From a virus (Duplodnaviria > Heunggongvirae > Uroviricota > Caudoviricetes), in IMG/VR virus record IMGVR_UViG_2534681703_000014, positions 1 through 45,442 of that record: a stretch of DNA of 45,442 bases; one strand, written 5' to 3'. The position numbers and the translations under genes were made by a program. Every line of letters starts with the position of its first letter. Within the stretch, counting starts at the first letter, position 1. This document shows, piece by piece, positions 1-45,442 of the stretch. The notes beneath the pieces are model-generated. The model was not told the DNA's origin and did not search any database. It saw only the letters and a list, made by a program, of their open reading frames with translations.

Positions 1-123
1 CTTTCTCCAAAACCAGAACGGAATTGATTGATTTTGATAGGATCTATAACGCCGTTACATTAAACGGCAAAACCACTCAAAAACAAACTTAATGCATTGA
101 ATATAAAGGATTAATCATCTAAT
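1..123. repeat. Left copy of perfect 123-bp direct repeat (att-containing; may extend beyond window edge)
   Basis: Bases 1-123 are identical to 45320-45442 by direct comparison; lies immediately outside the integrase gene. Confidence 0.85.
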
Positions 124-184
124 TCGCTCACCTTCTTATTCATAAGGCGGGACACTTTCAGGATTTTGAATTTATTCAATTTTT

Positions 185-222
185 CCTTTCTCCAAAATCT
201 CTCCAAAACGTTTCCCCAAAAC
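185..222. repeat. Reiterated TCTCCAAAA(C/T) motifs next to int; candidate integrase arm-type binding sites
   Basis: Motif TCTCCAAAAC occurs at 4-13 (inside the repeat), 188-197, 199-208 and as TCCCCAAAAC at 213-222; arm-site role is inference. Confidence 0.35.
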
Positions 223-285
223 TAGGCCACGCATTTTACAACACTTTTTTCCTGAGATGGTGACGGATATTCCATATGGTGTTTG

Positions 286-1404
286 TCAAATAACCAACTT
301 AACCCATTCCTGACCTCGAGTATCGTTATAGCGATCGGTGGTTGCCTGGACTTTATGCCCTAGTAATGTTTTTGTATCGATACCCTGTGCACGGTACAGC
401 CGTTCTGATAGAGAGCGTTGTTCATGAAATGTTGGCGGAGTTTTTCCTGCTGGTGGAATTATCCCAGCCAGATCCCGTGCTTTGGCAAAGTAGTCGCTCA
501 GGTTGTCTTTACTCATCGGCTTCGGTTGTTTCTGGTGCCGACTATGGATTAGATATGGACTTAATATTCTGTCTCGGCACCCATCAATAACTTCTTTTAA
601 CGTTATCCCAATGGCATCACAGCGTAGTGTAAGCGGTAACGCCAGACGCATTCCGGTTTTTCCCTGGGTGATATGCAAGTGTTCGTTCCACACATCTGAA
701 AAACGCATGTGGCAAATGTCATCACGGCGCTGACCAGTAACAATCGCAAGAAGCATTGCGTTACGGATAAAGTGTTTTTCAGGCGTTGCATTGTAAATTT
801 TTTGCCAGTCTTCCATGGTGAGCCTGGCTCTGGTTACTTTAGGGATCGGTTTACGGGTAGCCTCCGGAGGATTCCATCCAGGAGGAACTTCCCCTGCATG
901 CTGTGCTTCTTTATAAATATCAACCCATAATCCACGATTTACTCTCGCTGTGCTGACCATGTCTTTATCCAGCCACTCATCCAGTATTAATGCAAAGTCT
1001 CTTACTTCCAGTTCTTTCAATGGGTGGTTTCCCAGACGGGAAACCAGGTATGCAGCCATTCGAGTTTTTTCTTTGTGAGTTGTAGCTGCAATATCTCCAT
1101 TTTTCAGTCGCGCGTCCTGTATTTTCAGATATCGATCAACCCATGCCTTTAATCTGATGCCCCGACGTTTTGTTGCTGACGGACTTTCATCAATTTTGCG
1201 CATGAAATATTCAGCTTCTGCTGCAGCTATTCGCTGATTGGCTGTGGAAGCGATTTTTTCTGCTTTGCCTTTGTCTGTTCCGAGACCGTGAAATTTTCCA
1301 GTCACAGGGTTTTTATACTGGTAGTAAACCCTGCCAGTTCTGCGATCAAACTTTTCGTAAAGACCGGTTACGTCAGTGCTGTTTTTTCGTGGCCTCGGTG
1401 ACAT
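286..1404 (-). CDS. int: Tyrosine-type site-specific integrase (lambda Int family)
   Basis: 372-aa ORF at prophage end, beside the repeat; C-terminal region with R...HxxR...Y-type catalytic layout typical of phage integrases; AAGGAG SD 10 nt upstream of ATG. Confidence 0.9.
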   Translation of the reverse strand: MSPRPRKNSTDVTGLYEKFDRRTGRVYYQYKNPVTGKFHGLGTDKGKAEKIASTANQRIAAAEAEYFMRKIDESPSATKRRGIRLKAWVDRYLKIQDARLKNGDIAATTHKEKTRMAAYLVSRLGNHPLKELEVRDFALILDEWLDKDMVSTARVNRGLWVDIYKEAQHAGEVPPGWNPPEATRKPIPKVTRARLTMEDWQKIYNATPEKHFIRNAMLLAIVTGQRRDDICHMRFSDVWNEHLHITQGKTGMRLALPLTLRCDAIGITLKEVIDGCRDRILSPYLIHSRHQKQPKPMSKDNLSDYFAKARDLAGIIPPAGKTPPTFHEQRSLSERLYRAQGIDTKTLLGHKVQATTDRYNDTRGQEWVKLVI

Positions 1405-1642
1405 GAGTTAAAATCTCCTTCAGTGCATCATCATCGCCAGTATGAATTTCCGGCGCAATTCCCGTTTCACCAGGTCCAACAAATACTGCCCGGCGATCTA
1501 TCAGCCAACGCCCACGAATTTTTTGTGGTCTTGGAACGATGTATCCTAGTTTTCCGTATTTCACCAGGGTAGTGTTTGTTATTGGGAGACTGAACCGTTT
1601 TGGTTTCCACTCGTCGAGCGTTATCAGGTACTGTTCGCTCAT
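1373..1642 (-). CDS. xis: Excisionase (Xis-like)
   Basis: 89-aa ORF immediately upstream of and overlapping int; N-terminus YLITLDEW resembles lambda Xis YLTLQEW; GGAG SD before ATG at 1642. Confidence 0.7.
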   Translation of the reverse strand: MSEQYLITLDEWKPKRFSLPITNTTLVKYGKLGYIVPRPQKIRGRWLIDRRAVFVGPGETGIAPEIHTGDDDALKEILTHVTEATKKQH

Positions 1643-1703
1643 GGCTATCACTCCGGAACGCGCCAGTTGCAGAATACCAACGACAACTGGCGACGGTTGA
1701 ACA

Positions 1704-4175
1704 TTAAAAATCAGCCTGACTCGGGATCAGTTTTTGCCAGATAGCTGAAACGTATTTTGCCTGGTAACGAGCGTCATCAAGTGCATTATGGCGCTCACCT
1801 TCGAATGGGATAGCAGTTCTGGCATCGAAGTCTATGGCTTTCCCCAGCTCAACGATTGTGCGTACATCGCGATCGTTGTAGTAACGCCACGGGCAGGGGA
1901 TCCCCTGCCGCTCGTATGAACGGCGCAAAATAGTGTTGTCGAAGTTGGCTCCATTTCCCCAGACCTGAACAAAAAATTCACCGGAGTTTTCGTCGATAAA
2001 TTCCCGCAATTGTAACAGTGCATCATCTAACGGGATTTCATCGGTCATAATGGCAGATTGCGCTTCGCGTGATTGTTTAAGCCACCATTTAATGGTGTCC
2101 CGATCAATGACTCCGCCAGCAGTTTCCAGATCGATAGTCTTACTAAATTCCGGTCCCATATCTCCGGTTTGCGGATCGAAAAATATTGCACCTATTGAGA
2201 TAATCGGGGCATCGGGATTTTTTCCCATGGTTTCAAGGTCGATCATCAGATGAATCCCCGCTCTGCTGGTGGATGTGAGATTATGATGACCGTTCGCCTT
2301 AATTAAGGGATCTGACGCCTCGCCAGTTTCACTATCGCTGGCATGATGCTGATTGCCGCCAGTGTTCTCCTTGTGCTGATGCGCAGTGCCTTCCATTTCC
2401 TCCGGATCATTTTCCTGAACTTCAGGCTGATTCTCTCCATCGAATATTTCCTGGTATGTTGCGTCACCCATCACCGCACCACAATCAGGGCAGTTGCCGC
2501 CACCGCTCTGACCGCAGGCGGTGCAGATCTTTTCCGGTTCCTGTTGCACTACTGGTTCAGGTTGTTTCGTTTCTGGCTCGTTTTGTTGCGTATTTTGGCT
2601 GTTTTGTTCCGCTTTCTGGTCGTTCTGTTCCGTTTCTTGCTGGTTCTGGTTCGCAGAATCGCGGGTCTGGATCCCCTTAACCCATTTCGGATCATTCGGG
2701 TCGCTAATCCCTTCAACAAATTCACCACGTGATACTGCAAGCAGTTCATCGGCGTCAGGCTGGCTGATATTGGCTGCCTGCATAATTTTGTTTACTTCGT
2801 CAGCGGTAACTTTTACCGGTTCTGGCTGTGCGGTCGTGTCAGATGCACCAGTATTTTGTTGTGAACCTGAGTATGTACCGTTTTTGCGGGCGAAATATTC
2901 TTCTTTCGTGATTTCAGTAGCCCCTGCAGCCAGTGCCTTATCCAGACCAGAAAGTTTGTTTGCGCGACCGTATTTTTCGCCATCCTTGTCGGTGAAGAGG
3001 AAGTAGAACGGCCCCTCACGCTCTACAGATGGTTCGACTTCCACTTTGCATTCGGTTTTTTCGTTGTCCGGAATTGCCGTTTCCACTGCATCAGTTTCTG
3101 GTACTGGCGACGAGAGAGTATCAGTTGCGCTCTGATTTGTTCCTTCATCTTCAAACACGCCCTTTGTAGTCAGGTATTCAGTAATGTATTTGTTCAGTGC
3201 CACAGGATCTTTGTGAATGTCGATCGGACGTCCACGGACAAGGCCAAAAATAGTCTGGCGGTCGTAGCGAAGGGCATCAGGCTGTTTGCGCATCGATGCC
3301 GAGATACGCTTCCAGTCTTCGCGGTCGTTGTCGATAACTTCATTTTTTGCCCAGCGATGGATGCTGCCGTCAATGTTTCCGGCATCCACATCACCAGGCC
3401 AGAGAGCGTAGGCCAGTTCGTCATCCAGTGTTTTCCATGTCTGCTTGTATTCGCGATGAATGACTGCAGTGACAGGGGAGATATTTTCTGCTGAGTTTTC
3501 AGTGTGCTGTCGGTTGACTCTGGCGCGGGCGAGATCAACAGCAGACGTGTATTTTCCGGTTTCCTTGCGTTCACCTTCGCGACGTTTTTTCCAGATGCGC
3601 ATCTCTGCCTGAATTTCGGGCCATTTAGCTCCAGGCTTACATTTATGCTTAACCCACCCGATGGCATGCAACTTAAGTTCTGGATACATGGCGTTAACTT
3701 CTGGCATTTTCATCAACGCTTCAACGATATGTCCGTCGAATGTTGCCATGTCTTCCTGCAACAATTCCTGCGCGCTAATCACCATATCAACGGTGATGTT
3801 TTCACATGTGTCGAACTTAACCATGACAGCGTTCTGTACTTCAGGGGCCAGCTTGTCAAAAGTGACGTTCATCGGATCTGATTCAGTCTCAACCGGGACA
3901 AAGGAAGCAGACTCCTCATCCCAGCGGTTTTCCTGCATATATTCAGCATCCCAGGAATCGAGGGCAGGGCGGGGTATACCGGGTTTATCCTCGCAAACAA
4001 GAAATTTATAAGCGCAGTCCTGAGCAGCCGGATATTGCTCCAGGAATTGCCAGGTAAATTTGGCACGGGCGCGGCGTTCGTCACCGGCTTCAATGGCAGT
4101 GGCTACAGCAACTGCACCTTCTTCCTTTATTGCCTGTTCGTCCGGAATGGCAGCGCAAATAAAGACTTTACTCAT
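1704..4175 (-). CDS. Prophage exonuclease, 823 aa, with C-terminal DnaQ-like (DEDDh) 3'-5' exonuclease domain
   Basis: C-terminal motifs MIDLETMG ... HNALDDA fit the DnaQ/RNase T fold; central Q/N/E-rich low-complexity linker; position matches the exo slot of lambdoid early-left operons. Confidence 0.8.
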   Translation of the reverse strand: MSKVFICAAIPDEQAIKEEGAVAVATAIEAGDERRARAKFTWQFLEQYPAAQDCAYKFLVCEDKPGIPRPALDSWDAEYMQENRWDEESASFVPVETESDPMNVTFDKLAPEVQNAVMVKFDTCENITVDMVISAQELLQEDMATFDGHIVEALMKMPEVNAMYPELKLHAIGWVKHKCKPGAKWPEIQAEMRIWKKRREGERKETGKYTSAVDLARARVNRQHTENSAENISPVTAVIHREYKQTWKTLDDELAYALWPGDVDAGNIDGSIHRWAKNEVIDNDREDWKRISASMRKQPDALRYDRQTIFGLVRGRPIDIHKDPVALNKYITEYLTTKGVFEDEGTNQSATDTLSSPVPETDAVETAIPDNEKTECKVEVEPSVEREGPFYFLFTDKDGEKYGRANKLSGLDKALAAGATEITKEEYFARKNGTYSGSQQNTGASDTTAQPEPVKVTADEVNKIMQAANISQPDADELLAVSRGEFVEGISDPNDPKWVKGIQTRDSANQNQQETEQNDQKAEQNSQNTQQNEPETKQPEPVVQQEPEKICTACGQSGGGNCPDCGAVMGDATYQEIFDGENQPEVQENDPEEMEGTAHQHKENTGGNQHHASDSETGEASDPLIKANGHHNLTSTSRAGIHLMIDLETMGKNPDAPIISIGAIFFDPQTGDMGPEFSKTIDLETAGGVIDRDTIKWWLKQSREAQSAIMTDEIPLDDALLQLREFIDENSGEFFVQVWGNGANFDNTILRRSYERQGIPCPWRYYNDRDVRTIVELGKAIDFDARTAIPFEGERHNALDDARYQAKYVSAIWQKLIPSQADF

Positions 4176-4254
4176 TTTGTTTTACCTCATTACAGATTTA
4201 AGGGTGAACAAATCCCTGCCATTGCTGGCATATAAAAATGAAACTGGATATTAA

Positions 4255-4458
4255 TTACGGCGCTGTTTTTAATCCTGCCGGGATTTCGTTATTATCCATG
4301 CGAATAACTTTCTCGACCAGATAACAGTTACCAGGAATTTTCTGTTCTGCTGCGGCAGCCATACATTCTTTCATTGAACCATATATACCAGTAACCACAT
4401 CAACAGGTTCGCCAGTATTAAGAAAAACAGTCAGAGTGAGGGCAACAGCAGTCTTCAT
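4255..4458 (-). CDS. Hypothetical small early protein (67 aa)
   Basis: ORF in the early-left operon; ATGA start/stop overlap with upstream ORF suggests translational coupling; no recognised domain. Confidence 0.4.
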   Translation of the reverse strand: MKTAVALTLTVFLNTGEPVDVVTGIYGSMKECMAAAAEQKIPGNCYLVEKVIRMDNNEIPAGLKTAP

Positions 4459-4748
4459 TGCCAGCGTCCTTTTTGCATCAGGCGTAAACGGGCCAGCATT
4501 GAAACAATGCATATTTTATTTAATAACTCCCGTTCGTGTTTTCTCTTGTTAATGGCATCTTCAGTAAATACAGGGTTACTGATAGTGACACCAATTTCAA
4601 AACAACCTTCAGACGTATTAACGTTTGGTAATAACGTTTCCATTATCGCGTCCTCAACAATGAATTTTGTGATGCGGTGCCTGGTGCCTCCAGGTGACGT
4701 TAACCAGTTAACAATTAACGCCGGATACAGAGAATCCACCCATAACAC
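4455..4748 (-). CDS. Hypothetical early protein
   Basis: ORF co-oriented with the early-left operon; start codon uncertain. Confidence 0.4.
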   Translation of the reverse strand: MLWVDSLYPALIVNWLTSPGGTRHRITKFIVEDAIMETLLPNVNTSEGCFEIGVTISNPVFTEDAINKRKHERELLNKICIVSMLARLRLMQKGRWQ

Positions 4749-5204
4749 TGTTTTTGGTTTTAACTGTTCCGCGTGCGCTTAGCCGCATTCACCGCATCAC
4801 AAAATTCACTTTAAAAAGGGCGGCAGAGCAGTCACGGAGTAAAACTGATACCGCTAAACGCCACCAGAAAATTGATAACAGAGGGCGTTGCAGCGGGGTT
4901 GTCACTTAAGCGTATGGTCAACCTGACAACCCGGTGTCCTCAACGGGGAAGGAATAACCCCGCCATACTTACCGCCGCGCCATTTCGCGGATTGCCACAA
5001 CCGGAAGCGCACGGTCGACGAAAATTTAACGACAGGCTATCTATGAACCAGCAACCTCGCCGTGCGCTTTCGCGTTATGCTCTGACTTTTCAGAGAAATA
5101 TCCTTTCAGTAAACTGTCAGTACCGGATGCTCACCCGTGTCCGGCGCACGCACTCCACCTCACCCGTGGAGAACTCCTTAAGTACCAACCCTCAGGATGG
5201 TGAA

Positions 5205-5426
5205 ATGACTAGTAAAAATGTAAATATCCAGTTTAACCACGATGTTTCTCCTGCCGGACTTGCGGATGAACTCACTGCTATAAAAACAGCAATTATGCTA
5301 CTTGTTGCTAAGTTGCCAGCAGCATCACAACCATCAGATATTTGTGACTCATTACGTAAGATGAATTCAACAAAATGCAACGAGATGGCATCACTTATTG
5401 AAATAGCTATTGATTTTAATGATTAA
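5205..5426 (+). CDS. Hypothetical small protein (73 aa) encoded opposite to the early-left operon
   Basis: ATG at 5205 with upstream GGATGGTGA; 3' end overlaps by 11 nt the convergent minus-strand gene; the upstream part of the listed 184-aa ORF looks non-coding. Confidence 0.3.
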   Translation: MTSKNVNIQFNHDVSPAGLADELTAIKTAIMLLVAKLPAASQPSDICDSLRKMNSTKCNEMASLIEIAIDFND

Positions 5427-5790
5427 TCGAAATCTCATGGCTAACTGTAACACTCCCGTCTGTGGCGGGATGCTTTAAATCACAGGAGTTAACGCTTTTT
5501 GTTGCAAAGTAATTTTCAAGGGGGTCTATTCGAATCCCTTTCTTTTTCATTAACAAGCCAAACCCCTTATCAATGATGTCCATTAGATCCAGGAAGTATT
5601 TTTTATGTAAATCCTGGTTATCAGAGAGCTGCTTCTCTTCGTACAGACCGATAAAGGCACGACGCACGTTACCGGATATAGTATAGATGGTTTCTTTTTC
5701 TACGGTACTCAGGTCAAGAGTCGCCAGTTGGGAACGAACTATATTCGCTGCCATTTCCTGGAATTGCATTGGTAAATCTTTAAATTCCAT
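5416..5790 (-). CDS. Hypothetical early protein (124 aa)
   Basis: ORF in the early-left operon; no recognised motif. Confidence 0.5.
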   Translation of the reverse strand: MEFKDLPMQFQEMAANIVRSQLATLDLSTVEKETIYTISGNVRRAFIGLYEEKQLSDNQDLHKKYFLDLMDIIDKGFGLLMKKKGIRIDPLENYFATKSVNSCDLKHPATDGSVTVSHEISINH

Positions 5791-5812
5791 TATTAGCCTC
5801 GTTGGTTAGCTA

Positions 5813-6031
5813 TTAACGTGGGTATGTAATCATTCTGGCAATGCTTAATGCCGCTGCTTTTTCCAGCCTGGTGATATCCTGCTCCAGAGCGGACAGATTT
5901 TCAGCCTGCTTAGCCCTGGCTTCATTGGCCCATTTCAGATCCTGCGCTGCATTAATTTTCTGGCGCATCCACTCATAAAGTTCATCATCGGTATAGTCTT
6001 GTGCGATGATGACGGGTTCTCGTTTCTGCAT
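5813..6031 (-). CDS. Hypothetical early protein (72 aa), coiled-coil-like
   Basis: ORF in the early-left operon. Confidence 0.45.
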   Translation of the reverse strand: MQKREPVIIAQDYTDDELYEWMRQKINAAQDLKWANEARAKQAENLSALEQDITRLEKAAALSIARMITYPR

Positions 6032-6060
6032 ACTGATTCCTCGCGGTGCTGTTTCGCTTA

Positions 6061-6189
6061 TCAGCCGTTAGATTTTGCGGAACTGGAAAGCGCCTGTTTA
6101 AATTCGTTGAAGCTGAGAGCTTCTTCGCCTTCGGCAAGACCTTCGAAGTATTCTTCGTAAGCCTTTTCCATGATTGTGTCGAAATCCAT
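6061..6189 (-). CDS. Hypothetical small acidic protein (42 aa)
   Basis: Not in the ORF track (under 60 aa); ATG at 6189 lies 1 nt from the stop of the upstream gene (TGAGTGATATGG), suggesting coupling; translation MDFDTIMEKAYEEYFEGLAEGEEALSFNEFKQALSSSAKSNG. Confidence 0.3.
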   Translation of the reverse strand: MDFDTIMEKAYEEYFEGLAEGEEALSFNEFKQALSSSAKSNG

Positions 6190-6190
6190 A

Positions 6191-6427
6191 TCACTCACCT
6201 GAGTTTCTTTCCAGCCAGCGACGGGCACCATTTTCGGTTTTAAACGTTTTGCTTTTGGTATACGTCATCGCGGTGAACGTACCGTCCTGGTTGGGGAACA
6301 CGCCACATACCAGAGATTCGCTGTTGCCAAGATCGATAGTATCCATGCTGACCTCATTTCCCCTTAACGCCGGGGTAGCGGAACAAAAACCTGCTGCATA
6401 GTTATTAAAGTTGAACCCTGCCGTCAT
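6191..6427 (-). CDS. Hypothetical early protein (78 aa)
   Basis: First ORF downstream of the putative pL region at 6428-6637. Confidence 0.45.
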   Translation of the reverse strand: MTAGFNFNNYAAGFCSATPALRGNEVSMDTIDLGNSESLVCGVFPNQDGTFTAMTYTKSKTFKTENGARRWLERNSGE

Positions 6428-6637
6428 GTTCTTACGCCTCGGGCTGGCTACTTAACCCCTGACCACTGCCTGGTAACTCGAAGTATTGCCCTGCATTATG
6501 TGGGGCGGGGTGGGTTGATATTTTTAGTTTAATAAACATTAAACTTAAGTCAAGTAAAAACTAAACCGCAGGGCGTAACAAACACAACGCTTTTGATAAA
6601 GTCGTTGCGGTTGTTATGTTTCTATTGGTAGTGAAAG

Positions 6638-6916
6638 TTAGGGAAACTGGCGTCTTGCGTGGATCACGTTTACTACTTCAACGCTTGATGTTGTTACGCG
6701 GTATAGAATTATATAGTTAGGGTGGGCTACAATCTCACGCAAGCCAGGTACTCTGTCGCTTGGTGGGTATAAATACGGATGTTCGGATAACGGCAGCACA
6801 CAACCCCTTAATCGCTGCCATAAGCGTTCAGCCGCATCTATGTCGAAACGAGCAATATAACTAGTTATATCATCTAGGTCGGTATCTGCGCTTTCAAGCC
6901 ATAACACGGGTAACAT
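6638..6916 (-). CDS. Type II toxin, RelE/ParE superfamily (92 aa from internal ATG)
   Basis: Size, basic C-terminus (...NVIHARRQFP) and pairing with an upstream small RHH-like antitoxin ORF whose stop is 1 nt from this start; family call from remembered ParE-like sequences. Confidence 0.65.
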   Translation of the reverse strand: MLPVLWLESADTDLDDITSYIARFDIDAAERLWQRLRGCVLPLSEHPYLYPPSDRVPGLREIVAHPNYIILYRVTTSSVEVVNVIHARRQFP

Positions 6917-6917
6917 T

Positions 6918-7109
6918 TTACTGCTTGCTCCGTTCCTTGCGCATTTTAGCAAAGCGTTCTGCCATTCTGCGCTCAACTTCGTCATGGGGAATTGCTGGGC
7001 GTGGATCTGCAAGGCTCGTTGCTACTTTTGCACGCAGCCATTCGTTGTAACTGTTTTCTTGTTCAATGGTTTCAAATTCAGAAACCATTGGTGAAAGGGC
7101 TCTATTCAT
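6918..7109 (-). CDS. Type II antitoxin, ParD-like (63 aa)
   Basis: Small ORF MNRALSPMVSEFETIEQENSYNEWLRAKVATSLADPRPAIPHDEVERRMAERFAKMRKERSKQ with strong GGAGG SD; immediately precedes the ParE-like ORF. Confidence 0.6.
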   Translation of the reverse strand: MNRALSPMVSEFETIEQENSYNEWLRAKVATSLADPRPAIPHDEVERRMAERFAKMRKERSKQ

Positions 7110-7129
7110 GTTTCCTCCGGTTTTATAAC

Positions 7130-7501
7130 TCAGGCGCGGCGGCATTTTTGCGCCGCAATCCATCTCGCTATGAGATCTTCCATTGATTCTTTTTTCTGCT
7201 TTAACTCGCTGATTATCTGGCGTTGCTCATCCTCAGGGAAGGCTGAAAAAATCTGCAATAATTCCAGTTGATTAGACGTTAACCCTGCATGTGGTGGAGA
7301 AACCTCCGGTTGTTCTGCGTATTCCGCATCCAGATACCCTTCCGGCATCCCGTATGTTTGCTCTATTCTTCTGGCAGCCTTTTCTCCAAACGAGGCTCTC
7401 CCACTCATTAGTTGAGATAGGTAGCTCTTCTCTTTGGGTGGCAGAGTTTTATCTTTAAACCACTCCTTGAGACGTAAACGGCGAATTTCTTTTTTTTGCA
7501 T
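7130..7501 (-). CDS. Prophage repressor, short HTH (XRE-like) protein without a peptidase domain (123 aa)
   Basis: HTH-like segment SYLSQLMSGRASFGEKAARRIEQTYG; divergent from a Cro-like gene across a 98-bp operator region. Confidence 0.65.
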   Translation of the reverse strand: MQKKEIRRLRLKEWFKDKTLPPKEKSYLSQLMSGRASFGEKAARRIEQTYGMPEGYLDAEYAEQPEVSPPHAGLTSNQLELLQIFSAFPEDEQRQIISELKQKKESMEDLIARWIAAQKCRRA

Positions 7502-7599
7502 GTGGTAATTATCTTTAGTAATCACTAAACAAGCAAATACTTGACTTAATGGTTTATTAAACACTAAACTCTCAAAAAAAACACTAAACCGAGGAAGGT
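7502..7599. promoter_or_regulatory. Divergent promoter/operator region (OR-like) with three CACTAAAC repeats and a TTGACT -35-like hexamer
   Basis: CACTAAAC at 7523-7530, 7562-7569 and 7582-7589; TTGACT followed about 18 nt later by TAAACT upstream of the cro-like start. Confidence 0.55.
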
Positions 7600-7902
7600 A
7601 TGACATTAAAAGAGTTTATTAAATCATTGAGGGTTGGTGATGCTAAGAAATTCGCAGCCAGACTTGGTGTATCGCCATCTTACTTATCGCAAATGGCGTC
7701 TGGACGAGCAGCTATATCTCCAACACGCGCCCTTATGATCGAATCTGCGACGGAAGGCCAAGTAAGTAGGGCGGAGCTACGACCCCATGATTGGGAGCTT
7801 ATTTGGCCTGAGTATGCGAGCGGCATTCGTTTGGGGCAAACACATGTAGTTCATGCTGAAGGTGATTGTAGTGCATGCTTATCTGATGGAGTTGATTCAT
7901 GA
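7600..7902 (+). CDS. Cro/YdaS-like HTH regulator (100 aa)
   Basis: HTH-like segment KKFAARLGVSPSYLSQMASGRAAISP; first rightward gene after the operator, as in Rac-type immunity regions. Confidence 0.7.
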   Translation: MTLKEFIKSLRVGDAKKFAARLGVSPSYLSQMASGRAAISPTRALMIESATEGQVSRAELRPHDWELIWPEYASGIRLGQTHVVHAEGDCSACLSDGVDS

Positions 7903-8324
7903 AAATCAAGCATGAACACATCCGCATGGCGATGAATGCCTGGGCGCATCCGGACGGTGAAAAAGTTCCGGCTGCGAAAATTACCAAAGCGTATTTCGAG
8001 CTGGGAATGACGTTCCCGGAACTGTATAACGACAGCCATCCGGAAGCCCTGGCTCGCAATACTCAGAAAATTTTCCGCTGGGTAGAGAAAGACACCCCTG
8101 ATGCGGTTAAAAAAATTCAGGCGTTGTTACCAGCTATCGAAAAAGCAATGCCACCTCTGCTGGTGGCCCGAATGCGCAGCCACAGTTCAGCCTGGTTTCG
8201 GGAGCTGGTGGAGACGCGGGAACGGCTGGTGAGAGACGCTGATGATTTTGTCGCAGTGGCGATCGCTGGTTTCAACCAGATGAATCGTGGTGGCCCTGCG
8301 GGAAATATTGTGGCTGTGCATTGA
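7899..8324 (+). CDS. YdaT-like protein (CII-position gene of Rac-type immunity regions)
   Basis: N-terminus MKIKHEHI matches my recollection of Rac YdaT; follows the YdaS-like gene with a 4-nt overlap. Confidence 0.55.
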   Translation: MKIKHEHIRMAMNAWAHPDGEKVPAAKITKAYFELGMTFPELYNDSHPEALARNTQKIFRWVEKDTPDAVKKIQALLPAIEKAMPPLLVARMRSHSSAWFRELVETRERLVRDADDFVAVAIAGFNQMNRGGPAGNIVAVH

Positions 8325-8395
8325 CTCGCAATATTCATACCGGATCACTTCCGGCAATTTGTGAGTAAAAAGATTCGGTATCAAAAGAGGTGAGT

Positions 8396-9436
8396 ATGGC
8401 TAACGCCTGGCTCAGATTATGGCATGACATGCCAAACGATCCTAAGTGGCGAACAATTTCCAGGTTGTCAGGACAGCCAATCGCAACAGTGATGGCTGTG
8501 TATATCCACCTTCTGGTGAGTGCGTCACGAAATGTCACGACATGTCACGGTGTGTCACTACGTGGTCACATTGATGTCACGGCGGAAGATTTAGCAAGTG
8601 CGCTTGATGTGACGGAAGAAGTAATTGATTCAATTTTACAGGCAATGCAGGGACGGGTACTTGATGGAGATTTGATCAGTGGATGGGAAAAACGCCAGGT
8701 ACTGAAAGAGGACAATGGCAACGTTTCACAAACCGCGAAATCCCCGGCAGAGCGCAAGAGAGCGCAGCGCGAGAGGGAAAAATTACGAAAACAGAATGAG
8801 GGGGCGCGCGACGAGTCACGCATCTGTCACGACATGTCACGACGAGTCACGACAGATAAAGATACAGATAAAGAATTAAACCCCACACATAACGCGCGCG
8901 TGCGAGAGAGTGCTCCTGCCAGTGAGGCAAATGGCGTGCCGTTGCAAACAGCGGAACCTGATTACCTGGAAGGCCTGAGCGAACCCATCGGGAAATTTCC
9001 GATGACCGATGGCTGGCATCCGTCGCCGGATTTTCGACGACGGGCTGCGCTGTGGGGCGTGGCTCTTCCTGAGCCGGAATTTACACCAGCTGAACTTTCC
9101 GCCTTCCGGGACTACTGGGCAGCGGAGGGCAAAGTGTTCACGCAGGTTCAGTGGGAGCAGAAATTCGCCCGTCACGTAAATCACGTCAGGGCGCAGGCTA
9201 AACCAGTCAGCAAGGGGGTAAACCATGCAGCAGCACCAGGTGGCACCGCATCACGGGCAGTTCAGGAAATTCGGGCAGCACGTGAGCAGTGGGAACGTGA
9301 AAACGGATTTATCAGCGACGGAAACGGCCTGGAAGCTGTGGGAACTCATGGGGGAGGTTTATTCGAACCGCTGGACCCAGAAGAACGGGGCCGCACCTTC
9401 GAAGCTCTGGATTGCACAGATTGGCGCGATGACTGA
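8396..9436 (+). CDS. Replication initiation protein (YdaU/DUF1376-like N-terminus, DnaT-like C-terminal region); O analogue
   Basis: N-terminus MANAWLRLWHDMPNDPKWRTI; AGAGGTGA SD; internal iteron clusters as in lambda O/ori. Confidence 0.65.
   Translation: MANAWLRLWHDMPNDPKWRTISRLSGQPIATVMAVYIHLLVSASRNVTTCHGVSLRGHIDVTAEDLASALDVTEEVIDSILQAMQGRVLDGDLISGWEKRQVLKEDNGNVSQTAKSPAERKRAQREREKLRKQNEGARDESRICHDMSRRVTTDKDTDKELNPTHNARVRESAPASEANGVPLQTAEPDYLEGLSEPIGKFPMTDGWHPSPDFRRRAALWGVALPEPEFTPAELSAFRDYWAAEGKVFTQVQWEQKFARHVNHVRAQAKPVSKGVNHAAAPGGTASRAVQEIRAAREQWERENGFISDGNGLEAVGTHGGGLFEPLDPEERGRTFEALDCTDWRDD
8522..8853. repeat. Two clusters of (T)GTCACG iterons inside the O-like gene; candidate replication origin
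   Basis: GTCACG at 8524, 8535, 8544 and 8576 with GTCAC variants at 8554 and 8565; second cluster at 8815, 8826, 8836 and 8847; followed by an A/T-rich AGATAAAG-repeat stretch at 8852-8880. Confidence 0.55.
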
Positions 9437-9890
9437 GCAGCAAATCCGACAGGTCTGCCGCCAGTGCATGGACCGCTGCCGGGCGGGTGAAACATGGCCT
9501 CCGGACCTGGCTGAGTTTGTGGCACTGATTTCGGAGAGTGGGGCAAATCCATTTGGTCTGACGGTGGATGCTGTGATGGAGGAGTACCGTCGCTGGCGCA
9601 ATGAGTCCTGGCGATACGACGGAAGCGATAAATACCCATGGACTCAGCCTGTGCTGTATCACATTTGCCTCGAGATGCGTTCAAAGGGGATTGAGCGCCA
9701 GATGACCGAAGGGGAATTAAAACGGCTTGCAGAACGGCAGCTGACGAAATGGGCAAAGCATGTTAGTAACGGCCTGAGCGTTCCGCCAGTCCGGCGACAA
9801 CTGGCGGCACCCAAACGCCCGTCGGGACCAACGCCAATTGAGTTACTGAAACAGGAATATGAACGCCGGAAAGCGGCTGGGTTTGTTTGA
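9225..9890 (+). CDS. Replication protein P-like (helicase loader analogue)
   Basis: C-terminal half has lambda P-like pattern (...YPW...[10 protein letters not shown]...); GGGGG SD before ATG 9225; alternative ATG at 9429 overlaps the O stop. Confidence 0.55.
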
Positions 9891-9924
9891 GTTGAGAAGT
9901 AATTTTTACCGGGAGGAAATTTTA

Positions 9925-10686
9925 ATGGAGACCGTTTTTGACGCACTGAAAGCGATGGGAAAAGCTACGTCGGTAGAACTGGCTGAGCGACTTGATATCA
10001 GTCGTGAAGAAGTGCTGAACGAACTATGGGAACTGAAAAAGGCTGGTTTCGTTGATAAAAGCGCGTACACCTGGCGTGTGGCTGATAACAACGTTCAGCA
10101 GGAACAGCCAGCGCCAGAAGAACAGCCGGAAGAAACCTCCACGGCGACAGTAGCGAAAATCTCAGAGTGCGATTTAACCGCGACGATTGAACAACGCGGA
10201 CCACAAACGGCTGATGAGCTGGCTACATTGTTTGGTACCACATCACGCAAAGTGGCTTCAACGCTGGCAATGGCAATCAGCAAAGGCCGTCTGATTCGTG
10301 CTAATCAGGACGGTAAATTTCGTTACTGTATGCCGGGCGATAATTTACCAGCAGAGCCGAAAGCAGCATCGGTAGCGGAAACTGATGGTAAAGCCTTTCC
10401 TCAGCCTGCATGCGTTGCGTTACCAGTACAGGAAGCTGCAACACAGGAAGATATTAAAACAGAGACTGTGGCGGACATTGTGCAGTCGCTGCCATCGTTT
10501 ACTGAAACGCGAGCGGATGACCTGGTTTTACCATCGCTGCATATGGCAAACCGCGAACTGCGTCGGGCGAAAAATCATGTCCAGAAGTGGGAGCGAGTCT
10601 GCGCCGCGCTGCGGGAGCTGAACAAGCACCGGGATATTGTACGACAGATTACTGATTCTTCCCGCCATGTTGCATCGGAAAAGTGA
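9925..10686 (+). CDS. Hypothetical protein with winged-helix-like N-terminus (253 aa)
   Basis: ATG 9925 with GGGAGG SD; N-terminus [29 protein letters not shown] resembles a DNA-binding wHTH. Confidence 0.5.
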
Positions 10687-10701
10687 TTGCCGGAGGCACC
10701 T

Positions 10702-11118
10702 GTGGCAAAAGTATTTACACCAGAAGAGCGGGAAAAAATTAAAGGGCAGGTTATTGAACTCGTGCGCCAGAGTGGGCGCGAGACGTTACGGCAACTGGAA
10801 GCTAAAACAGGGGCGACAAGATACCTGATGAGCGTTCTCGCCAGAGAGCTGGTTGCCAGTGGTGATGTATACAACTCTGGCTACGGGTTATTCCCGTCTG
10901 AACAGGCTCGTAAGGACTGGATAAAGGCCCGCAAAAAGATGTCGAAAGCAGCAGTGAAAAAAAAGAGCGACCCGGACTTGGTTTATTCATTACCAGACGG
11001 AGAAATACGTCGTTACAACAGACGACAGAACATAATCTGTCGCGAGTGCCGGAAGAGTGAGGTTATGCAGCGAGTGCTGGCGTTTTATCAGGGGAATTTT
11101 GAGGAGGAGGTACTGTGA
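10702..11118 (+). CDS. Hypothetical nin-region protein
   Basis: GTG 10702 preceded by GGAGG; the track's upstream start corresponds to TTG. Confidence 0.45.
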   Translation: MAKVFTPEEREKIKGQVIELVRQSGRETLRQLEAKTGATRYLMSVLARELVASGDVYNSGYGLFPSEQARKDWIKARKKMSKAAVKKKSDPDLVYSLPDGEIRRYNRRQNIICRECRKSEVMQRVLAFYQGNFEEEVL

Positions 11119-11175
11119 GTGAAATTAGCTATCAGGCTTCAATTACCGCTGGCATTCGCATCAAAGGAGAGGAGC

Positions 11176-11535
11176 ATGGAAATAAAACCAGAAGATGAGT
11201 TAAGTAATATTGTTTTATTTCCGGTAAAAGAGGATGACCCACGTAATCAGGTTAATTTTCTTTATGAGCCATCGGAAAGACCATGCTGCCATCACGCTTC
11301 TGTCCGGGTTGACGAAAAAGAGCGTCAGGTCCGCTGTAAAATCTGCGGTGCAGTTGTGGAGCCATTTGACTGGATGCTCTCTGTGGCGAAAAGAGAAACC
11401 AGACTGGCAGATGGTGTAAAACAATTGCGTCAGGAGGAACGGGAAAGACGGAAAAATATAGAAAAGTTAATTCAGATTGAGCGTAACGCGAAAGCGCGGA
11501 TACGCAGGGCGAAAAAAACAGAACTGAATAATTAA
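11176..11535 (+). CDS. Hypothetical Cys-rich (zinc-ribbon-like) protein, 119 aa
   Basis: ATG 11176 with AAAGGAGAGGAG SD; CCHH...CKICG motif. Confidence 0.5.
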   Translation: MEIKPEDELSNIVLFPVKEDDPRNQVNFLYEPSERPCCHHASVRVDEKERQVRCKICGAVVEPFDWMLSVAKRETRLADGVKQLRQEERERRKNIEKLIQIERNAKARIRRAKKTELNN

Positions 11536-11679
11536 ATTTAGCACTGTAAATAATTTTAATCCTTAACCTGAGGGATTTCTGCACCCTCAGAACATCAGTA
11601 GGCCGCCCGAAAGGGCGGGAAGCAGTCACACATTTGTTTCCGATAGTCCCGTTCTAATGCTAGACTATTTGATATTTTC

Positions 11680-12366
11680 ATGACCACAATAAATACGTTT
11701 ATGACAGTTGCTGATTTCAAACGGCCTAAATTGGAGCTCCCAAACGGGGCAAACAAACTACTACTGCACTCTTGCTGTGCTCCATGTTCCGGTGAAGTGA
11801 TGGAGGCGCTTCAGGCCTCGGGAATCGACTACACCATCTTTTTCTACAACCCGAACATTCATCCTCAGAAAGAGTATTTAATTCGTAAGGATGAGAATAT
11901 TCGCTTTGCTGAACAACACGGCGTGCAGTTTATCGATGCTGATTACGACACAGACAACTGGTTTGAACGTGCCAAAGGAATGGAATGGGAGCCCGAGAGG
12001 GGGATCCGTTGTACCATGTGTTTTGACATGCGTTTTGAGCGGACAGCGTTGTACGCTGCTGAAAATGGTTTCAGTGTGATCAGCAGTTCGCTGGGCATTT
12101 CACGCTGGAAAAATATGCAGCAGGTTAACGACTGTGGGCGGCGAGCCGTCGCGCATTATCCGGGAATGGTGTACTGGGATTATAACTGGCGCAAGCAGGG
12201 CGGCTCGTCCCGTATGATTGAAATCAGCAAGCGCGAAAAATTCTATCAGCAGGAATATTGTGGCTGTGTGTATTCTCTGCGCGATACCAATCTACACCGC
12301 AAATCTCAGGGACGCCCTCTTATCAAAATTGGTCAACTCCACTACGGTAAAGAAGAGAAGGAGTGA
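11680..12366 (+). CDS. queH: Epoxyqueuosine reductase QueH family (DUF208)
   Basis: N-terminal [11 protein letters not shown] and later CGCVYS motifs match the QueH/DUF208 Cys signature as I recall it; 228 aa. Confidence 0.7.
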
Positions 12367-12602
12367 TTTTATGGATCACCTTTCTGATTGATTTCATATT
12401 GGCGAGGTAGCAGGAGTTAAGTAGAATTGCTGCGGGTGCTTGAGGCTATCTGTCTCAGGCATGAACACCAAAAGGCAGATAGAGAAAAGCCCCAGTTAAC
12501 ATTACGCGTCCTGCAAGACGCTTAACATTAATCTGAGGCCATATCTATGCGACACATAGAGATTAGCCTCTTACGGACCGAAAGGTCAAGGAGAAGCAGG
12601 CT

Positions 12603-12758
12603 ATGAAGCAGCGAAAGGCGATGTTAATCGCCCTGATCGTCATCTGTTTAACCGTCATAGTGACGGCACTGGTAACGAGGAAAGACCTCTGCGAGGTACG
12701 AATCCGAACCGGCCAGACGGAGGTCGCTGTCTTCACAGCTTACGAACCTGAGGAGTAA
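12603..12758 (+). CDS. hok: Hok/Gef-family type I toxin (51 aa)
   Basis: Translation MKQRKAMLIALIVICLTVIVTALVTRKDLCEVRIRTGQTEVAVFTAYEPEE aligns by eye with Hok ([52 protein letters not shown]); not in the ORF track (under 60 aa). Confidence 0.7.
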   Translation: MKQRKAMLIALIVICLTVIVTALVTRKDLCEVRIRTGQTEVAVFTAYEPEE

Positions 12759-12827
12759 GAGACCTGGCGGGGGAGAAATCCCTCGCCACCTCTGATGTGT
12801 CAGGCATCCTCAATGCACCCGCACTTA

Positions 12828-12853
12828 ACCCGCTTCGGCGGGTTTTGTTTTTT
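12828..12853 (+). terminator. Rho-independent terminator downstream of hok
   Basis: Hairpin ACCCGC-TTCG-GCGGGT followed by TTTGTTTTTT. Confidence 0.55.
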
Positions 12854-12925
12854 CTGAGCATCCTGGTTTACAATCTACAGGCCAGCCTGAACAACTGGCA
12901 CCTGCTGCGCCAGCAGAGAAAACCG

Positions 12926-13198
12926 ATGGCGCACAATACCAAACATCACAATTCTGATACCGACCTTGCCAGCTGGCACGGGCGGCGTTCTCATACATTC
13001 AAATATGACTGGTACCAGCATGCCCCATGCACTGAAGAACAGGCCGAATGGCTGATTCAGAACTACCGCAGGCGTGGGTACGACTTTCAGAAAGACCTCG
13101 GCCCTGACTTCCGACACTGGATAATTTCTGTCAGGCTCCCTTATTCCGAACGCCCACCGCGTCCGTCCCGCACATTCCAGCAACGCATCTGGAGGTAA
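12926..13198 (+). CDS. Hypothetical protein (90 aa)
   Basis: ATG 12926 downstream of the terminator; the longer track ORF would read through the terminator hairpin. Confidence 0.4.
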   Translation: MAHNTKHHNSDTDLASWHGRRSHTFKYDWYQHAPCTEEQAEWLIQNYRRRGYDFQKDLGPDFRHWIISVRLPYSERPPRPSRTFQQRIWR

Positions 13199-13199
13199 C

Positions 13200-14255
13200 G
13201 TGCGGGTATTACTTCGACCTGTTCTGGTGCCGGAACTTGGGGTGGTTATCGTTAAGCCAGGTCGTGAATCCATGCAGGTATTCCATAACGGCAGAGTGCT
13301 GGTTGAACCGGAGCCAAAAAGCATGCGCGGTCTGCCGTCCGGGGTCGTTCCTGCCGTTCGCCAGCCGCTGGCGGAGGATAAATCATTACTGCCATTTTTC
13401 AGCGATGAGCGGGTGATTCGTGCTGCTGGTGGTGCTGGTGCATTGTCTGACTGGCTGTTGCGCCATATTAAATCCTGCCAGTGGCCACACGGCGATTATC
13501 ATCACAGCGAAACCGTCATTCACCGTTATGGTACCGGCGCAATGGTGTTGTGCTGGCACTGCGACAACCAGCTGCGTGACCAGACATCCGAATCACTCGA
13601 GCAACTTGCTCATCAAAACCTGTCAGCATGGATGATTGATGTCATACGCCATGCAATGAATGGCACGCAGGAGCGGGAATTATCGCTGGCTGAATTATCC
13701 TGGTGGGCAACCATAAATAACGTAGCGGACGCACTACCGGAGACGGTATTACGTCGTTCGCTGGGATTACGCGCGGAAAAAATCCGCTCGGTGTACCGCG
13801 AAAGCGACATCATACCGGGAGAGCAGACAGCCACCAGCATCCTGAAACAGCGCACAAAAAGTATTGCGCTACTGCCTCACGCCCACCAGCAAAACCCGCC
13901 ACAGGAAAAGACGGTGGTCAGCATTGCCGTTGATCCGGAGTCACCGGCTCAGTATCTCCAGCGCCAGAAACCACAACGGGAAGAGATGCCCGTATACACG
14001 CGCTGGGTAAAAACGCAGAAATGCATGACGTGTGGCAATCAGGCAGATGATCCGCATCACATCATTGGTCATGGACTGGGAGGGATGGGAACAAAGGCTG
14101 ATGATTTGTTTGTTATTCCGCTGTGCCGTAAATGCCATAGCGAACTACACGCCGGGGTAAAAGATTTTGAAGAAAAACACGGCAGCCAGCTGTTGTTGCT
14201 GATTCGTTTTTTAATGCACGCGAGAAATTCGGGTGTCCTGAAGTGGAAAGCATGA
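13200..14255 (+). CDS. DUF968-family protein (YdfU-like), with C-terminal Cys/His cluster
   Basis: GTG start with GGAGG SD; 351 aa; C-terminal CGNQADDPHHIIGHG...CRKCHSELH motif; immediately upstream of rusA as in Qin/DLP12-type prophages. Confidence 0.6.
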   Translation: MRVLLRPVLVPELGVVIVKPGRESMQVFHNGRVLVEPEPKSMRGLPSGVVPAVRQPLAEDKSLLPFFSDERVIRAAGGAGALSDWLLRHIKSCQWPHGDYHHSETVIHRYGTGAMVLCWHCDNQLRDQTSESLEQLAHQNLSAWMIDVIRHAMNGTQERELSLAELSWWATINNVADALPETVLRRSLGLRAEKIRSVYRESDIIPGEQTATSILKQRTKSIALLPHAHQQNPPQEKTVVSIAVDPESPAQYLQRQKPQREEMPVYTRWVKTQKCMTCGNQADDPHHIIGHGLGGMGTKADDLFVIPLCRKCHSELHAGVKDFEEKHGSQLLLLIRFLMHARNSGVLKWKA

Positions 14256-14633
14256 ATGACTGAACGCATAGAATTTGTTTTGCCTTACCCGCCAACGGTG
14301 AACACTTACTGGCGACGTCGTGGCAGCACATATTTTGTATCAAAAGCCGGTGAGCGTTATCGCCGTGATGTGGCGCTTATTGTTCGCCAGCAGCGGCTGA
14401 AATTAAACCTGTCCGGAAGGCTGGCGATAAAGGTGATTGCAGAGCCACCGGATAAGCGCCGCCGCGACCTGGACAATATCCTGAAGGCACCACTGGATGC
14501 GCTGACGCATGCCGGACTACTTATAGACGACGAGCAGTTTGATGAAATCAATATTGTGCGCGGTCAGCTCGTTCCTGGTGGGCGGCTGGGCGTGAAGATT
14601 TGCGAAATCAGAGGCGATGGTAATGGGGCGTGA
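14256..14633 (+). CDS. rusA: Holliday junction resolvase RusA
   Basis: RRRDLDN motif and overall similarity to E. coli RusA by recollection; 125 aa. Confidence 0.8.
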   Translation: MTERIEFVLPYPPTVNTYWRRRGSTYFVSKAGERYRRDVALIVRQQRLKLNLSGRLAIKVIAEPPDKRRRDLDNILKAPLDALTHAGLLIDDEQFDEINIVRGQLVPGGRLGVKICEIRGDGNGA

Positions 14634-14973
14634 TATGTATGAGGTTTTAGATCGCTGGGGGGCATGGGCTGCAGCAGAAAATAGCGGTGTCGATTGGCAA
14701 CCGATAGCAGCGGGCTTCAAGGGGCTTTTGCCACATGGCAAAAAGTCACGTCTCCAGTGTGATGATGATGAAGGCATCATGATAGACGGTTGTGTGGCTC
14801 GGTTGCGAAAGTATAAACCAGAGGAATATGAGCTGCTCATAGCTCACTTTGTTATTGGTGTTTCTCTACGCTCAATCGCGAAGAAACGCAGGTGCTCAGA
14901 TGGAACTATAAGAAAGGAGCTGCAAACTGCATTAGGCTTTATTGATGGATGTATATGCTTGATTCTATCATAA
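14617..14973 (+). CDS. Late-gene antiterminator Q (phage 82/QuuD-like)
   Basis: VLDRWGAW...IAAGFKGL...SRLQCDDD...CSDGTIRKELQ closely resembles the QuuD-type Q sequence I recall; overlaps the rusA 3' end. Confidence 0.75.
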   Translation: MVMGRDMYEVLDRWGAWAAAENSGVDWQPIAAGFKGLLPHGKKSRLQCDDDEGIMIDGCVARLRKYKPEEYELLIAHFVIGVSLRSIAKKRRCSDGTIRKELQTALGFIDGCICLILS

Positions 14974-14986
14974 GTTATGACTGTTA

Positions 14987-15373
14987 CTACTCGTTTGCTT
15001 GAGCTTTCGATTCGGCGTCAGATAAAGCATCAATACGAATATTTATGTTTTTTAATAGCTTATTGTCTAGATCGATAAGACATTGGTTGTAGTGCGCAAT
15101 TTGGTCTGGTGTTAGGTTAGGGTTGGCCAGGCAGTTCGTGATGAATTTTCTGGCCGTTTTTATTTCCCTTTTCATTCTTACATCATTAAGCGTAGGCAAA
15201 CCTATGTAAGCGATAAGAAGAATTACCACATGAGATAAGCCGACAGCAGCTCCAGGCGCCAATGATTTGAAGAAGGCTAATTGAGGAAGCCAGTCAAAAA
15301 GGAAATTCAATCCCGCAGTGATAAGGGTGGTAAACCATGCCTGCATTGCCAGGTAGGATTTAGTGTTCGCCAT
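14987..15373 (-). CDS. Unknown membrane protein (128 aa, about 2 predicted TM helices); third gene of antisense 3-gene cassette
   Basis: Hydrophobic segments WFTTLITAGLNFLF and AVGLSHVVILLIAYIGL; start codon directly abuts the stop of the upstream gene; AT-rich. Confidence 0.5.
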   Translation of the reverse strand: MANTKSYLAMQAWFTTLITAGLNFLFDWLPQLAFFKSLAPGAAVGLSHVVILLIAYIGLPTLNDVRMKREIKTARKFITNCLANPNLTPDQIAHYNQCLIDLDNKLLKNINIRIDALSDAESKAQANE

Positions 15374-15619
15374 TCACCTTCCTGCACTTGCTTCGTTGCG
15401 AGTTTTGAGTTCGCGTAGCAGTAGCGCCAACTCTTCTGCGTCATTTTCGTTTCTAACGCTGACTTTCCTTTTAGCGGTTCTGCCTTCAGGATCGGTGTAG
15501 GTTAGTTCAATATACGCATTCGGCTTTACCCAAACCAAGAACCTAAGCACAGCATATCTGACCGTCGCTGCGACAGCCATGAATACAGTGATGTAAAGCA
15601 TAATGCTTAGGATTGACAT
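15374..15619 (-). CDS. Unknown small membrane protein (81 aa, N-terminal TM); second gene of cassette
   Basis: N-terminal hydrophobic ILSIMLYITVFMAVAATV; 3-nt gap to upstream gene stop. Confidence 0.5.
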   Translation of the reverse strand: MSILSIMLYITVFMAVAATVRYAVLRFLVWVKPNAYIELTYTDPEGRTAKRKVSVRNENDAEELALLLRELKTRNEASAGR

Positions 15620-15622
15620 GAT

Positions 15623-16534
15623 TTAAAGTAGTTTCCTATCTGCCGCCGCTCTGTGGCGTATAACCTTAGTAATACTATAGCGTGGTTTAGACAGCGCGCC
15701 ATTTGTTTCTTTTGTTGTTTCTGTCAGTTCTACAACAAAAAGATCACCCTTACAGAATGCTGCTTGGTTGTGTTCAACCCGTTCAAGAAAAGCCTCATCT
15801 TTCATAGATGCACTAACTTCTTCGCCATTTGGCAGGATGATATCCCAGCTTTTGCCTTGCTTGAATCGAACATTAGCAAAATGTACATTAGCTTGGCGTG
15901 TCGTTACGTGCGTTTTCTCGACAAAGGTGGATTTTGCAGTTTTAAAACTTACTGCTTCAGCTTGCGTCACCCTGACTACCTTATGCTTCTGCTGTGAAAC
16001 TGAGAACGTGGATGGTTTTTCAGTCTGCAGGGGTTTATAGATTAATTTATCCAGTTCTTTTCGGATGATTGGACTGGTTATTAATTTTTGAATGTCGTTA
16101 CTGCATTTAACCTTCTCACCATCCACTTCGATTTCTGCTGTATCTTTTTGTTCATCGACGACAATGGAGCTGATTTTACGCCCTTTGAGCCATTCGATTA
16201 TCCCGAGTACGCCACCTGCGGCAACTCCACCACCTGCAACGAGGCCAAGGGCGTTAATAGTTTTTATGCTCCCCATCACAGCAACAAGCAAAGTAAATGA
16301 ACCTTCTTTTGTTGCCTTGATGTTGACTTTCGGCTCTGCTGTTTCGCCATTAATTATTTTTTCGGCGTGTTCAATCAGGGCACTAAGAGAGGTTAAGGCT
16401 TCGCCTAATGTTTTCGCGTCGATCTGATTATCTGCGTATGCCTCTCCACCGTAGGCAATTTCGATTTCTGTTATTGGCATGTTTTCGAGTTGCTGCGTCA
16501 TCAAAAGCATCCTTTGCGCAAGAGAAATAGCCAC
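15623..16534 (-). CDS. Unknown 303-aa protein with central Gly-rich hydrophobic segment and Lys-rich C-terminal domain; first gene of cassette
   Basis: Long ORF; hydrophobic FTLLVAVMGSIKTINALGLVAGGGVAAGGVLGIIEWL near residues 80-115; start uncertain (GTG 16534, ATG 16510 or 16480); no family recognised. Confidence 0.55.
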   Translation of the reverse strand: MAISLAQRMLLMTQQLENMPITEIEIAYGGEAYADNQIDAKTLGEALTSLSALIEHAEKIINGETAEPKVNIKATKEGSFTLLVAVMGSIKTINALGLVAGGGVAAGGVLGIIEWLKGRKISSIVVDEQKDTAEIEVDGEKVKCSNDIQKLITSPIIRKELDKLIYKPLQTEKPSTFSVSQQKHKVVRVTQAEAVSFKTAKSTFVEKTHVTTRQANVHFANVRFKQGKSWDIILPNGEEVSASMKDEAFLERVEHNQAAFCKGDLFVVELTETTKETNGALSKPRYSITKVIRHRAAADRKLL

Positions 16535-16539
16535 AGGAT

Positions 16540-16622
16540 ACAGATAATTATGAAAAAATCACTAACGCGTACGCAAAAACTATCTTAATCTGTTAAGAGT
16601 GGTCGCTTCGCCACACAACTTA
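16540..16622 (+). promoter_or_regulatory. Candidate late promoter (pR'-like) feeding a short terminated leader
   Basis: GATAAT -10-like hexamer near 16570 about 50 nt upstream of an intrinsic terminator, an arrangement reminiscent of lambda pR'/6S RNA/tR'; no convincing -35. Confidence 0.3.
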
Positions 16623-16647
16623 AACCCGCATCAAGCGGGTTTTTTTG
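16623..16647 (+). terminator. Rho-independent terminator (tR'-like) upstream of the tRNA cluster
   Basis: Hairpin CCCGCA-TCAA-GCGGG followed by TTTTTTTT. Confidence 0.6.
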
Positions 16648-16766
16648 TGTCACTTATCTCGGATAGACATGGTGAATGCGCTGGTGGAGGAGATAAGGGT
16701 GATTTTTAACCAGGTGATTTTTGAATGCTTGCAACATTGATTTCGTAACGTTATTATCCTGCGCCC

Positions 16767-16842
16767 GGCCCTTTAGCTCAGTGGTGAGAGCGAGCGACTC
16801 ATAATCGCCAGGTCGCTGGTTCAAATCCAGCAAGGGCCACCA
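16767..16842 (+). tRNA. tRNA with CAU anticodon, resembling E. coli tRNA-Ile2 (ileX-like); Met cannot be excluded
   Basis: Manual cloverleaf: acceptor GGCCCTT/AAGGGCC, D-arm GCTC..GAGC, anticodon loop CTCATAA, T-arm GCTGG-TTCAAAT-CCAGC, 3' ACCA. Confidence 0.85.
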
Positions 16843-16843
16843 A

Positions 16844-16920
16844 CCGCCACTAGCTCATCAGGAAAGAGCGTCAACCCTTTAAGTTGAGTGTGCGAGGTTC
16901 GAGTCCCCGGTGGCGGTCCA
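16844..16920 (+). tRNA. Atypical tRNA-like gene, apparent anticodon UUU (Lys) with C33 and U73
   Basis: Acceptor CCGCCAC/GTGGCGG, D-arm GCTC..GAGC, anticodon stem TCAAC/GTTGA with loop CCTTTAA, T-loop TTCGAGT with one stem mismatch, 3' TCCA. Confidence 0.5.
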
Positions 16921-16922
16921 GT

Positions 16923-16998
<76 letters not shown>

Positions 16999-17001
16999 TA
17001 T

Positions 17002-17076
<75 letters not shown>

Positions 17077-17441
17077 GCATTTGCAACAAGCCTTATTGTA
17101 TTGCGGCACTGGTGTATTTTTTATTACGTGGGAGCAGGTTGTTTTGAAAAAGCATTCTGTTCTCTGGCTATAATTTGAGGCCAGGTGTAGCCTCAGTGCT
17201 GATTTTTTTACGACAGCAGAATGGTGCATTATCGGTGGAGATTTTGTATTTCCTGGCAGGGTCGGTGATGCATCATTCTGGTGTTGTAAATCGCACCAAA
17301 GAGGCGCACCTAAGTGCGAGTGTGGTTTAAAGAGTCGGTTTAGCTGGAAATCACAGTATCCATACAGCACGGAATACTTCGGGAGGCGCCAGACGCCTCG
17401 GTTTAATAACAATTAAAAAATTCATCCCTTGCATTGACCAA

Positions 17442-17465
17442 CCGCCATATCTGGCGGTTTTTTTA
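17442..17465 (+). terminator. Rho-independent terminator in the tRNA-lysis spacer
   Basis: Hairpin CCGCCA-TATC-TGGCGG followed by TTTTTTT. Confidence 0.5.
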
Positions 17466-17832
17466 TTCCTTTCTCATGACGAAAAAAGACACGAGCATCC
17501 AGGAATACTCGTGGGACAACGTCCTTTGGATAGCAATTTGCGAGAGGGTGAAAAGTAGCGCGGTCGTCGGATTAAGACCGCGGGACAAAGTCCATGAAGA
17601 ATAATAAGTATTGGTCCCCTTCCGGGGACATGTTCATACTACTAAGATTCAGAAGTGGTTTAAATCCTCAAATTAACATTAATTTCCGATAAGTCTTATT
17701 TCATTTCTTTGCGCCACATCTGGCGCGCATCAAATAACGCCACGCAAAGGGCATCTGCGGATGCCGGTGCTTTTGACGGGGTGTTTTTTACGGGCCGCTG
17801 GTGGCCCTTTTTTATTTACAGGAGAAAAAAGT

Positions 17833-18225
17833 ATGTCTGAACCCTTATCCGGTTCCGGCACGGCTGCGGCGCTCGGCGGGGCGACGGTGTACGGGCTGTT
17901 TACCGGGACGGATTTCGGGATTGTGTTTGGTGCGTTCGCCGGTGCGTTATTTGTGGCAACGATGCCGCAGGCGCTTTCAGCCTGGCGTGTGGCGGCGCAT
18001 TTTCTGGTGTCGTTCATTATCGGCGTGCTGGGGGCAGAGGTTCTGGCGTCCTGGCTGGTAAAGCATACAGGGTTTGACGGTGCACCTGTCGACGCACTGT
18101 GTGCAGTGCTGGTGTCAGTGGTGTCGGTGAAGATTCTGTCGTTCATCCACCAGCAGGATATTGCATCACTGGTGTCCGGTGTGTTCTCCCGCCTGCGGGG
18201 CGGAGGAGGCGGCAATGTTAAGTAA
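17833..18225 (+). CDS. Putative holin (131 aa, multiple TM segments)
   Basis: ATG 17833 with AGGAGA SD; hydrophobic Gly/Ala-rich TM segments; first gene of the lysis cassette ahead of the endolysin. Confidence 0.55.
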   Translation: MSEPLSGSGTAAALGGATVYGLFTGTDFGIVFGAFAGALFVATMPQALSAWRVAAHFLVSFIIGVLGAEVLASWLVKHTGFDGAPVDALCAVLVSVVSVKILSFIHQQDIASLVSGVFSRLRGGGGGNVK

Positions 18226-18493
18226 CCTTCCCGGATTGCTGAATGTGGCGTTATGCACGGTTATCGTGCTGACGCTCTTTTTTTATCGTCGTCGTGACTC
18301 CAGACACAAACCGCTGATGTCATGGCTGGCCTGGCTGCTGATGCTGCTGTATGCCTTTGCGCCCCTCAGCTATCTGTGCGGTCGCCCGTTAGCGGCGAAC
18401 TGGCTGGCGGTGGGGCTTAATCTGCTGTTCTGCGTGTTGGTGATTCGCGCACGCGGGAACGTTTCAAAAATCTTTGTATTACGAAGGCGCTGA
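18215..18493 (+). CDS. Second lysis-cassette membrane protein (holin/antiholin-like, 92 aa)
   Basis: ATG 18215 with GGAGGAGG SD; about 3 TM segments; overlaps the previous gene 3' end and abuts the endolysin start. Confidence 0.45.
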   Translation: MLSNLPGLLNVALCTVIVLTLFFYRRRDSRHKPLMSWLAWLLMLLYAFAPLSYLCGRPLAANWLAVGLNLLFCVLVIRARGNVSKIFVLRRR

Positions 18494-18494
18494 T

Positions 18495-19040
18495 ATGAAG
18501 TCGAAAGATGAAATTTTTGACGAAGTTCTGGGAAAAGAGGGCGGTTATGTCAATCACCAGGATGATAAAGGCGGACCGACAAAATGGGGTATTACTGAAA
18601 AAGTTGCCCGTGCGCACGGATACCAGGGCGATATGCGTGATCTGACGCGCGGACAGGCGCTGGAAATACTCGAGGCGGACTACTGGTATGGACCACGTTT
18701 TGACCAGGTGGCAGCGTTATCCCCTGATATTGCCGCAGAGTTGTGTGATACGGGCGTCAACATGGGGCCAGCCGTGGCGTCAAAAATGCTTCAACGCTGG
18801 CTGAACGTTTTCAACCTGCGCGGGAAACTGTATCCGGATATGGATGCAGACGGACGTATCGGGCCGCGTACTCTTAATGCATTACGGGTATATCTGAAAA
18901 ATCGTGGCAGGGATGGAGAGCTGGTAATGCTGACCGCACTGAACTGTACGCAGGGTGACCGCTATCTGGAGCTGGCAGAGAAACGGGAGGCTAACGAGTC
19001 GTTTGTTTACGGCTGGATGAAAGAGCGCGTAGCAGTTTAA
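18495..19040 (+). CDS. Endolysin, glycoside hydrolase family 108-like with C-terminal peptidoglycan-binding region
   Basis: N-terminal EVLGKEGGYVNHQDDKGGPTKWGIT matches the GH108 signature as I recall it; 181 aa. Confidence 0.7.
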   Translation: MKSKDEIFDEVLGKEGGYVNHQDDKGGPTKWGITEKVARAHGYQGDMRDLTRGQALEILEADYWYGPRFDQVAALSPDIAAELCDTGVNMGPAVASKMLQRWLNVFNLRGKLYPDMDADGRIGPRTLNALRVYLKNRGRDGELVMLTALNCTQGDRYLELAEKREANESFVYGWMKERVAV

Positions 19041-19140
19041 AAACTGACACTGAAGTGCTGAACACCCTCAACTCATGCAGGCTCTTTTTTGGGGTTACGA
19101 TGAGCGAAGATAAGGGGGGGGCAGCATCAGATAGCAAAAA

Positions 19141-19169
19141 CCCCGGCTGCTGGAACAGTCCGGGGTTTT
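19141..19169 (+). terminator. Candidate terminator after endolysin
   Basis: Hairpin CCCCGG...CCGGGG followed by TTTT. Confidence 0.4.
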
Positions 19170-19541
19170 CTGTTTCTGACCCTGGGTAAGGCAAAGGAGA
19201 ACATGAGGAAGTATAAACTAATTCTGTTGAGGTTGACTATGAAAAACGGCCTTGAATTGAAAGCGCCCGTAACTGATGACATCAGCAGAGCGGTGGCTTT
19301 TGCCATTAAGTGGGTGGCTGTCGGTATCACTGTGTCTCCGATGCTGTATGGGATGGCAAAATTGATCATTGCTGTGAAATCGTAAGTGGGGCAGGGGTAA
19401 ATATGTCAGATAGCATTATAAAACTGGCGCGAATTCTCTGTGTGGTTGTTGGCCTTTCATTTTCAGCAATGTTGGTTGCCATTTTCATTTCCACCACCTG
19501 GCGAGTATTGAGCTTATCCGGATTGATTGGTGGATAGTGAG

Positions 19542-19724
19542 ATGAAGCGAAAACACTGGACACACAGAATGCCGCGAACGGCGGCGAAATGGGCACTGGT
19601 AGCGATACTGGTGCCTTTTTTATTGGTGGGATGCGTCAGCCTGGATAAGGCGCGCCAGCTTTTCGATACAGCTTCTCAGGTCTGCAAAATTGTCGACGGT
19701 GTCCGGCATTGTATGCAGAACTGA
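19542..19724 (+). CDS. Small putative lipoprotein (60 aa)
   Basis: Signal-peptide-like N-terminus ending in lipobox LLVGC; downstream of the lysis genes (possible spanin-like or exclusion lipoprotein, unassigned). Confidence 0.35.
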   Translation: MKRKHWTHRMPRTAAKWALVAILVPFLLVGCVSLDKARQLFDTASQVCKIVDGVRHCMQN

Positions 19725-19895
19725 TCGCCTGTAAGAGCAGAATATTTTGCTGAAAAATGAAGGATGCGTCAGCGTCCGGAAAGCATGAAATTCTGTGTTT
19801 GTGGCTACTCAATAAAATAAATTCTTTCTTTCGCCGCGAATACTCAAATGTTGATCAGTGCCCGGTGCGGCGACGGGCTTCGATATCAGGAGACG

Positions 19896-20246
19896 ATGAT
19901 GGAAACAACAGAAAACAAACCGATTGTAATTGGTGCCGCTACTGTCCCGTTTAAGTTTGAGTTGTCTCAACTGGTGGAGATGCGCATCAGTGATGAATGG
20001 GGTGAGGTTAAAGCTCGCGCGCAGTATGCGGATGGCGAAAACCAGTACTTGATCCACTACAAGGCTGCTGATGGTCGCGCCACAACGGCGTGGTTTGGTG
20101 AGTCAATGCTGGGAGCAACAGAAGATGATCGCCATCCGGGCTGTCCGGTATTTGCCGGTATGAAATTACCGGAAGGTGCAGTTGAACTGCAGCCGGGTGC
20201 GGTGTTCGTAATGACAGACATCATTGATGGTAAACCGCAGTATTAG
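19896..20246 (+). CDS. Hypothetical protein (116 aa)
   Basis: ATG 19896 with AGGAGA SD; no family recognised. Confidence 0.5.
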   Translation: MMETTENKPIVIGAATVPFKFELSQLVEMRISDEWGEVKARAQYADGENQYLIHYKAADGRATTAWFGESMLGATEDDRHPGCPVFAGMKLPEGAVELQPGAVFVMTDIIDGKPQY

Positions 20247-20873
20247 CGTATTGAAATGAATAGTAAGAGTGCTCGCCTGATTCGTGAGTAACAGGCATTA
20301 CAGCAGCCCTTCACTCTAAGGGGTTGCTGTAATGTGAGAAATAAAAAACCGGTCACAGGGAGCAGCTACACAGAAGCGGCCGGCGAAGACCGCCAATACC
20401 ACCCATGCATTGATGTAACATACTAATGACAATAGCCGCTATTGATGTAAATGCAATGTTATGCATCGACGAAAATAAAAAACCGGCAGGGGAAATCCAT
20501 TGAAGATTTGCCGGTGGCAAAAGAGGGCCATGTTTTTAACCTTAGTCGCAGAGTTACGGAGTGCAACTACGAATGCTGCCGGTATATGGCTGAATGGCGT
20601 TTCAATGATGTACGTCATCTTATCTGTAAATGTTAATGACAAACGCTCTCATTTGTGCGGGTCCTTCCGGTGGGGTGGCCTGCCACGGGGCGGGAGCGGC
20701 GCGGAAAAAGGCTAGTTTTTGCATTTTTATCGGCCACCATCATCTTTTCATCTTATTGATTATTAATGGTTATTTGTTTTTTGTATGTCTAATTGAGCGG
20801 TTTTTGTTCGACATCGAACGCGTTTTCTTAAAGTTGTTCGCACGATGCATGTTTAAAGCTCTCCGGAGGAAAT

Positions 20874-21365
20874 ATGGATCATGAGTTGAAAAACCTGGTG
20901 CTGAATATTAATCAACTGGCGGCTTTATCTGGTCTGCACCGCCAGACTGTCGTGGCAAGACTGAAAAACATTCGTCCCGCTGGTGGACATGACAAACTCA
21001 AGCTATACCGGTTGACCGATATTCTGACTGAATTTATGGGGTTACCACCGCCGGTTGCTGAGGGCGAAATGGATCCATATGAACGCAAAGCCTGGTATCA
21101 GTCTGAACGTGAGCGTCTTAAGTTCGAACAGGAAACGGCACAACTCATTCCGGCCAGTGATGTCAGACGGGAGTTTGCCATCTGGGCAAAAGCGGTCGTG
21201 CAGGTGCTGGAGACATTACCGGATATTCTTGAACGTGACTGCGGTCTGCAGCCTGCCGCTGTGAGCCGTGTTCAGTCCATTATTGATGATCTGCGCGATC
21301 AGATAGCCCTGCGGGTGACTGAAGCAGGTGCGGATGATGAGGAGGAATTACAGCAGGAGGAGTAA
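20874..21365 (+). CDS. Terminase small subunit (Nu1-like)
   Basis: N-terminal HTH-like NINQLAALSGLHRQTVVARLKN; GGAGG SD; directly upstream of and overlapping (TAATG) the large terminase. Confidence 0.65.
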   Translation: MDHELKNLVLNINQLAALSGLHRQTVVARLKNIRPAGGHDKLKLYRLTDILTEFMGLPPPVAEGEMDPYERKAWYQSERERLKFEQETAQLIPASDVRREFAIWAKAVVQVLETLPDILERDCGLQPAAVSRVQSIIDDLRDQIALRVTEAGADDEEELQQEE

Positions 21366-23467
21366 TGCTGAATCAGGAAACCGCAAAGGCAGCACGAACC
21401 GATTCAGGTTATATCCTTCGCGCACCGAGACGAATGCGGGTTGCTGATGCCGTTGCTCAGTATATGCGGGTGCCCATGGGGGCCGGGAACTCAGTCCCGT
21501 GGGATCCGCTGGTGGCACCGTATGTTATTGAGCCGATGAACTGCCTGGCCTCGCGTGAATACGACGCAGTGATATTTGTTGGCCCGGCACGAACCGGCAA
21601 GACTATCGGCCTGATTGACGGCTGGGTGATTTACAACGTGATTTGCGATCCTGCTGATATGCTGATCATTCAGATGACGGAGGAAAAAGCCCGCGAACAC
21701 TCCAAAAAACGACTCGCCAGAACGTTTCGCGTCAGCCCGGAAGTGGTCAGTCGCCTGAGTCCGAACAAAAATGACAACAACGTTTATGACAGAACATTCC
21801 TTGCTGGCAACTACCTGAAAATCGGCTGGCCGTCAGTCAATATCATGTCCTCATCAGATTATAAATGTGTGGCGCTGACGGATTATGACCGTTTTCCGGA
21901 AGATATTGATGGTGAGGGGGATGCCTTCTCTCTTGCTTCAAAACGTACCACCACATTTATGTCCAGTGGTATGACGTTGGTGGAGAGTTCCCCCGGCAGG
22001 GATGTGAAGGATGTGAAATGGCGACGGACTTCACCGCATGAGGCTCCACCAACCACGGGGATCCTGTCGCTCTATAACCGTGGTGATCGCCGTCGCTGGT
22101 ACTGGCCCTGCCCACACTGTGGTGAGTATTTTCAGCCCTGTGGCGATGTGGTTGCTGGTTTTCGTGATATTGCCGATCCCGTGCTGGCAAGTGAGGCAGC
22201 TTATATTCAGTGCCCTTCCTGTTCCGGGCGAATTATGCCTGACCAGAAACGCGAGCTGAACGGACGTGGGGTCTGGTTGCGGGATGGTGAATCCATCAAT
22301 GCAGACGACAGTCGTTATGGTGAGCCCCGGCGCTCACGTATTGCGTCATTCTGGATGGAAGGCCCCGCTGCGGCATATCAGACGCTGTCCCAGCTGGTCT
22401 ATAAGTTGCTGACCGCCGAACAGGAATACGAGTCGACCGGAAGCGAAGAAACGCTCAAGACAGTCATCAACACCGACTGGGGATTACCTTATCTTCCCCG
22501 GGCCAGCATGGAGCAACGAAAAAGCGAACTGCTTGAGCAGCGGGCAGAGCCTGTTCCTCCCCGAAGTGTGCCGGATGGCGTTAATTTCCTTGTGGCGACA
22601 GTGGATGTGCAGGCGGGACGTCATCGCCGTTTTGTGGTTCAGGTAACGGGCTATGGCAGTCGTGGCGAACGCTGGATAGTTGATCGTTACAACATCACGC
22701 AGTCGCTGCGTTGTGACAATAACGGGGAAAGCCTGCGTATTGACCCTGCCGGTTATCCGGAGGACTGGGATGTTCTGCTGACGGATGTTTTTCATAAAGG
22801 CTGGCCGCTGGCTTCTGACTCCTCTCAGCGCATGCGGGTAATGGCAATGGCGGTGGACTCCGGCGGTGAAGATGGGGTTACCGATAATGCCTATAAATTC
22901 TGGCGTCGTTGTCGTCTTGATGGTCTTGGCAAGCGTATTTACCTGTTTAAGGGCGACAGTATCCGTCGCGCAAAACTGATAACCCGTACATTTCCGGATA
23001 ACACCGGACGAACGGGGCGACGGGCGCAGGCTTCGGGTGATGTTCCACTCTGGCTCCTTCAGACGGATGCCCTGAAAGACCGGGTGAATAACGCGTTATG
23101 GCGTGACTCGCCAGGTCCCGGCTATGTGCATTTTCCTGACTGGCTGGGGAGCTGGTTTTACGACGAACTGACGTATGAAGAGCGGAGCAGTGACGGAAAG
23201 TGGAGCAAGCCGGGTCGCGGTGCCAACGAAGCCTTTGACCTGATGGTGTATGCCGAGGCGCTGGTTATTCTGCATGGGTACGAGAAAATTCAGTGGCCGG
23301 ATGCGCCGGAATGGGCATGCAGGGAAACCTGGCTGGAATACGTCAGTGACAACGCTGAGCAGGCTGTTCTGCCGGAACCAGTCTCTCTGCCTGCCAGAAA
23401 AAAGAAACGAAAAAAAGTGACGCCCGATGAGGATAACCCCTGGGTGACTTCCGGAGGATGGTTATGA
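21365..23467 (+). CDS. Terminase large subunit (GpA-like, 700 aa)
   Basis: Walker A-like FVGPARTGKT near the N-terminus; size and position typical of lambda gpA. Confidence 0.85.
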   Translation: MLNQETAKAARTDSGYILRAPRRMRVADAVAQYMRVPMGAGNSVPWDPLVAPYVIEPMNCLASREYDAVIFVGPARTGKTIGLIDGWVIYNVICDPADMLIIQMTEEKAREHSKKRLARTFRVSPEVVSRLSPNKNDNNVYDRTFLAGNYLKIGWPSVNIMSSSDYKCVALTDYDRFPEDIDGEGDAFSLASKRTTTFMSSGMTLVESSPGRDVKDVKWRRTSPHEAPPTTGILSLYNRGDRRRWYWPCPHCGEYFQPCGDVVAGFRDIADPVLASEAAYIQCPSCSGRIMPDQKRELNGRGVWLRDGESINADDSRYGEPRRSRIASFWMEGPAAAYQTLSQLVYKLLTAEQEYESTGSEETLKTVINTDWGLPYLPRASMEQRKSELLEQRAEPVPPRSVPDGVNFLVATVDVQAGRHRRFVVQVTGYGSRGERWIVDRYNITQSLRCDNNGESLRIDPAGYPEDWDVLLTDVFHKGWPLASDSSQRMRVMAMAVDSGGEDGVTDNAYKFWRRCRLDGLGKRIYLFKGDSIRRAKLITRTFPDNTGRTGRRAQASGDVPLWLLQTDALKDRVNNALWRDSPGPGYVHFPDWLGSWFYDELTYEERSSDGKWSKPGRGANEAFDLMVYAEALVILHGYEKIQWPDAPEWACRETWLEYVSDNAEQAVLPEPVSLPARKKKRKKVTPDEDNPWVTSGGWL

Positions 23468-23676
23468 ATCAGAATGATATTGAAGCCATGATCCAGCGTT
23501 ATATCGATGCGGAAATGGCAGTGCTGGACGGAAAATCCGTCACCTTTAATGGTCAGCAGATGACCATGGAAAATCTGTCCGAGATCCGACGGGGGCGTCA
23601 GGAGTGGGAGCGGCGTCTTGCTGCCCTGACTGCGCGGCGACGGGGGAATCCGGGATATAAACTGGTGAGGTTCTGA
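23464..23676 (+). CDS. Head-tail joining protein (gpW-like)
   Basis: About 70 aa; C-terminus ...RRRGNPGYKLVRF resembles lambda W ...RRRGPAGFYV; ATGA overlap with terminase stop. Confidence 0.6.
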   Translation: MNQNDIEAMIQRYIDAEMAVLDGKSVTFNGQQMTMENLSEIRRGRQEWERRLAALTARRRGNPGYKLVRF

Positions 23677-25181
23677 TGGCAATTCTGGATGATGTGATTG
23701 GTGTTTTTTCTCCAGGCTGGAAAGCTGCGAGGTTGCGATCAAGAGCGTTAATCCGCGCTTATGAGGCCGTGAAACCCACACGCACACACAAAGCCCGACG
23801 GGAAAACCGTTCTGCCGACCAGCTCAGTAAGTACGGGGCGGTTTCCCTGCGGGAGCAGGCCCGTTTTCTGGATATCAATCATGACCTCGTAATCGGCGTT
23901 TTCGACAAGCTTGAGGAGCGGGTGATTGGTGCAAAAGGGATTATTGTTGAACCCCAGCCATTACTGAAAAACGGTGGTGTGGCTACAGAGCTGGCAATGA
24001 TTATCCGTCGTTTGTGGGCGGAATGGTCTGTCAGTCCGGATGTGACCAGACAGCATACGCGCCCCATGCTCGAACGTCTGCTGTTGCGTACCTGGTTACG
24101 TGATGGCGAAGTTTTTGCCCAGATGGTCAGAGGCGCAGGTGCCGGGCTGGCGCGGACTGCCGGTGTGCCTTTCTGGCTCGAGGCTATGGAGCCGGATTTT
24201 GTGCCCATGCTCAGTGATGAGTCTGCGGGAATGAATCAGGGGGTTTTTCTGGATGAGTGGGGCAGACCGAAAAAATACCTTGTTTATAAAAATTATCCGG
24301 TTACCGGACGGCAGAGTGATACCAAAGAGATTGCAGCTGAAAATATGGTGCATCTGAAGTTTACCCGCCGGCTGCACCAGACGCGTGGTACATCCATGTT
24401 GTCGGGTGTGCTGATGCGGATCAGTGCACTTAAGGAGTACGAGGATTCTGAGTTGGTTGCAGCGCGTGTTGCTGCGGCTCTGGGGTTATATATTCGTAAA
24501 GGAGATGGACAGGATTATGAAGATGTTGTGACAAATAAAGATAATGACCGGGAGTTGCATATCACTCCCGGCATTATTTATGACGATCTTCGTAAGGGGG
24601 AAGATATTGGCATGGTCAAATCTGACAGGCCTAACCCTAACCTGGAAACTTTTCGTAATGGTCAGTTGCGGGCTATGGCGGCGGGCACACGTCTGAGTTT
24701 TTCCAGTACAGCACGTAACTATAACGGTACCTACAGCGCCCAGCGACAGGAACTGGTTGAGTCCACCGATGGCTATCTGATCCTGCAGGACTGTTTTATT
24801 GGTGGCGTAACCCGTCCGGTGTACCGGGCATGGCTGAATATGGTGGTCGCCGCGGGGTTACTGAAAATTCCGTCGGATGTGGATATGAAAACGTTATATA
24901 ACGCAACATATTCTGGCCCGGTGATGCCGTGGATCGACCCGGTCAAGGAGGCTGAAGCCTGGAAAATTCAGATCCGGGGTGGTGCGGCGACAGAATCAGA
25001 CTGGGTGCGCGCCAGTGGTCGTAATCCGGATGACGTCAAACGTCGGCGTAAGGCTGAGATTGATGAAAACCGCAGGCTGGAACTGGTATTTGATACCGAT
25101 CCGGCAAGTGATAAAGGAGGTGGTAATGCTGAAACAGAACGCGTGGTTCCGCGGCGAACCGAAGGCCAGCCTGAAGAATAA
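23676..25181 (+). CDS. Portal protein (lambda gpB-like, 501 aa)
   Basis: Size and position between W and the head protease; ATGA-type overlap with W. Confidence 0.8.
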   Translation: MAILDDVIGVFSPGWKAARLRSRALIRAYEAVKPTRTHKARRENRSADQLSKYGAVSLREQARFLDINHDLVIGVFDKLEERVIGAKGIIVEPQPLLKNGGVATELAMIIRRLWAEWSVSPDVTRQHTRPMLERLLLRTWLRDGEVFAQMVRGAGAGLARTAGVPFWLEAMEPDFVPMLSDESAGMNQGVFLDEWGRPKKYLVYKNYPVTGRQSDTKEIAAENMVHLKFTRRLHQTRGTSMLSGVLMRISALKEYEDSELVAARVAAALGLYIRKGDGQDYEDVVTNKDNDRELHITPGIIYDDLRKGEDIGMVKSDRPNPNLETFRNGQLRAMAAGTRLSFSSTARNYNGTYSAQRQELVESTDGYLILQDCFIGGVTRPVYRAWLNMVVAAGLLKIPSDVDMKTLYNATYSGPVMPWIDPVKEAEAWKIQIRGGAATESDWVRASGRNPDDVKRRRKAEIDENRRLELVFDTDPASDKGGGNAETERVVPRRTEGQPEE

Positions 25182-27198
25182 TTCCTGGTTCAGGATGAAG
25201 GCGGGTCATAAAAGTGATGCGGATATTTATATCTACGATGAGATTGGTTTCTGGGGAGTTACGGCGAAGCAGTTTGTCAGTGATCTGAATGCGCTGGGTA
25301 ATATCACCCACATTAATCTCCATATCAATTCACCGGGTGGCGATGTCTTTGAAGGCATCGCCATTTTTAATGCGCTGAAAAATCACGGAGCATCCATCAC
25401 TGTTTATGTGGATGGCGTTGCCGCATCCATGGCATCGGTCATTGCAATGGTGGGGGATCCTGTCATCATGCCAGAAAATGCATTCATGATGATCCATAAA
25501 CCATGGGGAGTGAGTGGTGGCGATGCGGATGATATGCGCGATTATGCCGACCTGCTTGATAAAGTTGAATCGGTCCTGTTGCCTGCTTATGCGCAAAAAA
25601 CCGGAAAAACTACCGATGAAATTGCCGCCTTGCTGAAGGATGAAACCTGGATGTCTGGTGCCGAATGCCTGGCACACGGATTTGCTGACCAGGTGACACC
25701 GGAAGTTAAGGCAATGGCATGTATTCAGTCAAAACGTACAGAGGAATTTAAAAAAATGCCGGAATCCATCCGAAATATGATTATTCCGCCACGCAACAGT
25801 GCAACGCGTGAGCCTGAAAACAAAAATACTGTATCTCAGACACAGGAGCAGACTACGGCTCAGGTTGTCGCAACCGCGACCAGTACCGTGACCACTGCAA
25901 ATGCGTCTTCCGCAGATGAAAGCAGTATCCGTGCACAGGTGCTGGCTGAGCAAAAAGCACGCGTGAGTGGTATTAATGATCTGTTTGGTATGTTTGGCGG
26001 GCGTTATCAGACATTGCAGGCCAGTTGTCTTTCCGATCCGGAGTGCTCGCTTGAGCAGGCTCGCGAGAAGTTACTGAATGAAATGGGTAAGGAATTTTCA
26101 CCATCAAATAAAAATACCCCGTCCCATATTTATGCCGGCAACGGTAATTTTGTGGGGGACGGGATTCGTCAGGCGCTGATGGCGCGTGCCGGATTTGCTG
26201 AGCGTGAACAGGATAACGTCTATAACGGGATGACCCTGCGTGAATATGCCCGAATGTCACTGACAGAACGTGGTATTGGGGTTTCCGGTTATAACCCGAT
26301 GCAGATGGTCGGGGCTGCGTTCACGCACAGCACGTCTGACTTCGGTAATATTCTCCTGGATGTCGCGAACAAAGCCATTCTGCAGGGATGGGAAGAAGCC
26401 CCTGAGACTTACGAACAGTGGACCCGGAAAGGTCAGCTGTCTGATTTTAAAATTGCCCATCGTGTGGGAATGGGGGGCTTCAGTTCTCTGCGTCAGGTGC
26501 GTGAAGGGGCTGAATATAAGTACGTCACCACCGGAGATAAACAGGCCACGATTGCACTGGCGACTTATGGTGAACTGTTCAGCATCACCCGTCAGGCCAT
26601 TATCAACGATGATCTGAATATGCTGACCGATGTTCCGATGAAACTGGGGCGTGCGGCGAAATCCACGATTGCCGATCTGGTTTATGCCATTCTGACATCT
26701 AACCCGAAAATCTCCACGGATAATGTGAGCCTGTTCGATAAAGCGAAACATGCAAACGTGCTGGAGAATGCAGTAATGGACGTGGCGTCACTGGATAAAG
26801 CCCGCCAGTTGATGCGCGTTCAGAAAGAGGGCGAGCGTCATCTGAATATTCGTCCTGCGTTCGTACTTGTCCCGACGGCGATGGAATCCGTGGCTAACCA
26901 GGTGATCCGTTCTGCCAGTGTGAAAGGCGCAGATATTAATGCCGGTATTATTAACCCGGTGAAAGATTTTGCGACCGTTATTGCAGAGCCGCGCCTTGAT
27001 GATAACAGCCAGACCACCTTTTATCTGGCTGCGGCGAAAGGTACGGATACCATCGAAGTGGCTTATCTCAATGGGGTGGATACGCCATATATTGATCAGA
27101 TGGAGGGCTTCAGCGTGGACGGCGTGACAACGAAAGTGCGTATTGACGCCGGTGTTGCACCAGTTGATCACCGCGGTCTGGTGAAATGTACGGCGTAA
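25126..27198 (+). CDS. Fused prohead protease (ClpP/S49-like) - major capsid protein
   Basis: ATG 25126 with AAAGGAGGTGG SD; N-terminal ClpP-like region (GDVFEGIAIFNALK...AASMASVIA); C-terminal 400 aa capsid-sized; upstream part of the track ORF overlaps portal and is probably not translated. Confidence 0.75.
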   Translation: MLKQNAWFRGEPKASLKNNSWFRMKAGHKSDADIYIYDEIGFWGVTAKQFVSDLNALGNITHINLHINSPGGDVFEGIAIFNALKNHGASITVYVDGVAASMASVIAMVGDPVIMPENAFMMIHKPWGVSGGDADDMRDYADLLDKVESVLLPAYAQKTGKTTDEIAALLKDETWMSGAECLAHGFADQVTPEVKAMACIQSKRTEEFKKMPESIRNMIIPPRNSATREPENKNTVSQTQEQTTAQVVATATSTVTTANASSADESSIRAQVLAEQKARVSGINDLFGMFGGRYQTLQASCLSDPECSLEQAREKLLNEMGKEFSPSNKNTPSHIYAGNGNFVGDGIRQALMARAGFAEREQDNVYNGMTLREYARMSLTERGIGVSGYNPMQMVGAAFTHSTSDFGNILLDVANKAILQGWEEAPETYEQWTRKGQLSDFKIAHRVGMGGFSSLRQVREGAEYKYVTTGDKQATIALATYGELFSITRQAIINDDLNMLTDVPMKLGRAAKSTIADLVYAILTSNPKISTDNVSLFDKAKHANVLENAVMDVASLDKARQLMRVQKEGERHLNIRPAFVLVPTAMESVANQVIRSASVKGADINAGIINPVKDFATVIAEPRLDDNSQTTFYLAAAKGTDTIEVAYLNGVDTPYIDQMEGFSVDGVTTKVRIDAGVAPVDHRGLVKCTA

Positions 27199-27222
27199 AC
27201 GTCGCAGACAACAACTCTGATG

Positions 27223-27242
27223 GCCCGTAAGGGCTTTTTTTG
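27223..27242 (+). terminator. Rho-independent terminator after capsid gene
   Basis: Hairpin GCCCGTAAGGGC followed by TTTTTTT. Confidence 0.6.
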
Positions 27243-27285
27243 TACCTGAAATCAGCCCCGTTCAGGGGGCTTTGCGGAGGCTGTT

Positions 27286-27609
27286 ATGGCAAAGAATTTT
27301 GTGGAAGACGGGAAAACGGTGGAGATTGTCGCTGGCGCAAATATCAGTAGCGGAGAGCTGGTACAGGTGGGCGATATTTTTGCTGTGGCACTGACCGATA
27401 TTGCAAAAGGCGAAATTGGGGACGGCATGACTGAAGGTGTATTTATGCTGCCGAAACTGAAAACGGATGATATGAAAACCGGTAAGAAGGTTTATCTGAA
27501 ATCCGGAAAAGTTCAGCTGACGAACAGCGGCTCTGATCCGTTGGTCGGGGTTGTCTGGGCAGATGCCGGAACCAGTGCAGAAGACGTGCCGGTAAAACTC
27601 AATGTCTGA
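27286..27609 (+). CDS. Small head-associated protein (DUF2190-like)
   Basis: 107-aa ORF directly after the capsid gene; family assignment from memory. Confidence 0.5.
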   Translation: MAKNFVEDGKTVEIVAGANISSGELVQVGDIFAVALTDIAKGEIGDGMTEGVFMLPKLKTDDMKTGKKVYLKSGKVQLTNSGSDPLVGVVWADAGTSAEDVPVKLNV

Positions 27610-27877
27610 TCCCTTTTCCCGGTTGGCAGCCCGTATGGATGCTGTCACGATCAGAAAAATGGGGAAAACGGCCTCGATTAATGATGCGGATATGATTGTG
27701 ATCCCGGGAGAAACACTGGCAGAGCTGAATGCGCTGTCCGGATCGGCGGTTTCTCTGGTGGTGTTTTCTTCGGGGTATCGTCCGCGGCGCGGGGACCGCG
27801 TTGTTTATGACGGACAACAATGGACGGTCACACGGCATGAACGCTTTAACTGTAAACCCGTGATCTTTATTGAGTAA
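27602..27877 (+). CDS. Head-tail connector/adaptor protein (putative)
   Basis: 91-aa ORF in the head-completion slot. Confidence 0.5.
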   Translation: MSDPFSRLAARMDAVTIRKMGKTASINDADMIVIPGETLAELNALSGSAVSLVVFSSGYRPRRGDRVVYDGQQWTVTRHERFNCKPVIFIE

Positions 27878-27887
27878 AGGGGGATGG

Positions 27888-28466
27888 ATGAAGGGGCTTG
27901 AGAATGCTATTCGCAATCTGAACAGCCTTGATACCCGTATGGTGCCACAGGCCAGCGCATGGGCGATAAACCGTGTAGCGCAGAAAGCGGTCTCGGTAGC
28001 TACCCGGCAGGTTGCGCAGAATACCGTTGCGGGTGACAACCACGTCAAAGGGATCCCCCTGAAAACGGTGCGTCAGCGCGTCCGGGTATTGAAGGCCAGC
28101 CCGTCAGGAAAAATGTATGCCCGTATCCGGATTAACCGGGGCAACCTGCCAGCCATTAAGCTGGGGGCGGCTCAGGTCAGGCTGGCGCGGCGTGGCGGAA
28201 AGCTACGGTACCGGGGAAGTGTGCTGAAGGTGGGCAAATATCTTTTCCGGGATGCGTTTATTCAGCAACTGGCGAACGGTCGCTGGCATGTGATGCGGCG
28301 TATTGACGGCAAAAATCGTTACCCCATTGATGTGGTGAAAATCCCGTTGTCCGGACCGCTGACGCAGGCATTTACGGAAGCCAGTCGGCATATTGCTGAA
28401 ACGGAGATGCCGAAACAACTGGGTTATGCACTGAAGCAGCAACTGAGGTTATTTCTGACACGATGA
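27888..28466 (+). CDS. Head-tail joining/tail completion protein (putative)
   Basis: ATG 27888 with AAGGGGGA SD; position between connector and tail genes. Confidence 0.5.
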   Translation: MKGLENAIRNLNSLDTRMVPQASAWAINRVAQKAVSVATRQVAQNTVAGDNHVKGIPLKTVRQRVRVLKASPSGKMYARIRINRGNLPAIKLGAAQVRLARRGGKLRYRGSVLKVGKYLFRDAFIQQLANGRWHVMRRIDGKNRYPIDVVKIPLSGPLTQAFTEASRHIAETEMPKQLGYALKQQLRLFLTR

Positions 28467-28864
28467 ACAGACATACAAAAATCCGTCAGGCGGTACTGGC
28501 ACGTCTGTGTGAGGAGTGTGGCGAGTGCGCCACATTTTTTGACGGGCTTCCGGCCTTTATTGATGCACAGGAGTTGCCCGCTGTGGCGGTCTGGCTGAGC
28601 GATGCCCGGTATACCGGAAAAATGACAGATGAGGACGACTGGCAGGCCGTTCTGCATATCGCTGTGTTTATCCGTGCGCAGGCACCGGATTCAGAGCTGG
28701 ATGAGTGGATGGAAAATAGCATTTATCCGGCGCTGAGGCATATACCGGCGCTTTCCGGGCTGATCGACACCATGACACCGCAGGGGTTTAACTACCAGCG
28801 CGATGATGAGATGGCGACGTGGGCGATGGCGGAAATCACGTATCAGATCGCCTACACGAACTGA
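28463..28864 (+). CDS. Tail completion protein (putative, 133 aa)
   Basis: ATGA overlap with previous gene; precedes the major tail protein. Confidence 0.5.
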   Translation: MNRHTKIRQAVLARLCEECGECATFFDGLPAFIDAQELPAVAVWLSDARYTGKMTDEDDWQAVLHIAVFIRAQAPDSELDEWMENSIYPALRHIPALSGLIDTMTPQGFNYQRDDEMATWAMAEITYQIAYTN

Positions 28865-28886
28865 ATAAATAATGTAAGGAGGAGTG

Positions 28887-29657
28887 ATGTCCACACCGAA
28901 TCCACTGGAGAAAACGAAAGGCGCAGGGACAACATTCTGGATGTATACCGGGATGGGAGATCCGTTTGCGTCTGCATTGTCAGACACGGACTGGCTGCGA
29001 CTGGCAATGGTGAAGGATTTGCAGCCGGGCGAAATGACGGCTGATGCGGAAGACGACACGTATCTTGATGATGAGAATGCGGACTGGAAGAGCACATCTC
29101 AGGGCCAGAAAACCGCTGGCGATACGTCTGCCACACTGGCATGGCGTCCGGGCGACAGCGGACAGAAAAAACTGGTTGAGTTGTTTTATTCCGGCGAGGT
29201 TTGTGCGTTTCGCATTCTGTACCCCAACGGCACAGTTGATGTTTTTCGTGGCTGGTTGAGTTCGCTGGGCAAAGCGGTGACGTCAACGGAAGTGATGACC
29301 CGGACCATCAAAATCACCGGGATTGGGCGTCCGTACCTGGCGGAAGAGTGTCAGGAGGTGGTCAGCGTCACCGGTGTGACGGTGACACCGATGGCGGTGA
29401 CACTGCATCCTGGTGAAACGTCCAAACTGACGTTTGTGCTTGTACCGGAAAACGCCTCGGATAAAACGCTCACGGTGTTTTCCACGGATCCGCAGACAGC
29501 AACGGTAAGCCTGAGCGGCCTTGTGGCTACGGTATCTGCCCGCCAGGAAGGGACGGTCAGTATTGTGGGTATGAGCGGTGATGGCCGTACGGGGCAGGTG
29601 GTCAAGGTGACCGTGGCCCCTGCTGAGGAGAAGAGTACCGGACGTACCCGGGGATAA
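28887..29657 (+). CDS. Major tail protein (gpV-like) with C-terminal Ig-like (Big_2-type) domain
   Basis: AAGGAGGAG SD; C-terminal VTGVTVTP...LTFVLVPENASDKTLTVFSTDPQTATVS pattern typical of Ig-like domains on lambda-type V proteins. Confidence 0.8.
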   Translation: MSTPNPLEKTKGAGTTFWMYTGMGDPFASALSDTDWLRLAMVKDLQPGEMTADAEDDTYLDDENADWKSTSQGQKTAGDTSATLAWRPGDSGQKKLVELFYSGEVCAFRILYPNGTVDVFRGWLSSLGKAVTSTEVMTRTIKITGIGRPYLAEECQEVVSVTGVTVTPMAVTLHPGETSKLTFVLVPENASDKTLTVFSTDPQTATVSLSGLVATVSARQEGTVSIVGMSGDGRTGQVVKVTVAPAEEKSTGRTRG

Positions 29658-29678
29658 CAGGGCCATGTTTATCATCAG

Positions 29679-29702
29679 CCCCGGTTCGCCGGGGTTTTTT
29701 AT
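29679..29702 (+). terminator. Hairpin with T-run after major tail gene
   Basis: CCCCGG-TTCG-CCGGGG followed by TTTTTT. Confidence 0.5.
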
Positions 29703-29717
29703 TCGGGGAGAAGAGAA

Positions 29718-30107
29718 ATGTTTCTGAAACAGGATACGTTTAATTACGGCAATCAGTCGGTGGTACTGAATGAACTGTCTGGTCTGCAGCGTGTGGAATA
29801 CCTGGCTTATGCCCGTGAACGCGCGGCGCAGTTTGATGAGGCTTCTGCAGGAATGGAAGAAGGGGCCCGCCAGATTGCTTTTATGGAAATGGGGATGGAC
29901 ATCAACGCCTGGCTGGTTTCCCGTTCGCTGTGGAATGCCGACCAGTCTCAGAATGTGGCGGCGCTTTTTTCCTCCGTGCGCGTGACATGGTCCTGGGATG
30001 CGCTGGGGATGGCGGCGGAAAGCATTCTGGCGCTGAGCGGTATGGCACTGACAGTAGCGACAGAGGGGGATGACGTGAAGGAGGTGCTGACGCCGGAAAA
30101 GTCCTGA
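29718..30107 (+). CDS. Tail assembly chaperone G
   Basis: 129-aa ORF between V and the tape measure gene; followed by overlapping -1 frame ORF (GT arrangement). Confidence 0.75.
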   Translation: MFLKQDTFNYGNQSVVLNELSGLQRVEYLAYARERAAQFDEASAGMEEGARQIAFMEMGMDINAWLVSRSLWNADQSQNVAALFSSVRVTWSWDALGMAAESILALSGMALTVATEGDDVKEVLTPEKS

Positions 30108-30430
30108 CGCAGGAAATGCAGTTTGTCATGCGGCTGGCCCGGGAGTTCCGGCGGGGCGACTGGCGGCGAATGCTGTCAGAAATGTCAGCCACAGAACTGG
30201 GAGAGTGGGGGGATTATTTCCGGCGGCAGAGTTTCAGTGATGTGTGGCTGGATGCGCAATTTGCCACACTGAAAACGCTGATTGTGCAGATGGTTTCCGG
30301 AAAAACCGTGGCGGCGGATATGTTCAGCCTGTTGCCTTCAGAGACAGAAGCGCCCGTCCGGACAGATGAAGAGCTGATGTTTCTGGGGGAAGGTATCGCG
30401 GGAGGAATAAGAATTGAGCCAGATAGCTGA
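30074..30430 (+). CDS. T portion of tail assembly chaperone GT, expressed by programmed -1 frameshift from G
   Basis: ORF in the -1 frame relative to G, open from 30074; conserved G/GT architecture of lambda-like tails; slip site not canonical. Confidence 0.6.
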   Translation, partial: REGGADAGKVLTQEMQFVMRLAREFRRGDWRRMLSEMSATELGEWGDYFRRQSFSDVWLDAQFATLKTLIVQMVSGKTVAADMFSLLPSETEAPVRTDEELMFLGEGIAGGIRIEPDS

Positions 30431-33400
30431 CCTTGTTATTGATTTAAGTGTTGATACGGCTGATTTTAAGGAACAGCTTCCGCGTATTAAAGCGCAACTC
30501 AATGGTACCGCCAGCGAAGCGGCGCGCGCAGAAGCGCGGGTCAGACAGTTTGAAGCGAGTCAGAAGCAGGCGGCGACTACCGCGGTGAAACAGACTCAGG
30601 CACTGGCGGGGAATGCGCAGGCGCATGTTTCGTTGTCAGAGGATGTGGAACAGACCCGTCAGCGACTTGATGCCCTGAACCGGAAAATGCGTGAGGAGCA
30701 GGCGCAGGCGGCGGCACTGGCTGCTGCTCAGGATAAAGCCGCTGCTGCATTTTATCGTCAGATTGACAGTGTGAAACAGGCGGGGGCCGGACTGCAGGAG
30801 CTGCAGCGTATTCAGCAGCAGGTCCGTCAGGCCAGAAACAATGGTGGCATCGCGCAGCAGGATTATCTGGCGTTAATCTCCGAAGTGACGGCAAAAACCC
30901 GCGTGCTGGCTCAGGCTGAAGAATCCGCCACCCGCCAGAAGACGGCCTTTATCCGGCGGCTGAAGGAGCAGGTATCCGCTCAGAATCTTTCATCCACGGA
31001 GCTGCTCAGGGCAAAAGCCGCGCAGCTGGGTGTCAGTAGTGCGGCTGAGGTGTATATCAGCAAAATGGAAAAAGCCGGGAAGGTCACGCATTCGCTGGGG
31101 CTGAAAAGTGCGGCGGCCCGCCAGGAGATAGGTGTTCTGATAGGTGAAATTGCCCGGGGTAATTTCGGTGCGCTTCGTGGCTCCGGGATCACCCTGGCTA
31201 ACCGTGCCGGATGGATTGACGCGCTGATGTCCCCGAAAGGCATGGCTGTCGGCGGGGTTATCGGTGGACTCACTGCTGCTGTTGTCGGGCTGGGAAAGGC
31301 CTGGTATGACGGTCAGAAGGAGGGGGAGGTGTTTAATCGTCAGCTGGCGTTGACAGGGCATTATGCGGGCATCACTACCGGACAGCTGTGGACTCTCAGT
31401 CGCGCCATTTCCGGGAATGGTATCACGCAACATGCTGCAGCCAGTGCGCTGGCTCAGGCGGTTGGCAGCGGTGCATTTCGTGGAGGTGATATCGCCATGG
31501 TGGCGAAAGCTGCCGCGCAAATGGAAAGTTCAGTGGGGCAGTCTGTCAGCGACACCATCAGTCAGTTTAAGCGACTGAAGGATGACCCGGTAAATGCAGC
31601 CAGGACGCTGGATAATGAACTGCATTTCCTGACTGCCACCCAGCTTGAACAAATCCGTGTTCTCGGGGAACAGGGGCGTGCCAGTGATGCTGCCCGGATC
31701 GCCATGTCAGCGCTGGCAGAGGAAACCGGTAAACGCACATCTGATATTGATAATAATCTCAATGCGCTGGGCAGTACGCTGCAAACCTTATCTGACTGGT
31801 GGAAGCAGTTCTGGGATGCCGCCATGAATATCGGGCGTAATGATTCCCTTGATGCGCAGATTGCGGCGCTGCAGGAAAAAATTCAGCGTGCGAAAAAATC
31901 GCCCTGGACAAATGCATCCACCACAGTGGAATACGACCAGCAGCGCCTTGATGAACTTCAGGAGAAAAAGCGCCAGAAAGATTTACAGGATGCAAAAGAG
32001 CAGGCAGAGCGGAATTATCAGGAGCAACAGAAACGCCGGAATGCTGAAAATGCCGCGCTGAACCGGATGAACGAAACGGAAGCGGCACGACATCAGCGTG
32101 AAATTGCGCGTATTAATGCCATGCAGTACGCAGATCAGTCGGTCAGGGACGCAGCGATACAGCGTGAAAATAAACGTCACAAAAAAGCCATTAAGAAAGA
32201 AACGCCTGCCACCCGTAATGATGAGGCCACCCGGTTATTACTGCAGTACAGCCAGCAACAGGCGCAGGTGGAGGGGCAGATCGCCGCCGCCAGACAGTCC
32301 GCGGGACTGACCACGAAAAAAATGACGGAAGCGCATAAGCAGCTTCTGGCCCTGCAGCAGCGTATCAGTGATTTAGCCGGTAAAAAGCTGACGGCAGATG
32401 AAAAAAGCGTGCTGGCGCATAAGGATGAACTGATTCAGGCGCTGACGCTGCTGGATGCAAAACAGCAGGAGCTGCAGAAGCAGACGGCGCTGAATGACCT
32501 TAAGAAAAAATCCATTCAGCTTGCCAGCCAGCTGGCGGAAGAGGAGCGGGTTCTGCGTCAGCAACATGACCTGGATATCGCCACGACAGGGATGGGGGAT
32601 AAACAGCGTCAGCGATACCAGGCACAGTTCAGTCTGCAACAAAAATATCAGCAGCAGCGGGAACAGTTGGAGCGTGACAGTAAGCGGAAAGGAACATATG
32701 GCACAGATGAATACCGGAATGCTGAGCAGACGCTGACAGACAGTCTTAACCGGCAACTGAACGAAAACAGACGCTACTGGCAGGAGCAGGAACTGATGCA
32801 GGCAGACTGGAAAAACGGTGCCATGCGGGCGTTTCAGAATTTTACGGCAGATGCGGATAATGCGGCAGGAACTGCTGAGCAGATGTTTACAGCGGCATTT
32901 AACAGTGCAGGTAATGCACTGGCGACGTTCTGCACGACAGGTAAACTGAATTTCAAATCCTTTACCGCCTCGCTTCTTTCCGACCTGGCAAAAATCATGG
33001 CGCAGATGGCCATTATGCAGGCGGTGAAGGGGATTGGTTCGGCGTTTGGCTGGGGGAGCGCATCCGCTGCCAGTGTGACGCCCAATGCGGATGGCGGTGT
33101 TTATCAGTCTGCGGATTTGAGCCGTTACAGTGGCTCAGTGGTTAACCGCCCGACGTTTTTTGCCTTTGCAAAAGGCGCGGGGGTGATGGGAGAAGCGGGG
33201 CCTGAAGCCATTCTGCCACTGCGTCGTGGTGCCGACGGTAAGCTGGGTGTTGTGGCGGATATTGGTGGTTCAGGCATGGTGATGTTTGCCCCGCAGTACA
33301 ACATCGCGATCAATAACGACGGTACGAACGGGCAGATAGGTCCGGCTGCCCTGAAGGTGGTTTATGACCTCGGGAAAAAAGCTGCAGCGGACTTTATGCA

Positions 33401-33446
33401 ACAGCAGTCCCGTGATGGCGGTCAGTTAAGCGGAGTGTATCGGTAA
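30414..33446 (+). CDS. Tail tape measure protein (gpH-like, 1010 aa)
   Basis: Very long, Ala/Gln-rich coiled-coil-like protein after G/GT; apparent TTG start preceded by GGGAGG. Confidence 0.85.
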   Translation: MSQIADLVIDLSVDTADFKEQLPRIKAQLNGTASEAARAEARVRQFEASQKQAATTAVKQTQALAGNAQAHVSLSEDVEQTRQRLDALNRKMREEQAQAAALAAAQDKAAAAFYRQIDSVKQAGAGLQELQRIQQQVRQARNNGGIAQQDYLALISEVTAKTRVLAQAEESATRQKTAFIRRLKEQVSAQNLSSTELLRAKAAQLGVSSAAEVYISKMEKAGKVTHSLGLKSAAARQEIGVLIGEIARGNFGALRGSGITLANRAGWIDALMSPKGMAVGGVIGGLTAAVVGLGKAWYDGQKEGEVFNRQLALTGHYAGITTGQLWTLSRAISGNGITQHAAASALAQAVGSGAFRGGDIAMVAKAAAQMESSVGQSVSDTISQFKRLKDDPVNAARTLDNELHFLTATQLEQIRVLGEQGRASDAARIAMSALAEETGKRTSDIDNNLNALGSTLQTLSDWWKQFWDAAMNIGRNDSLDAQIAALQEKIQRAKKSPWTNASTTVEYDQQRLDELQEKKRQKDLQDAKEQAERNYQEQQKRRNAENAALNRMNETEAARHQREIARINAMQYADQSVRDAAIQRENKRHKKAIKKETPATRNDEATRLLLQYSQQQAQVEGQIAAARQSAGLTTKKMTEAHKQLLALQQRISDLAGKKLTADEKSVLAHKDELIQALTLLDAKQQELQKQTALNDLKKKSIQLASQLAEEERVLRQQHDLDIATTGMGDKQRQRYQAQFSLQQKYQQQREQLERDSKRKGTYGTDEYRNAEQTLTDSLNRQLNENRRYWQEQELMQADWKNGAMRAFQNFTADADNAAGTAEQMFTAAFNSAGNALATFCTTGKLNFKSFTASLLSDLAKIMAQMAIMQAVKGIGSAFGWGSASAASVTPNADGGVYQSADLSRYSGSVVNRPTFFAFAKGAGVMGEAGPEAILPLRRGADGKLGVVADIGGSGMVMFAPQYNIAINNDGTNGQIGPAALKVVYDLGKKAAADFMQQQSRDGGQLSGVYR

Positions 33447-33775
33447 TGGAGACGTTTCACTGGAAAATTCGTCCTGATATGACAGTGGCATCGGAACCGA
33501 AGGTGTTGACGGTAAAGCTGGGGGATGGCTATGAACAGCGGCGACCGGCAGGACTGAATAATTTATTGTCTGTTTACAGTGTGACTATCCGGATACGTAA
33601 AGGAGAACATCAGTCACTGGAGGATTTTCTGGCGCGGCATGGCGGTGTCAGGGCGTTTCAGTGGGTGCCGCCTTATGGCTGGAAACCAGTCATGGTGGTT
33701 TGTCGTAAATGGTCGACACGCGTTGGGGCGTTATGGGTGACTGTAACGGCAGATTTTGAGCAGGTGGTGAACTGA
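33446..33775 (+). CDS. Minor tail protein M
   Basis: 109 aa; TAATG overlap with H; canonical position. Confidence 0.75.
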   Translation: METFHWKIRPDMTVASEPKVLTVKLGDGYEQRRPAGLNNLLSVYSVTIRIRKGEHQSLEDFLARHGGVRAFQWVPPYGWKPVMVVCRKWSTRVGALWVTVTADFEQVVN

Positions 33776-34473
33776 TGCAGGATATACAGCAGGAAACACT
33801 GAATGAATGCACCCGTGCGGAGCAGTCGGCCAGCGTGGTGCTCTGGGAAATCGATCTGACAGAGGTCGGTGGAGAACGTTATTTTTTCTGTAATGAGCAG
33901 AACGAAAAAGGTGAGCCGGTCACCTGGCAGGGGCGACAGTATCAGGCGTATCCCATTCAGGGGAGTGGTTTTGAACTGAATGGCAAGGGCAGTGCTGCCC
34001 GTCCGACACTGACGGTTTCTAACCTGCACGGCATGGTCACCGGGATGGCGGAAGACCTGCAGAGTCTGGTCGGCGGAACGGTGGTCAGGCGTAAGGTTTA
34101 CGCCCGTTTTCTGGATGCGGTGAACTTCGTCAACGGAAACAGTGACGCCGATCCGGAGCAGGAGGTGATCAGCCGCTGGCGCATTGAGCAGTGCAGCGAA
34201 CTGAGCGCGGTGAGTGCCTCTTTTGTACTGTCCACGCCGACGGAAACGGACGGCGCTGTTTTTCCGGGACGTATCATGCTGGCCAACACCTGCACCTGGA
34301 CCTATCGCGGTGATGAGTGCGGTTATCACGGTCCGGCTGTCGCGGATGAATATGACCAGCCGACGTCCGATATCACGAAGGATAAATGCAGCAAATGCCT
34401 GAGTGGCTGTAAGTTTCGCAATAACGTCTGCAACTTTGGCGGCTTCCTTTCCATTAACAAACTTTCGCAGTAA
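33775..34473 (+). CDS. Minor tail protein L
   Basis: 232 aa with Cys-rich C-terminus; canonical position. Confidence 0.75.
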   Translation: MQDIQQETLNECTRAEQSASVVLWEIDLTEVGGERYFFCNEQNEKGEPVTWQGRQYQAYPIQGSGFELNGKGSAARPTLTVSNLHGMVTGMAEDLQSLVGGTVVRRKVYARFLDAVNFVNGNSDADPEQEVISRWRIEQCSELSAVSASFVLSTPTETDGAVFPGRIMLANTCTWTYRGDECGYHGPAVADEYDQPTSDITKDKCSKCLSGCKFRNNVCNFGGFLSINKLSQ

Positions 34474-34477
34474 TCCC

Positions 34478-35221
34478 ATGACAGAGACAGAATCAGCGAT
34501 TCTGGCGCACGCCCGGCGATGTGCGCCAGCGGAGTCGTGCGGCTTCGTGGTGAGAACGCCGGAGGGGGAAAGATATTTTCCCTGCGTGAATATCTCCGGT
34601 GAGCCGGAGGATTATTTCCGGATGGCTCCGGAGGACTGGCTGCAGGCAGAAATGCAGGGTGAGATTGTGGCGCTGGTCCACAGTCATCCCGGTGGTCTGC
34701 CCTGGCTGAGTGATGCTGACCGGCGGCTGCAGGTGCAGAGTGATTCGCCGTGGTGGCTGGTCTGCCGGGGGGCGATTCATAAGTTCCGCTGTGTGCCGCA
34801 TCTCACCGGGCGGCGCTTTGAGCACGGGTCGACGGACTGTTACACGCTGTTCCGGGATGCTTATCATCTGGCGGGGATTGAGATGCCGGATTTTCATCGC
34901 GGGTATGACTGGTGGCGTAACGGTCAGAATCTCTATCTTGACAATATGGAGGCAACGGGTTTTTACCGTGTCGCACTGACAGAGGCGCAGCCGGGCGATG
35001 TGCTGCTGTGCTGTTTTGGTTCATCGGTGCCGAATCATGCCGCCATTTACTGTGGTGATGGCGAGCTGCTGCACCATATTCCTGAACAACTGAGCAAACG
35101 AGAGAGGTATACCGACAAATGGCAGCGACGCACACACTCCCTCTGGCGTCACCGGGCATGGCGCGCATCTGCCTTTACGGGGATTTGCAACGATTTGGCC
35201 GCCGCATCGACCTTCGTGTGA
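34478..35221 (+). CDS. Tail assembly protein K (JAB/MPN plus NlpC/P60-like)
   Basis: ATG 34478; motifs HSHPGG and NlpC-like Cys region; canonical position. Confidence 0.7.
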   Translation: MTETESAILAHARRCAPAESCGFVVRTPEGERYFPCVNISGEPEDYFRMAPEDWLQAEMQGEIVALVHSHPGGLPWLSDADRRLQVQSDSPWWLVCRGAIHKFRCVPHLTGRRFEHGSTDCYTLFRDAYHLAGIEMPDFHRGYDWWRNGQNLYLDNMEATGFYRVALTEAQPGDVLLCCFGSSVPNHAAIYCGDGELLHHIPEQLSKRERYTDKWQRRTHSLWRHRAWRASAFTGICNDLAAASTFV

Positions 35222-35790
35222 AAACGGGGGCTGAAGCCATCCGCGCACTGGCCACACAGCTCCCGGTGTTTCGTCAGAAACTGAGCGACGGCTGGTATCA
35301 GGTACGGATTGCCGGGCGGGACGTCAGCACGTCCGGGTTAACGGCGCAGTTACATGAGACTCTGCCTGATGGCGCTGTGATTCATATTGTTCCCAGAGTC
35401 GCCGGGGCCAAGTCAGGTGGCGTATTCCAGATTGTTCTGGGGGCTGCCGCCATTGCCGGATCATTCTTTACCGCCGGGGCCACCCTTGCAGCATGGGGGG
35501 CAGCCATTGGGGCCGGTGGTATGACCGGCATCCTGTTTTCTCTCGGTGCCAGTATGGTGCTCGGTGGTGTGGCGCAGATGCTGGCACCGAAAGCCAGAAC
35601 TCCCCGTACACAGACAACGGATAACGGCAAACAGAACACCTATTTCTCCTCACTGGATAACATGGTTGCCCAGGGCAATGTTCTGCCGGTTCTGTACGGT
35701 GAAATGCGCGTGGGGTCGCGGGTGGTCTCTCAGGAGATCAGCACGGCAGACGAAGGGGATGGTGGTCAGGTTGTGGTGATTGGTCGCTGA
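35119..35790 (+). CDS. Tail assembly protein I
   Basis: 223-aa ORF with hydrophobic Gly/Ala-rich C-terminus; overlaps K 3' end; start uncertain. Confidence 0.65.
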   Translation: MAATHTLPLASPGMARICLYGDLQRFGRRIDLRVKTGAEAIRALATQLPVFRQKLSDGWYQVRIAGRDVSTSGLTAQLHETLPDGAVIHIVPRVAGAKSGGVFQIVLGAAAIAGSFFTAGATLAAWGAAIGAGGMTGILFSLGASMVLGGVAQMLAPKARTPRTQTTDNGKQNTYFSSLDNMVAQGNVLPVLYGEMRVGSRVVSQEISTADEGDGGQVVVIGR

Positions 35791-35850
35791 TGCAAAATGT
35801 TTTATGTGAAACCGCCTCCGGGCGGTTTTGTCGTTTATGGAGCGTGAGGA

Positions 35851-38800
35851 ATGGGTAAAAGCAGCAGTAAGGGGCACACTCCGCGCGAAGCGAAGGACAA
35901 CCTGAAGTCCACGCAGTTGCTGAGTGTGATCGATGCCATCAGCGAAGGGCCGGTTGAAGGTCCGGTGGATGGATTAAAAAGCGTGCTGCTGAACAGTACG
36001 CCAGTGCTGGACAGTGAGGGGAATACCAACATCGCCGGCGTCACGGTGGTGTTCCGGGCCGGTGAGCAGGAGCAGACACCGCCGGAGGGATTTGAATCCT
36101 CCGGCTCCGAGACGGTGCTGGGTACGGAAGTGAAATACGACACGCCGATCACCCGCACCATCACGTCGGCAAACATTGACCGACTGCGCTTTACCTTCGG
36201 TGTGCAGGCACTGGTGGAAACCACCTCAAAGGGAGACCGGAATCCGTCGGAAGTCCGCCTGCTGGTTCAGATACAGCGTAATGGTGGCTGGGTGACGGAA
36301 AAAGACATCACCATTAAAGGCAAAACCACCTCGCAGTATCTGGCATCGGTGGTGGTGGGTAACCTGCCGCCGCGCCCGTTCAATATCCGGATGCGCAGGA
36401 TGACGCCGGACAGCACCACAGACCAGCTGCAGAACAAAACGCTCTGGTCGTCATACACCGAAATCATCGATGTGAAACAGTGCTACCCGAACACGGCACT
36501 GGTCGGCGTGCAGGTGGACTCGGAGCAGTTCGGCAGCCAGCAGGTGAGCCGTAATTATCATCTTCGCGGGCGTATTCTGCAGGTGCCGTCGAACTATAAC
36601 CCGCAGACGCGGCAATACAGCGGTATCTGGGACGGAACGTTTAAGCCAGCATACAGCAATAACATGGCCTGGTGTCTGTGGGATATGCTGACCCATCCAC
36701 GCTACGGCATGGGGAAACGTCTTGGTGCGGCGGATGTGGACAAATGGGCGCTGTATGTCATCGGCCAGTACTGCGACCAGTCAGTGCCGGACGGCTTTGG
36801 CGGCACGGAGCCGCGCATCACCTGTAATGCGTACCTGACCACACAGCGCAAGGCGTGGGATGTGCTCAGTGATTTCTGCTCGGCGATGCGCTGTATGCCG
36901 GTATGGAACGGGCAGACGCTGACGTTCGTGCAGGACCGACCATCAGATAAGGTGTGGACCTATAACCGCAGTAATGTGGTGATGCCGGATGATGGCGCGC
37001 CGTTCCGCTACAGCTTCAGCGCCCTCAAGGACCGCCATAATGCCGTTGAGGTGAACTGGATTGACCCGGATAACGGCTGGGAGACGGCGACAGAGCTTGT
37101 GGAGGACACGCAGGCCATTCTCCGTTACGGTCGTAACGTCACGAAGATGGATGCTTTTGGCTGTACCAGCCGGGGGCAGGCACACCGCGCCGGGCTGTGG
37201 CTGATTAAAACAGAACTGCTGGAAACGCAGACCGTGGATTTCAGCGTCGGCGCAGAAGGGCTTCGCCATGTACCGGGCGATGTCATTGAAATCTGCGATG
37301 ATGACTATGCCGGTATCCGCACCGGCGGGCGCGTGCTGGCGGTAAACAGCCAGACCCAGACGCTGACGCTCGACCGTGAAATCACGCTGCCATCCTCCGG
37401 TACCACGCTGATAAGCCTGGTTGACGGAAGTGGCAATCCGGTCAGCGTGGAGGTTCAGTCCGTCACCGACGGCGTGAAGGTAAAAGTGAGCCGTGTTCCT
37501 GACGGTGTTGCTGAATACAGCGTATGGGGGCTGAAGCTGCCGACGTTGCGCCAGCGCCTGTTCCGCTGTGTGAGTATTCGTGAGAACGATGACGGCACGC
37601 ATGCCATCACTGCCGTGCAGCATGTACCGGAAAAAGAAGCCATCGTGGATAACGGGGCGCACTTTGACGGCGACCAGAGCGGCACGGTGAATGGTGTCAC
37701 GCCGCCAGCGGTGCAGCACCTGACTGCCGAAGTCACTGCAGACAGCGGGGAGTATCAGGTACTGGCCCGCTGGGACACGCCGAAGGTGGTGAAGGGCGTG
37801 AGCTTCCTGCTTCGCCTGACTGTAACAGCGGATGACGGCAGTGAGCGGCTGGTCAGCACGGCCCGGACGACGGAAACCACTTACCGCTTCACACAACTGG
37901 CGCTGGGGAACTACAGGCTGACAGTCCGGGCGGTAAATGCGTGGGGACAGCAGGGCGATCCTGCCACCACCACCTTCCGGATTAACGCACCTGCAAAACC
38001 CGCCACCATTGAGCTGACGCCGGGGTATTTTCAGATAACGGCGGTCCCGCGTCTTGCGGTGTATGACCCGACGGTACAGTTTGAATTCTGGTTCTCAGAA
38101 AAACGCATCACGAACACAGCACAGGTGGAAAAATCTGCCCGTTATCTGGGGGCCGGCAGTCAGTGGACTGTCCAGGGGAGCCGGATTAAGCCGGGGACGG
38201 ATTTCTGGTTTTACGTGCGAAGCGTCAACCTGGTGGGAAAATCTGCTTTTGTGGAAGCCAGCGGGCAGCCCAGCAATGATGGTGAAGGGTATCTGGAAAT
38301 TTTCCGGGGGCTGATAGATGAGACGCTTCTTGGTCAGGCACTGAAAGAGCGCATTGATGCTTCAGCGCTGCGTACGGAGGTCACGCAACTGGAAGAAGAC
38401 ATCCGTCAGCGGATGGACACGGATATCGCAGAAGTGACCCGGAAAATCGGGAAGGCGGAAAACACTCTCACGCAGCTGGTTGCGAAAAAGAATGAGGACC
38501 AGGCACTGGCCATCGCGCAGGTGAACCAGAAAGTGGACCGGGTGAGCAGTGAAATCTCACAGACTGTCAGCCAGGGGCAGTCAGAAAACGCCCGACAGAT
38601 AGCACAGGTCCGCCAGTACGTGGATAAAAAAGGGAGTGAAATTACCTCGACCACGGATAAAAAGCTGGGTGACCAGGCCGTGACCATACAGCAAATCCAG
38701 CGGGTTCAGTCAGACACGCGCAATGAGCTGAATGCCATGTATATGCTGAAGGTGCAGAAAACAAAAAACGGTATTCCCTATGTGGCCGGTATTGGTGCAG

Positions 38801-39552
38801 GGATTGAGGATGTTGATGGTCAGACCCTGAGTAACATTCTGCTGCAGGCCGATCGCATTGCGATGATTACCCCGGAGAACGGTAACACCACGCCGCTGTT
38901 TGTGGCGCAGGGGAATCAGCTGTTCATGAACGACGTGTTCCTGAAGCGACTATTTGCGGTGAGCATCACGTCATCCGGTAATCCTCCGGCATTCTCCATG
39001 ACACCGGACGGGCGGCTGACGGCGAGAAATGCTGATATCAGCGGTAACGTGAATGCGAATTCCGGGACGCTCAACAACGTCACGATTAATCAGAACTGCC
39101 GGATCCTTGGAAAACTGTCAGCCAGCCAGATTGAAGGCGATATTGTCAAAACGGTGGGTAAGGCTTTCCCGCGAAATGGAAGTTATGCCAGTGGCACTAT
39201 AACCGTCACGGTTTATGATGATCAGGGATTCGACCGGCAGATTATCATTCCGCCGGTATTATTTCGTGGTACGAAACACCAGAATTTCAACAGTCATAAC
39301 CAACAGTCATACTGGTATTCCACCTGCAAGCTGCAGGTGTTTAAAAACGGGGCTGAGATTTTCCATGAACCGGCAACGGATGTCAGCCGGGTGTTCTCAT
39401 CGGTGATAGATATGCCGGCAGGACGGGGTCATGTCACCCTGACGTTTAATGTGTCGTCGACCGGCGCGAACAAATGGACGCCGACAACGTACATCAGCGA
39501 TTTACTGGTGGTGGTCATGAAAAAATCCACGGCAGGAATCAGTATCAGCTGA
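35851..39552 (+). CDS. Host specificity (central tail fiber) protein J, 1233 aa
   Basis: Size, position after I, overall similarity to lambda J by recollection. Confidence 0.85.
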
Positions 39553-39571
39553 CGATTTATTAACCCGGAGG

Positions 39572-39595
39572 GGCACCCGAAGCGGTGCCTTTTTT
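39572..39595 (+). terminator. Rho-independent terminator after J
   Basis: Hairpin GGCACC-CGAAGC-GGTGCC followed by TTTTTT. Confidence 0.6.
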
Positions 39596-39619
39596 ATTGA
39601 CTGAAAACGAGAGGTAATC

Positions 39620-40231
39620 ATGCGCCATATTTTATTTTTTGTCGCTTTTCTGGCAGGAATGGCCCTTCCTGCGCAGGCTGAAGTCGGACACGGTGCGTTT
39701 TCCGTGGGATATGCTCAGGTTCACCCGGGCGGCGTGCCGGCATTGTCCGGTACCGGTGCCCGTACAGGTGATTTAAAAGGGATTAACGTGAAATACCGTT
39801 ATGAATTCACGGACCATGCGGGTGGTATTGTTTCGCTGAGTTATGCGTCGGCGAAAAAAAGCGACACGATGAAGACGGGTGAAAATACGCTCCATTATGA
39901 AAGCCTGCGCGGTCGTTATGTGAGTCTGATGGCCGGCCCTGTCTGGCAGGTCAGTGAGCAGGTCAGTCTCTATGGCACGGCTGGGATGGCTTACACCCGC
40001 TGGTCTGACAGTGTTCAGGATTACCGACGTGATGAATTGAAACCGGGGTATGTGAAGGAGACGACCACCGCCAGTGATGGCTATACCGCACGACACCTGT
40101 CGCTGGCATGGGGTGCGGGTCTTCAGTTCAGCCCGGCAGAAACGGTGACTATTGACCTTGCTTATGAAGGCTCCGGCAGTGGTGACTGGCGCACTGACGG
40201 TTTCATCGTGGGTGTCGGTTATAAGTTCTGA
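39620..40231 (+). CDS. lom: Outer membrane beta-barrel protein of the Ail/Lom/OmpX family
   Basis: Signal peptide MRHILFFVAFLAGMALPAQA, beta-strand-rich, C-terminal ...GVGYKF; lom position downstream of J. Confidence 0.85.
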   Translation: MRHILFFVAFLAGMALPAQAEVGHGAFSVGYAQVHPGGVPALSGTGARTGDLKGINVKYRYEFTDHAGGIVSLSYASAKKSDTMKTGENTLHYESLRGRYVSLMAGPVWQVSEQVSLYGTAGMAYTRWSDSVQDYRRDELKPGYVKETTTASDGYTARHLSLAWGAGLQFSPAETVTIDLAYEGSGSGDWRTDGFIVGVGYKF

Positions 40232-40258
40232 TTAGCCAGGTAACACAGTGTTATGACA

Positions 40259-40284
40259 GCCCGCCGGTTCAGGCGGGCTTTTTT
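40259..40284 (+). terminator. Rho-independent terminator after lom
   Basis: Hairpin GCCCGCC-GGTTCA-GGCGGGC followed by TTTTTT. Confidence 0.6.
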
Positions 40285-40295
40285 GTGGGGTGAAT

Positions 40296-42419
40296 ATGGC
40301 AGTAAAGATTTCAGGTGTGCTGAAAGACGGGGCGGGTAAGCCTGTCGTAAATTGTGCGATTGAACTGCGGGCCAGAAGAACCAGTCCGACCGTTGTGGCA
40401 CACGTTGTCGCCACTTGTGTGACGGACAATAACGGTGCTTATGTGATTGAGGCTGAGCCGGGGTATTACGAGGTTGCGCTTAACCGTAACGGCTGGCAGC
40501 CAACCCGTGTCGGGGATATTTATGTGGCACCGACTGACACACCTGGGACACTGAACGCGTTTCTGGATGCACCAAAGGATGGTGATTTACGTCCGGAGGT
40601 GATGAAGCGTTTTGAGGAAATGGTGGATGCAGTTACCCGGCAGTCAGAGCAGGTCACTGATGACCGTAAAAGAGCAGAGTCGGCAGCGGATACAGCAACA
40701 AACGCAGCGACCTCTGCTCTTGACAGTAAAAATAAGGCAGAAGAGCTGAAAAATCAGGCACAGCAGAGCGCCGAAGCGGCTGCAAAAAGCGAGCAGAACG
40801 CAAAAAGTCACGCTGATAATGCAGCCGGAAGCGCACAACAGACTGCACAGGATGTGACAGCAACCGAAACGGCCCGTGATGACGCAGAGCGTTTTGCGAA
40901 TGAGGCAGAAAACAGTGCTCAGGCATCAGGGGCAGCGCGGAATGAATCGGTTGATGCAGCCGGACGCGCCAGTCAGTATAAGGAAGCAGCATCTTTGGCT
41001 GCGACCAGTGCAGAAAATGCGGCAAATGTTGCGCTGGGCCATGAAAATAACGCTGCCGAATACGCCCGGCAGGCGAAGGCCAGCCAGGATGCGAGCGCAG
41101 GCAATGCGCAGGAAGCGAAACAGCAGAGGGACGAGGCGCAACGGATTGTTGATGACCTGAAGGGAAGCAATGCTTCCACAACAGAAAAAGGCCTGGTGCA
41201 ACTCTGTAGTGATACAGACAACGACAGCGAGGAACTGGCAGCCACACCAAAAGCCGTCAAAACCGTCATGGACGAGACGAAAACAAAAGCGCCGCTGGAC
41301 AGCCCGGCATTCACCGGCACACCCACCACACCAACCCCACCGGACGATGCTGCCGGTCTGGAAACAGCGAACGCGGCATTTGTTCGCAAACTGCTTGCTG
41401 CGCTGGTTGACTCGTCACCGGAAGCCCTGGACACGCTGAACGAGCTGGCAGCAGCGCTGGGCAATGACCCGAACTTTGCGACAACGGTTACTAAAGCACT
41501 GGCAGGTAAACAGCCGCTTAACAATACGTTAACCAATATCAGCAAGGTAGGGGTGGGACAAAACTCTCTCCTTTATTTTGGTGATAACTTTGAGGCAAAA
41601 GCAATTCCATGCAGCAACAAGGCTCGCTTATTACTGTCACGAAACACGCCTGGAGACATGCGCACGGAGCTTGGACTGAAAGCTGCTGCTACGATGGAAC
41701 CCCAGAGCTATATCCGCGACCGCGCACCGGGCAGGCTGGCACTGTCCGGTATGCATGGGTTCGGTCAGGCATTTGCCAGCACCGAAGCCCTGACATTTAA
41801 CGGGCAGGCCGATTTTGTTGAATGGCTGAAAGTGGCCACGCCGGGGCGTTATGCGGTCAGTCTTGCGGATTCTTCCATGCTGCTGGTAGGCACCAAGAAA
41901 TTTAACGGCATCATTGATGTGATGTGGTCGCCCTTTGATAACGATGAGTCGGACACAATACGCAAATTCAAAACACTGCTGTGTTTTAACCAGTATTACG
42001 AAGGTGAGCATAGTATTCATTTCCTGACTTACCGCTTTAGTGGAAACAACTGGAATGCAACAGTAAGCCCCATTATTTACGACGGCGATTCGCTGGCCTT
42101 CCTGCTGTCCAGGACGGCGGGCTCAGGCTCATATTTCAAATACCCGGCAGTGGGTGTTCCAGTGCTGGCTGTTTATCGCGGAACAACTTTCGGGGATAAA
42201 GAAATCAATATTGGCCTGGGTGATGTGGTGCAGGGGTCACAACTGGGCGGAGTTAATCTTTCGTGCTTAATATCTTCTCCTGGGGTTGGCTCCTACAATT
42301 CCGCACCGAGTGCAGGAGCTACAGGGTACACTTTCCCGGGGCGTTATATGGCGCTATCCGGGGTCAGGGACTCTAAAGGAATAACCGGTCGTATCTGCCT
42401 GTTTGTGCGCATCGAGTAA
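40296..42419 (+). CDS. stf: Side tail fiber protein (Stf-like)
   Basis: N-terminus MAVKISGVLKDGAGKPV... and internal ...LAATPKAVKTVMDETKTKAPLDSPAFTGTPT... match lambda Stf as I recall it; Ala/Ser-rich repeats. Confidence 0.85.
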   Translation: MAVKISGVLKDGAGKPVVNCAIELRARRTSPTVVAHVVATCVTDNNGAYVIEAEPGYYEVALNRNGWQPTRVGDIYVAPTDTPGTLNAFLDAPKDGDLRPEVMKRFEEMVDAVTRQSEQVTDDRKRAESAADTATNAATSALDSKNKAEELKNQAQQSAEAAAKSEQNAKSHADNAAGSAQQTAQDVTATETARDDAERFANEAENSAQASGAARNESVDAAGRASQYKEAASLAATSAENAANVALGHENNAAEYARQAKASQDASAGNAQEAKQQRDEAQRIVDDLKGSNASTTEKGLVQLCSDTDNDSEELAATPKAVKTVMDETKTKAPLDSPAFTGTPTTPTPPDDAAGLETANAAFVRKLLAALVDSSPEALDTLNELAAALGNDPNFATTVTKALAGKQPLNNTLTNISKVGVGQNSLLYFGDNFEAKAIPCSNKARLLLSRNTPGDMRTELGLKAAATMEPQSYIRDRAPGRLALSGMHGFGQAFASTEALTFNGQADFVEWLKVATPGRYAVSLADSSMLLVGTKKFNGIIDVMWSPFDNDESDTIRKFKTLLCFNQYYEGEHSIHFLTYRFSGNNWNATVSPIIYDGDSLAFLLSRTAGSGSYFKYPAVGVPVLAVYRGTTFGDKEINIGLGDVVQGSQLGGVNLSCLISSPGVGSYNSAPSAGATGYTFPGRYMALSGVRDSKGITGRICLFVRIE

Positions 42420-42432
42420 CGGGGAATAAAAC

Positions 42433-43008
42433 ATGAAAATCAGAGCGGTAAAGGGCATCAGAAACGCCCATTATCTTGAAAATGGTGCGGTTGACTGCGA
42501 GGTGTTATTTGAAGGTGAAACGGAATTCGTCCCGTATACCGCCATGCAGGATGATACCGCACCGACAGGCCAGCGCATCTGGGAAGAGTTGCAGAACGGC
42601 AAATGGGGCGAAATCGCCCCTTTCACTGTCACGCCGGAACTTATCGCCGCGGCGAAGGATGCCAAAAAGCAGGAAATCGAGGCATGGCGCACAGAACAGG
42701 AAGCACTGCCGTTCACCTTTGAATGGAACGGTCGCACCTGGAACGCTGGCCCCGACTCAATGGCCCGTCTTTATCCGGTAGTAATGGCGGCGAAATCTGA
42801 TACGGCACTAACCGCCCTTGCATGGGGTGATGCCGATAATCAACAGGTGAAACTGTCAATGCCGGAACTGGAAGAACTGGCGACAGCAATGGCGCAGGCA
42901 CAGGTCGATCGCAATAACGAGATTTATCAGCGTCAGCGGGAGATGAAGGAAGAACTGAATAATCTTGATGATTTACGCTCAATCCGAGCGTTTGACGTTA
43001 CGCAATAA
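42433..43008 (+). CDS. Putative tail fiber assembly/chaperone protein (atypical, not canonical Tfa)
   Basis: 191-aa ORF immediately after stf; lacks the conserved Tfa C-terminal motif that appears in two fragments farther right. Confidence 0.45.
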   Translation: MKIRAVKGIRNAHYLENGAVDCEVLFEGETEFVPYTAMQDDTAPTGQRIWEELQNGKWGEIAPFTVTPELIAAAKDAKKQEIEAWRTEQEALPFTFEWNGRTWNAGPDSMARLYPVVMAAKSDTALTALAWGDADNQQVKLSMPELEELATAMAQAQVDRNNEIYQRQREMKEELNNLDDLRSIRAFDVTQ

Positions 43009-43228
43009 AAAAACATTGATATGCCAGCCCCTTGTAAAAATATTGAACATGGACGCTTTGAGTTGAATTGGATTTACATGGGGCACCTTGGGGCATATAT
43101 GGGACATAAAAAGGCCTCAGACAAACAGCAAAATCGAGTTCAGGAGTTTTTAGAAAAAATACAACCATCTTAAAAAAACTTAGAAAACGCCCAGAAATCC
43201 ACAGGATGGTAAAAAATATCTATGAATC

Positions 43229-43417
43229 ATGGGTTTCCAGTTATATTCGCTCGGCGCAGCGTTAGTGTTTCATGAAATATTTTTTCCTGAATCATCAACG
43301 GCAATGGCGTTAATTCTGGCAATGGGAACCTACGGTGCAGGTTATGTGGCACGTATTGTCGGAGCATTTATTTTCGGAAAAATGGGCGACAGACGCCGCA
43401 GGACGTACTCGGAGTAG
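43229..43417 (+). pseudogene. Fragment resembling the N-terminal region of an MFS (metabolite:H+ symporter family) transporter
   Basis: LGAALVFHEIFFPESSTAMALILAMGTYGAGYVARIVGAFIFGKMGDRRRR parallels ShiA/ProP-type N-terminal TM1-TM2 region by recollection; ORF truncated at both ends. Confidence 0.35.
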
Positions 43418-43763
43418 TAACGCGTATGGTCATTGCGCCGCGAGTGCCAATAACTTCCACCACAGCACCTGCAAGACAAATATTTCCGCAACCTGTATCT
43501 GTAATAACCTTATTATTTGCATAAGCCCATGAGCCTTTGCACATCCAGTAAGGATGGTTAAATGCCCCCTGACTCTCCAGCCACGAAATAAATTGCGCGG
43601 TTGTCCAGATCTGACTATCGCCACCAATATTCAGCCATGCTCTATATGCGCGGCAGGCACCAATATTTTTGGTGAAGGTATCTTTTACCGGAATATCTGC
43701 ACCGTTCTGGTTTTTCTGTAATGCGCCAGAAGCCTGATTTACCGTTTCCTGTAAACCGAGGTT
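43368..43763 (-). pseudogene. Inverted-orientation C-terminal fragment of a tail fiber gene (stf'-like remnant)
   Basis: Minus-strand frame lacking a start codon (...CRAYRAWLNIGGDSQIWTTAQFISWLESQGAFNHPYWMCKGSWAYANNKVITDTGCGNICLAG...); call rests on its position and orientation beside the pin remnant, not on a recognised motif. Confidence 0.35.
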
Positions 43764-43825
43764 TTAGATAATGGCCGTATCCGGCCTGCATGGCATGATT
43801 TGCGCTTTTGGACGGGAGATTCAGT

Positions 43826-44059
43826 GTGCTGATTGGTTATGTAAGGGTATCAACAAATGACCAGAATACAGACCTGCAACGAAACGCTCTTGTTTGTGCA
43901 GGATGTGAACAAATATTTGAAGATAAATAAAGCGGAACAAGGACAGGCCGACCTGGATTAAAACGTGCTTTAAAGCGCCTTCAAAAAGGTGACGCACTGG
44001 TTGTCTGGAAACTGGACTGACTGGGTCACTGTATGCGGCATCTTGTCGTGCTGGTGGTG
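43826..44059 (+). pseudogene. Serine recombinase DNA invertase (Pin/Gin/Hin family) remnant with two in-frame stops, truncated
   Basis: VLIGYVRVSTNDQNTDLQRNALVCAGCEQIFEDK-stop-SGTRTGRPGLKRALKRLQKGDALVVWKLD-stop-LG..MRHL; in-frame TAA 43928-43930 and TGA 44018-44020; catalytic-Ser N-terminus recognisable. Confidence 0.7.
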
Positions 44060-44152
44060 GAAGCCTGGAAAAAGTATCGGGTGTTGCTGAATCGTGTTGA
44101 TACATCAACTGCACCTGATATTGAGTGGCCTACGAACCCTGTCATGGAGTAA
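44060..44152 (+). pseudogene. Tail fiber assembly protein (Tfa) C-terminal fragment fused in frame to the pin remnant
   Basis: [30 protein letters not shown] matches the conserved Tfa C-terminus as I recall it. Confidence 0.65.
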
Positions 44153-44206
44153 TCATTGGGATTATGCCGCAGCACGTCTTAAGCAAGAACGTGCTGCGGT
44201 TGGATG

Positions 44207-44875
44207 CTATTTTTTCCCTGAAGCGGAAAACATTACTACAGTACCTTGAACCTTGGTTTTAACATTCTCGAAATGCTCTGAGAGTATATGCGTTAAGCCT
44301 TCTTCGGAATCTTTTGTGTTTGAAAAGATGCCTTTCTGATTGTAAATGCGCATCAGTTTTTGACCGAAGCTATTGTGCACAACTCCATCGCCAAGAATTG
44401 TGGCTCCGTATAGAGTTCCATCGTCAGTTAAGGCCTGCGCCGCATTGCGTATTACACAGCTTTTTGTAGATATATTTCCAGGCAGGCAGTGAAGAAGGTA
44501 AAACATGGAAATGGAATCAAATTGACCATGTAACGCCGCGGGATAAGGTTCAAAAACATCATGGCTAATTTTATGTTTAATTTTTGATTCCCCAGCCCTT
44601 GTAGATGCCGCGTTCAGGCTAGCTTCGTTCAAATCCATTAAAGATATCAGACTACTCTCAGGTACGTGAGTAAGGTAAAACCCAGTTCCAACACCAATAT
44701 CCAGATGGTTGTTACCTAAATGTTCCAGAAAGTGTGGAAGAAGGTATTCCTTTGTAGGACATCCCCATGCAAGCCGATTTGATACTCCCAAAACCCACCA
44801 GTCATAAAGCTTTAGGGTAAGTGGTGTGTAAATTTTAGCCCCATCATCTGTGTTTTTTTTCATTAATTTCACCAT
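44207..44875 (-). CDS. Class I SAM-dependent methyltransferase (222 aa), AT-rich cargo gene
   Basis: Motif I DIGVGTGFY (Gly-rich SAM-binding loop); low GC relative to flanking phage DNA. Confidence 0.7.
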   Translation of the reverse strand: MVKLMKKNTDDGAKIYTPLTLKLYDWWVLGVSNRLAWGCPTKEYLLPHFLEHLGNNHLDIGVGTGFYLTHVPESSLISLMDLNEASLNAASTRAGESKIKHKISHDVFEPYPAALHGQFDSISMFYLLHCLPGNISTKSCVIRNAAQALTDDGTLYGATILGDGVVHNSFGQKLMRIYNQKGIFSNTKDSEEGLTHILSEHFENVKTKVQGTVVMFSASGKK

Positions 44876-45045
44876 GTTATAGTTTTGTTTGTGAATTAAA
44901 TCAATTATGGCGATGAATTACAAGGGGTTAAATGCTGCCGCAGCATAGCGATATTGAAATAGCCTAGTATGCTTCGATACAGCAGGAGCCGAATGGCTGG
45001 AAGACCGTCACCACACAGTTCTACACCCAGGAATTCAGTGAGTAT

Positions 45046-45198
45046 ATTGCGCCACTGCAGGATGCTGTAGATCTGGAAATCGCAAAGGAGGAAGAAAGAT
45101 CGTTGCTGGAGGCATGGAATAAATATCGGGTATTGTTGAATCGTGTTGATACATCAACTGCACCTGATATTGAGTGGCCGACTTCACCTGCAGAGTAA
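45046..45198 (+). pseudogene. Second Tfa C-terminal fragment
   Basis: [50 protein letters not shown]; no N-terminal part (in-frame stop at 44965-44967). Confidence 0.6.
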
Positions 45199-45319
45199 TC
45201 AACGGCGCAGGGATGATATTTTGTGCTTGAAGTGCCTCCCCGACCATTCAGATAGTCGGGGAGGGGTATTGGGATTATACGCAATCAGTTTTAGTTAAAG
45301 ACCGAAGCTCTCGAAAAAT

Positions 45320-45442
45320 CTTTCTCCAAAACCAGAACGGAATTGATTGATTTTGATAGGATCTATAACGCCGTTACATTAAACGGCAAAACCACTCAAA
45401 AACAAACTTAATGCATTGAATATAAAGGATTAATCATCTAAT
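45320..45442. repeat. Right copy of perfect 123-bp direct repeat (att-containing)
   Basis: Identical to 1-123. Confidence 0.85.

Follow-up and report, generated by a model that had tools for sequence, protein, structure and literature searches.

The window analysed here is a stretch of 45,442 nucleotides of phage DNA (IMG/VR record IMGVR_UViG_2534681703_000014), and the region of interest, 43009-45319, occupies the space between the tail-fibre genes and the attachment-site arm at the right-hand end. An initial annotation, made from the letters and open reading frames alone, had described this region as a decayed invertible tail-fibre cassette with an inactivated pin gene. All the elements that it listed are real homologues rather than accidental matches, lying at its coordinates or a few bases away. 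It had not recorded a lone crossover site, a gene module of the type found in DLP12, an attachment-site arm with a piece of the host gene ydfJ, or the nearest relatives. The features of the locus and its surroundings are as follows.

40290-42419, upstream: functional tail-fibre gene stf, whose working partner is the next gene.
42433-43008, plus strand: intact tail-fibre assembly or tip gene, 191 aa, DUF4376 (Pfam E 2e-17; PHROG 1141, tail, E 8e-90).
43009-43237, plus strand: phage-side arm and core of a ydfJ-type attR, core at about 43224-43237 (GAATCATGGGTTTC).
43238-43393, plus strand: captured 156-bp fragment of the bacterial MFS transporter gene ydfJ, starting directly after the att core.
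43393-43394, no strand: illegitimate junction between the ydfJ fragment and a tail-fibre fragment, blunt in a three-way base alignment.
43394-43763, minus strand: fragment of a silent alternative tail-fibre variable part, Mu S'-like (PHROG tail fibre, E 3e-37).
43746-43771, plus strand: orphan crossover site of gix/cix type, 26 bp (TTCCTGTAAACCGAGGTTTTAGATAA; a single match, where shuffled sequences give an expectation of 0).
43826-44057, plus strand: serine DNA invertase pseudogene, the 5' part of a gin/pin gene (Pfam Resolvase; PHROG 'DNA invertase').
44058-44155, plus strand: 3' end of a tfaD-type tail-fibre assembly gene, about 32 codons, fused in frame to the invertase stub.
44207-44875, minus strand: intact class I SAM-dependent methyltransferase, 222 aa (Pfam Methyltransf_12/23/25/11; PHROG 2132, E 3.5e-156).
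44932-45201, plus strand: tfaX-type tail-fibre assembly remnant (Pfam Caudo_TAP, E 5.7e-24, model positions 77-131 of 131).
45320-45442, plus strand: tfa-side arm of the phage's own potB/potC-type attachment site, matching window positions 1-123 at 100%.

The attachment sites at the two ends of this list belong to different insertion loci. The arm at 43009-43237 aligns at about 80% identity to the end of the K-12 prophage Qin that lies beside ydfJ; the annotated Qin boundary maps to about position 43237, and the core is common to the attL side in K-12. In 29 complete Escherichia coli genomes this attR arm is contiguous with ydfJ, and a ydfJ-site prophage of E. coli strain E423 has at its end a stretch that shows 93.8% identity with window 42619-43393. 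Identity to K-12 steps at the core, from about 80% in the phage arm to about 98.7% in the ydfJ fragment. As attL and attR of K-12 share only a core of about 11-14 bp, the 156-bp ydfJ stretch lies outside a normal attP. In E. coli genomes ydfJ runs 1.1 kb further, and in the window it ends at 43393, where the three-way base alignment reveals no obvious microhomology. The joint of ydfJ to the tail-fibre fragment recurs in just two further assemblies, IMGVR_UViG_2534682175_000013 (99.7%) and ERZ1031779 NODE-4093 (99.84%); no complete E. coli genome spans it, and exact patterns of 42 and 23 nt across it are absent from the GTDB representative genomes. The second of these, the metagenome contig L010, matches 42911-45430 at 99.84% identity and gives independent support for the region as a whole. 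The possibility that an invertase made the joint at a pseudo-site was discarded, the joint being 350 bp from the crossover site and devoid of site-like sequence.

At the other end, the first 160 positions of the window have the configuration of an attP, in which the tfaX-side arm, the core CACCTTCTTATTCA (129-142) and the int-side arm are contiguous; its elements were assigned by reference to the attL and attR sequences of strain 504838 and to attB of K-12. On the right, the window breaks off 13 bp before the att core, and a circular phage contig and a tandem prophage array both fit this arrangement. The sole integrase in the window (286-1404) is the one that adjoins potC in strain 504838, and no ydfJ-type integrase is encoded in the window.

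To the right of the blunt joint, the DNA is that of an invertible tail-fibre cassette. The minus-strand frame open from 43368 to 43763 had been proposed to be an inverted tail-fibre segment, and the PHROG match bears this out, with the homology confined to 43394-43763: it ends at 43394-43396, and the last nine codons of the frame are antisense ydfJ. The fragment represents about 120 of about 320 codons of a variable part of S' type, the C-terminal ~200 codons being missing. As protein it is 96.7% identical to two counterparts, Stf of enterotoxigenic E. coli (ETEC) H10407 (1034 aa, aligned at 715-834) and S' of the Mu-like phage PhiR68_1 (332 aa, aligned at 12-132); as DNA it is 96% identical to the H10407 stf gene (L002, 3086-3461), which there stands in the expressed orientation. 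No inverted tfa partner accompanies the fragment, and two alternative tips in opposite orientations, each with its own assembly gene, are not present in the window. The search for crossover sites that had been suggested did yield a site, at 43746-43771, the sole place in the window with the AAACCNNGGTTT core, but not its inverted partner: with up to 6 mismatches allowed, no second site occurs in the 45.4 kb. A single site is likewise carried by L009, L010 and L013, whereas relatives L001, L002, L012, L015, L016 and L017 have two in inverted orientation. The upstream stf-tfa(DUF4376) pair (40290-43008) is of another type than the cassette and lacks a crossover site.

The invertase frame starts with GTG at 43826, reads VLIGYVRVSTNDQ, and is interrupted in frame by TAA at 43928-43930 and TGA at 44018-44020. 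Its first 79 residues match Pfam Resolvase (E 5.7e-21, positions 2-86 of 145) and PHROG 'DNA invertase' (E 6e-34), and the C-terminal 30 residues of the fused frame match tail-fibre-assembly PHROGs (E about 1e-11). The earlier reading of a Pin-like N-terminus with two stops that continues into a Tfa C-terminal motif is thus confirmed. The stub is 86% identical to the intact invertase of a P2-like prophage, 85% to PhiR68_1 Gin and 77% to PinE. It keeps about 78 of the 193-199 codons, corresponding to the first ~230 bp of the gene, and invertase codon ~78 is joined to tfa codon ~157; the C-terminal 115-120 codons or so of intact invertases are gone, and the stub therefore falls short of a complete invertase, which combines a catalytic N-domain with a C-terminal DNA-binding domain. 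The fusion is found in 531 of 5426 complete E. coli genomes (~10%), and the TGA at 44018 is common to all copies of it, so that both are old and did not originate in the window phage. The TAA at 43928 is private to the window, being missing even from L010. Two nonsense codons in one frame, one of them new, indicate that selection on it is absent.

The two tfa fragments had been taken for rearranged pieces of the cassette; they are in fact the flanks of a separate and widespread tfaD-3'/ybcY/tfaX module, known from DLP12 and from cultured lambdoid phages. Over the 1124 bp of window 44055-45178, identity to K-12 positions 582,000-583,121, within DLP12, amounts to 96.7%, and order and strands are conserved. 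Between the flanks lies the methyltransferase, the sole intact gene of the region and the full-length counterpart of the K-12 pseudogene ybcY (96.7% DNA identity). In DLP12 the situation is the reverse of that in the window, ybcY being a pseudogene and tfaD full length, whereas here the methyltransferase is intact and only the last ~32 tfaD codons are left. The same gene also stands 3' of tfa in the cultured phages PhiR26_1, 2G7b and ev243, the first of which annotates it as YbcY. A second Tfa fragment had been placed at 45046-45198; its identity stands on the Caudo_TAP match, but it is longer, extending over 44932-45201. This tfaX remnant carries an in-frame TAG at 44965, where the aligned K-12 tfaX has TGG, and its 3' 79 nt are a 90% direct repeat (family D1) of 44055-44133.

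Comparison with intact invertible systems indicates from what kind of switch the fragments descend. The reference that had been suggested, e14, is not the nearest: the closest intact cassettes are a Mu-like G segment with gin (95.8%) and a P2-like cassette (95.7%). In PhiR68_1, a D108-like member of the Mu-like phages (PV340575.1), the 95.8% DNA identity extends over the S'-gix-gin 5' region, corresponding to window 43394-44016. The crossover sites differ at 2 of 26 positions, and the layout is shared, with the silent S' on the opposite strand followed by the site and then the invertase. In Mu itself there are two sites, the S/U and U'/S' pairs are complete and Gin has 193 aa, whereas the window has one site, 120 S' codons and a 78-codon stub with two stops; moreover, the cassette resides in a lambdoid phage here and in a Mu-like phage in the case of the Mu G segment. 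The P2-like prophage of strain CREC_5, 95.7% identical in DNA, encodes an intact 199-aa invertase. With the prophages at potB/potC in ETEC strains H10407, 504838, E54 and E8, the window shares the attachment site, the TGA stop and, at 97.7% identity, the whole end from the invertase stub through tfaD' and ybcY to tfaX. The ETEC and P2-like relatives keep both crossover sites and both sets of tip and chaperone genes, and both orientations occur among them; in the window, a block of ydfJ lineage appears to have displaced the left site along with the greater part of the segment. The e14 genes pinE-stfE-tfaE (the P region of K-12) form a system of the same type, a Din-family invertase beside an inverted stf/tfa pair, with 73% DNA identity over the invertase; window 44032-44057 is identical to pinE. 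The S' fragment has no significant similarity to StfE, StfP or StfQ, and nothing in the e14 region matches the window crossover site at up to 6 mismatches.

In the relatives at potB/potC, which have a complete cassette with two inverted crossover sites, the segment still inverts. In the near-identical ETEC strains E54 and E8, a 3157-bp segment is 99.87% identical yet lies in opposite orientations, with breakpoints exactly at the sites, while the flanks are 100% identical and collinear. The proposal that the ancestor of this prophage had a host-range switching cassette, since inactivated, is supported by these relatives. Both strains encode the same 64-aa recombinase stub (WP_001421134.1), and from this we infer that inversion in the two-site relatives needs an invertase supplied in trans by another prophage. 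The Fis-dependent recombinational enhancers of Gin, Hin and Cin reportedly sit within the 5' ~230 bp of the gene (Kahmann et al. 1985; Johnson & Simon 1985; Huber et al. 1985), and the retained 5' stub of the two-site relatives may thus provide a putative enhancer in cis. Since relatives with a truncated invertase invert, and the stub is present in ~10% of complete E. coli genomes, host-range switching in many lambdoid prophages may depend on the invertases of other prophages.

In our view, the region is probably the non-functional residue of recombination, deposited in layers. It lies in the accessory slot (the 'b-region') that separates tail-fibre genes from attP in a temperate lambdoid phage whose integration site is potB/potC. 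The first layer would be the normal lambdoid end module, consisting of tfa, a ybcY-type methyltransferase, the tfaX remnant and att. For the second, an ancestor would have held an invertible tail-fibre cassette of Mu-G-segment/P2 type, in the order variable part with tfa, inverted tfa' with S', crossover site and invertase; its fusion to the first layer would have left the invertase stub without its C-terminal half, and the TGA would have been gained later. The invertase may already have been truncated on entry into the lambdoid lineage; as regards the order of these two layers, a lambdoid phage could instead have possessed the whole invertase gene at first and been left with the stub by a subsequent deletion. 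Descent from a Din-family switch is in any case supported by the 95.7-95.8% DNA identity to intact cassettes and by the occurrence of relatives with the same attachment site in both orientations.

The third layer would be specific to the lineage of the window phage. Everything to the left of mid-S' appears to have been replaced, with removal of the left site and both tfa genes, of the constant part of stf and the expressed variable part, and of the final ~200 codons of S'; in place of the left two-thirds of the cassette came stf-tfa(DUF4376)-attR(ydfJ)-ydfJ' from a ydfJ-resident prophage. The exchange would have run past the prophage end, thereby carrying in attR(ydfJ) and 156 bp of ydfJ, with an illegitimate right junction. 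It is this replacement, rather than the older fusion or the TGA, that would have destroyed the switch in the lineage. Most likely, phage DNA in replication recombined twice with a prophage resident at ydfJ (the Qin position), by homology at the left crossover and illegitimately at the right one; the private TAA in the invertase stub would have arisen afterwards. Such a history has published precedents (PMC8112680), both for chromosomal fragments close to the ends of lambdoid prophages and for recombination of ydfJ-site prophages with others. In this history the DUF4376 gene at 42433-43008 is the last phage gene of the imported block. The tie to the ydfJ site is direct from the 3' half of that tfa gene through the ydfJ fragment alone; no donor with a closely matching stf was found, identity to 40290-42600 in E. 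coli reaching 80-89% at best, and no complete E. coli genome, as a candidate donor prophage, covers at least 80% of 39500-43393. With one site, no recombinase and one-third of one alternative tip, host-range switching is impossible in the window phage, and its receptor specificity is fixed by the imported stf and tfa.

Captured host DNA beside an att site also recalls the classical specialised-transducing phages, and an aberrant excision of that type has to be weighed against the double crossover. A ydfJ-resident ancestor would have taken attR with 156 bp of ydfJ, and the potB-type int/att end with its gin-ybcY debris would have been acquired later by recombination. The host DNA does abut an attR-type hybrid site at the tail-fibre end, in the geometry of lambda-bio, and chromosome-derived fragments are known near the ends of lambdoid prophages (PMC8112680). 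The partner at the junction, however, is the middle of S' within an end module of potB lineage, away from any ydfJ-type int or attL, which means that aberrant excision needs an extra event or a tandem ancestor; nor is a ydfJ-type integrase present, the only one being of the type next to potC in strain 504838. We consider this course of events unlikely. The window resembles published cases (Nakamura et al. 2021; PMC8112680) in which short pieces of the E. coli chromosome likewise lie between tail-fibre genes and att, beside att-type sequence. Those pieces are attB-like sequences from yecE, ykgJ/ecpE and ompW at which other phages integrate; the window instead has an attR hybrid site and ydfJ coding sequence, into which nothing is known to integrate.

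The junction might also be read as the endpoint of a chromosomal rearrangement, for example an inversion between prophages at ydfJ and potB, so that the region would join two prophages. Recombination between ydfJ-site and other prophages, inversions included, is documented (PMC8112680), and the K-12 polarity is that of an inversion, with ydfJ directed toward lower and potB toward higher coordinates. Yet the window ends are identical at 100% over 123 bp and the left end is in attP configuration, from which it follows that the 45.3-kb unit, ydfJ' included, acts as one phage or tandem unit; on these grounds the rearrangement was dropped as the main reading. In addition, ydfJ is cut after 156 bp at a non-homologous point, unlike a homologous exchange between prophages, and altogether we regard this origin as very improbable. 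Still harder to credit is that the remnant continues to serve as a substrate for switching, through an invertase in trans and a cryptic partner site, or that the fused invertase-tfa frame gives a useful product. Relatives with the identical truncated invertase do invert, and the part of the gene retained is the known location of the enhancer in Gin, Hin and Cin; against this stand the failure of a second site to appear in 45.4 kb at 6 mismatches, an S' fragment without its C-terminal ~200 codons and its tfa partner, and the two nonsense codons, one newly acquired.

Taken as layered debris, the region is of value for annotation and for the reading of phage history. The short 'recombinase' and 'tail fiber assembly' open reading frames that pipelines call here are fossils, and the ydfJ fragment would be a dated footprint of exchange with a prophage at the Qin position. 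A more far-reaching idea, which we put forward as speculation and think rather unlikely, is that the conserved ~80-nt 3' end of tfa is a portable homology arm for cargo swaps between unrelated tailed phages, and that stubs are kept as enhancers in cis. Candidate cargoes, if this were true, would include the ybcY methyltransferase, invertible cassettes of Mu/P2 type and effector loci; the cis enhancer of the stub would let the invertases of co-resident prophages flip the cassette, and the region would be, beyond debris, an archive of module exchange and 'parasitic' switching.

A few minor observations concern single elements of the region. A scan for promoters and terminators returned no more sites than shuffled sequence. 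In strain E423, PGAP annotates a DinI-like fragment homologous to 43078-43164, but a convincing DinI-like frame is absent in the window and the candidate was rejected. An Rfam match to CssrB at 44136-44198 reaches 32.6 bits against a gathering score of 76 and was set aside as chance or hairpin similarity. When the methyltransferase was compared by sequence with solved structures, the sole similarity was a borderline one, to juvenile hormone acid methyltransferase (E 9e-4). Within the tfaX remnant, 44955-45158 matches Rfam IS009 with 113.5 bits, slightly below the gathering score of 117.

Judged from sequence comparison, the region at 43009-45319 is a scar of three layers, ordinary mosaic prophage debris, occupying an accessory slot with tfa on one side and attP on the other, and the ybcY-type methyltransferase at 44207-44875 is the sole intact gene within it. 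The features discussed below are as follows.

Features of the region
43763-43368, minus strand: tail-fibre (S'-like) fragment, a frame matching PHROG tail fibre (E 3e-37)
43746-43771: 26-bp crossover site TTCCTGTAAACCGAGGTTTTAGATAA, between the fibre fragment and the invertase (0 matches expected in shuffled sequence)
43826-44057, plus strand: serine invertase stub from a GTG; first 79 residues match Pfam Resolvase (E 5.7e-21, model 2-86/145) and PHROG 'DNA invertase' (E 6e-34)
from 44058, plus strand: tfaD 3' end fused to the stub; last 30 residues match tail-fibre-assembly families
44207-44875, minus strand: intact class I SAM methyltransferase, 222 aa, full-length version of the K-12 pseudogene ybcY
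44932-45201, plus strand: second tfa fragment (tfaX-type), Pfam Caudo_TAP (E 5.7e-24), with an in-frame TAG at 44965

The initial annotation had placed an inverted tail-fibre segment in the minus-strand frame 43368-43763 and a Pin-like N-terminus at 43826 that runs in frame into a Tfa end, and the domain matches bear out both. At 96.7% identity, the fibre fragment aligns with residues 12-132 of S' (332 aa) and with residues 715-834 of the H10407 Stf (1034 aa); it gave no significant match to StfE, StfP or StfQ of K-12. At the DNA level, 43394-44016 shares 95.8% identity with S'-gix-gin of the Mu-like phage PhiR68_1, and 43740-44016 shares 95.7% with a P2-like prophage whose 199-aa invertase is intact. 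These comparisons identify 43394-44057 as the right-hand end of an invertible cassette of Mu/P2 type. The e14 element, proposed earlier for comparison, has to be set aside as the closest relative, since the stub shares 86% identity with the P2-like invertase and 85% with Gin, as against 77% with PinE (44% with PinQ), and the fibre fragment lacks a StfE match. The crossover sites expected to flank a former invertible segment were recovered in part: the site at 43746-43771 is present, but as a single copy in the window, as in strain ET151.

At the boundary 44057|44058, where the stub passes into tfaD, the alignment shows a short GCTGG-type microhomology. The fusion and the crossover site occur together in 531 of 5426 complete E. 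coli genomes (~10%). The stop TGA at 44018 is common to every fused copy examined. Only the window carries the TAA at 43928; even metagenome contig ERZ1031779 NODE-4093 reads TTA at that position. Beyond the boundary, 44055-45178 is 96.7% identical to K-12 DLP12 582,000-583,121 (tfaD 3' end, ybcY, tfaX), in which ybcY is a pseudogene while its counterpart here is intact. The cultured lambdoid phages PhiR26_1, 2G7b and ev243 keep this order with their tfa at full length, followed by YbcY and a tfa remnant. The second Tfa C-terminal fragment had thus been correctly recognized, and extends over 44932-45201; its supposed origin, however, as a rearranged piece of the invertible segment does not hold, because collinearity with DLP12 and the cultured phages makes both Tfa fragments the flanks of a module. 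At their 3' ends the two fragments share a 79-nt direct repeat (90% identity). The first layer would then be a lambdoid tfa-ybcY-tfaX end module, to which a Mu/P2-type cassette, the second, was probably joined via the truncated invertase in an old and widespread event. The methyltransferase itself is ~97-98% conserved in many E. coli prophages and cultured lambdoid phages, always flanked by a tfa 3' end and a tfa remnant. GC-rich strong hairpins directly follow the tfa remnants, at 44156-44200 (GCCGCAGCACGT...ACGTGCTGCGG, then a T-run) and 45221-45262 (CCTCCCCGAC...GTCGGGGAGG); they are probably terminators travelling with the tfa 3' ends, and were absent from the list returned by a simple terminator scan of the window. 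Rfam RF02111 'IS009' matches the tfaX-like remnant at 44955-45158 with 113.5 bits (gathering score 117), and also 44030-44109; given this near-threshold match, the family appears to correspond to tail-fibre-assembly gene debris.

The complete cassette survives in potB-site prophages (ETEC 504838, H10407, E54 and E8), which carry stf, tfa, inverted tfa' and S', crossover site, invertase stub, tfaD-3', ybcY, tfaX and potB, with two crossover sites each in inverted orientation. Between E54 (L015, 3720-6876) and E8 (L016, 3382-6538), a 3157-bp segment, 99.87% identical, is inverted with bounds exactly at the two sites, and the sequence on either side is collinear and 100% identical. The encoded 64-aa recombinase stub is the same in both strains, so inversion persists without a cis-encoded invertase. 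Gin, Pin, Cin and Hin can substitute for each other, and hence the agent is likely an invertase from another prophage, acting in trans. The enhancer of such systems is located in the 5' part of the invertase gene, and the retained stub would coincide with it. The second layer may still be invertible in trans wherever both sites survive, which makes a mildly interesting footnote.

In the window, the left two-thirds of the cassette appear to have been replaced, as a third layer specific to this lineage, by an stf-tfa(DUF4376)-attR-ydfJ' block from a ydfJ-resident prophage. Positions 42619-43393 are 93.8% identical to the prophage-remnant end beside ydfJ in E. coli E423, an arrangement found in 29 complete genomes, all of which run on into full-length ydfJ. 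Identity to K-12 rises from ~80% in the phage arm to ~98.7% (2 mismatches in ~156 bp) from the core GAATCATGGGTTTC (43224-43237) on, and the core common to K-12 attL and attR is only ~11-14 bp (given as 18-19 bp in PMC8112680). This step and the short core mark 43238-43393 as bacterial ydfJ rather than attP, so that 43009-43393 reads as ydfJ attR plus captured host DNA, a small curiosity inside a phage genome. The ydfJ sequence stops bluntly at 43393|43394, where S' homology starts, and no clear microhomology was seen there in the alignment. No complete E. coli genome spans this junction, and exact-pattern scans of GTDB representative genomes were empty; it recurs in IMGVR_UViG_2534682175_000013 (99.7% over 6.5 kb) and in the independent metagenome contig ERZ1031779 NODE-4093, which covers 42911-45430 at 99.84% identity, indicating that the arrangement is no assembly accident.

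The fewest events would be needed if replicating phage DNA and a prophage resident at the Qin position underwent a double crossover, with an illegitimate right junction that overshot into the chromosome; lambdoid prophage ends containing chromosomal fragments, and recombination involving ydfJ-site prophages, are documented (PMC8112680). The main rival would derive the ydfJ fragment from aberrant excision from ydfJ. That the junction marks a chromosomal inversion endpoint is unlikely, as the attP-type end of the window speaks against it. Left with a single site, a third of one alternative tip and no recombinase, the window cannot, by its gene content, switch; host range would be fixed by the imported stf and tfa. 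The earlier proposal of an inactivated host-range switching cassette was therefore right about the kind of system and its death, but not about which system is nearest to it, where the tfa fragments came from or what inactivated it. The side tail fibre at 40290-42419 is functional (709 aa, domains phage_tail_N and Phage_fiber_2); among 5426 complete E. coli genomes it has no close counterpart, the best matches reaching 80-89% DNA identity at partial coverage, and its receptor-binding part may thus be of a rare type.

Self-comparison showed that the window ends repeat, 1-123 and 45320-45442 being 100% identical over 123 bp. The att layout was derived from a four-way comparison of K-12 attB, attL and attR of strain 504838, and the window. 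The 504838 integrase adjoins potC and has 97.5% DNA identity to window 129-600, and the potB 3' end directly follows the homologue of the window's right end in ETEC genomes. Positions 1-160 have the attP configuration of a phage that integrates at potB/potC: tfaX-side arm, core CACCTTCTTATTCA (129-142), int-side arm. Given these ends, the 45.3-kb window looks like either a closed circular phage genome whose ends overlap or a single unit from a tandem array of prophages, and not a lone prophage flanked by host DNA. Its structural genes share ~87% identity with lambdoid phages of the mEp460 and Ayreon types. In E. coli O26 strain 97-3250 (L004, 3496-3878), a tfa remnant, a ykgJ fragment and T3SS effector genes (EspM2, EspW, NleG) precede the same integrase, which suggests that the slot holding gin/ybcY debris here is an exchangeable effector locus in STEC prophages.

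Follow-up and report, generated by a model that had tools for sequence, protein, structure and literature searches.

The window analysed here comprises 45,442 nucleotides of phage DNA (IMG/VR record IMGVR_UViG_2534681703_000014), and its program-made list of open reading frames includes an integrase and tail genes. Near the right end, the same list holds a short plus-strand ORF (43229..43417) with a product of 62 amino acids, MGFQLYSLGAALVFHEIFFPESSTAMALILAMGTYGAGYVARIVGAFIFGKMGDRRRRTYSE, present exactly as an earlier note on this DNA had described it. Residues 1–55 of this product correspond to residues 29–83 of YdfJ, with 54 of the 55 positions identical and D30G as the sole change, when compared to the E. 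coli K-12 protein reconstructed from the ynfP N-terminus and b1543. By BLASTP, 55 of 58 residues are identical to YdfJ residues 29–86 (E=3e-35). The earlier note had recognized in this ORF a ShiA/ProP-like symporter pattern, and this is correct: the NCBIfam metabolite/H+ symporter model TIGR00883 matches with E=8.4e-19 (residues 2–58 on profile positions 8–64 of 400), and weaker matches are found to the ShiA (5e-12) and ProP (2.7e-6) models. More exactly, the parent is ydfJ itself.

Of the 455 codons of ydfJ only 55 are kept; 28 are missing at the N-terminus and 372 at the C-terminus, as expected from the claim that the gene is truncated on both sides. MFS motif A (G-x-x-x-D-R-x-G-R-K/R), which lies between TM2 and TM3, is cut after GDR, such that YdfJ reads GDRIGRKK whereas the ORF reads GDRRRRTYSE followed by a stop. 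The TIGR00883 score is 67.9 bits compared to a cut-off of 443, which places the product outside the full-length members of that family, and a Pfam search with the 62-residue product gave zero matches, the piece being too short. We read positions 43229–43393 as a fragment of the E. coli gene ydfJ, which encodes an MFS transporter of the MHS family, and not as a gene for a member protein.

The earlier note had proposed a nucleotide comparison of 43150–43450 as a means of finding the parental gene and its breakpoints. Megablast of this segment finds ydfJ in 5,220 of 5,426 complete E. coli genomes, and both edges could be placed. Moreover, window positions 43088–43393 match the junction between the Qin prophage and ydfJ in K-12-like E. 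coli (positions 5939–6243 of locus L001) at 97% identity over 306 nucleotides. There is practically no prospect that the similarity is a chance resemblance in a hydrophobic frame, or that the arrangement is a chimeric assembly. Nothing but the shortness of the ORF and the absent Pfam match speaks for such an explanation, and it is refuted by the DNA identity, by the TIGR00883 match (E=8e-19) and by the recurrence of the same joint in independent isolate, IMG/VR and metagenome assemblies.

Table 1. Features of the ydfJ fragment, its surroundings and the ends of the window.
Feature	Position	Strand	Basis and remarks
attP core, 14 bp, CACCTTCTTATTCA	129..142		targets potB 3' end/potC start; four-way attP/attL/attR/attB alignment
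Tail-fibre-assembly-like gene (tfa, DUF4376, 191 aa)	42433..43008	+	ORF; Pfam DUF4376 in homologous loci; leftmost part of collinear block
79-bp spacer	43009..43087		common to A8/PSJ-22-type ydfJ-prophage ends, absent from K-12 Qin
DinI-like gene stub (N-terminal fragment)	43085..43168	-	coordinates transferred by alignment; typical of right ends of ydfJ-resident prophages
Phage arm of Qin-type attR	43088..43226	+	within the 306-nt stretch 97% identical to Qin side/junction
Qin-type att core relic	43227..43237	+	alignment; TCATGGGTTTC here, TTATGGATTTC in K-12 attL/attR
ydfJ fragment, codons 29–83 of 455	43229..43393	+	N-terminal part of MFS fold, ends inside motif A (GDR/IGRKK)
Novel ydfJ/Sv' joint	43393..43394		blunt, no microhomology; three-way alignments with ydfJ (L001), potB prophage (L002) and Mu (L017)
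Seven out-of-frame codons (RRRTYSE) and stop	43394..43417	+	non-YdfJ; antisense strand of Sv' fragment; closes the fused ORF
Mu G-segment-type alternative tail-fibre C-terminal fragment (Sv'), 365 nt	43394..43758	-	94.7–96% identical to Mu/D108/P88; 97.7% to potB prophages
gix/pix-like invertase crossover site	43746..43771	+	1 mismatch, 0 expected by chance; coincides with Mu G-segment boundary
gin/pin invertase pseudogene	43826..44016	+	first 191 nt of 582; stop at codon 35 (43928–43930); Mu gin coordinates mapped
123-bp terminal overlap	45320..45442		identical to window 1–123

The similarity to K-12-like genomes begins at 43088, upstream of the ATG of the ORF. The gene ydfJ and the Qin junction within it are textbook features of K-12. 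In K-12 and in strain BS-01, the counterpart of 43088–43393 is the right end of Qin, consisting of a minus-strand DinI-like stub and a non-coding arm, followed by ydfJ without its N-terminus; the same arrangement of arm and ydfJ is present in about 1,900 complete E. coli genomes. The stretch homologous to the stub carries the PGAP label 'DinI family protein, incomplete' in L001 (5936–6019) and in L005.

We defined an 11-bp att core, TTATGGATTTC, as the longest repeat common to attL and attR of K-12 Qin. Beyond this core, attL of K-12 continues into phage DNA (AAGAGTCATGCG...) unrelated to ydfJ, and attR continues into ydfJ. The corresponding core in the window is followed by 156 nucleotides of ydfJ-type sequence, which must be of host type because the true phage arm, as seen in K-12 attL, is unlike ydfJ. 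The window thus has a phage arm, a core and a ydfJ-type arm, as expected for attR and not for an arm of attP. The same unrelated attL arm rules out another origin of the ydfJ homology, namely the attP of a ydfJ-specific phage, where it would serve as a gene-reconstituting arm. The phage arm, the core and the ydfJ arm all align collinearly with the attR sequences of K-12, BS-01, A8 and PSJ-22. The left boundary of the ydfJ piece is therefore a site-specific phage/host junction of the Qin type (attR) and not a random break.

The core itself, TCATGGGTTTC, differs at two of its eleven positions from every E. coli attR and attL examined. A donor in which this variant is followed by an uninterrupted ydfJ was searched for and none was found; the variant is seen solely with the relic. 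The changed core fits decay after capture.

The similarity to prophages resident in ydfJ extends well to the left of the arm shared with K-12. Window positions 42462–43393 align in one piece with the ends of such prophages in strains A8 (90.5% identity) and PSJ-22 (88.4%), both of which present the same order: an stf or terminase remnant, the DUF4376 gene, the DinI-like stub where annotated, and ydfJ lacking its N-terminus. The captured unit is the end of a prophage together with the adjacent 165 nucleotides of host ydfJ, and not a bare piece of chromosome. The earlier note had explained the fragment as host DNA captured by illegitimate recombination. This holds for the host origin and for the right edge at 43393/43394, but the left edge is the product of an integrase, being an attR junction.

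At the right edge, identity to ydfJ ends at 43393 (...GGCGACAGA), and from 43394 (CGCCGCAGGACG...) the sequence is homologous to the Sv' segment of Mu and of prophages in potB. Similarity to Mu, D108 and P88 begins at 43394 or 43396. The three-way alignments leave zero shared bases and zero filler at the joint, and this edge is thus an illegitimate join made without homology. The ORF and a fibre-like fragment on the opposite strand had been said to overlap by 50 nucleotides, and this is so for the mechanically called ORFs (43229..43417 on the plus strand, 43368..43544 on the minus strand); the homology blocks, however, do not overlap but abut at the joint. That the right end is a mosaic, as the earlier note had proposed, is borne out. 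A terminator-like hairpin with a T-run (43386–43399, minus strand) spans the joint and is at chance level, with one found and 1.1 expected in the region.

Rightward of the joint, the DNA resembles the invertible tail-fibre segments of Mu (G), P1 (C) and e14 (P), which are switched by Gin, Cin and Pin, respectively. In Mu coordinates, the window retains 365 nucleotides of Sv', the boundary of the G segment and the first 191 nucleotides of gin, and across these parts it is 95–96% identical to Mu and D108. In contrast to those systems, there is one crossover site and the invertase is truncated. No second gix/pix site was found in the 45-kb window with up to three mismatches allowed. With a single site and a truncated invertase that has an early stop, the Gin/Pin-type tail-fibre switch of the window is dead. 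Neither an invertase nor an insertion sequence made the joint, since the joint lies 352 nucleotides away from the single gix site and is free of IS sequence.

Further to the right, a gene for a class I SAM-dependent methyltransferase of 222 amino acids (44207–44875, minus strand) lies between two C-terminal fragments of tfa (44033–44152 and 45103–45198) that are about 88–91% identical to each other. Together, the tfa fragments and the methyltransferase cargo gene between them look like layered leftovers of earlier replacements of tail-fibre modules.

The carrier of this mosaic is a phage that integrates between potB and potC. The first 123 bases of the window are identical to its last 123 bases, and the window is therefore a circular permutation of a lambda-like phage genome of 45,319 bp or, equivalently, as a tandem junction. 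In the closest lysogen (L016), identity runs 19 bases past the right end of the window and through CACCTTCTTATTCA, after which L016 continues into potB and the window into int. Window positions 60–200 correspond to attP, with a left arm equal to the phage arm of attR in L016 and a right arm equal to the phage arm of attL in L019; the 14-bp core is common to this attP and to the potB 3' end/potC start of K-12. In lysogens, the identical integrase protein adjoins potC-potD-ymfA-ycfZ-cobB, and the right end of the phage adjoins potB-potA-pepT-roxA-phoQP. The ydfJ relic is located approximately 2 kb from attP on the tail-fibre side, a position that corresponds to the non-essential b region of lambda.

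These features exclude two other ways to read the window. It is not a prophage between 123-bp att repeats, since the repeat is a terminal overlap and the real core lies elsewhere. Nor is the true end of the prophage at ydfJ, with the remainder a second remnant, since attP is intact and in lysogens the left flank is potC-potD and the right flank potB-potA. The description of the fragment as stranded inside a prophage needs to be amended to this extent: the scrap is truly phage-borne, its carrier being the genome of a phage, circularly permuted and equipped with an intact attP of the potB type. The integrase of the window has no detectable similarity to the K-12 Qin region, the intQ pseudogene included, and an action of the phage's own integrase on the relic attR was rejected for this reason. 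Adjoining int is a gene for an 823-residue exonuclease (1704–4175, minus strand) with the Pfam domains YdfE_N and YdfE_C, and K-12 Qin carries a pseudogene named ydfE. We take the exonuclease to be a candidate RecE-like enzyme, of a kind presumably linked to illegitimate recombination.

The exact 62-residue protein is encoded on 56 contigs, all from E. coli, and the annotations there read 'inner membrane metabolite transport YdfJ domain protein' or 'transporter'. Dozens of E. coli assemblies that differ in host background carry the joint, always at potB; one such carrier lysogen is GCA_000356665. The 24 contigs examined from NCBI, ENA and Logan have an identical junction. An IMG/VR contig with the joint is 99.7% identical over 6.5 kb; for a contig from a metagenome, the match is 99.8% over 2.5 kb. 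The context is the same in ten loci taken from separate assemblies: lambdoid tail genes are followed by DUF4376, the 62-residue ORF, a resolvase fragment, the methyltransferase and potB. Across these loci, 43009–43800 has 0–1 mismatches to the window, whereas their chromosomal flanks show up to 1.5% divergence among themselves. We conclude that the joint arose once and travelled with the phage.

The distribution of the joint is uneven among sequence collections. None of the 5,426 complete E. coli genomes has it, and a scan for the exact junction in one genome per species gave 0 matches; carriers were found only in draft assemblies, in IMG/VR and in one metagenome. The tail-fibre gene stf differs among carriers of the identical joint, with variants of 662, 707 and 709 amino acids (40290–42419 in the window; about 7068/7203–9191 in L007–L016), and one locus (L015) is without the distal tail genes altogether. 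The stf of the window is only 80–89% identical to the best match among the complete E. coli genomes.

Other truncated N-terminal YdfJ proteins in the same cluster stem from unrelated events, namely an IS1 insertion at codon 88 and truncations at contig ends. The IS1 insertion (L024, 6001–8144) is in a lineage without a prophage at codon 28. Many of the calls annotated as partial (among P0002–P0015) end around codons 66–106. Some of these may be contig breaks caused within ydfJ by the 306-bp segment, which is duplicated in genomes that carry the phage.

Two potB phages have simpler right arms. One (L002) carries a full Sv-U-U'-Sv'-gin' cassette at this position, and in the other (L023) about 110 bp separate tfa from the att arm; the ydfJ block is thus an addition or a replacement. 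Relative to the L002 type, approximately positions 40331–43395 of the window replace stf through most of Sv', with the shared sequence stopping at 40330, at the conserved 5' end of stf. The donor of the block must have been a prophage resident in ydfJ and not a free phage, because a phage/host attR exists only in the chromosome of a lysogen.

We consider it very probable that the fragment is the scar of a lambda-bio-like capture, in which the right end of a ydfJ prophage and 165 nucleotides of host ydfJ, by now non-functional, were transferred to a phage of the potB/potC type. In such an event, a potB-type phage and a resident ydfJ prophage would first undergo homologous recombination somewhere in the lom, stf 5' and tfa region. 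A single illegitimate crossover between nucleotide 165 of the captured ydfJ stretch and the phage's own Sv' would then release a packageable, genome-sized circle. Its predicted order, Sv'(part)-gix-gin'-...-attP(potB)-int-...-J-lom-stf-tfa-attR(ydfJ)-ydfJ', is exactly the one found in the window. The phage would have retained its own int and attP and subsequently spread. The block now lies in a dispensable part of a carrier with an unrelated integrase, bounded by the tail-fibre genes on one side and attP on the other. No donor prophage more than 97% identical was present among the genomes searched. The left, homologous crossover could not be placed; stf has been re-exchanged among carriers and, as described above, is only distantly matched in complete genomes.

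The same origin could also be reached with no excision intermediate, if a single chromosome housed one prophage at potB and another at ydfJ, some 450 kb away, and the two swapped a patch by a double event. One of its crossovers would be homologous, in the tail or tail-fibre genes, and the other illegitimate, between ydfJ and Sv'. DUF4376-type tfa modules are found at the ends of both potB and ydfJ prophages, and work on STEC has documented that prophages in ydfJ recombine with other prophages, with inversions of the chromosome among the outcomes, and has proposed intrachromosomal recombination between prophages as the entry route of chromosomal att sequences (PMC8112680). However, in K-12 the minus strand carries both potB and ydfJ, and the relic ydfJ of the carrier is opposite to potB, so that the two prophages would be mutually inverted. 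Any single crossover between them would turn around about 450 kb of chromosome, and to leave no more than a clean patch, two events would have to be coordinated, one of which would be non-homologous. On balance we regard this exchange within the chromosome as possible, though distinctly the less likely course. Both proposals for the route are read from the sequence, and on that basis alone aberrant excision and an in-chromosome patch exchange would be inseparable.

Capture of host DNA that flanks an att site is classical specialised transduction, and lambda-bio and lambda-gal arise by aberrant excision. The capture that we favour would resemble these phages in several respects. Host DNA is contiguous with a hybrid att junction and directly flanks the prophage, no homology was involved in forming the novel joint, and the product would be of packageable size. 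It differs from them in that the captured host piece is only 165 nucleotides, and in that the carrier keeps another, intact int and attP, such that its formation would call for an intermediate, hybrid or tandem, in which a second phage takes part. The event is also a fossil, known from sequence.

Compared to Qin of K-12 (1632277–1652745; ydfJ is b1543/ynfP), the window shares the gene, the point of interruption between codons 28 and 29, the core region and the phage arm, with the identity over 306 nucleotides given above. In K-12, however, the junction is chromosomal and ydfJ continues for 427 codons, whereas the relic has 55 codons and lies within a phage that integrates at potB.

A closer parallel is found in short chromosome-derived att segments (yecE, ykgJ/ecpE and ompW) that are present in E. 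coli lambdoid prophages and have been termed attB-in-prophage (Nakamura et al. 2021, PMC8112680). That study left the mode of their capture open, and it describes ydfJ-resident prophages that take part in recombination and inversions. The segments are 81–87% identical to the chromosome, resemble attB and are occupied by other phages (PMC8112680). The ydfJ relic, in contrast, is 97% identical and has the structure of attR, with a phage arm and a host arm, and no occupant was observed in the ten loci. It is a further, well-preserved example of a chromosome-derived att sequence in a lambdoid phage, and one whose origin is made readable by the attached attR.

With 55 of 455 codons, a break within motif A and no convincing promoter, the ydfJ scrap cannot act as a transporter. 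No promoter-like site near or upstream of the 62-residue ORF rises above the expectation from shuffled sequence, which suggests that the ORF is not expressed. The DNA around it consists of fragments, namely the DinI-like stub, Sv', gin' and the C-terminal ends of two tfa genes. It is very unlikely that the ORF is a 'moron', expressed as a small membrane protein and retained because that protein has its own function. The ORF has an ATG and two hydrophobic stretches, and it is intact and identical on 56 contigs, but this conservation is explained by recent spread, given that 0–1 mismatches are found across all of the 800-bp region, whether coding or not. Moreover, no Shine-Dalgarno-like sequence is visible 5' of the ATG, where promoter signals are likewise at chance level, the ORF ends with seven codons derived from the junction, and its neighbours are pseudogene fragments.

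The att sequence might be considered separately from the gene fragment, since the relic is a chromosome-derived segment with an att core inside a phage. Such sequences occupied by other phages have been described, and ydfJ is a frequent att site of lambdoid phages (PMC8112680). The core region is also still flanked by a phage arm and a host arm. However, it seems quite improbable that ydfJ-specific phages can use the relic attR as a functional secondary attachment site, or that it gives the phage a point of entry to the ydfJ locus by homology. The core departs from all examined E. coli attR and attL sequences at two of its eleven positions, only tail genes and tfa are found upstream in the ten loci (10 kb of flank are visible per locus), and the integrase of the phage itself is unlike anything in the K-12 Qin region, intQ included.

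More speculatively, and with a small likelihood, the relic with its approximately 300 bp of Qin/ydfJ identity may be a landing pad for a prophage within a prophage or a portable patch of homology, and would then represent the first readable capture route of an attB-in-prophage. If true, the homology patch could promote inversions of roughly 450 kb or further swaps of tail-fibre modules via the ydfJ locus.

By itself the ydfJ relic is of little weight, as it is the dead scrap of a gene; its value is that of a dated and readable scar. For annotation, the 62-residue entries named 'transporter' or 'YdfJ domain protein' would be better treated as a pseudogene fragment. Since an attR is found inside a free-standing phage that has another int and attP, at least the tfa-to-attR end must have come by way of a prophage resident in ydfJ, and not from a cross of two free phages. 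This would provide a concrete route by which chromosome-derived att sequences enter lambdoid phages, the step that was left open in the study of attB-in-prophage sequences (PMC8112680). It also flags the region between the tail-fibre genes and attP as a place where the debris of recombination accumulates.

Follow-up and report, generated by a model that had tools for sequence, protein, structure and literature searches.

An AT-rich open reading frame (ORF) with a methyltransferase signature lies on the minus strand next to the right end of a prophage, among remnants of tail-fibre genes, and raises the questions of whether it encodes a working enzyme or is itself a remnant, how it came to be there, and what its product would methylate. 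These questions were addressed in the window, i.e., the whole 45,442-nucleotide stretch of the virus record IMGVR_UViG_2534681703_000014. The combined reading that we regard as rather probable is that the ORF is an intact ybcY gene carried as a moron, which encodes a class I small-molecule methyltransferase, has a promoter of its own and has spread as a cassette.

Prophage setting and identity of the methyltransferase gene

The last 123 bp of the window (attR, 45320–45442) form a perfect direct repeat of positions 1–123 (attL) in an exact-match search, as expected from an initial sequence-only reading that had placed the ORF next to a right-hand repeat. A lambda-type integrase gene (Pfam Arm-DNA-bind_1 and Phage_integrase) occupies 286–1404 on the minus strand, the same strand as the methyltransferase gene; the early genes are also on the minus strand, and the late genes through J, lom, stf and the fibre chaperone are on the plus strand. 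From the att repeats, the integrase and this layout of early and late genes, the window is therefore exactly one lambdoid prophage. In near-identical loci of enterotoxigenic E. coli (ETEC) the right junction adjoins potB, and the placement of the window prophage next to potB is by comparison with these loci. The methyltransferase gene lies 445 bp from attR, on the strand opposite to the late operon (stf/tfa) and the same as int. In the circularised phage it is found about 850 nt downstream of int across attP, with int, attP and the methyltransferase gene collinear on one strand, and phage ev243 has the order int, ompT, alpha/beta-fold hydrolase, tfa' and methyltransferase, likewise on a single strand.

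The 222-codon minus-strand ORF described in the sequence-only reading was found at 44207–44875. That reading had also remarked on the lack of a Shine–Dalgarno sequence at the first ATG, which is true of that ATG; however, the start it used is four codons too long, and a GGTGA Shine–Dalgarno sequence (44873–44869) stands 5 nt before the second ATG at 44863. The coding sequence is thus almost certainly 44207–44863 (minus strand), from Met5 of the mechanical ORF to a TAG stop, with a product of 218 amino acids, and the sequence missing at the first ATG would be an artefact of mechanical ORF calling. Met5 is invariant in an alignment of 28 sequences, all 27 homologues begin there, and none of them conserves the MVKL extension; in addition, the PHROG 2132 profile covers the 218-residue protein end to end (positions 1–218, E=3e-156). 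The four surplus codons (44864–44875, minus strand) are probably 5′ untranslated sequence containing the GGTGA.

At the DNA level the ORF is 99% identical to ybcY of E. coli K-12 (b0562), located in the DLP12 prophage in the order tfaD'-ybcY-tfaX', followed by appY and ompT, and the tfa'-ybcY-tfa' layout is the same as in the window. In K-12 the gene is shorter by 2 nt and its annotation records a frameshift, which makes it a pseudogene, whereas the window copy is intact. Judged by this identity and layout, the ORF is an intact orthologue of ybcY. Sequences at least 95% identical to it were found in 3832 of 5426 complete E. coli genomes (71%), with a median of one copy and a maximum of four. 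Among sequenced phages, 14 records (ev243, 2G7b, the PhiR series, Kati and Turner among them) encode a protein with 98.6–99.5% identity to that of the window, and the identity to the annotated methyltransferases of ev243, 2G7b and PhiR29 is 99.5%. Over its 218 residues the protein does not differ at all (100% identity) from copies of another E. coli genome and of a Shigella flexneri genome. The tfa'-methyltransferase(-)-tfa' pattern recurs in the annotations of ETEC genomes and phages, and the cluster of intact 222-residue forms has 6589 member sequences. The gene is therefore already known: the family is PHROG 2132, labelled 'unknown function', its RefSeq name is 'class I SAM-dependent methyltransferase', and annotations of it exist for thousands of genomes as well as for phage isolates.

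Cassette, promoter and coding function

The pin and tfa relics that had been noticed around the ORF could be delimited by Pfam and translation. On the plus strand, a pin-type serine invertase pseudogene (43826–44020) matches Pfam Resolvase (E=2e-21); it is reduced to the N-terminal ~70 residues and interrupted by two in-frame stop codons. RefSeq labels this relic 'recombinase family protein' in the near-identical ETEC loci. Fused to it in frame, as read from the translation, is the 3′ end of a tfa (Caudo_TAP) gene (relic A, 44055–44152, plus strand), and a second tfa 3′ end (relic B, 44980–45198, plus strand) matches Caudo_TAP positions 77–131 of 131 with E=3e-24. The two relics contain a direct repeat of 79 nt with 90% identity (44055–44133 in relic A and 45104–45182 in relic B), which brackets the methyltransferase gene. 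The prophage's own fibre chaperone (42433–43008) is a DUF4376 protein according to Pfam rather than a Caudo_TAP protein, and both tfa relics are therefore foreign and were brought in by recombination. Between the stop of relic A and the stop of the methyltransferase gene lies a hairpin with a 12-bp stem (44166–44200), followed 8 nt later by a T-run on the plus strand. The predicted fold of the RNA at 44140–44225 has a free energy of −33.5 kcal/mol (z=−4.2). A scan for canonical terminators did not accept the 44166–44200 hairpin; it may be a terminator between the convergent tfa relic and methyltransferase gene.

The segment 44055–45180 is common as a unit to DLP12 (96.7% identity) and phage ev243 (99.1%), and of 71 phage records with the same tfa ends, 14 carry the methyltransferase gene. 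On the other hand, a Citrobacter island and a Salmonella plasmid have only the ORF plus ~60–140 bp of upstream DNA in common with the window, which reduces the core unit to the promoter and the gene; among lambdoid phages of E. coli, this unit appears to travel together with the tfa ends. We suggest that these phages exchange the gene within a cassette of 1.1 kb that has a tfa 3′ end in direct orientation on each side, and that the cassette would be spread by recombination, for which the duplicated ends supply homology.

In base composition the ORF stands apart, with a GC content of 40.8% (GC3 36%) versus 51.0% for the window as a whole. Only 0.7% of the 669-nt intervals in the sequence are equally low in GC, and no other stretch of gene size in the window is as rich in AT as the ORF. 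The lower GC relative to neighbouring phage genes, already pointed out in the sequence-only reading, is borne out by stf (53.5%) and tfa (52.3%). Genomic SELEX on K-12 identified a sigma-70 promoter, TTGATT-17-TATAAC, upstream of ybcY and an H-NS site in the ybcY-tfaX spacer (PMC3946193), and both are in vitro results on K-12, whose ybcY is a pseudogene. The same hexamers are present in the window as a predicted sigma-70 promoter (44876–44904, minus strand), with TTGATT at 44904–44899, a 17-nt spacer and TATAAC at 44881–44876. This −10 hexamer directly adjoins the first ATG (44875), so that transcription would begin at this ATG or downstream of it, and with a −10 so near the coding start the mRNA from that promoter would be nearly leaderless and without the GGTGA. 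Either the Shine–Dalgarno sequence or this promoter may thus not be the one used. A consensus scan found an alternative match upstream, TTAACC-16-CATAAT (44931–44904, minus strand), which would yield a leader containing the Shine–Dalgarno sequence. In the lysogen, the sigma-70 promoter of the gene itself would drive transcription. H-NS probably damps it, given the AT-richness of the DNA and the H-NS site reported for the K-12 spacer. After induction or infection, pL read-through past int and attP could add to expression, as the gene is on the int/pL strand; in the joined, circularised sequence, a search for terminator-like sites from int to the methyltransferase gene gave none.

Among lambdoid phages there is nothing unusual in such a setting, a b-region moron with recombination scars on both sides. 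In lambda, the ea genes of the b-region are located between tfa and att on the int/pL strand, and lom and bor are morons with autonomous promoters. The features that define a moron were all found here, namely a composition unlike that of the neighbours, presence/absence polymorphism at a fixed map position and promoter hexamers. The proposal of cargo at a prophage end, made beforehand, gains from several observations: the gene is AT-rich, runs opposite to the late operon, occurs in 14 of 71 phage records, has stand-alone chromosomal homologues and carries a predicted promoter of its own. It would accordingly be a self-contained passenger gene in the b-region of the prophage.

Whether the passenger still encodes a functional protein was weighed against decay, by which it would be a non-functional relic like its pin and tfa neighbours. 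Its location among pseudogenes, the frameshift of the K-12 copy and the occurrence of truncated variants, such as a cluster of 161-residue forms with 445 members, would all fit decay. However, the frame in the window is intact, with 100% identity over 218 residues to the other E. coli and Shigella copies, every SAM-binding motif is conserved, and the gene is retained in isolated, viable phages. Relative to relatives at 66–99% identity, overall dN/dS is 0.10–0.18 (Citrobacter 0.18, Salmonella plasmid 0.16, C. braakii 0.16, Enterobacter 0.11, ev243 0.14), indicating purifying selection on the methyltransferase. Alignments of 28 and 73 sequences show no variation at the SAM-binding residues and at many residues specific to the family. 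Together these data argue for a functional protein, and decay of the window copy is very unlikely.

Enzyme class and candidate substrates

The motif I DIGVGTGFY proposed from the sequence is present, and Pfam Methyltransf_12, _23, _25 and _11 all match the protein above their gathering cut-offs. Within the motif, LDIGVGTG(FY), residues D59, G61, G63 and G65 (222-residue numbering) are invariant in 28 sequences. Y24/D25, W37, C39, H129/C130, K138, N186 and D189 are invariant as well (again in 222-residue numbering; the alignment of 73 sequences counts from Met5), and the His, Cys and Asp among them might coordinate a metal, as in SgvM. Other class I features were also found, namely an acidic residue ending beta-2 and an alternating beta/alpha sandwich with a seven-stranded sheet, and the AlphaFold (AF2) model (pLDDT 89, pTM 0.86) consists of a Rossmann methyltransferase core plus an N-terminal helical segment. 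A single-sequence search of the PDB gave weak matches in the Rossmann core to JHAMT and UbiG, and a family-profile search gave weak matches to CysG, XrdM, NodS, BelI, PmtA and UbiG. Foldseek, the check suggested earlier for the nearest methyltransferase subfamily, ranked PmtA (8ys9), JHAMT, PfPMT, SgvM, CysG and CouO at the top (TM 0.55–0.67, 13–21% identity). There was no close structure in BFVD (viral), and no close relative that is solved or characterised was found. The window protein had no NCBIfam match at E<=0.001; among 73 family members the weak NCBIfam neighbours were BioC (34), UbiE/MenG (22), CpaM (17) and NodS (14), all with E>=8e-10 and far below the cut-offs. The curated NCBIfam/TIGRFAM equivalog cut-offs of UbiE/COQ5, UbiG and BioC were not reached, and the protein cannot be placed above cut-off in any curated housekeeping family, an assignment that would have undone the cargo proposal. 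PADLOC defence models gave no family at E<=0.01, and there were no Rfam families near the gene. The isoelectric point was set aside as an uninformative clue to nucleic-acid binding, being 6.8 for the window protein and 4.7–10.4 across the family.

From these sequence and fold neighbours, the substrate class is most probably of a small-molecule or lipid type, comparable to those of BioC, UbiE, UbiG and NodS. The predicted enzyme would be a cytoplasmic, 218-residue class I SAM-dependent methyltransferase that most probably methylates a small molecule, and we propose that the methyl group is transferred to O, C or N of a metabolite or xenobiotic that is lipophilic or of carboxylate type.

Several other substrates deserve consideration. 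Shielding of phage DNA from restriction would fit the frequency of orphan DNA methyltransferases in phages, and one distant family member has a sub-threshold MethyltransfD12 match. The window protein itself has no match to the DNA-methyltransferase families of Pfam (N6_Mtase, N6_N4_Mtase, MethyltransfD12 and DNA_methylase), its 222-residue sequence has neither a [DNS]PP[YFW] nor a PC motif, and the model has no room for a target-recognition domain. The view that it is not an obvious DNA methyltransferase is thus upheld, its neighbours being mostly small-molecule or lipid methyltransferases, and a role on DNA is extremely unlikely. A tRNA or rRNA methyltransferase altering host or phage translation is also unlikely: the supporting matches are not better than those to dozens of small-molecule enzymes, the window protein (pI 6.8) has no RNA-binding extension or domain, and the weak matches across the family favour BioC and UbiE.

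Modification of a host or phage protein is suggested by the position of the gene in the tail-fibre region and by weak matches of a few family members to PrmC/HemK models; however, the tfa and pin sequences next to it are defunct remnants that do not belong to the prophage's own fibre module with its DUF4376 chaperone, the chromosomal homologues have no phage neighbours, and the NPPY motif of PrmC is missing, so that we give protein methylation a slim chance. A more specific proposal within the lipid enzymes is a PmtA-like phospholipid N-methyltransferase, which would modify membrane phosphatidylethanolamine and change the envelope of the lysogen. The best Foldseek match is indeed a Rhodobacter-type PmtA (8ys9, E=6e-12, TM 0.62–0.66), PmtA is also a profile match, and a homologue on Erwinia plasmid pEA29 adjoins a choline transporter gene. 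Even with these indications, we consider PmtA-like activity quite unlikely, and prefer a small-molecule substrate more broadly defined.

Wider family and comparison with known systems

An exhaustive profile search retrieved 1757 cluster representatives with E<=1e-3, of which 428 also had E<=1e-30, with members in many bacterial phyla and some in fungi. Several of the longer members are probably mis-called starts or eukaryotic gene models. Domain fusions were looked for as a clue to function, and longer members (P0215, P0183 and others) contained no recognisable extra Pfam domain. In most of the distant taxa, the gene stands alone and matches the DNA around it in GC content (median difference −0.023). 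When all ORFs of 76 diverse loci were clustered, no conserved neighbour was detected, and a Pfam scan of 132 immediate neighbours returned only generic families (SDR, LysR, ABC and MCP, with alpha/beta-hydrolases in 4 of 132). With no operon partner in these 76 loci, context gives no functional inference, and this suggests that the function of YbcY is self-contained. A methyl-ester cycle with an esterase partner was considered and rejected: esterases or hydrolases are located nearby in ev243, Erwinia and Enterobacter, yet they are not enriched.

On the chromosome, homologues occur as stand-alone genes in Enterobacter hormaechei (66% identity), Yersinia and Erwinia. The Salmonella chromosomal homologue (56% identity) lies between a PMT_2 glycosyltransferase gene and cybB, near sseJ, and by its position beside cybB it is likely to be STM1638, a gene that two papers map immediately upstream of the sRNA gene rydC. 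In published work, ybcY or STM1638 serves as a landmark (ybcY for its place beside ompT), is represented by a microarray probe or figures among deleted genes. A K-12 ybcY mutant was examined for Hha toxicity without effect, ybcY being a pseudogene in that strain, and this was the sole mutant test in the literature that we found on ybcY, with no other functional test.

The closest relatives are all AT-rich (39–41% GC) and mobile, and comprise copies on a purB-adjacent Citrobacter island with dinI, on a Salmonella ccdAB plasmid and an IS-rich Salmonella contig, and in a sodC/dinI/sopA prophage remnant of C. braakii. In a plasmid collection, homologues were present on 761 plasmids, with 603 records from Klebsiella pneumoniae. 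On the one K. pneumoniae plasmid that was examined, pSC7-vir (237 kb, IncFIB), the copy has 65% identity, is divergent from rmpADC and lies beside iroBCDN and peg-344. Two papers on genomic epidemiology list the K. pneumoniae homologue as a marker associated with liver abscess or hypervirulence, without functional work (PMC5126061, PMC9372168). The copy on Erwinia amylovora pEA29 lies beside a serine recombinase gene, as well as the choline transporter gene. A copy with 31% identity is located in the vap island of the Rhodococcus equi virulence plasmid, divergent from a LysR-family regulator gene, which we take to be virR, and has a degenerate motif I (GARSAW).

This recurrence on virulence-linked elements is suggestive, and hitch-hiking of AT-rich DNA would explain it equally well. 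Under an adaptive explanation, the YbcY family would be a recurrent accessory enzyme of such elements that methylates a small molecule derived from the host or a competitor (an antimicrobial, signal or lipid); examples to which it could apply are the ompT-carrying lambdoid phages, the rmpA plasmid, the vap island, pEA29 and the Salmonella locus near sseJ. If so, the small molecule would be inactivated or altered and the lysogen would gain a fitness advantage in the host. We give this explanation only a small chance of being correct, and a variant in which methylation of a small-molecule immune signal serves phage counter-defence is less likely. Among the uncharacterised passenger genes of E. 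coli prophages, ybcY is one of the most widespread, and close relatives are carried on mobile elements of medical importance, such as the K. pneumoniae hypervirulence plasmid, where the copy adjoins rmpA. Identification of its substrate would annotate thousands of genomes and would tell an enzyme of lysogenic conversion or virulence accessory function from a hitch-hiker.

Compared with known systems, the window gene is closest to K-12 ybcY, which is the same gene in the same tfa' cassette with the same promoter hexamers; the K-12 cassette is, however, at the ompT locus, whereas that of the window is beside attR of a complete prophage next to potB. As in lambda, where ea47, ea31 and ea59 occupy the same map position between tfa and att on the int/pL strand, and as with the autonomous promoters of lom and bor, the gene sits in the b-region with a predicted promoter of its own, but its protein is unrelated and its cassette is bounded by duplicated tfa 3′ ends. 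The K. pneumoniae homologue (BAH65943.1/WP_011251259.1) is 65% identical over the full length and is likewise an AT-rich passenger on a mobile element; it differs in being plasmid-borne and divergent from rmpADC, with an association with virulence that is by linkage. As for the enzymes, BioC, UbiE/MenG, UbiG and NodS have the Rossmann core, motif I and the acidic beta-2 residue in common with YbcY, and the N-terminal helical 'YD...W' lid segment of YbcY, as read from its sequence, resembles that of UbiE. In contrast, identity to these enzymes is at most 21%, scores are far below the family cut-offs, and the YbcY loci have no biosynthetic operon partners, whereas YbcY has invariant motifs of its own, namely YDxxVL..SN...W.C, LHCLPG, GATILG and YNxKGIF.N.

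Prophage ends and tail-fibre relics

The prophage is bounded by a perfect direct repeat of 123 bp, attL at positions 1-123 and attR at 45320-45442 of the window, and because this repeat delimits both ends the window corresponds to exactly one complete lambdoid prophage. Judged from near-identical ETEC loci, potB adjoins the right end. Beside the methyltransferase cargo gene (the ybcY orthologue), a fusion of two relics occupies 43826-44152: a pin-type serine invertase pseudogene, which has two in-frame stops and is truncated at about residue 70, is joined in frame to the end of a Caudo_TAP tfa, from which the final 28 codons are present. This pin-tfa fusion is the deletion scar of a once invertible tail-fibre segment. 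The tail-fibre chaperone native to the prophage (42433-43008) belongs to DUF4376, not Caudo_TAP, and therefore both tfa relics flanking the methyltransferase derive from another phage lineage. On the plus strand, a 45-aa ORF (44125-44262) overlaps the 3′ end of the methyltransferase gene; it is labelled "hypothetical protein", or even "nucleocapsid protein", in RefSeq genomes and is probably a spurious call.

RNA genes elsewhere in the prophage

The early-left region encodes the antisense sRNA DicF (4818-4869, minus strand; Rfam RF00039, 68.6 bits), an RNA that inhibits cell division. A sok antitoxin RNA match (12434-12605, plus strand; RF01794, 106.7 bits) indicates that the prophage contains a putative toxin-antitoxin locus of the hok/sok type. 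The phage also brings its own tRNA genes, four of them clustered at 16767-17076 on the plus strand (Met-CAT, Lys-TTT, Thr-TGT and Gly-TCC).

Homologues on virulence plasmids and in Salmonella

On the K. pneumoniae hypervirulence plasmid pSC7-vir, a 65% identical homologue (8995-9648, with a second copy from 18082) is divergent from rmpA, with iroBCDN and peg-344 alongside. Homologues occur in 603 Klebsiella plasmid records, many of those listed having two copies. In the literature, the rmpA-side homologue appears solely as a liver-abscess-associated marker (PMC5126061, PMC9372168). A distant family member (31% identity) lies inside the vap pathogenicity island of R. equi pREAT701 (9100-9714). 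It is divergent from a LysR-family regulator gene, which we take to be virR, and it may be a pseudo-enzyme, because the GxGxG SAM loop is lost (HLEVGARSAW instead) and the LHC motif is replaced by LHR.

The Salmonella enterica homologue (7001-7663 of its locus) adjoins cybB, and from this position it was identified as STM1638. The sRNA RydC activates cfa, the product of which is another SAM-dependent lipid methyltransferase. According to two papers, rydC is located directly downstream of STM1638. This adjacency, combined with the RydC-cfa link, is probably a coincidence.

Phage ev243 and the K-12 ybcY neighbourhood

In the isolated temperate phage ev243, a single strand (185-5669 of its locus) encodes int, ompT, an alpha/beta-fold "lactone hydrolase" of 494 aa and the methyltransferase, and the ybcY-appY-ompT neighbourhood of K-12 therefore looks like the cargo that a live phage has in its b-region.
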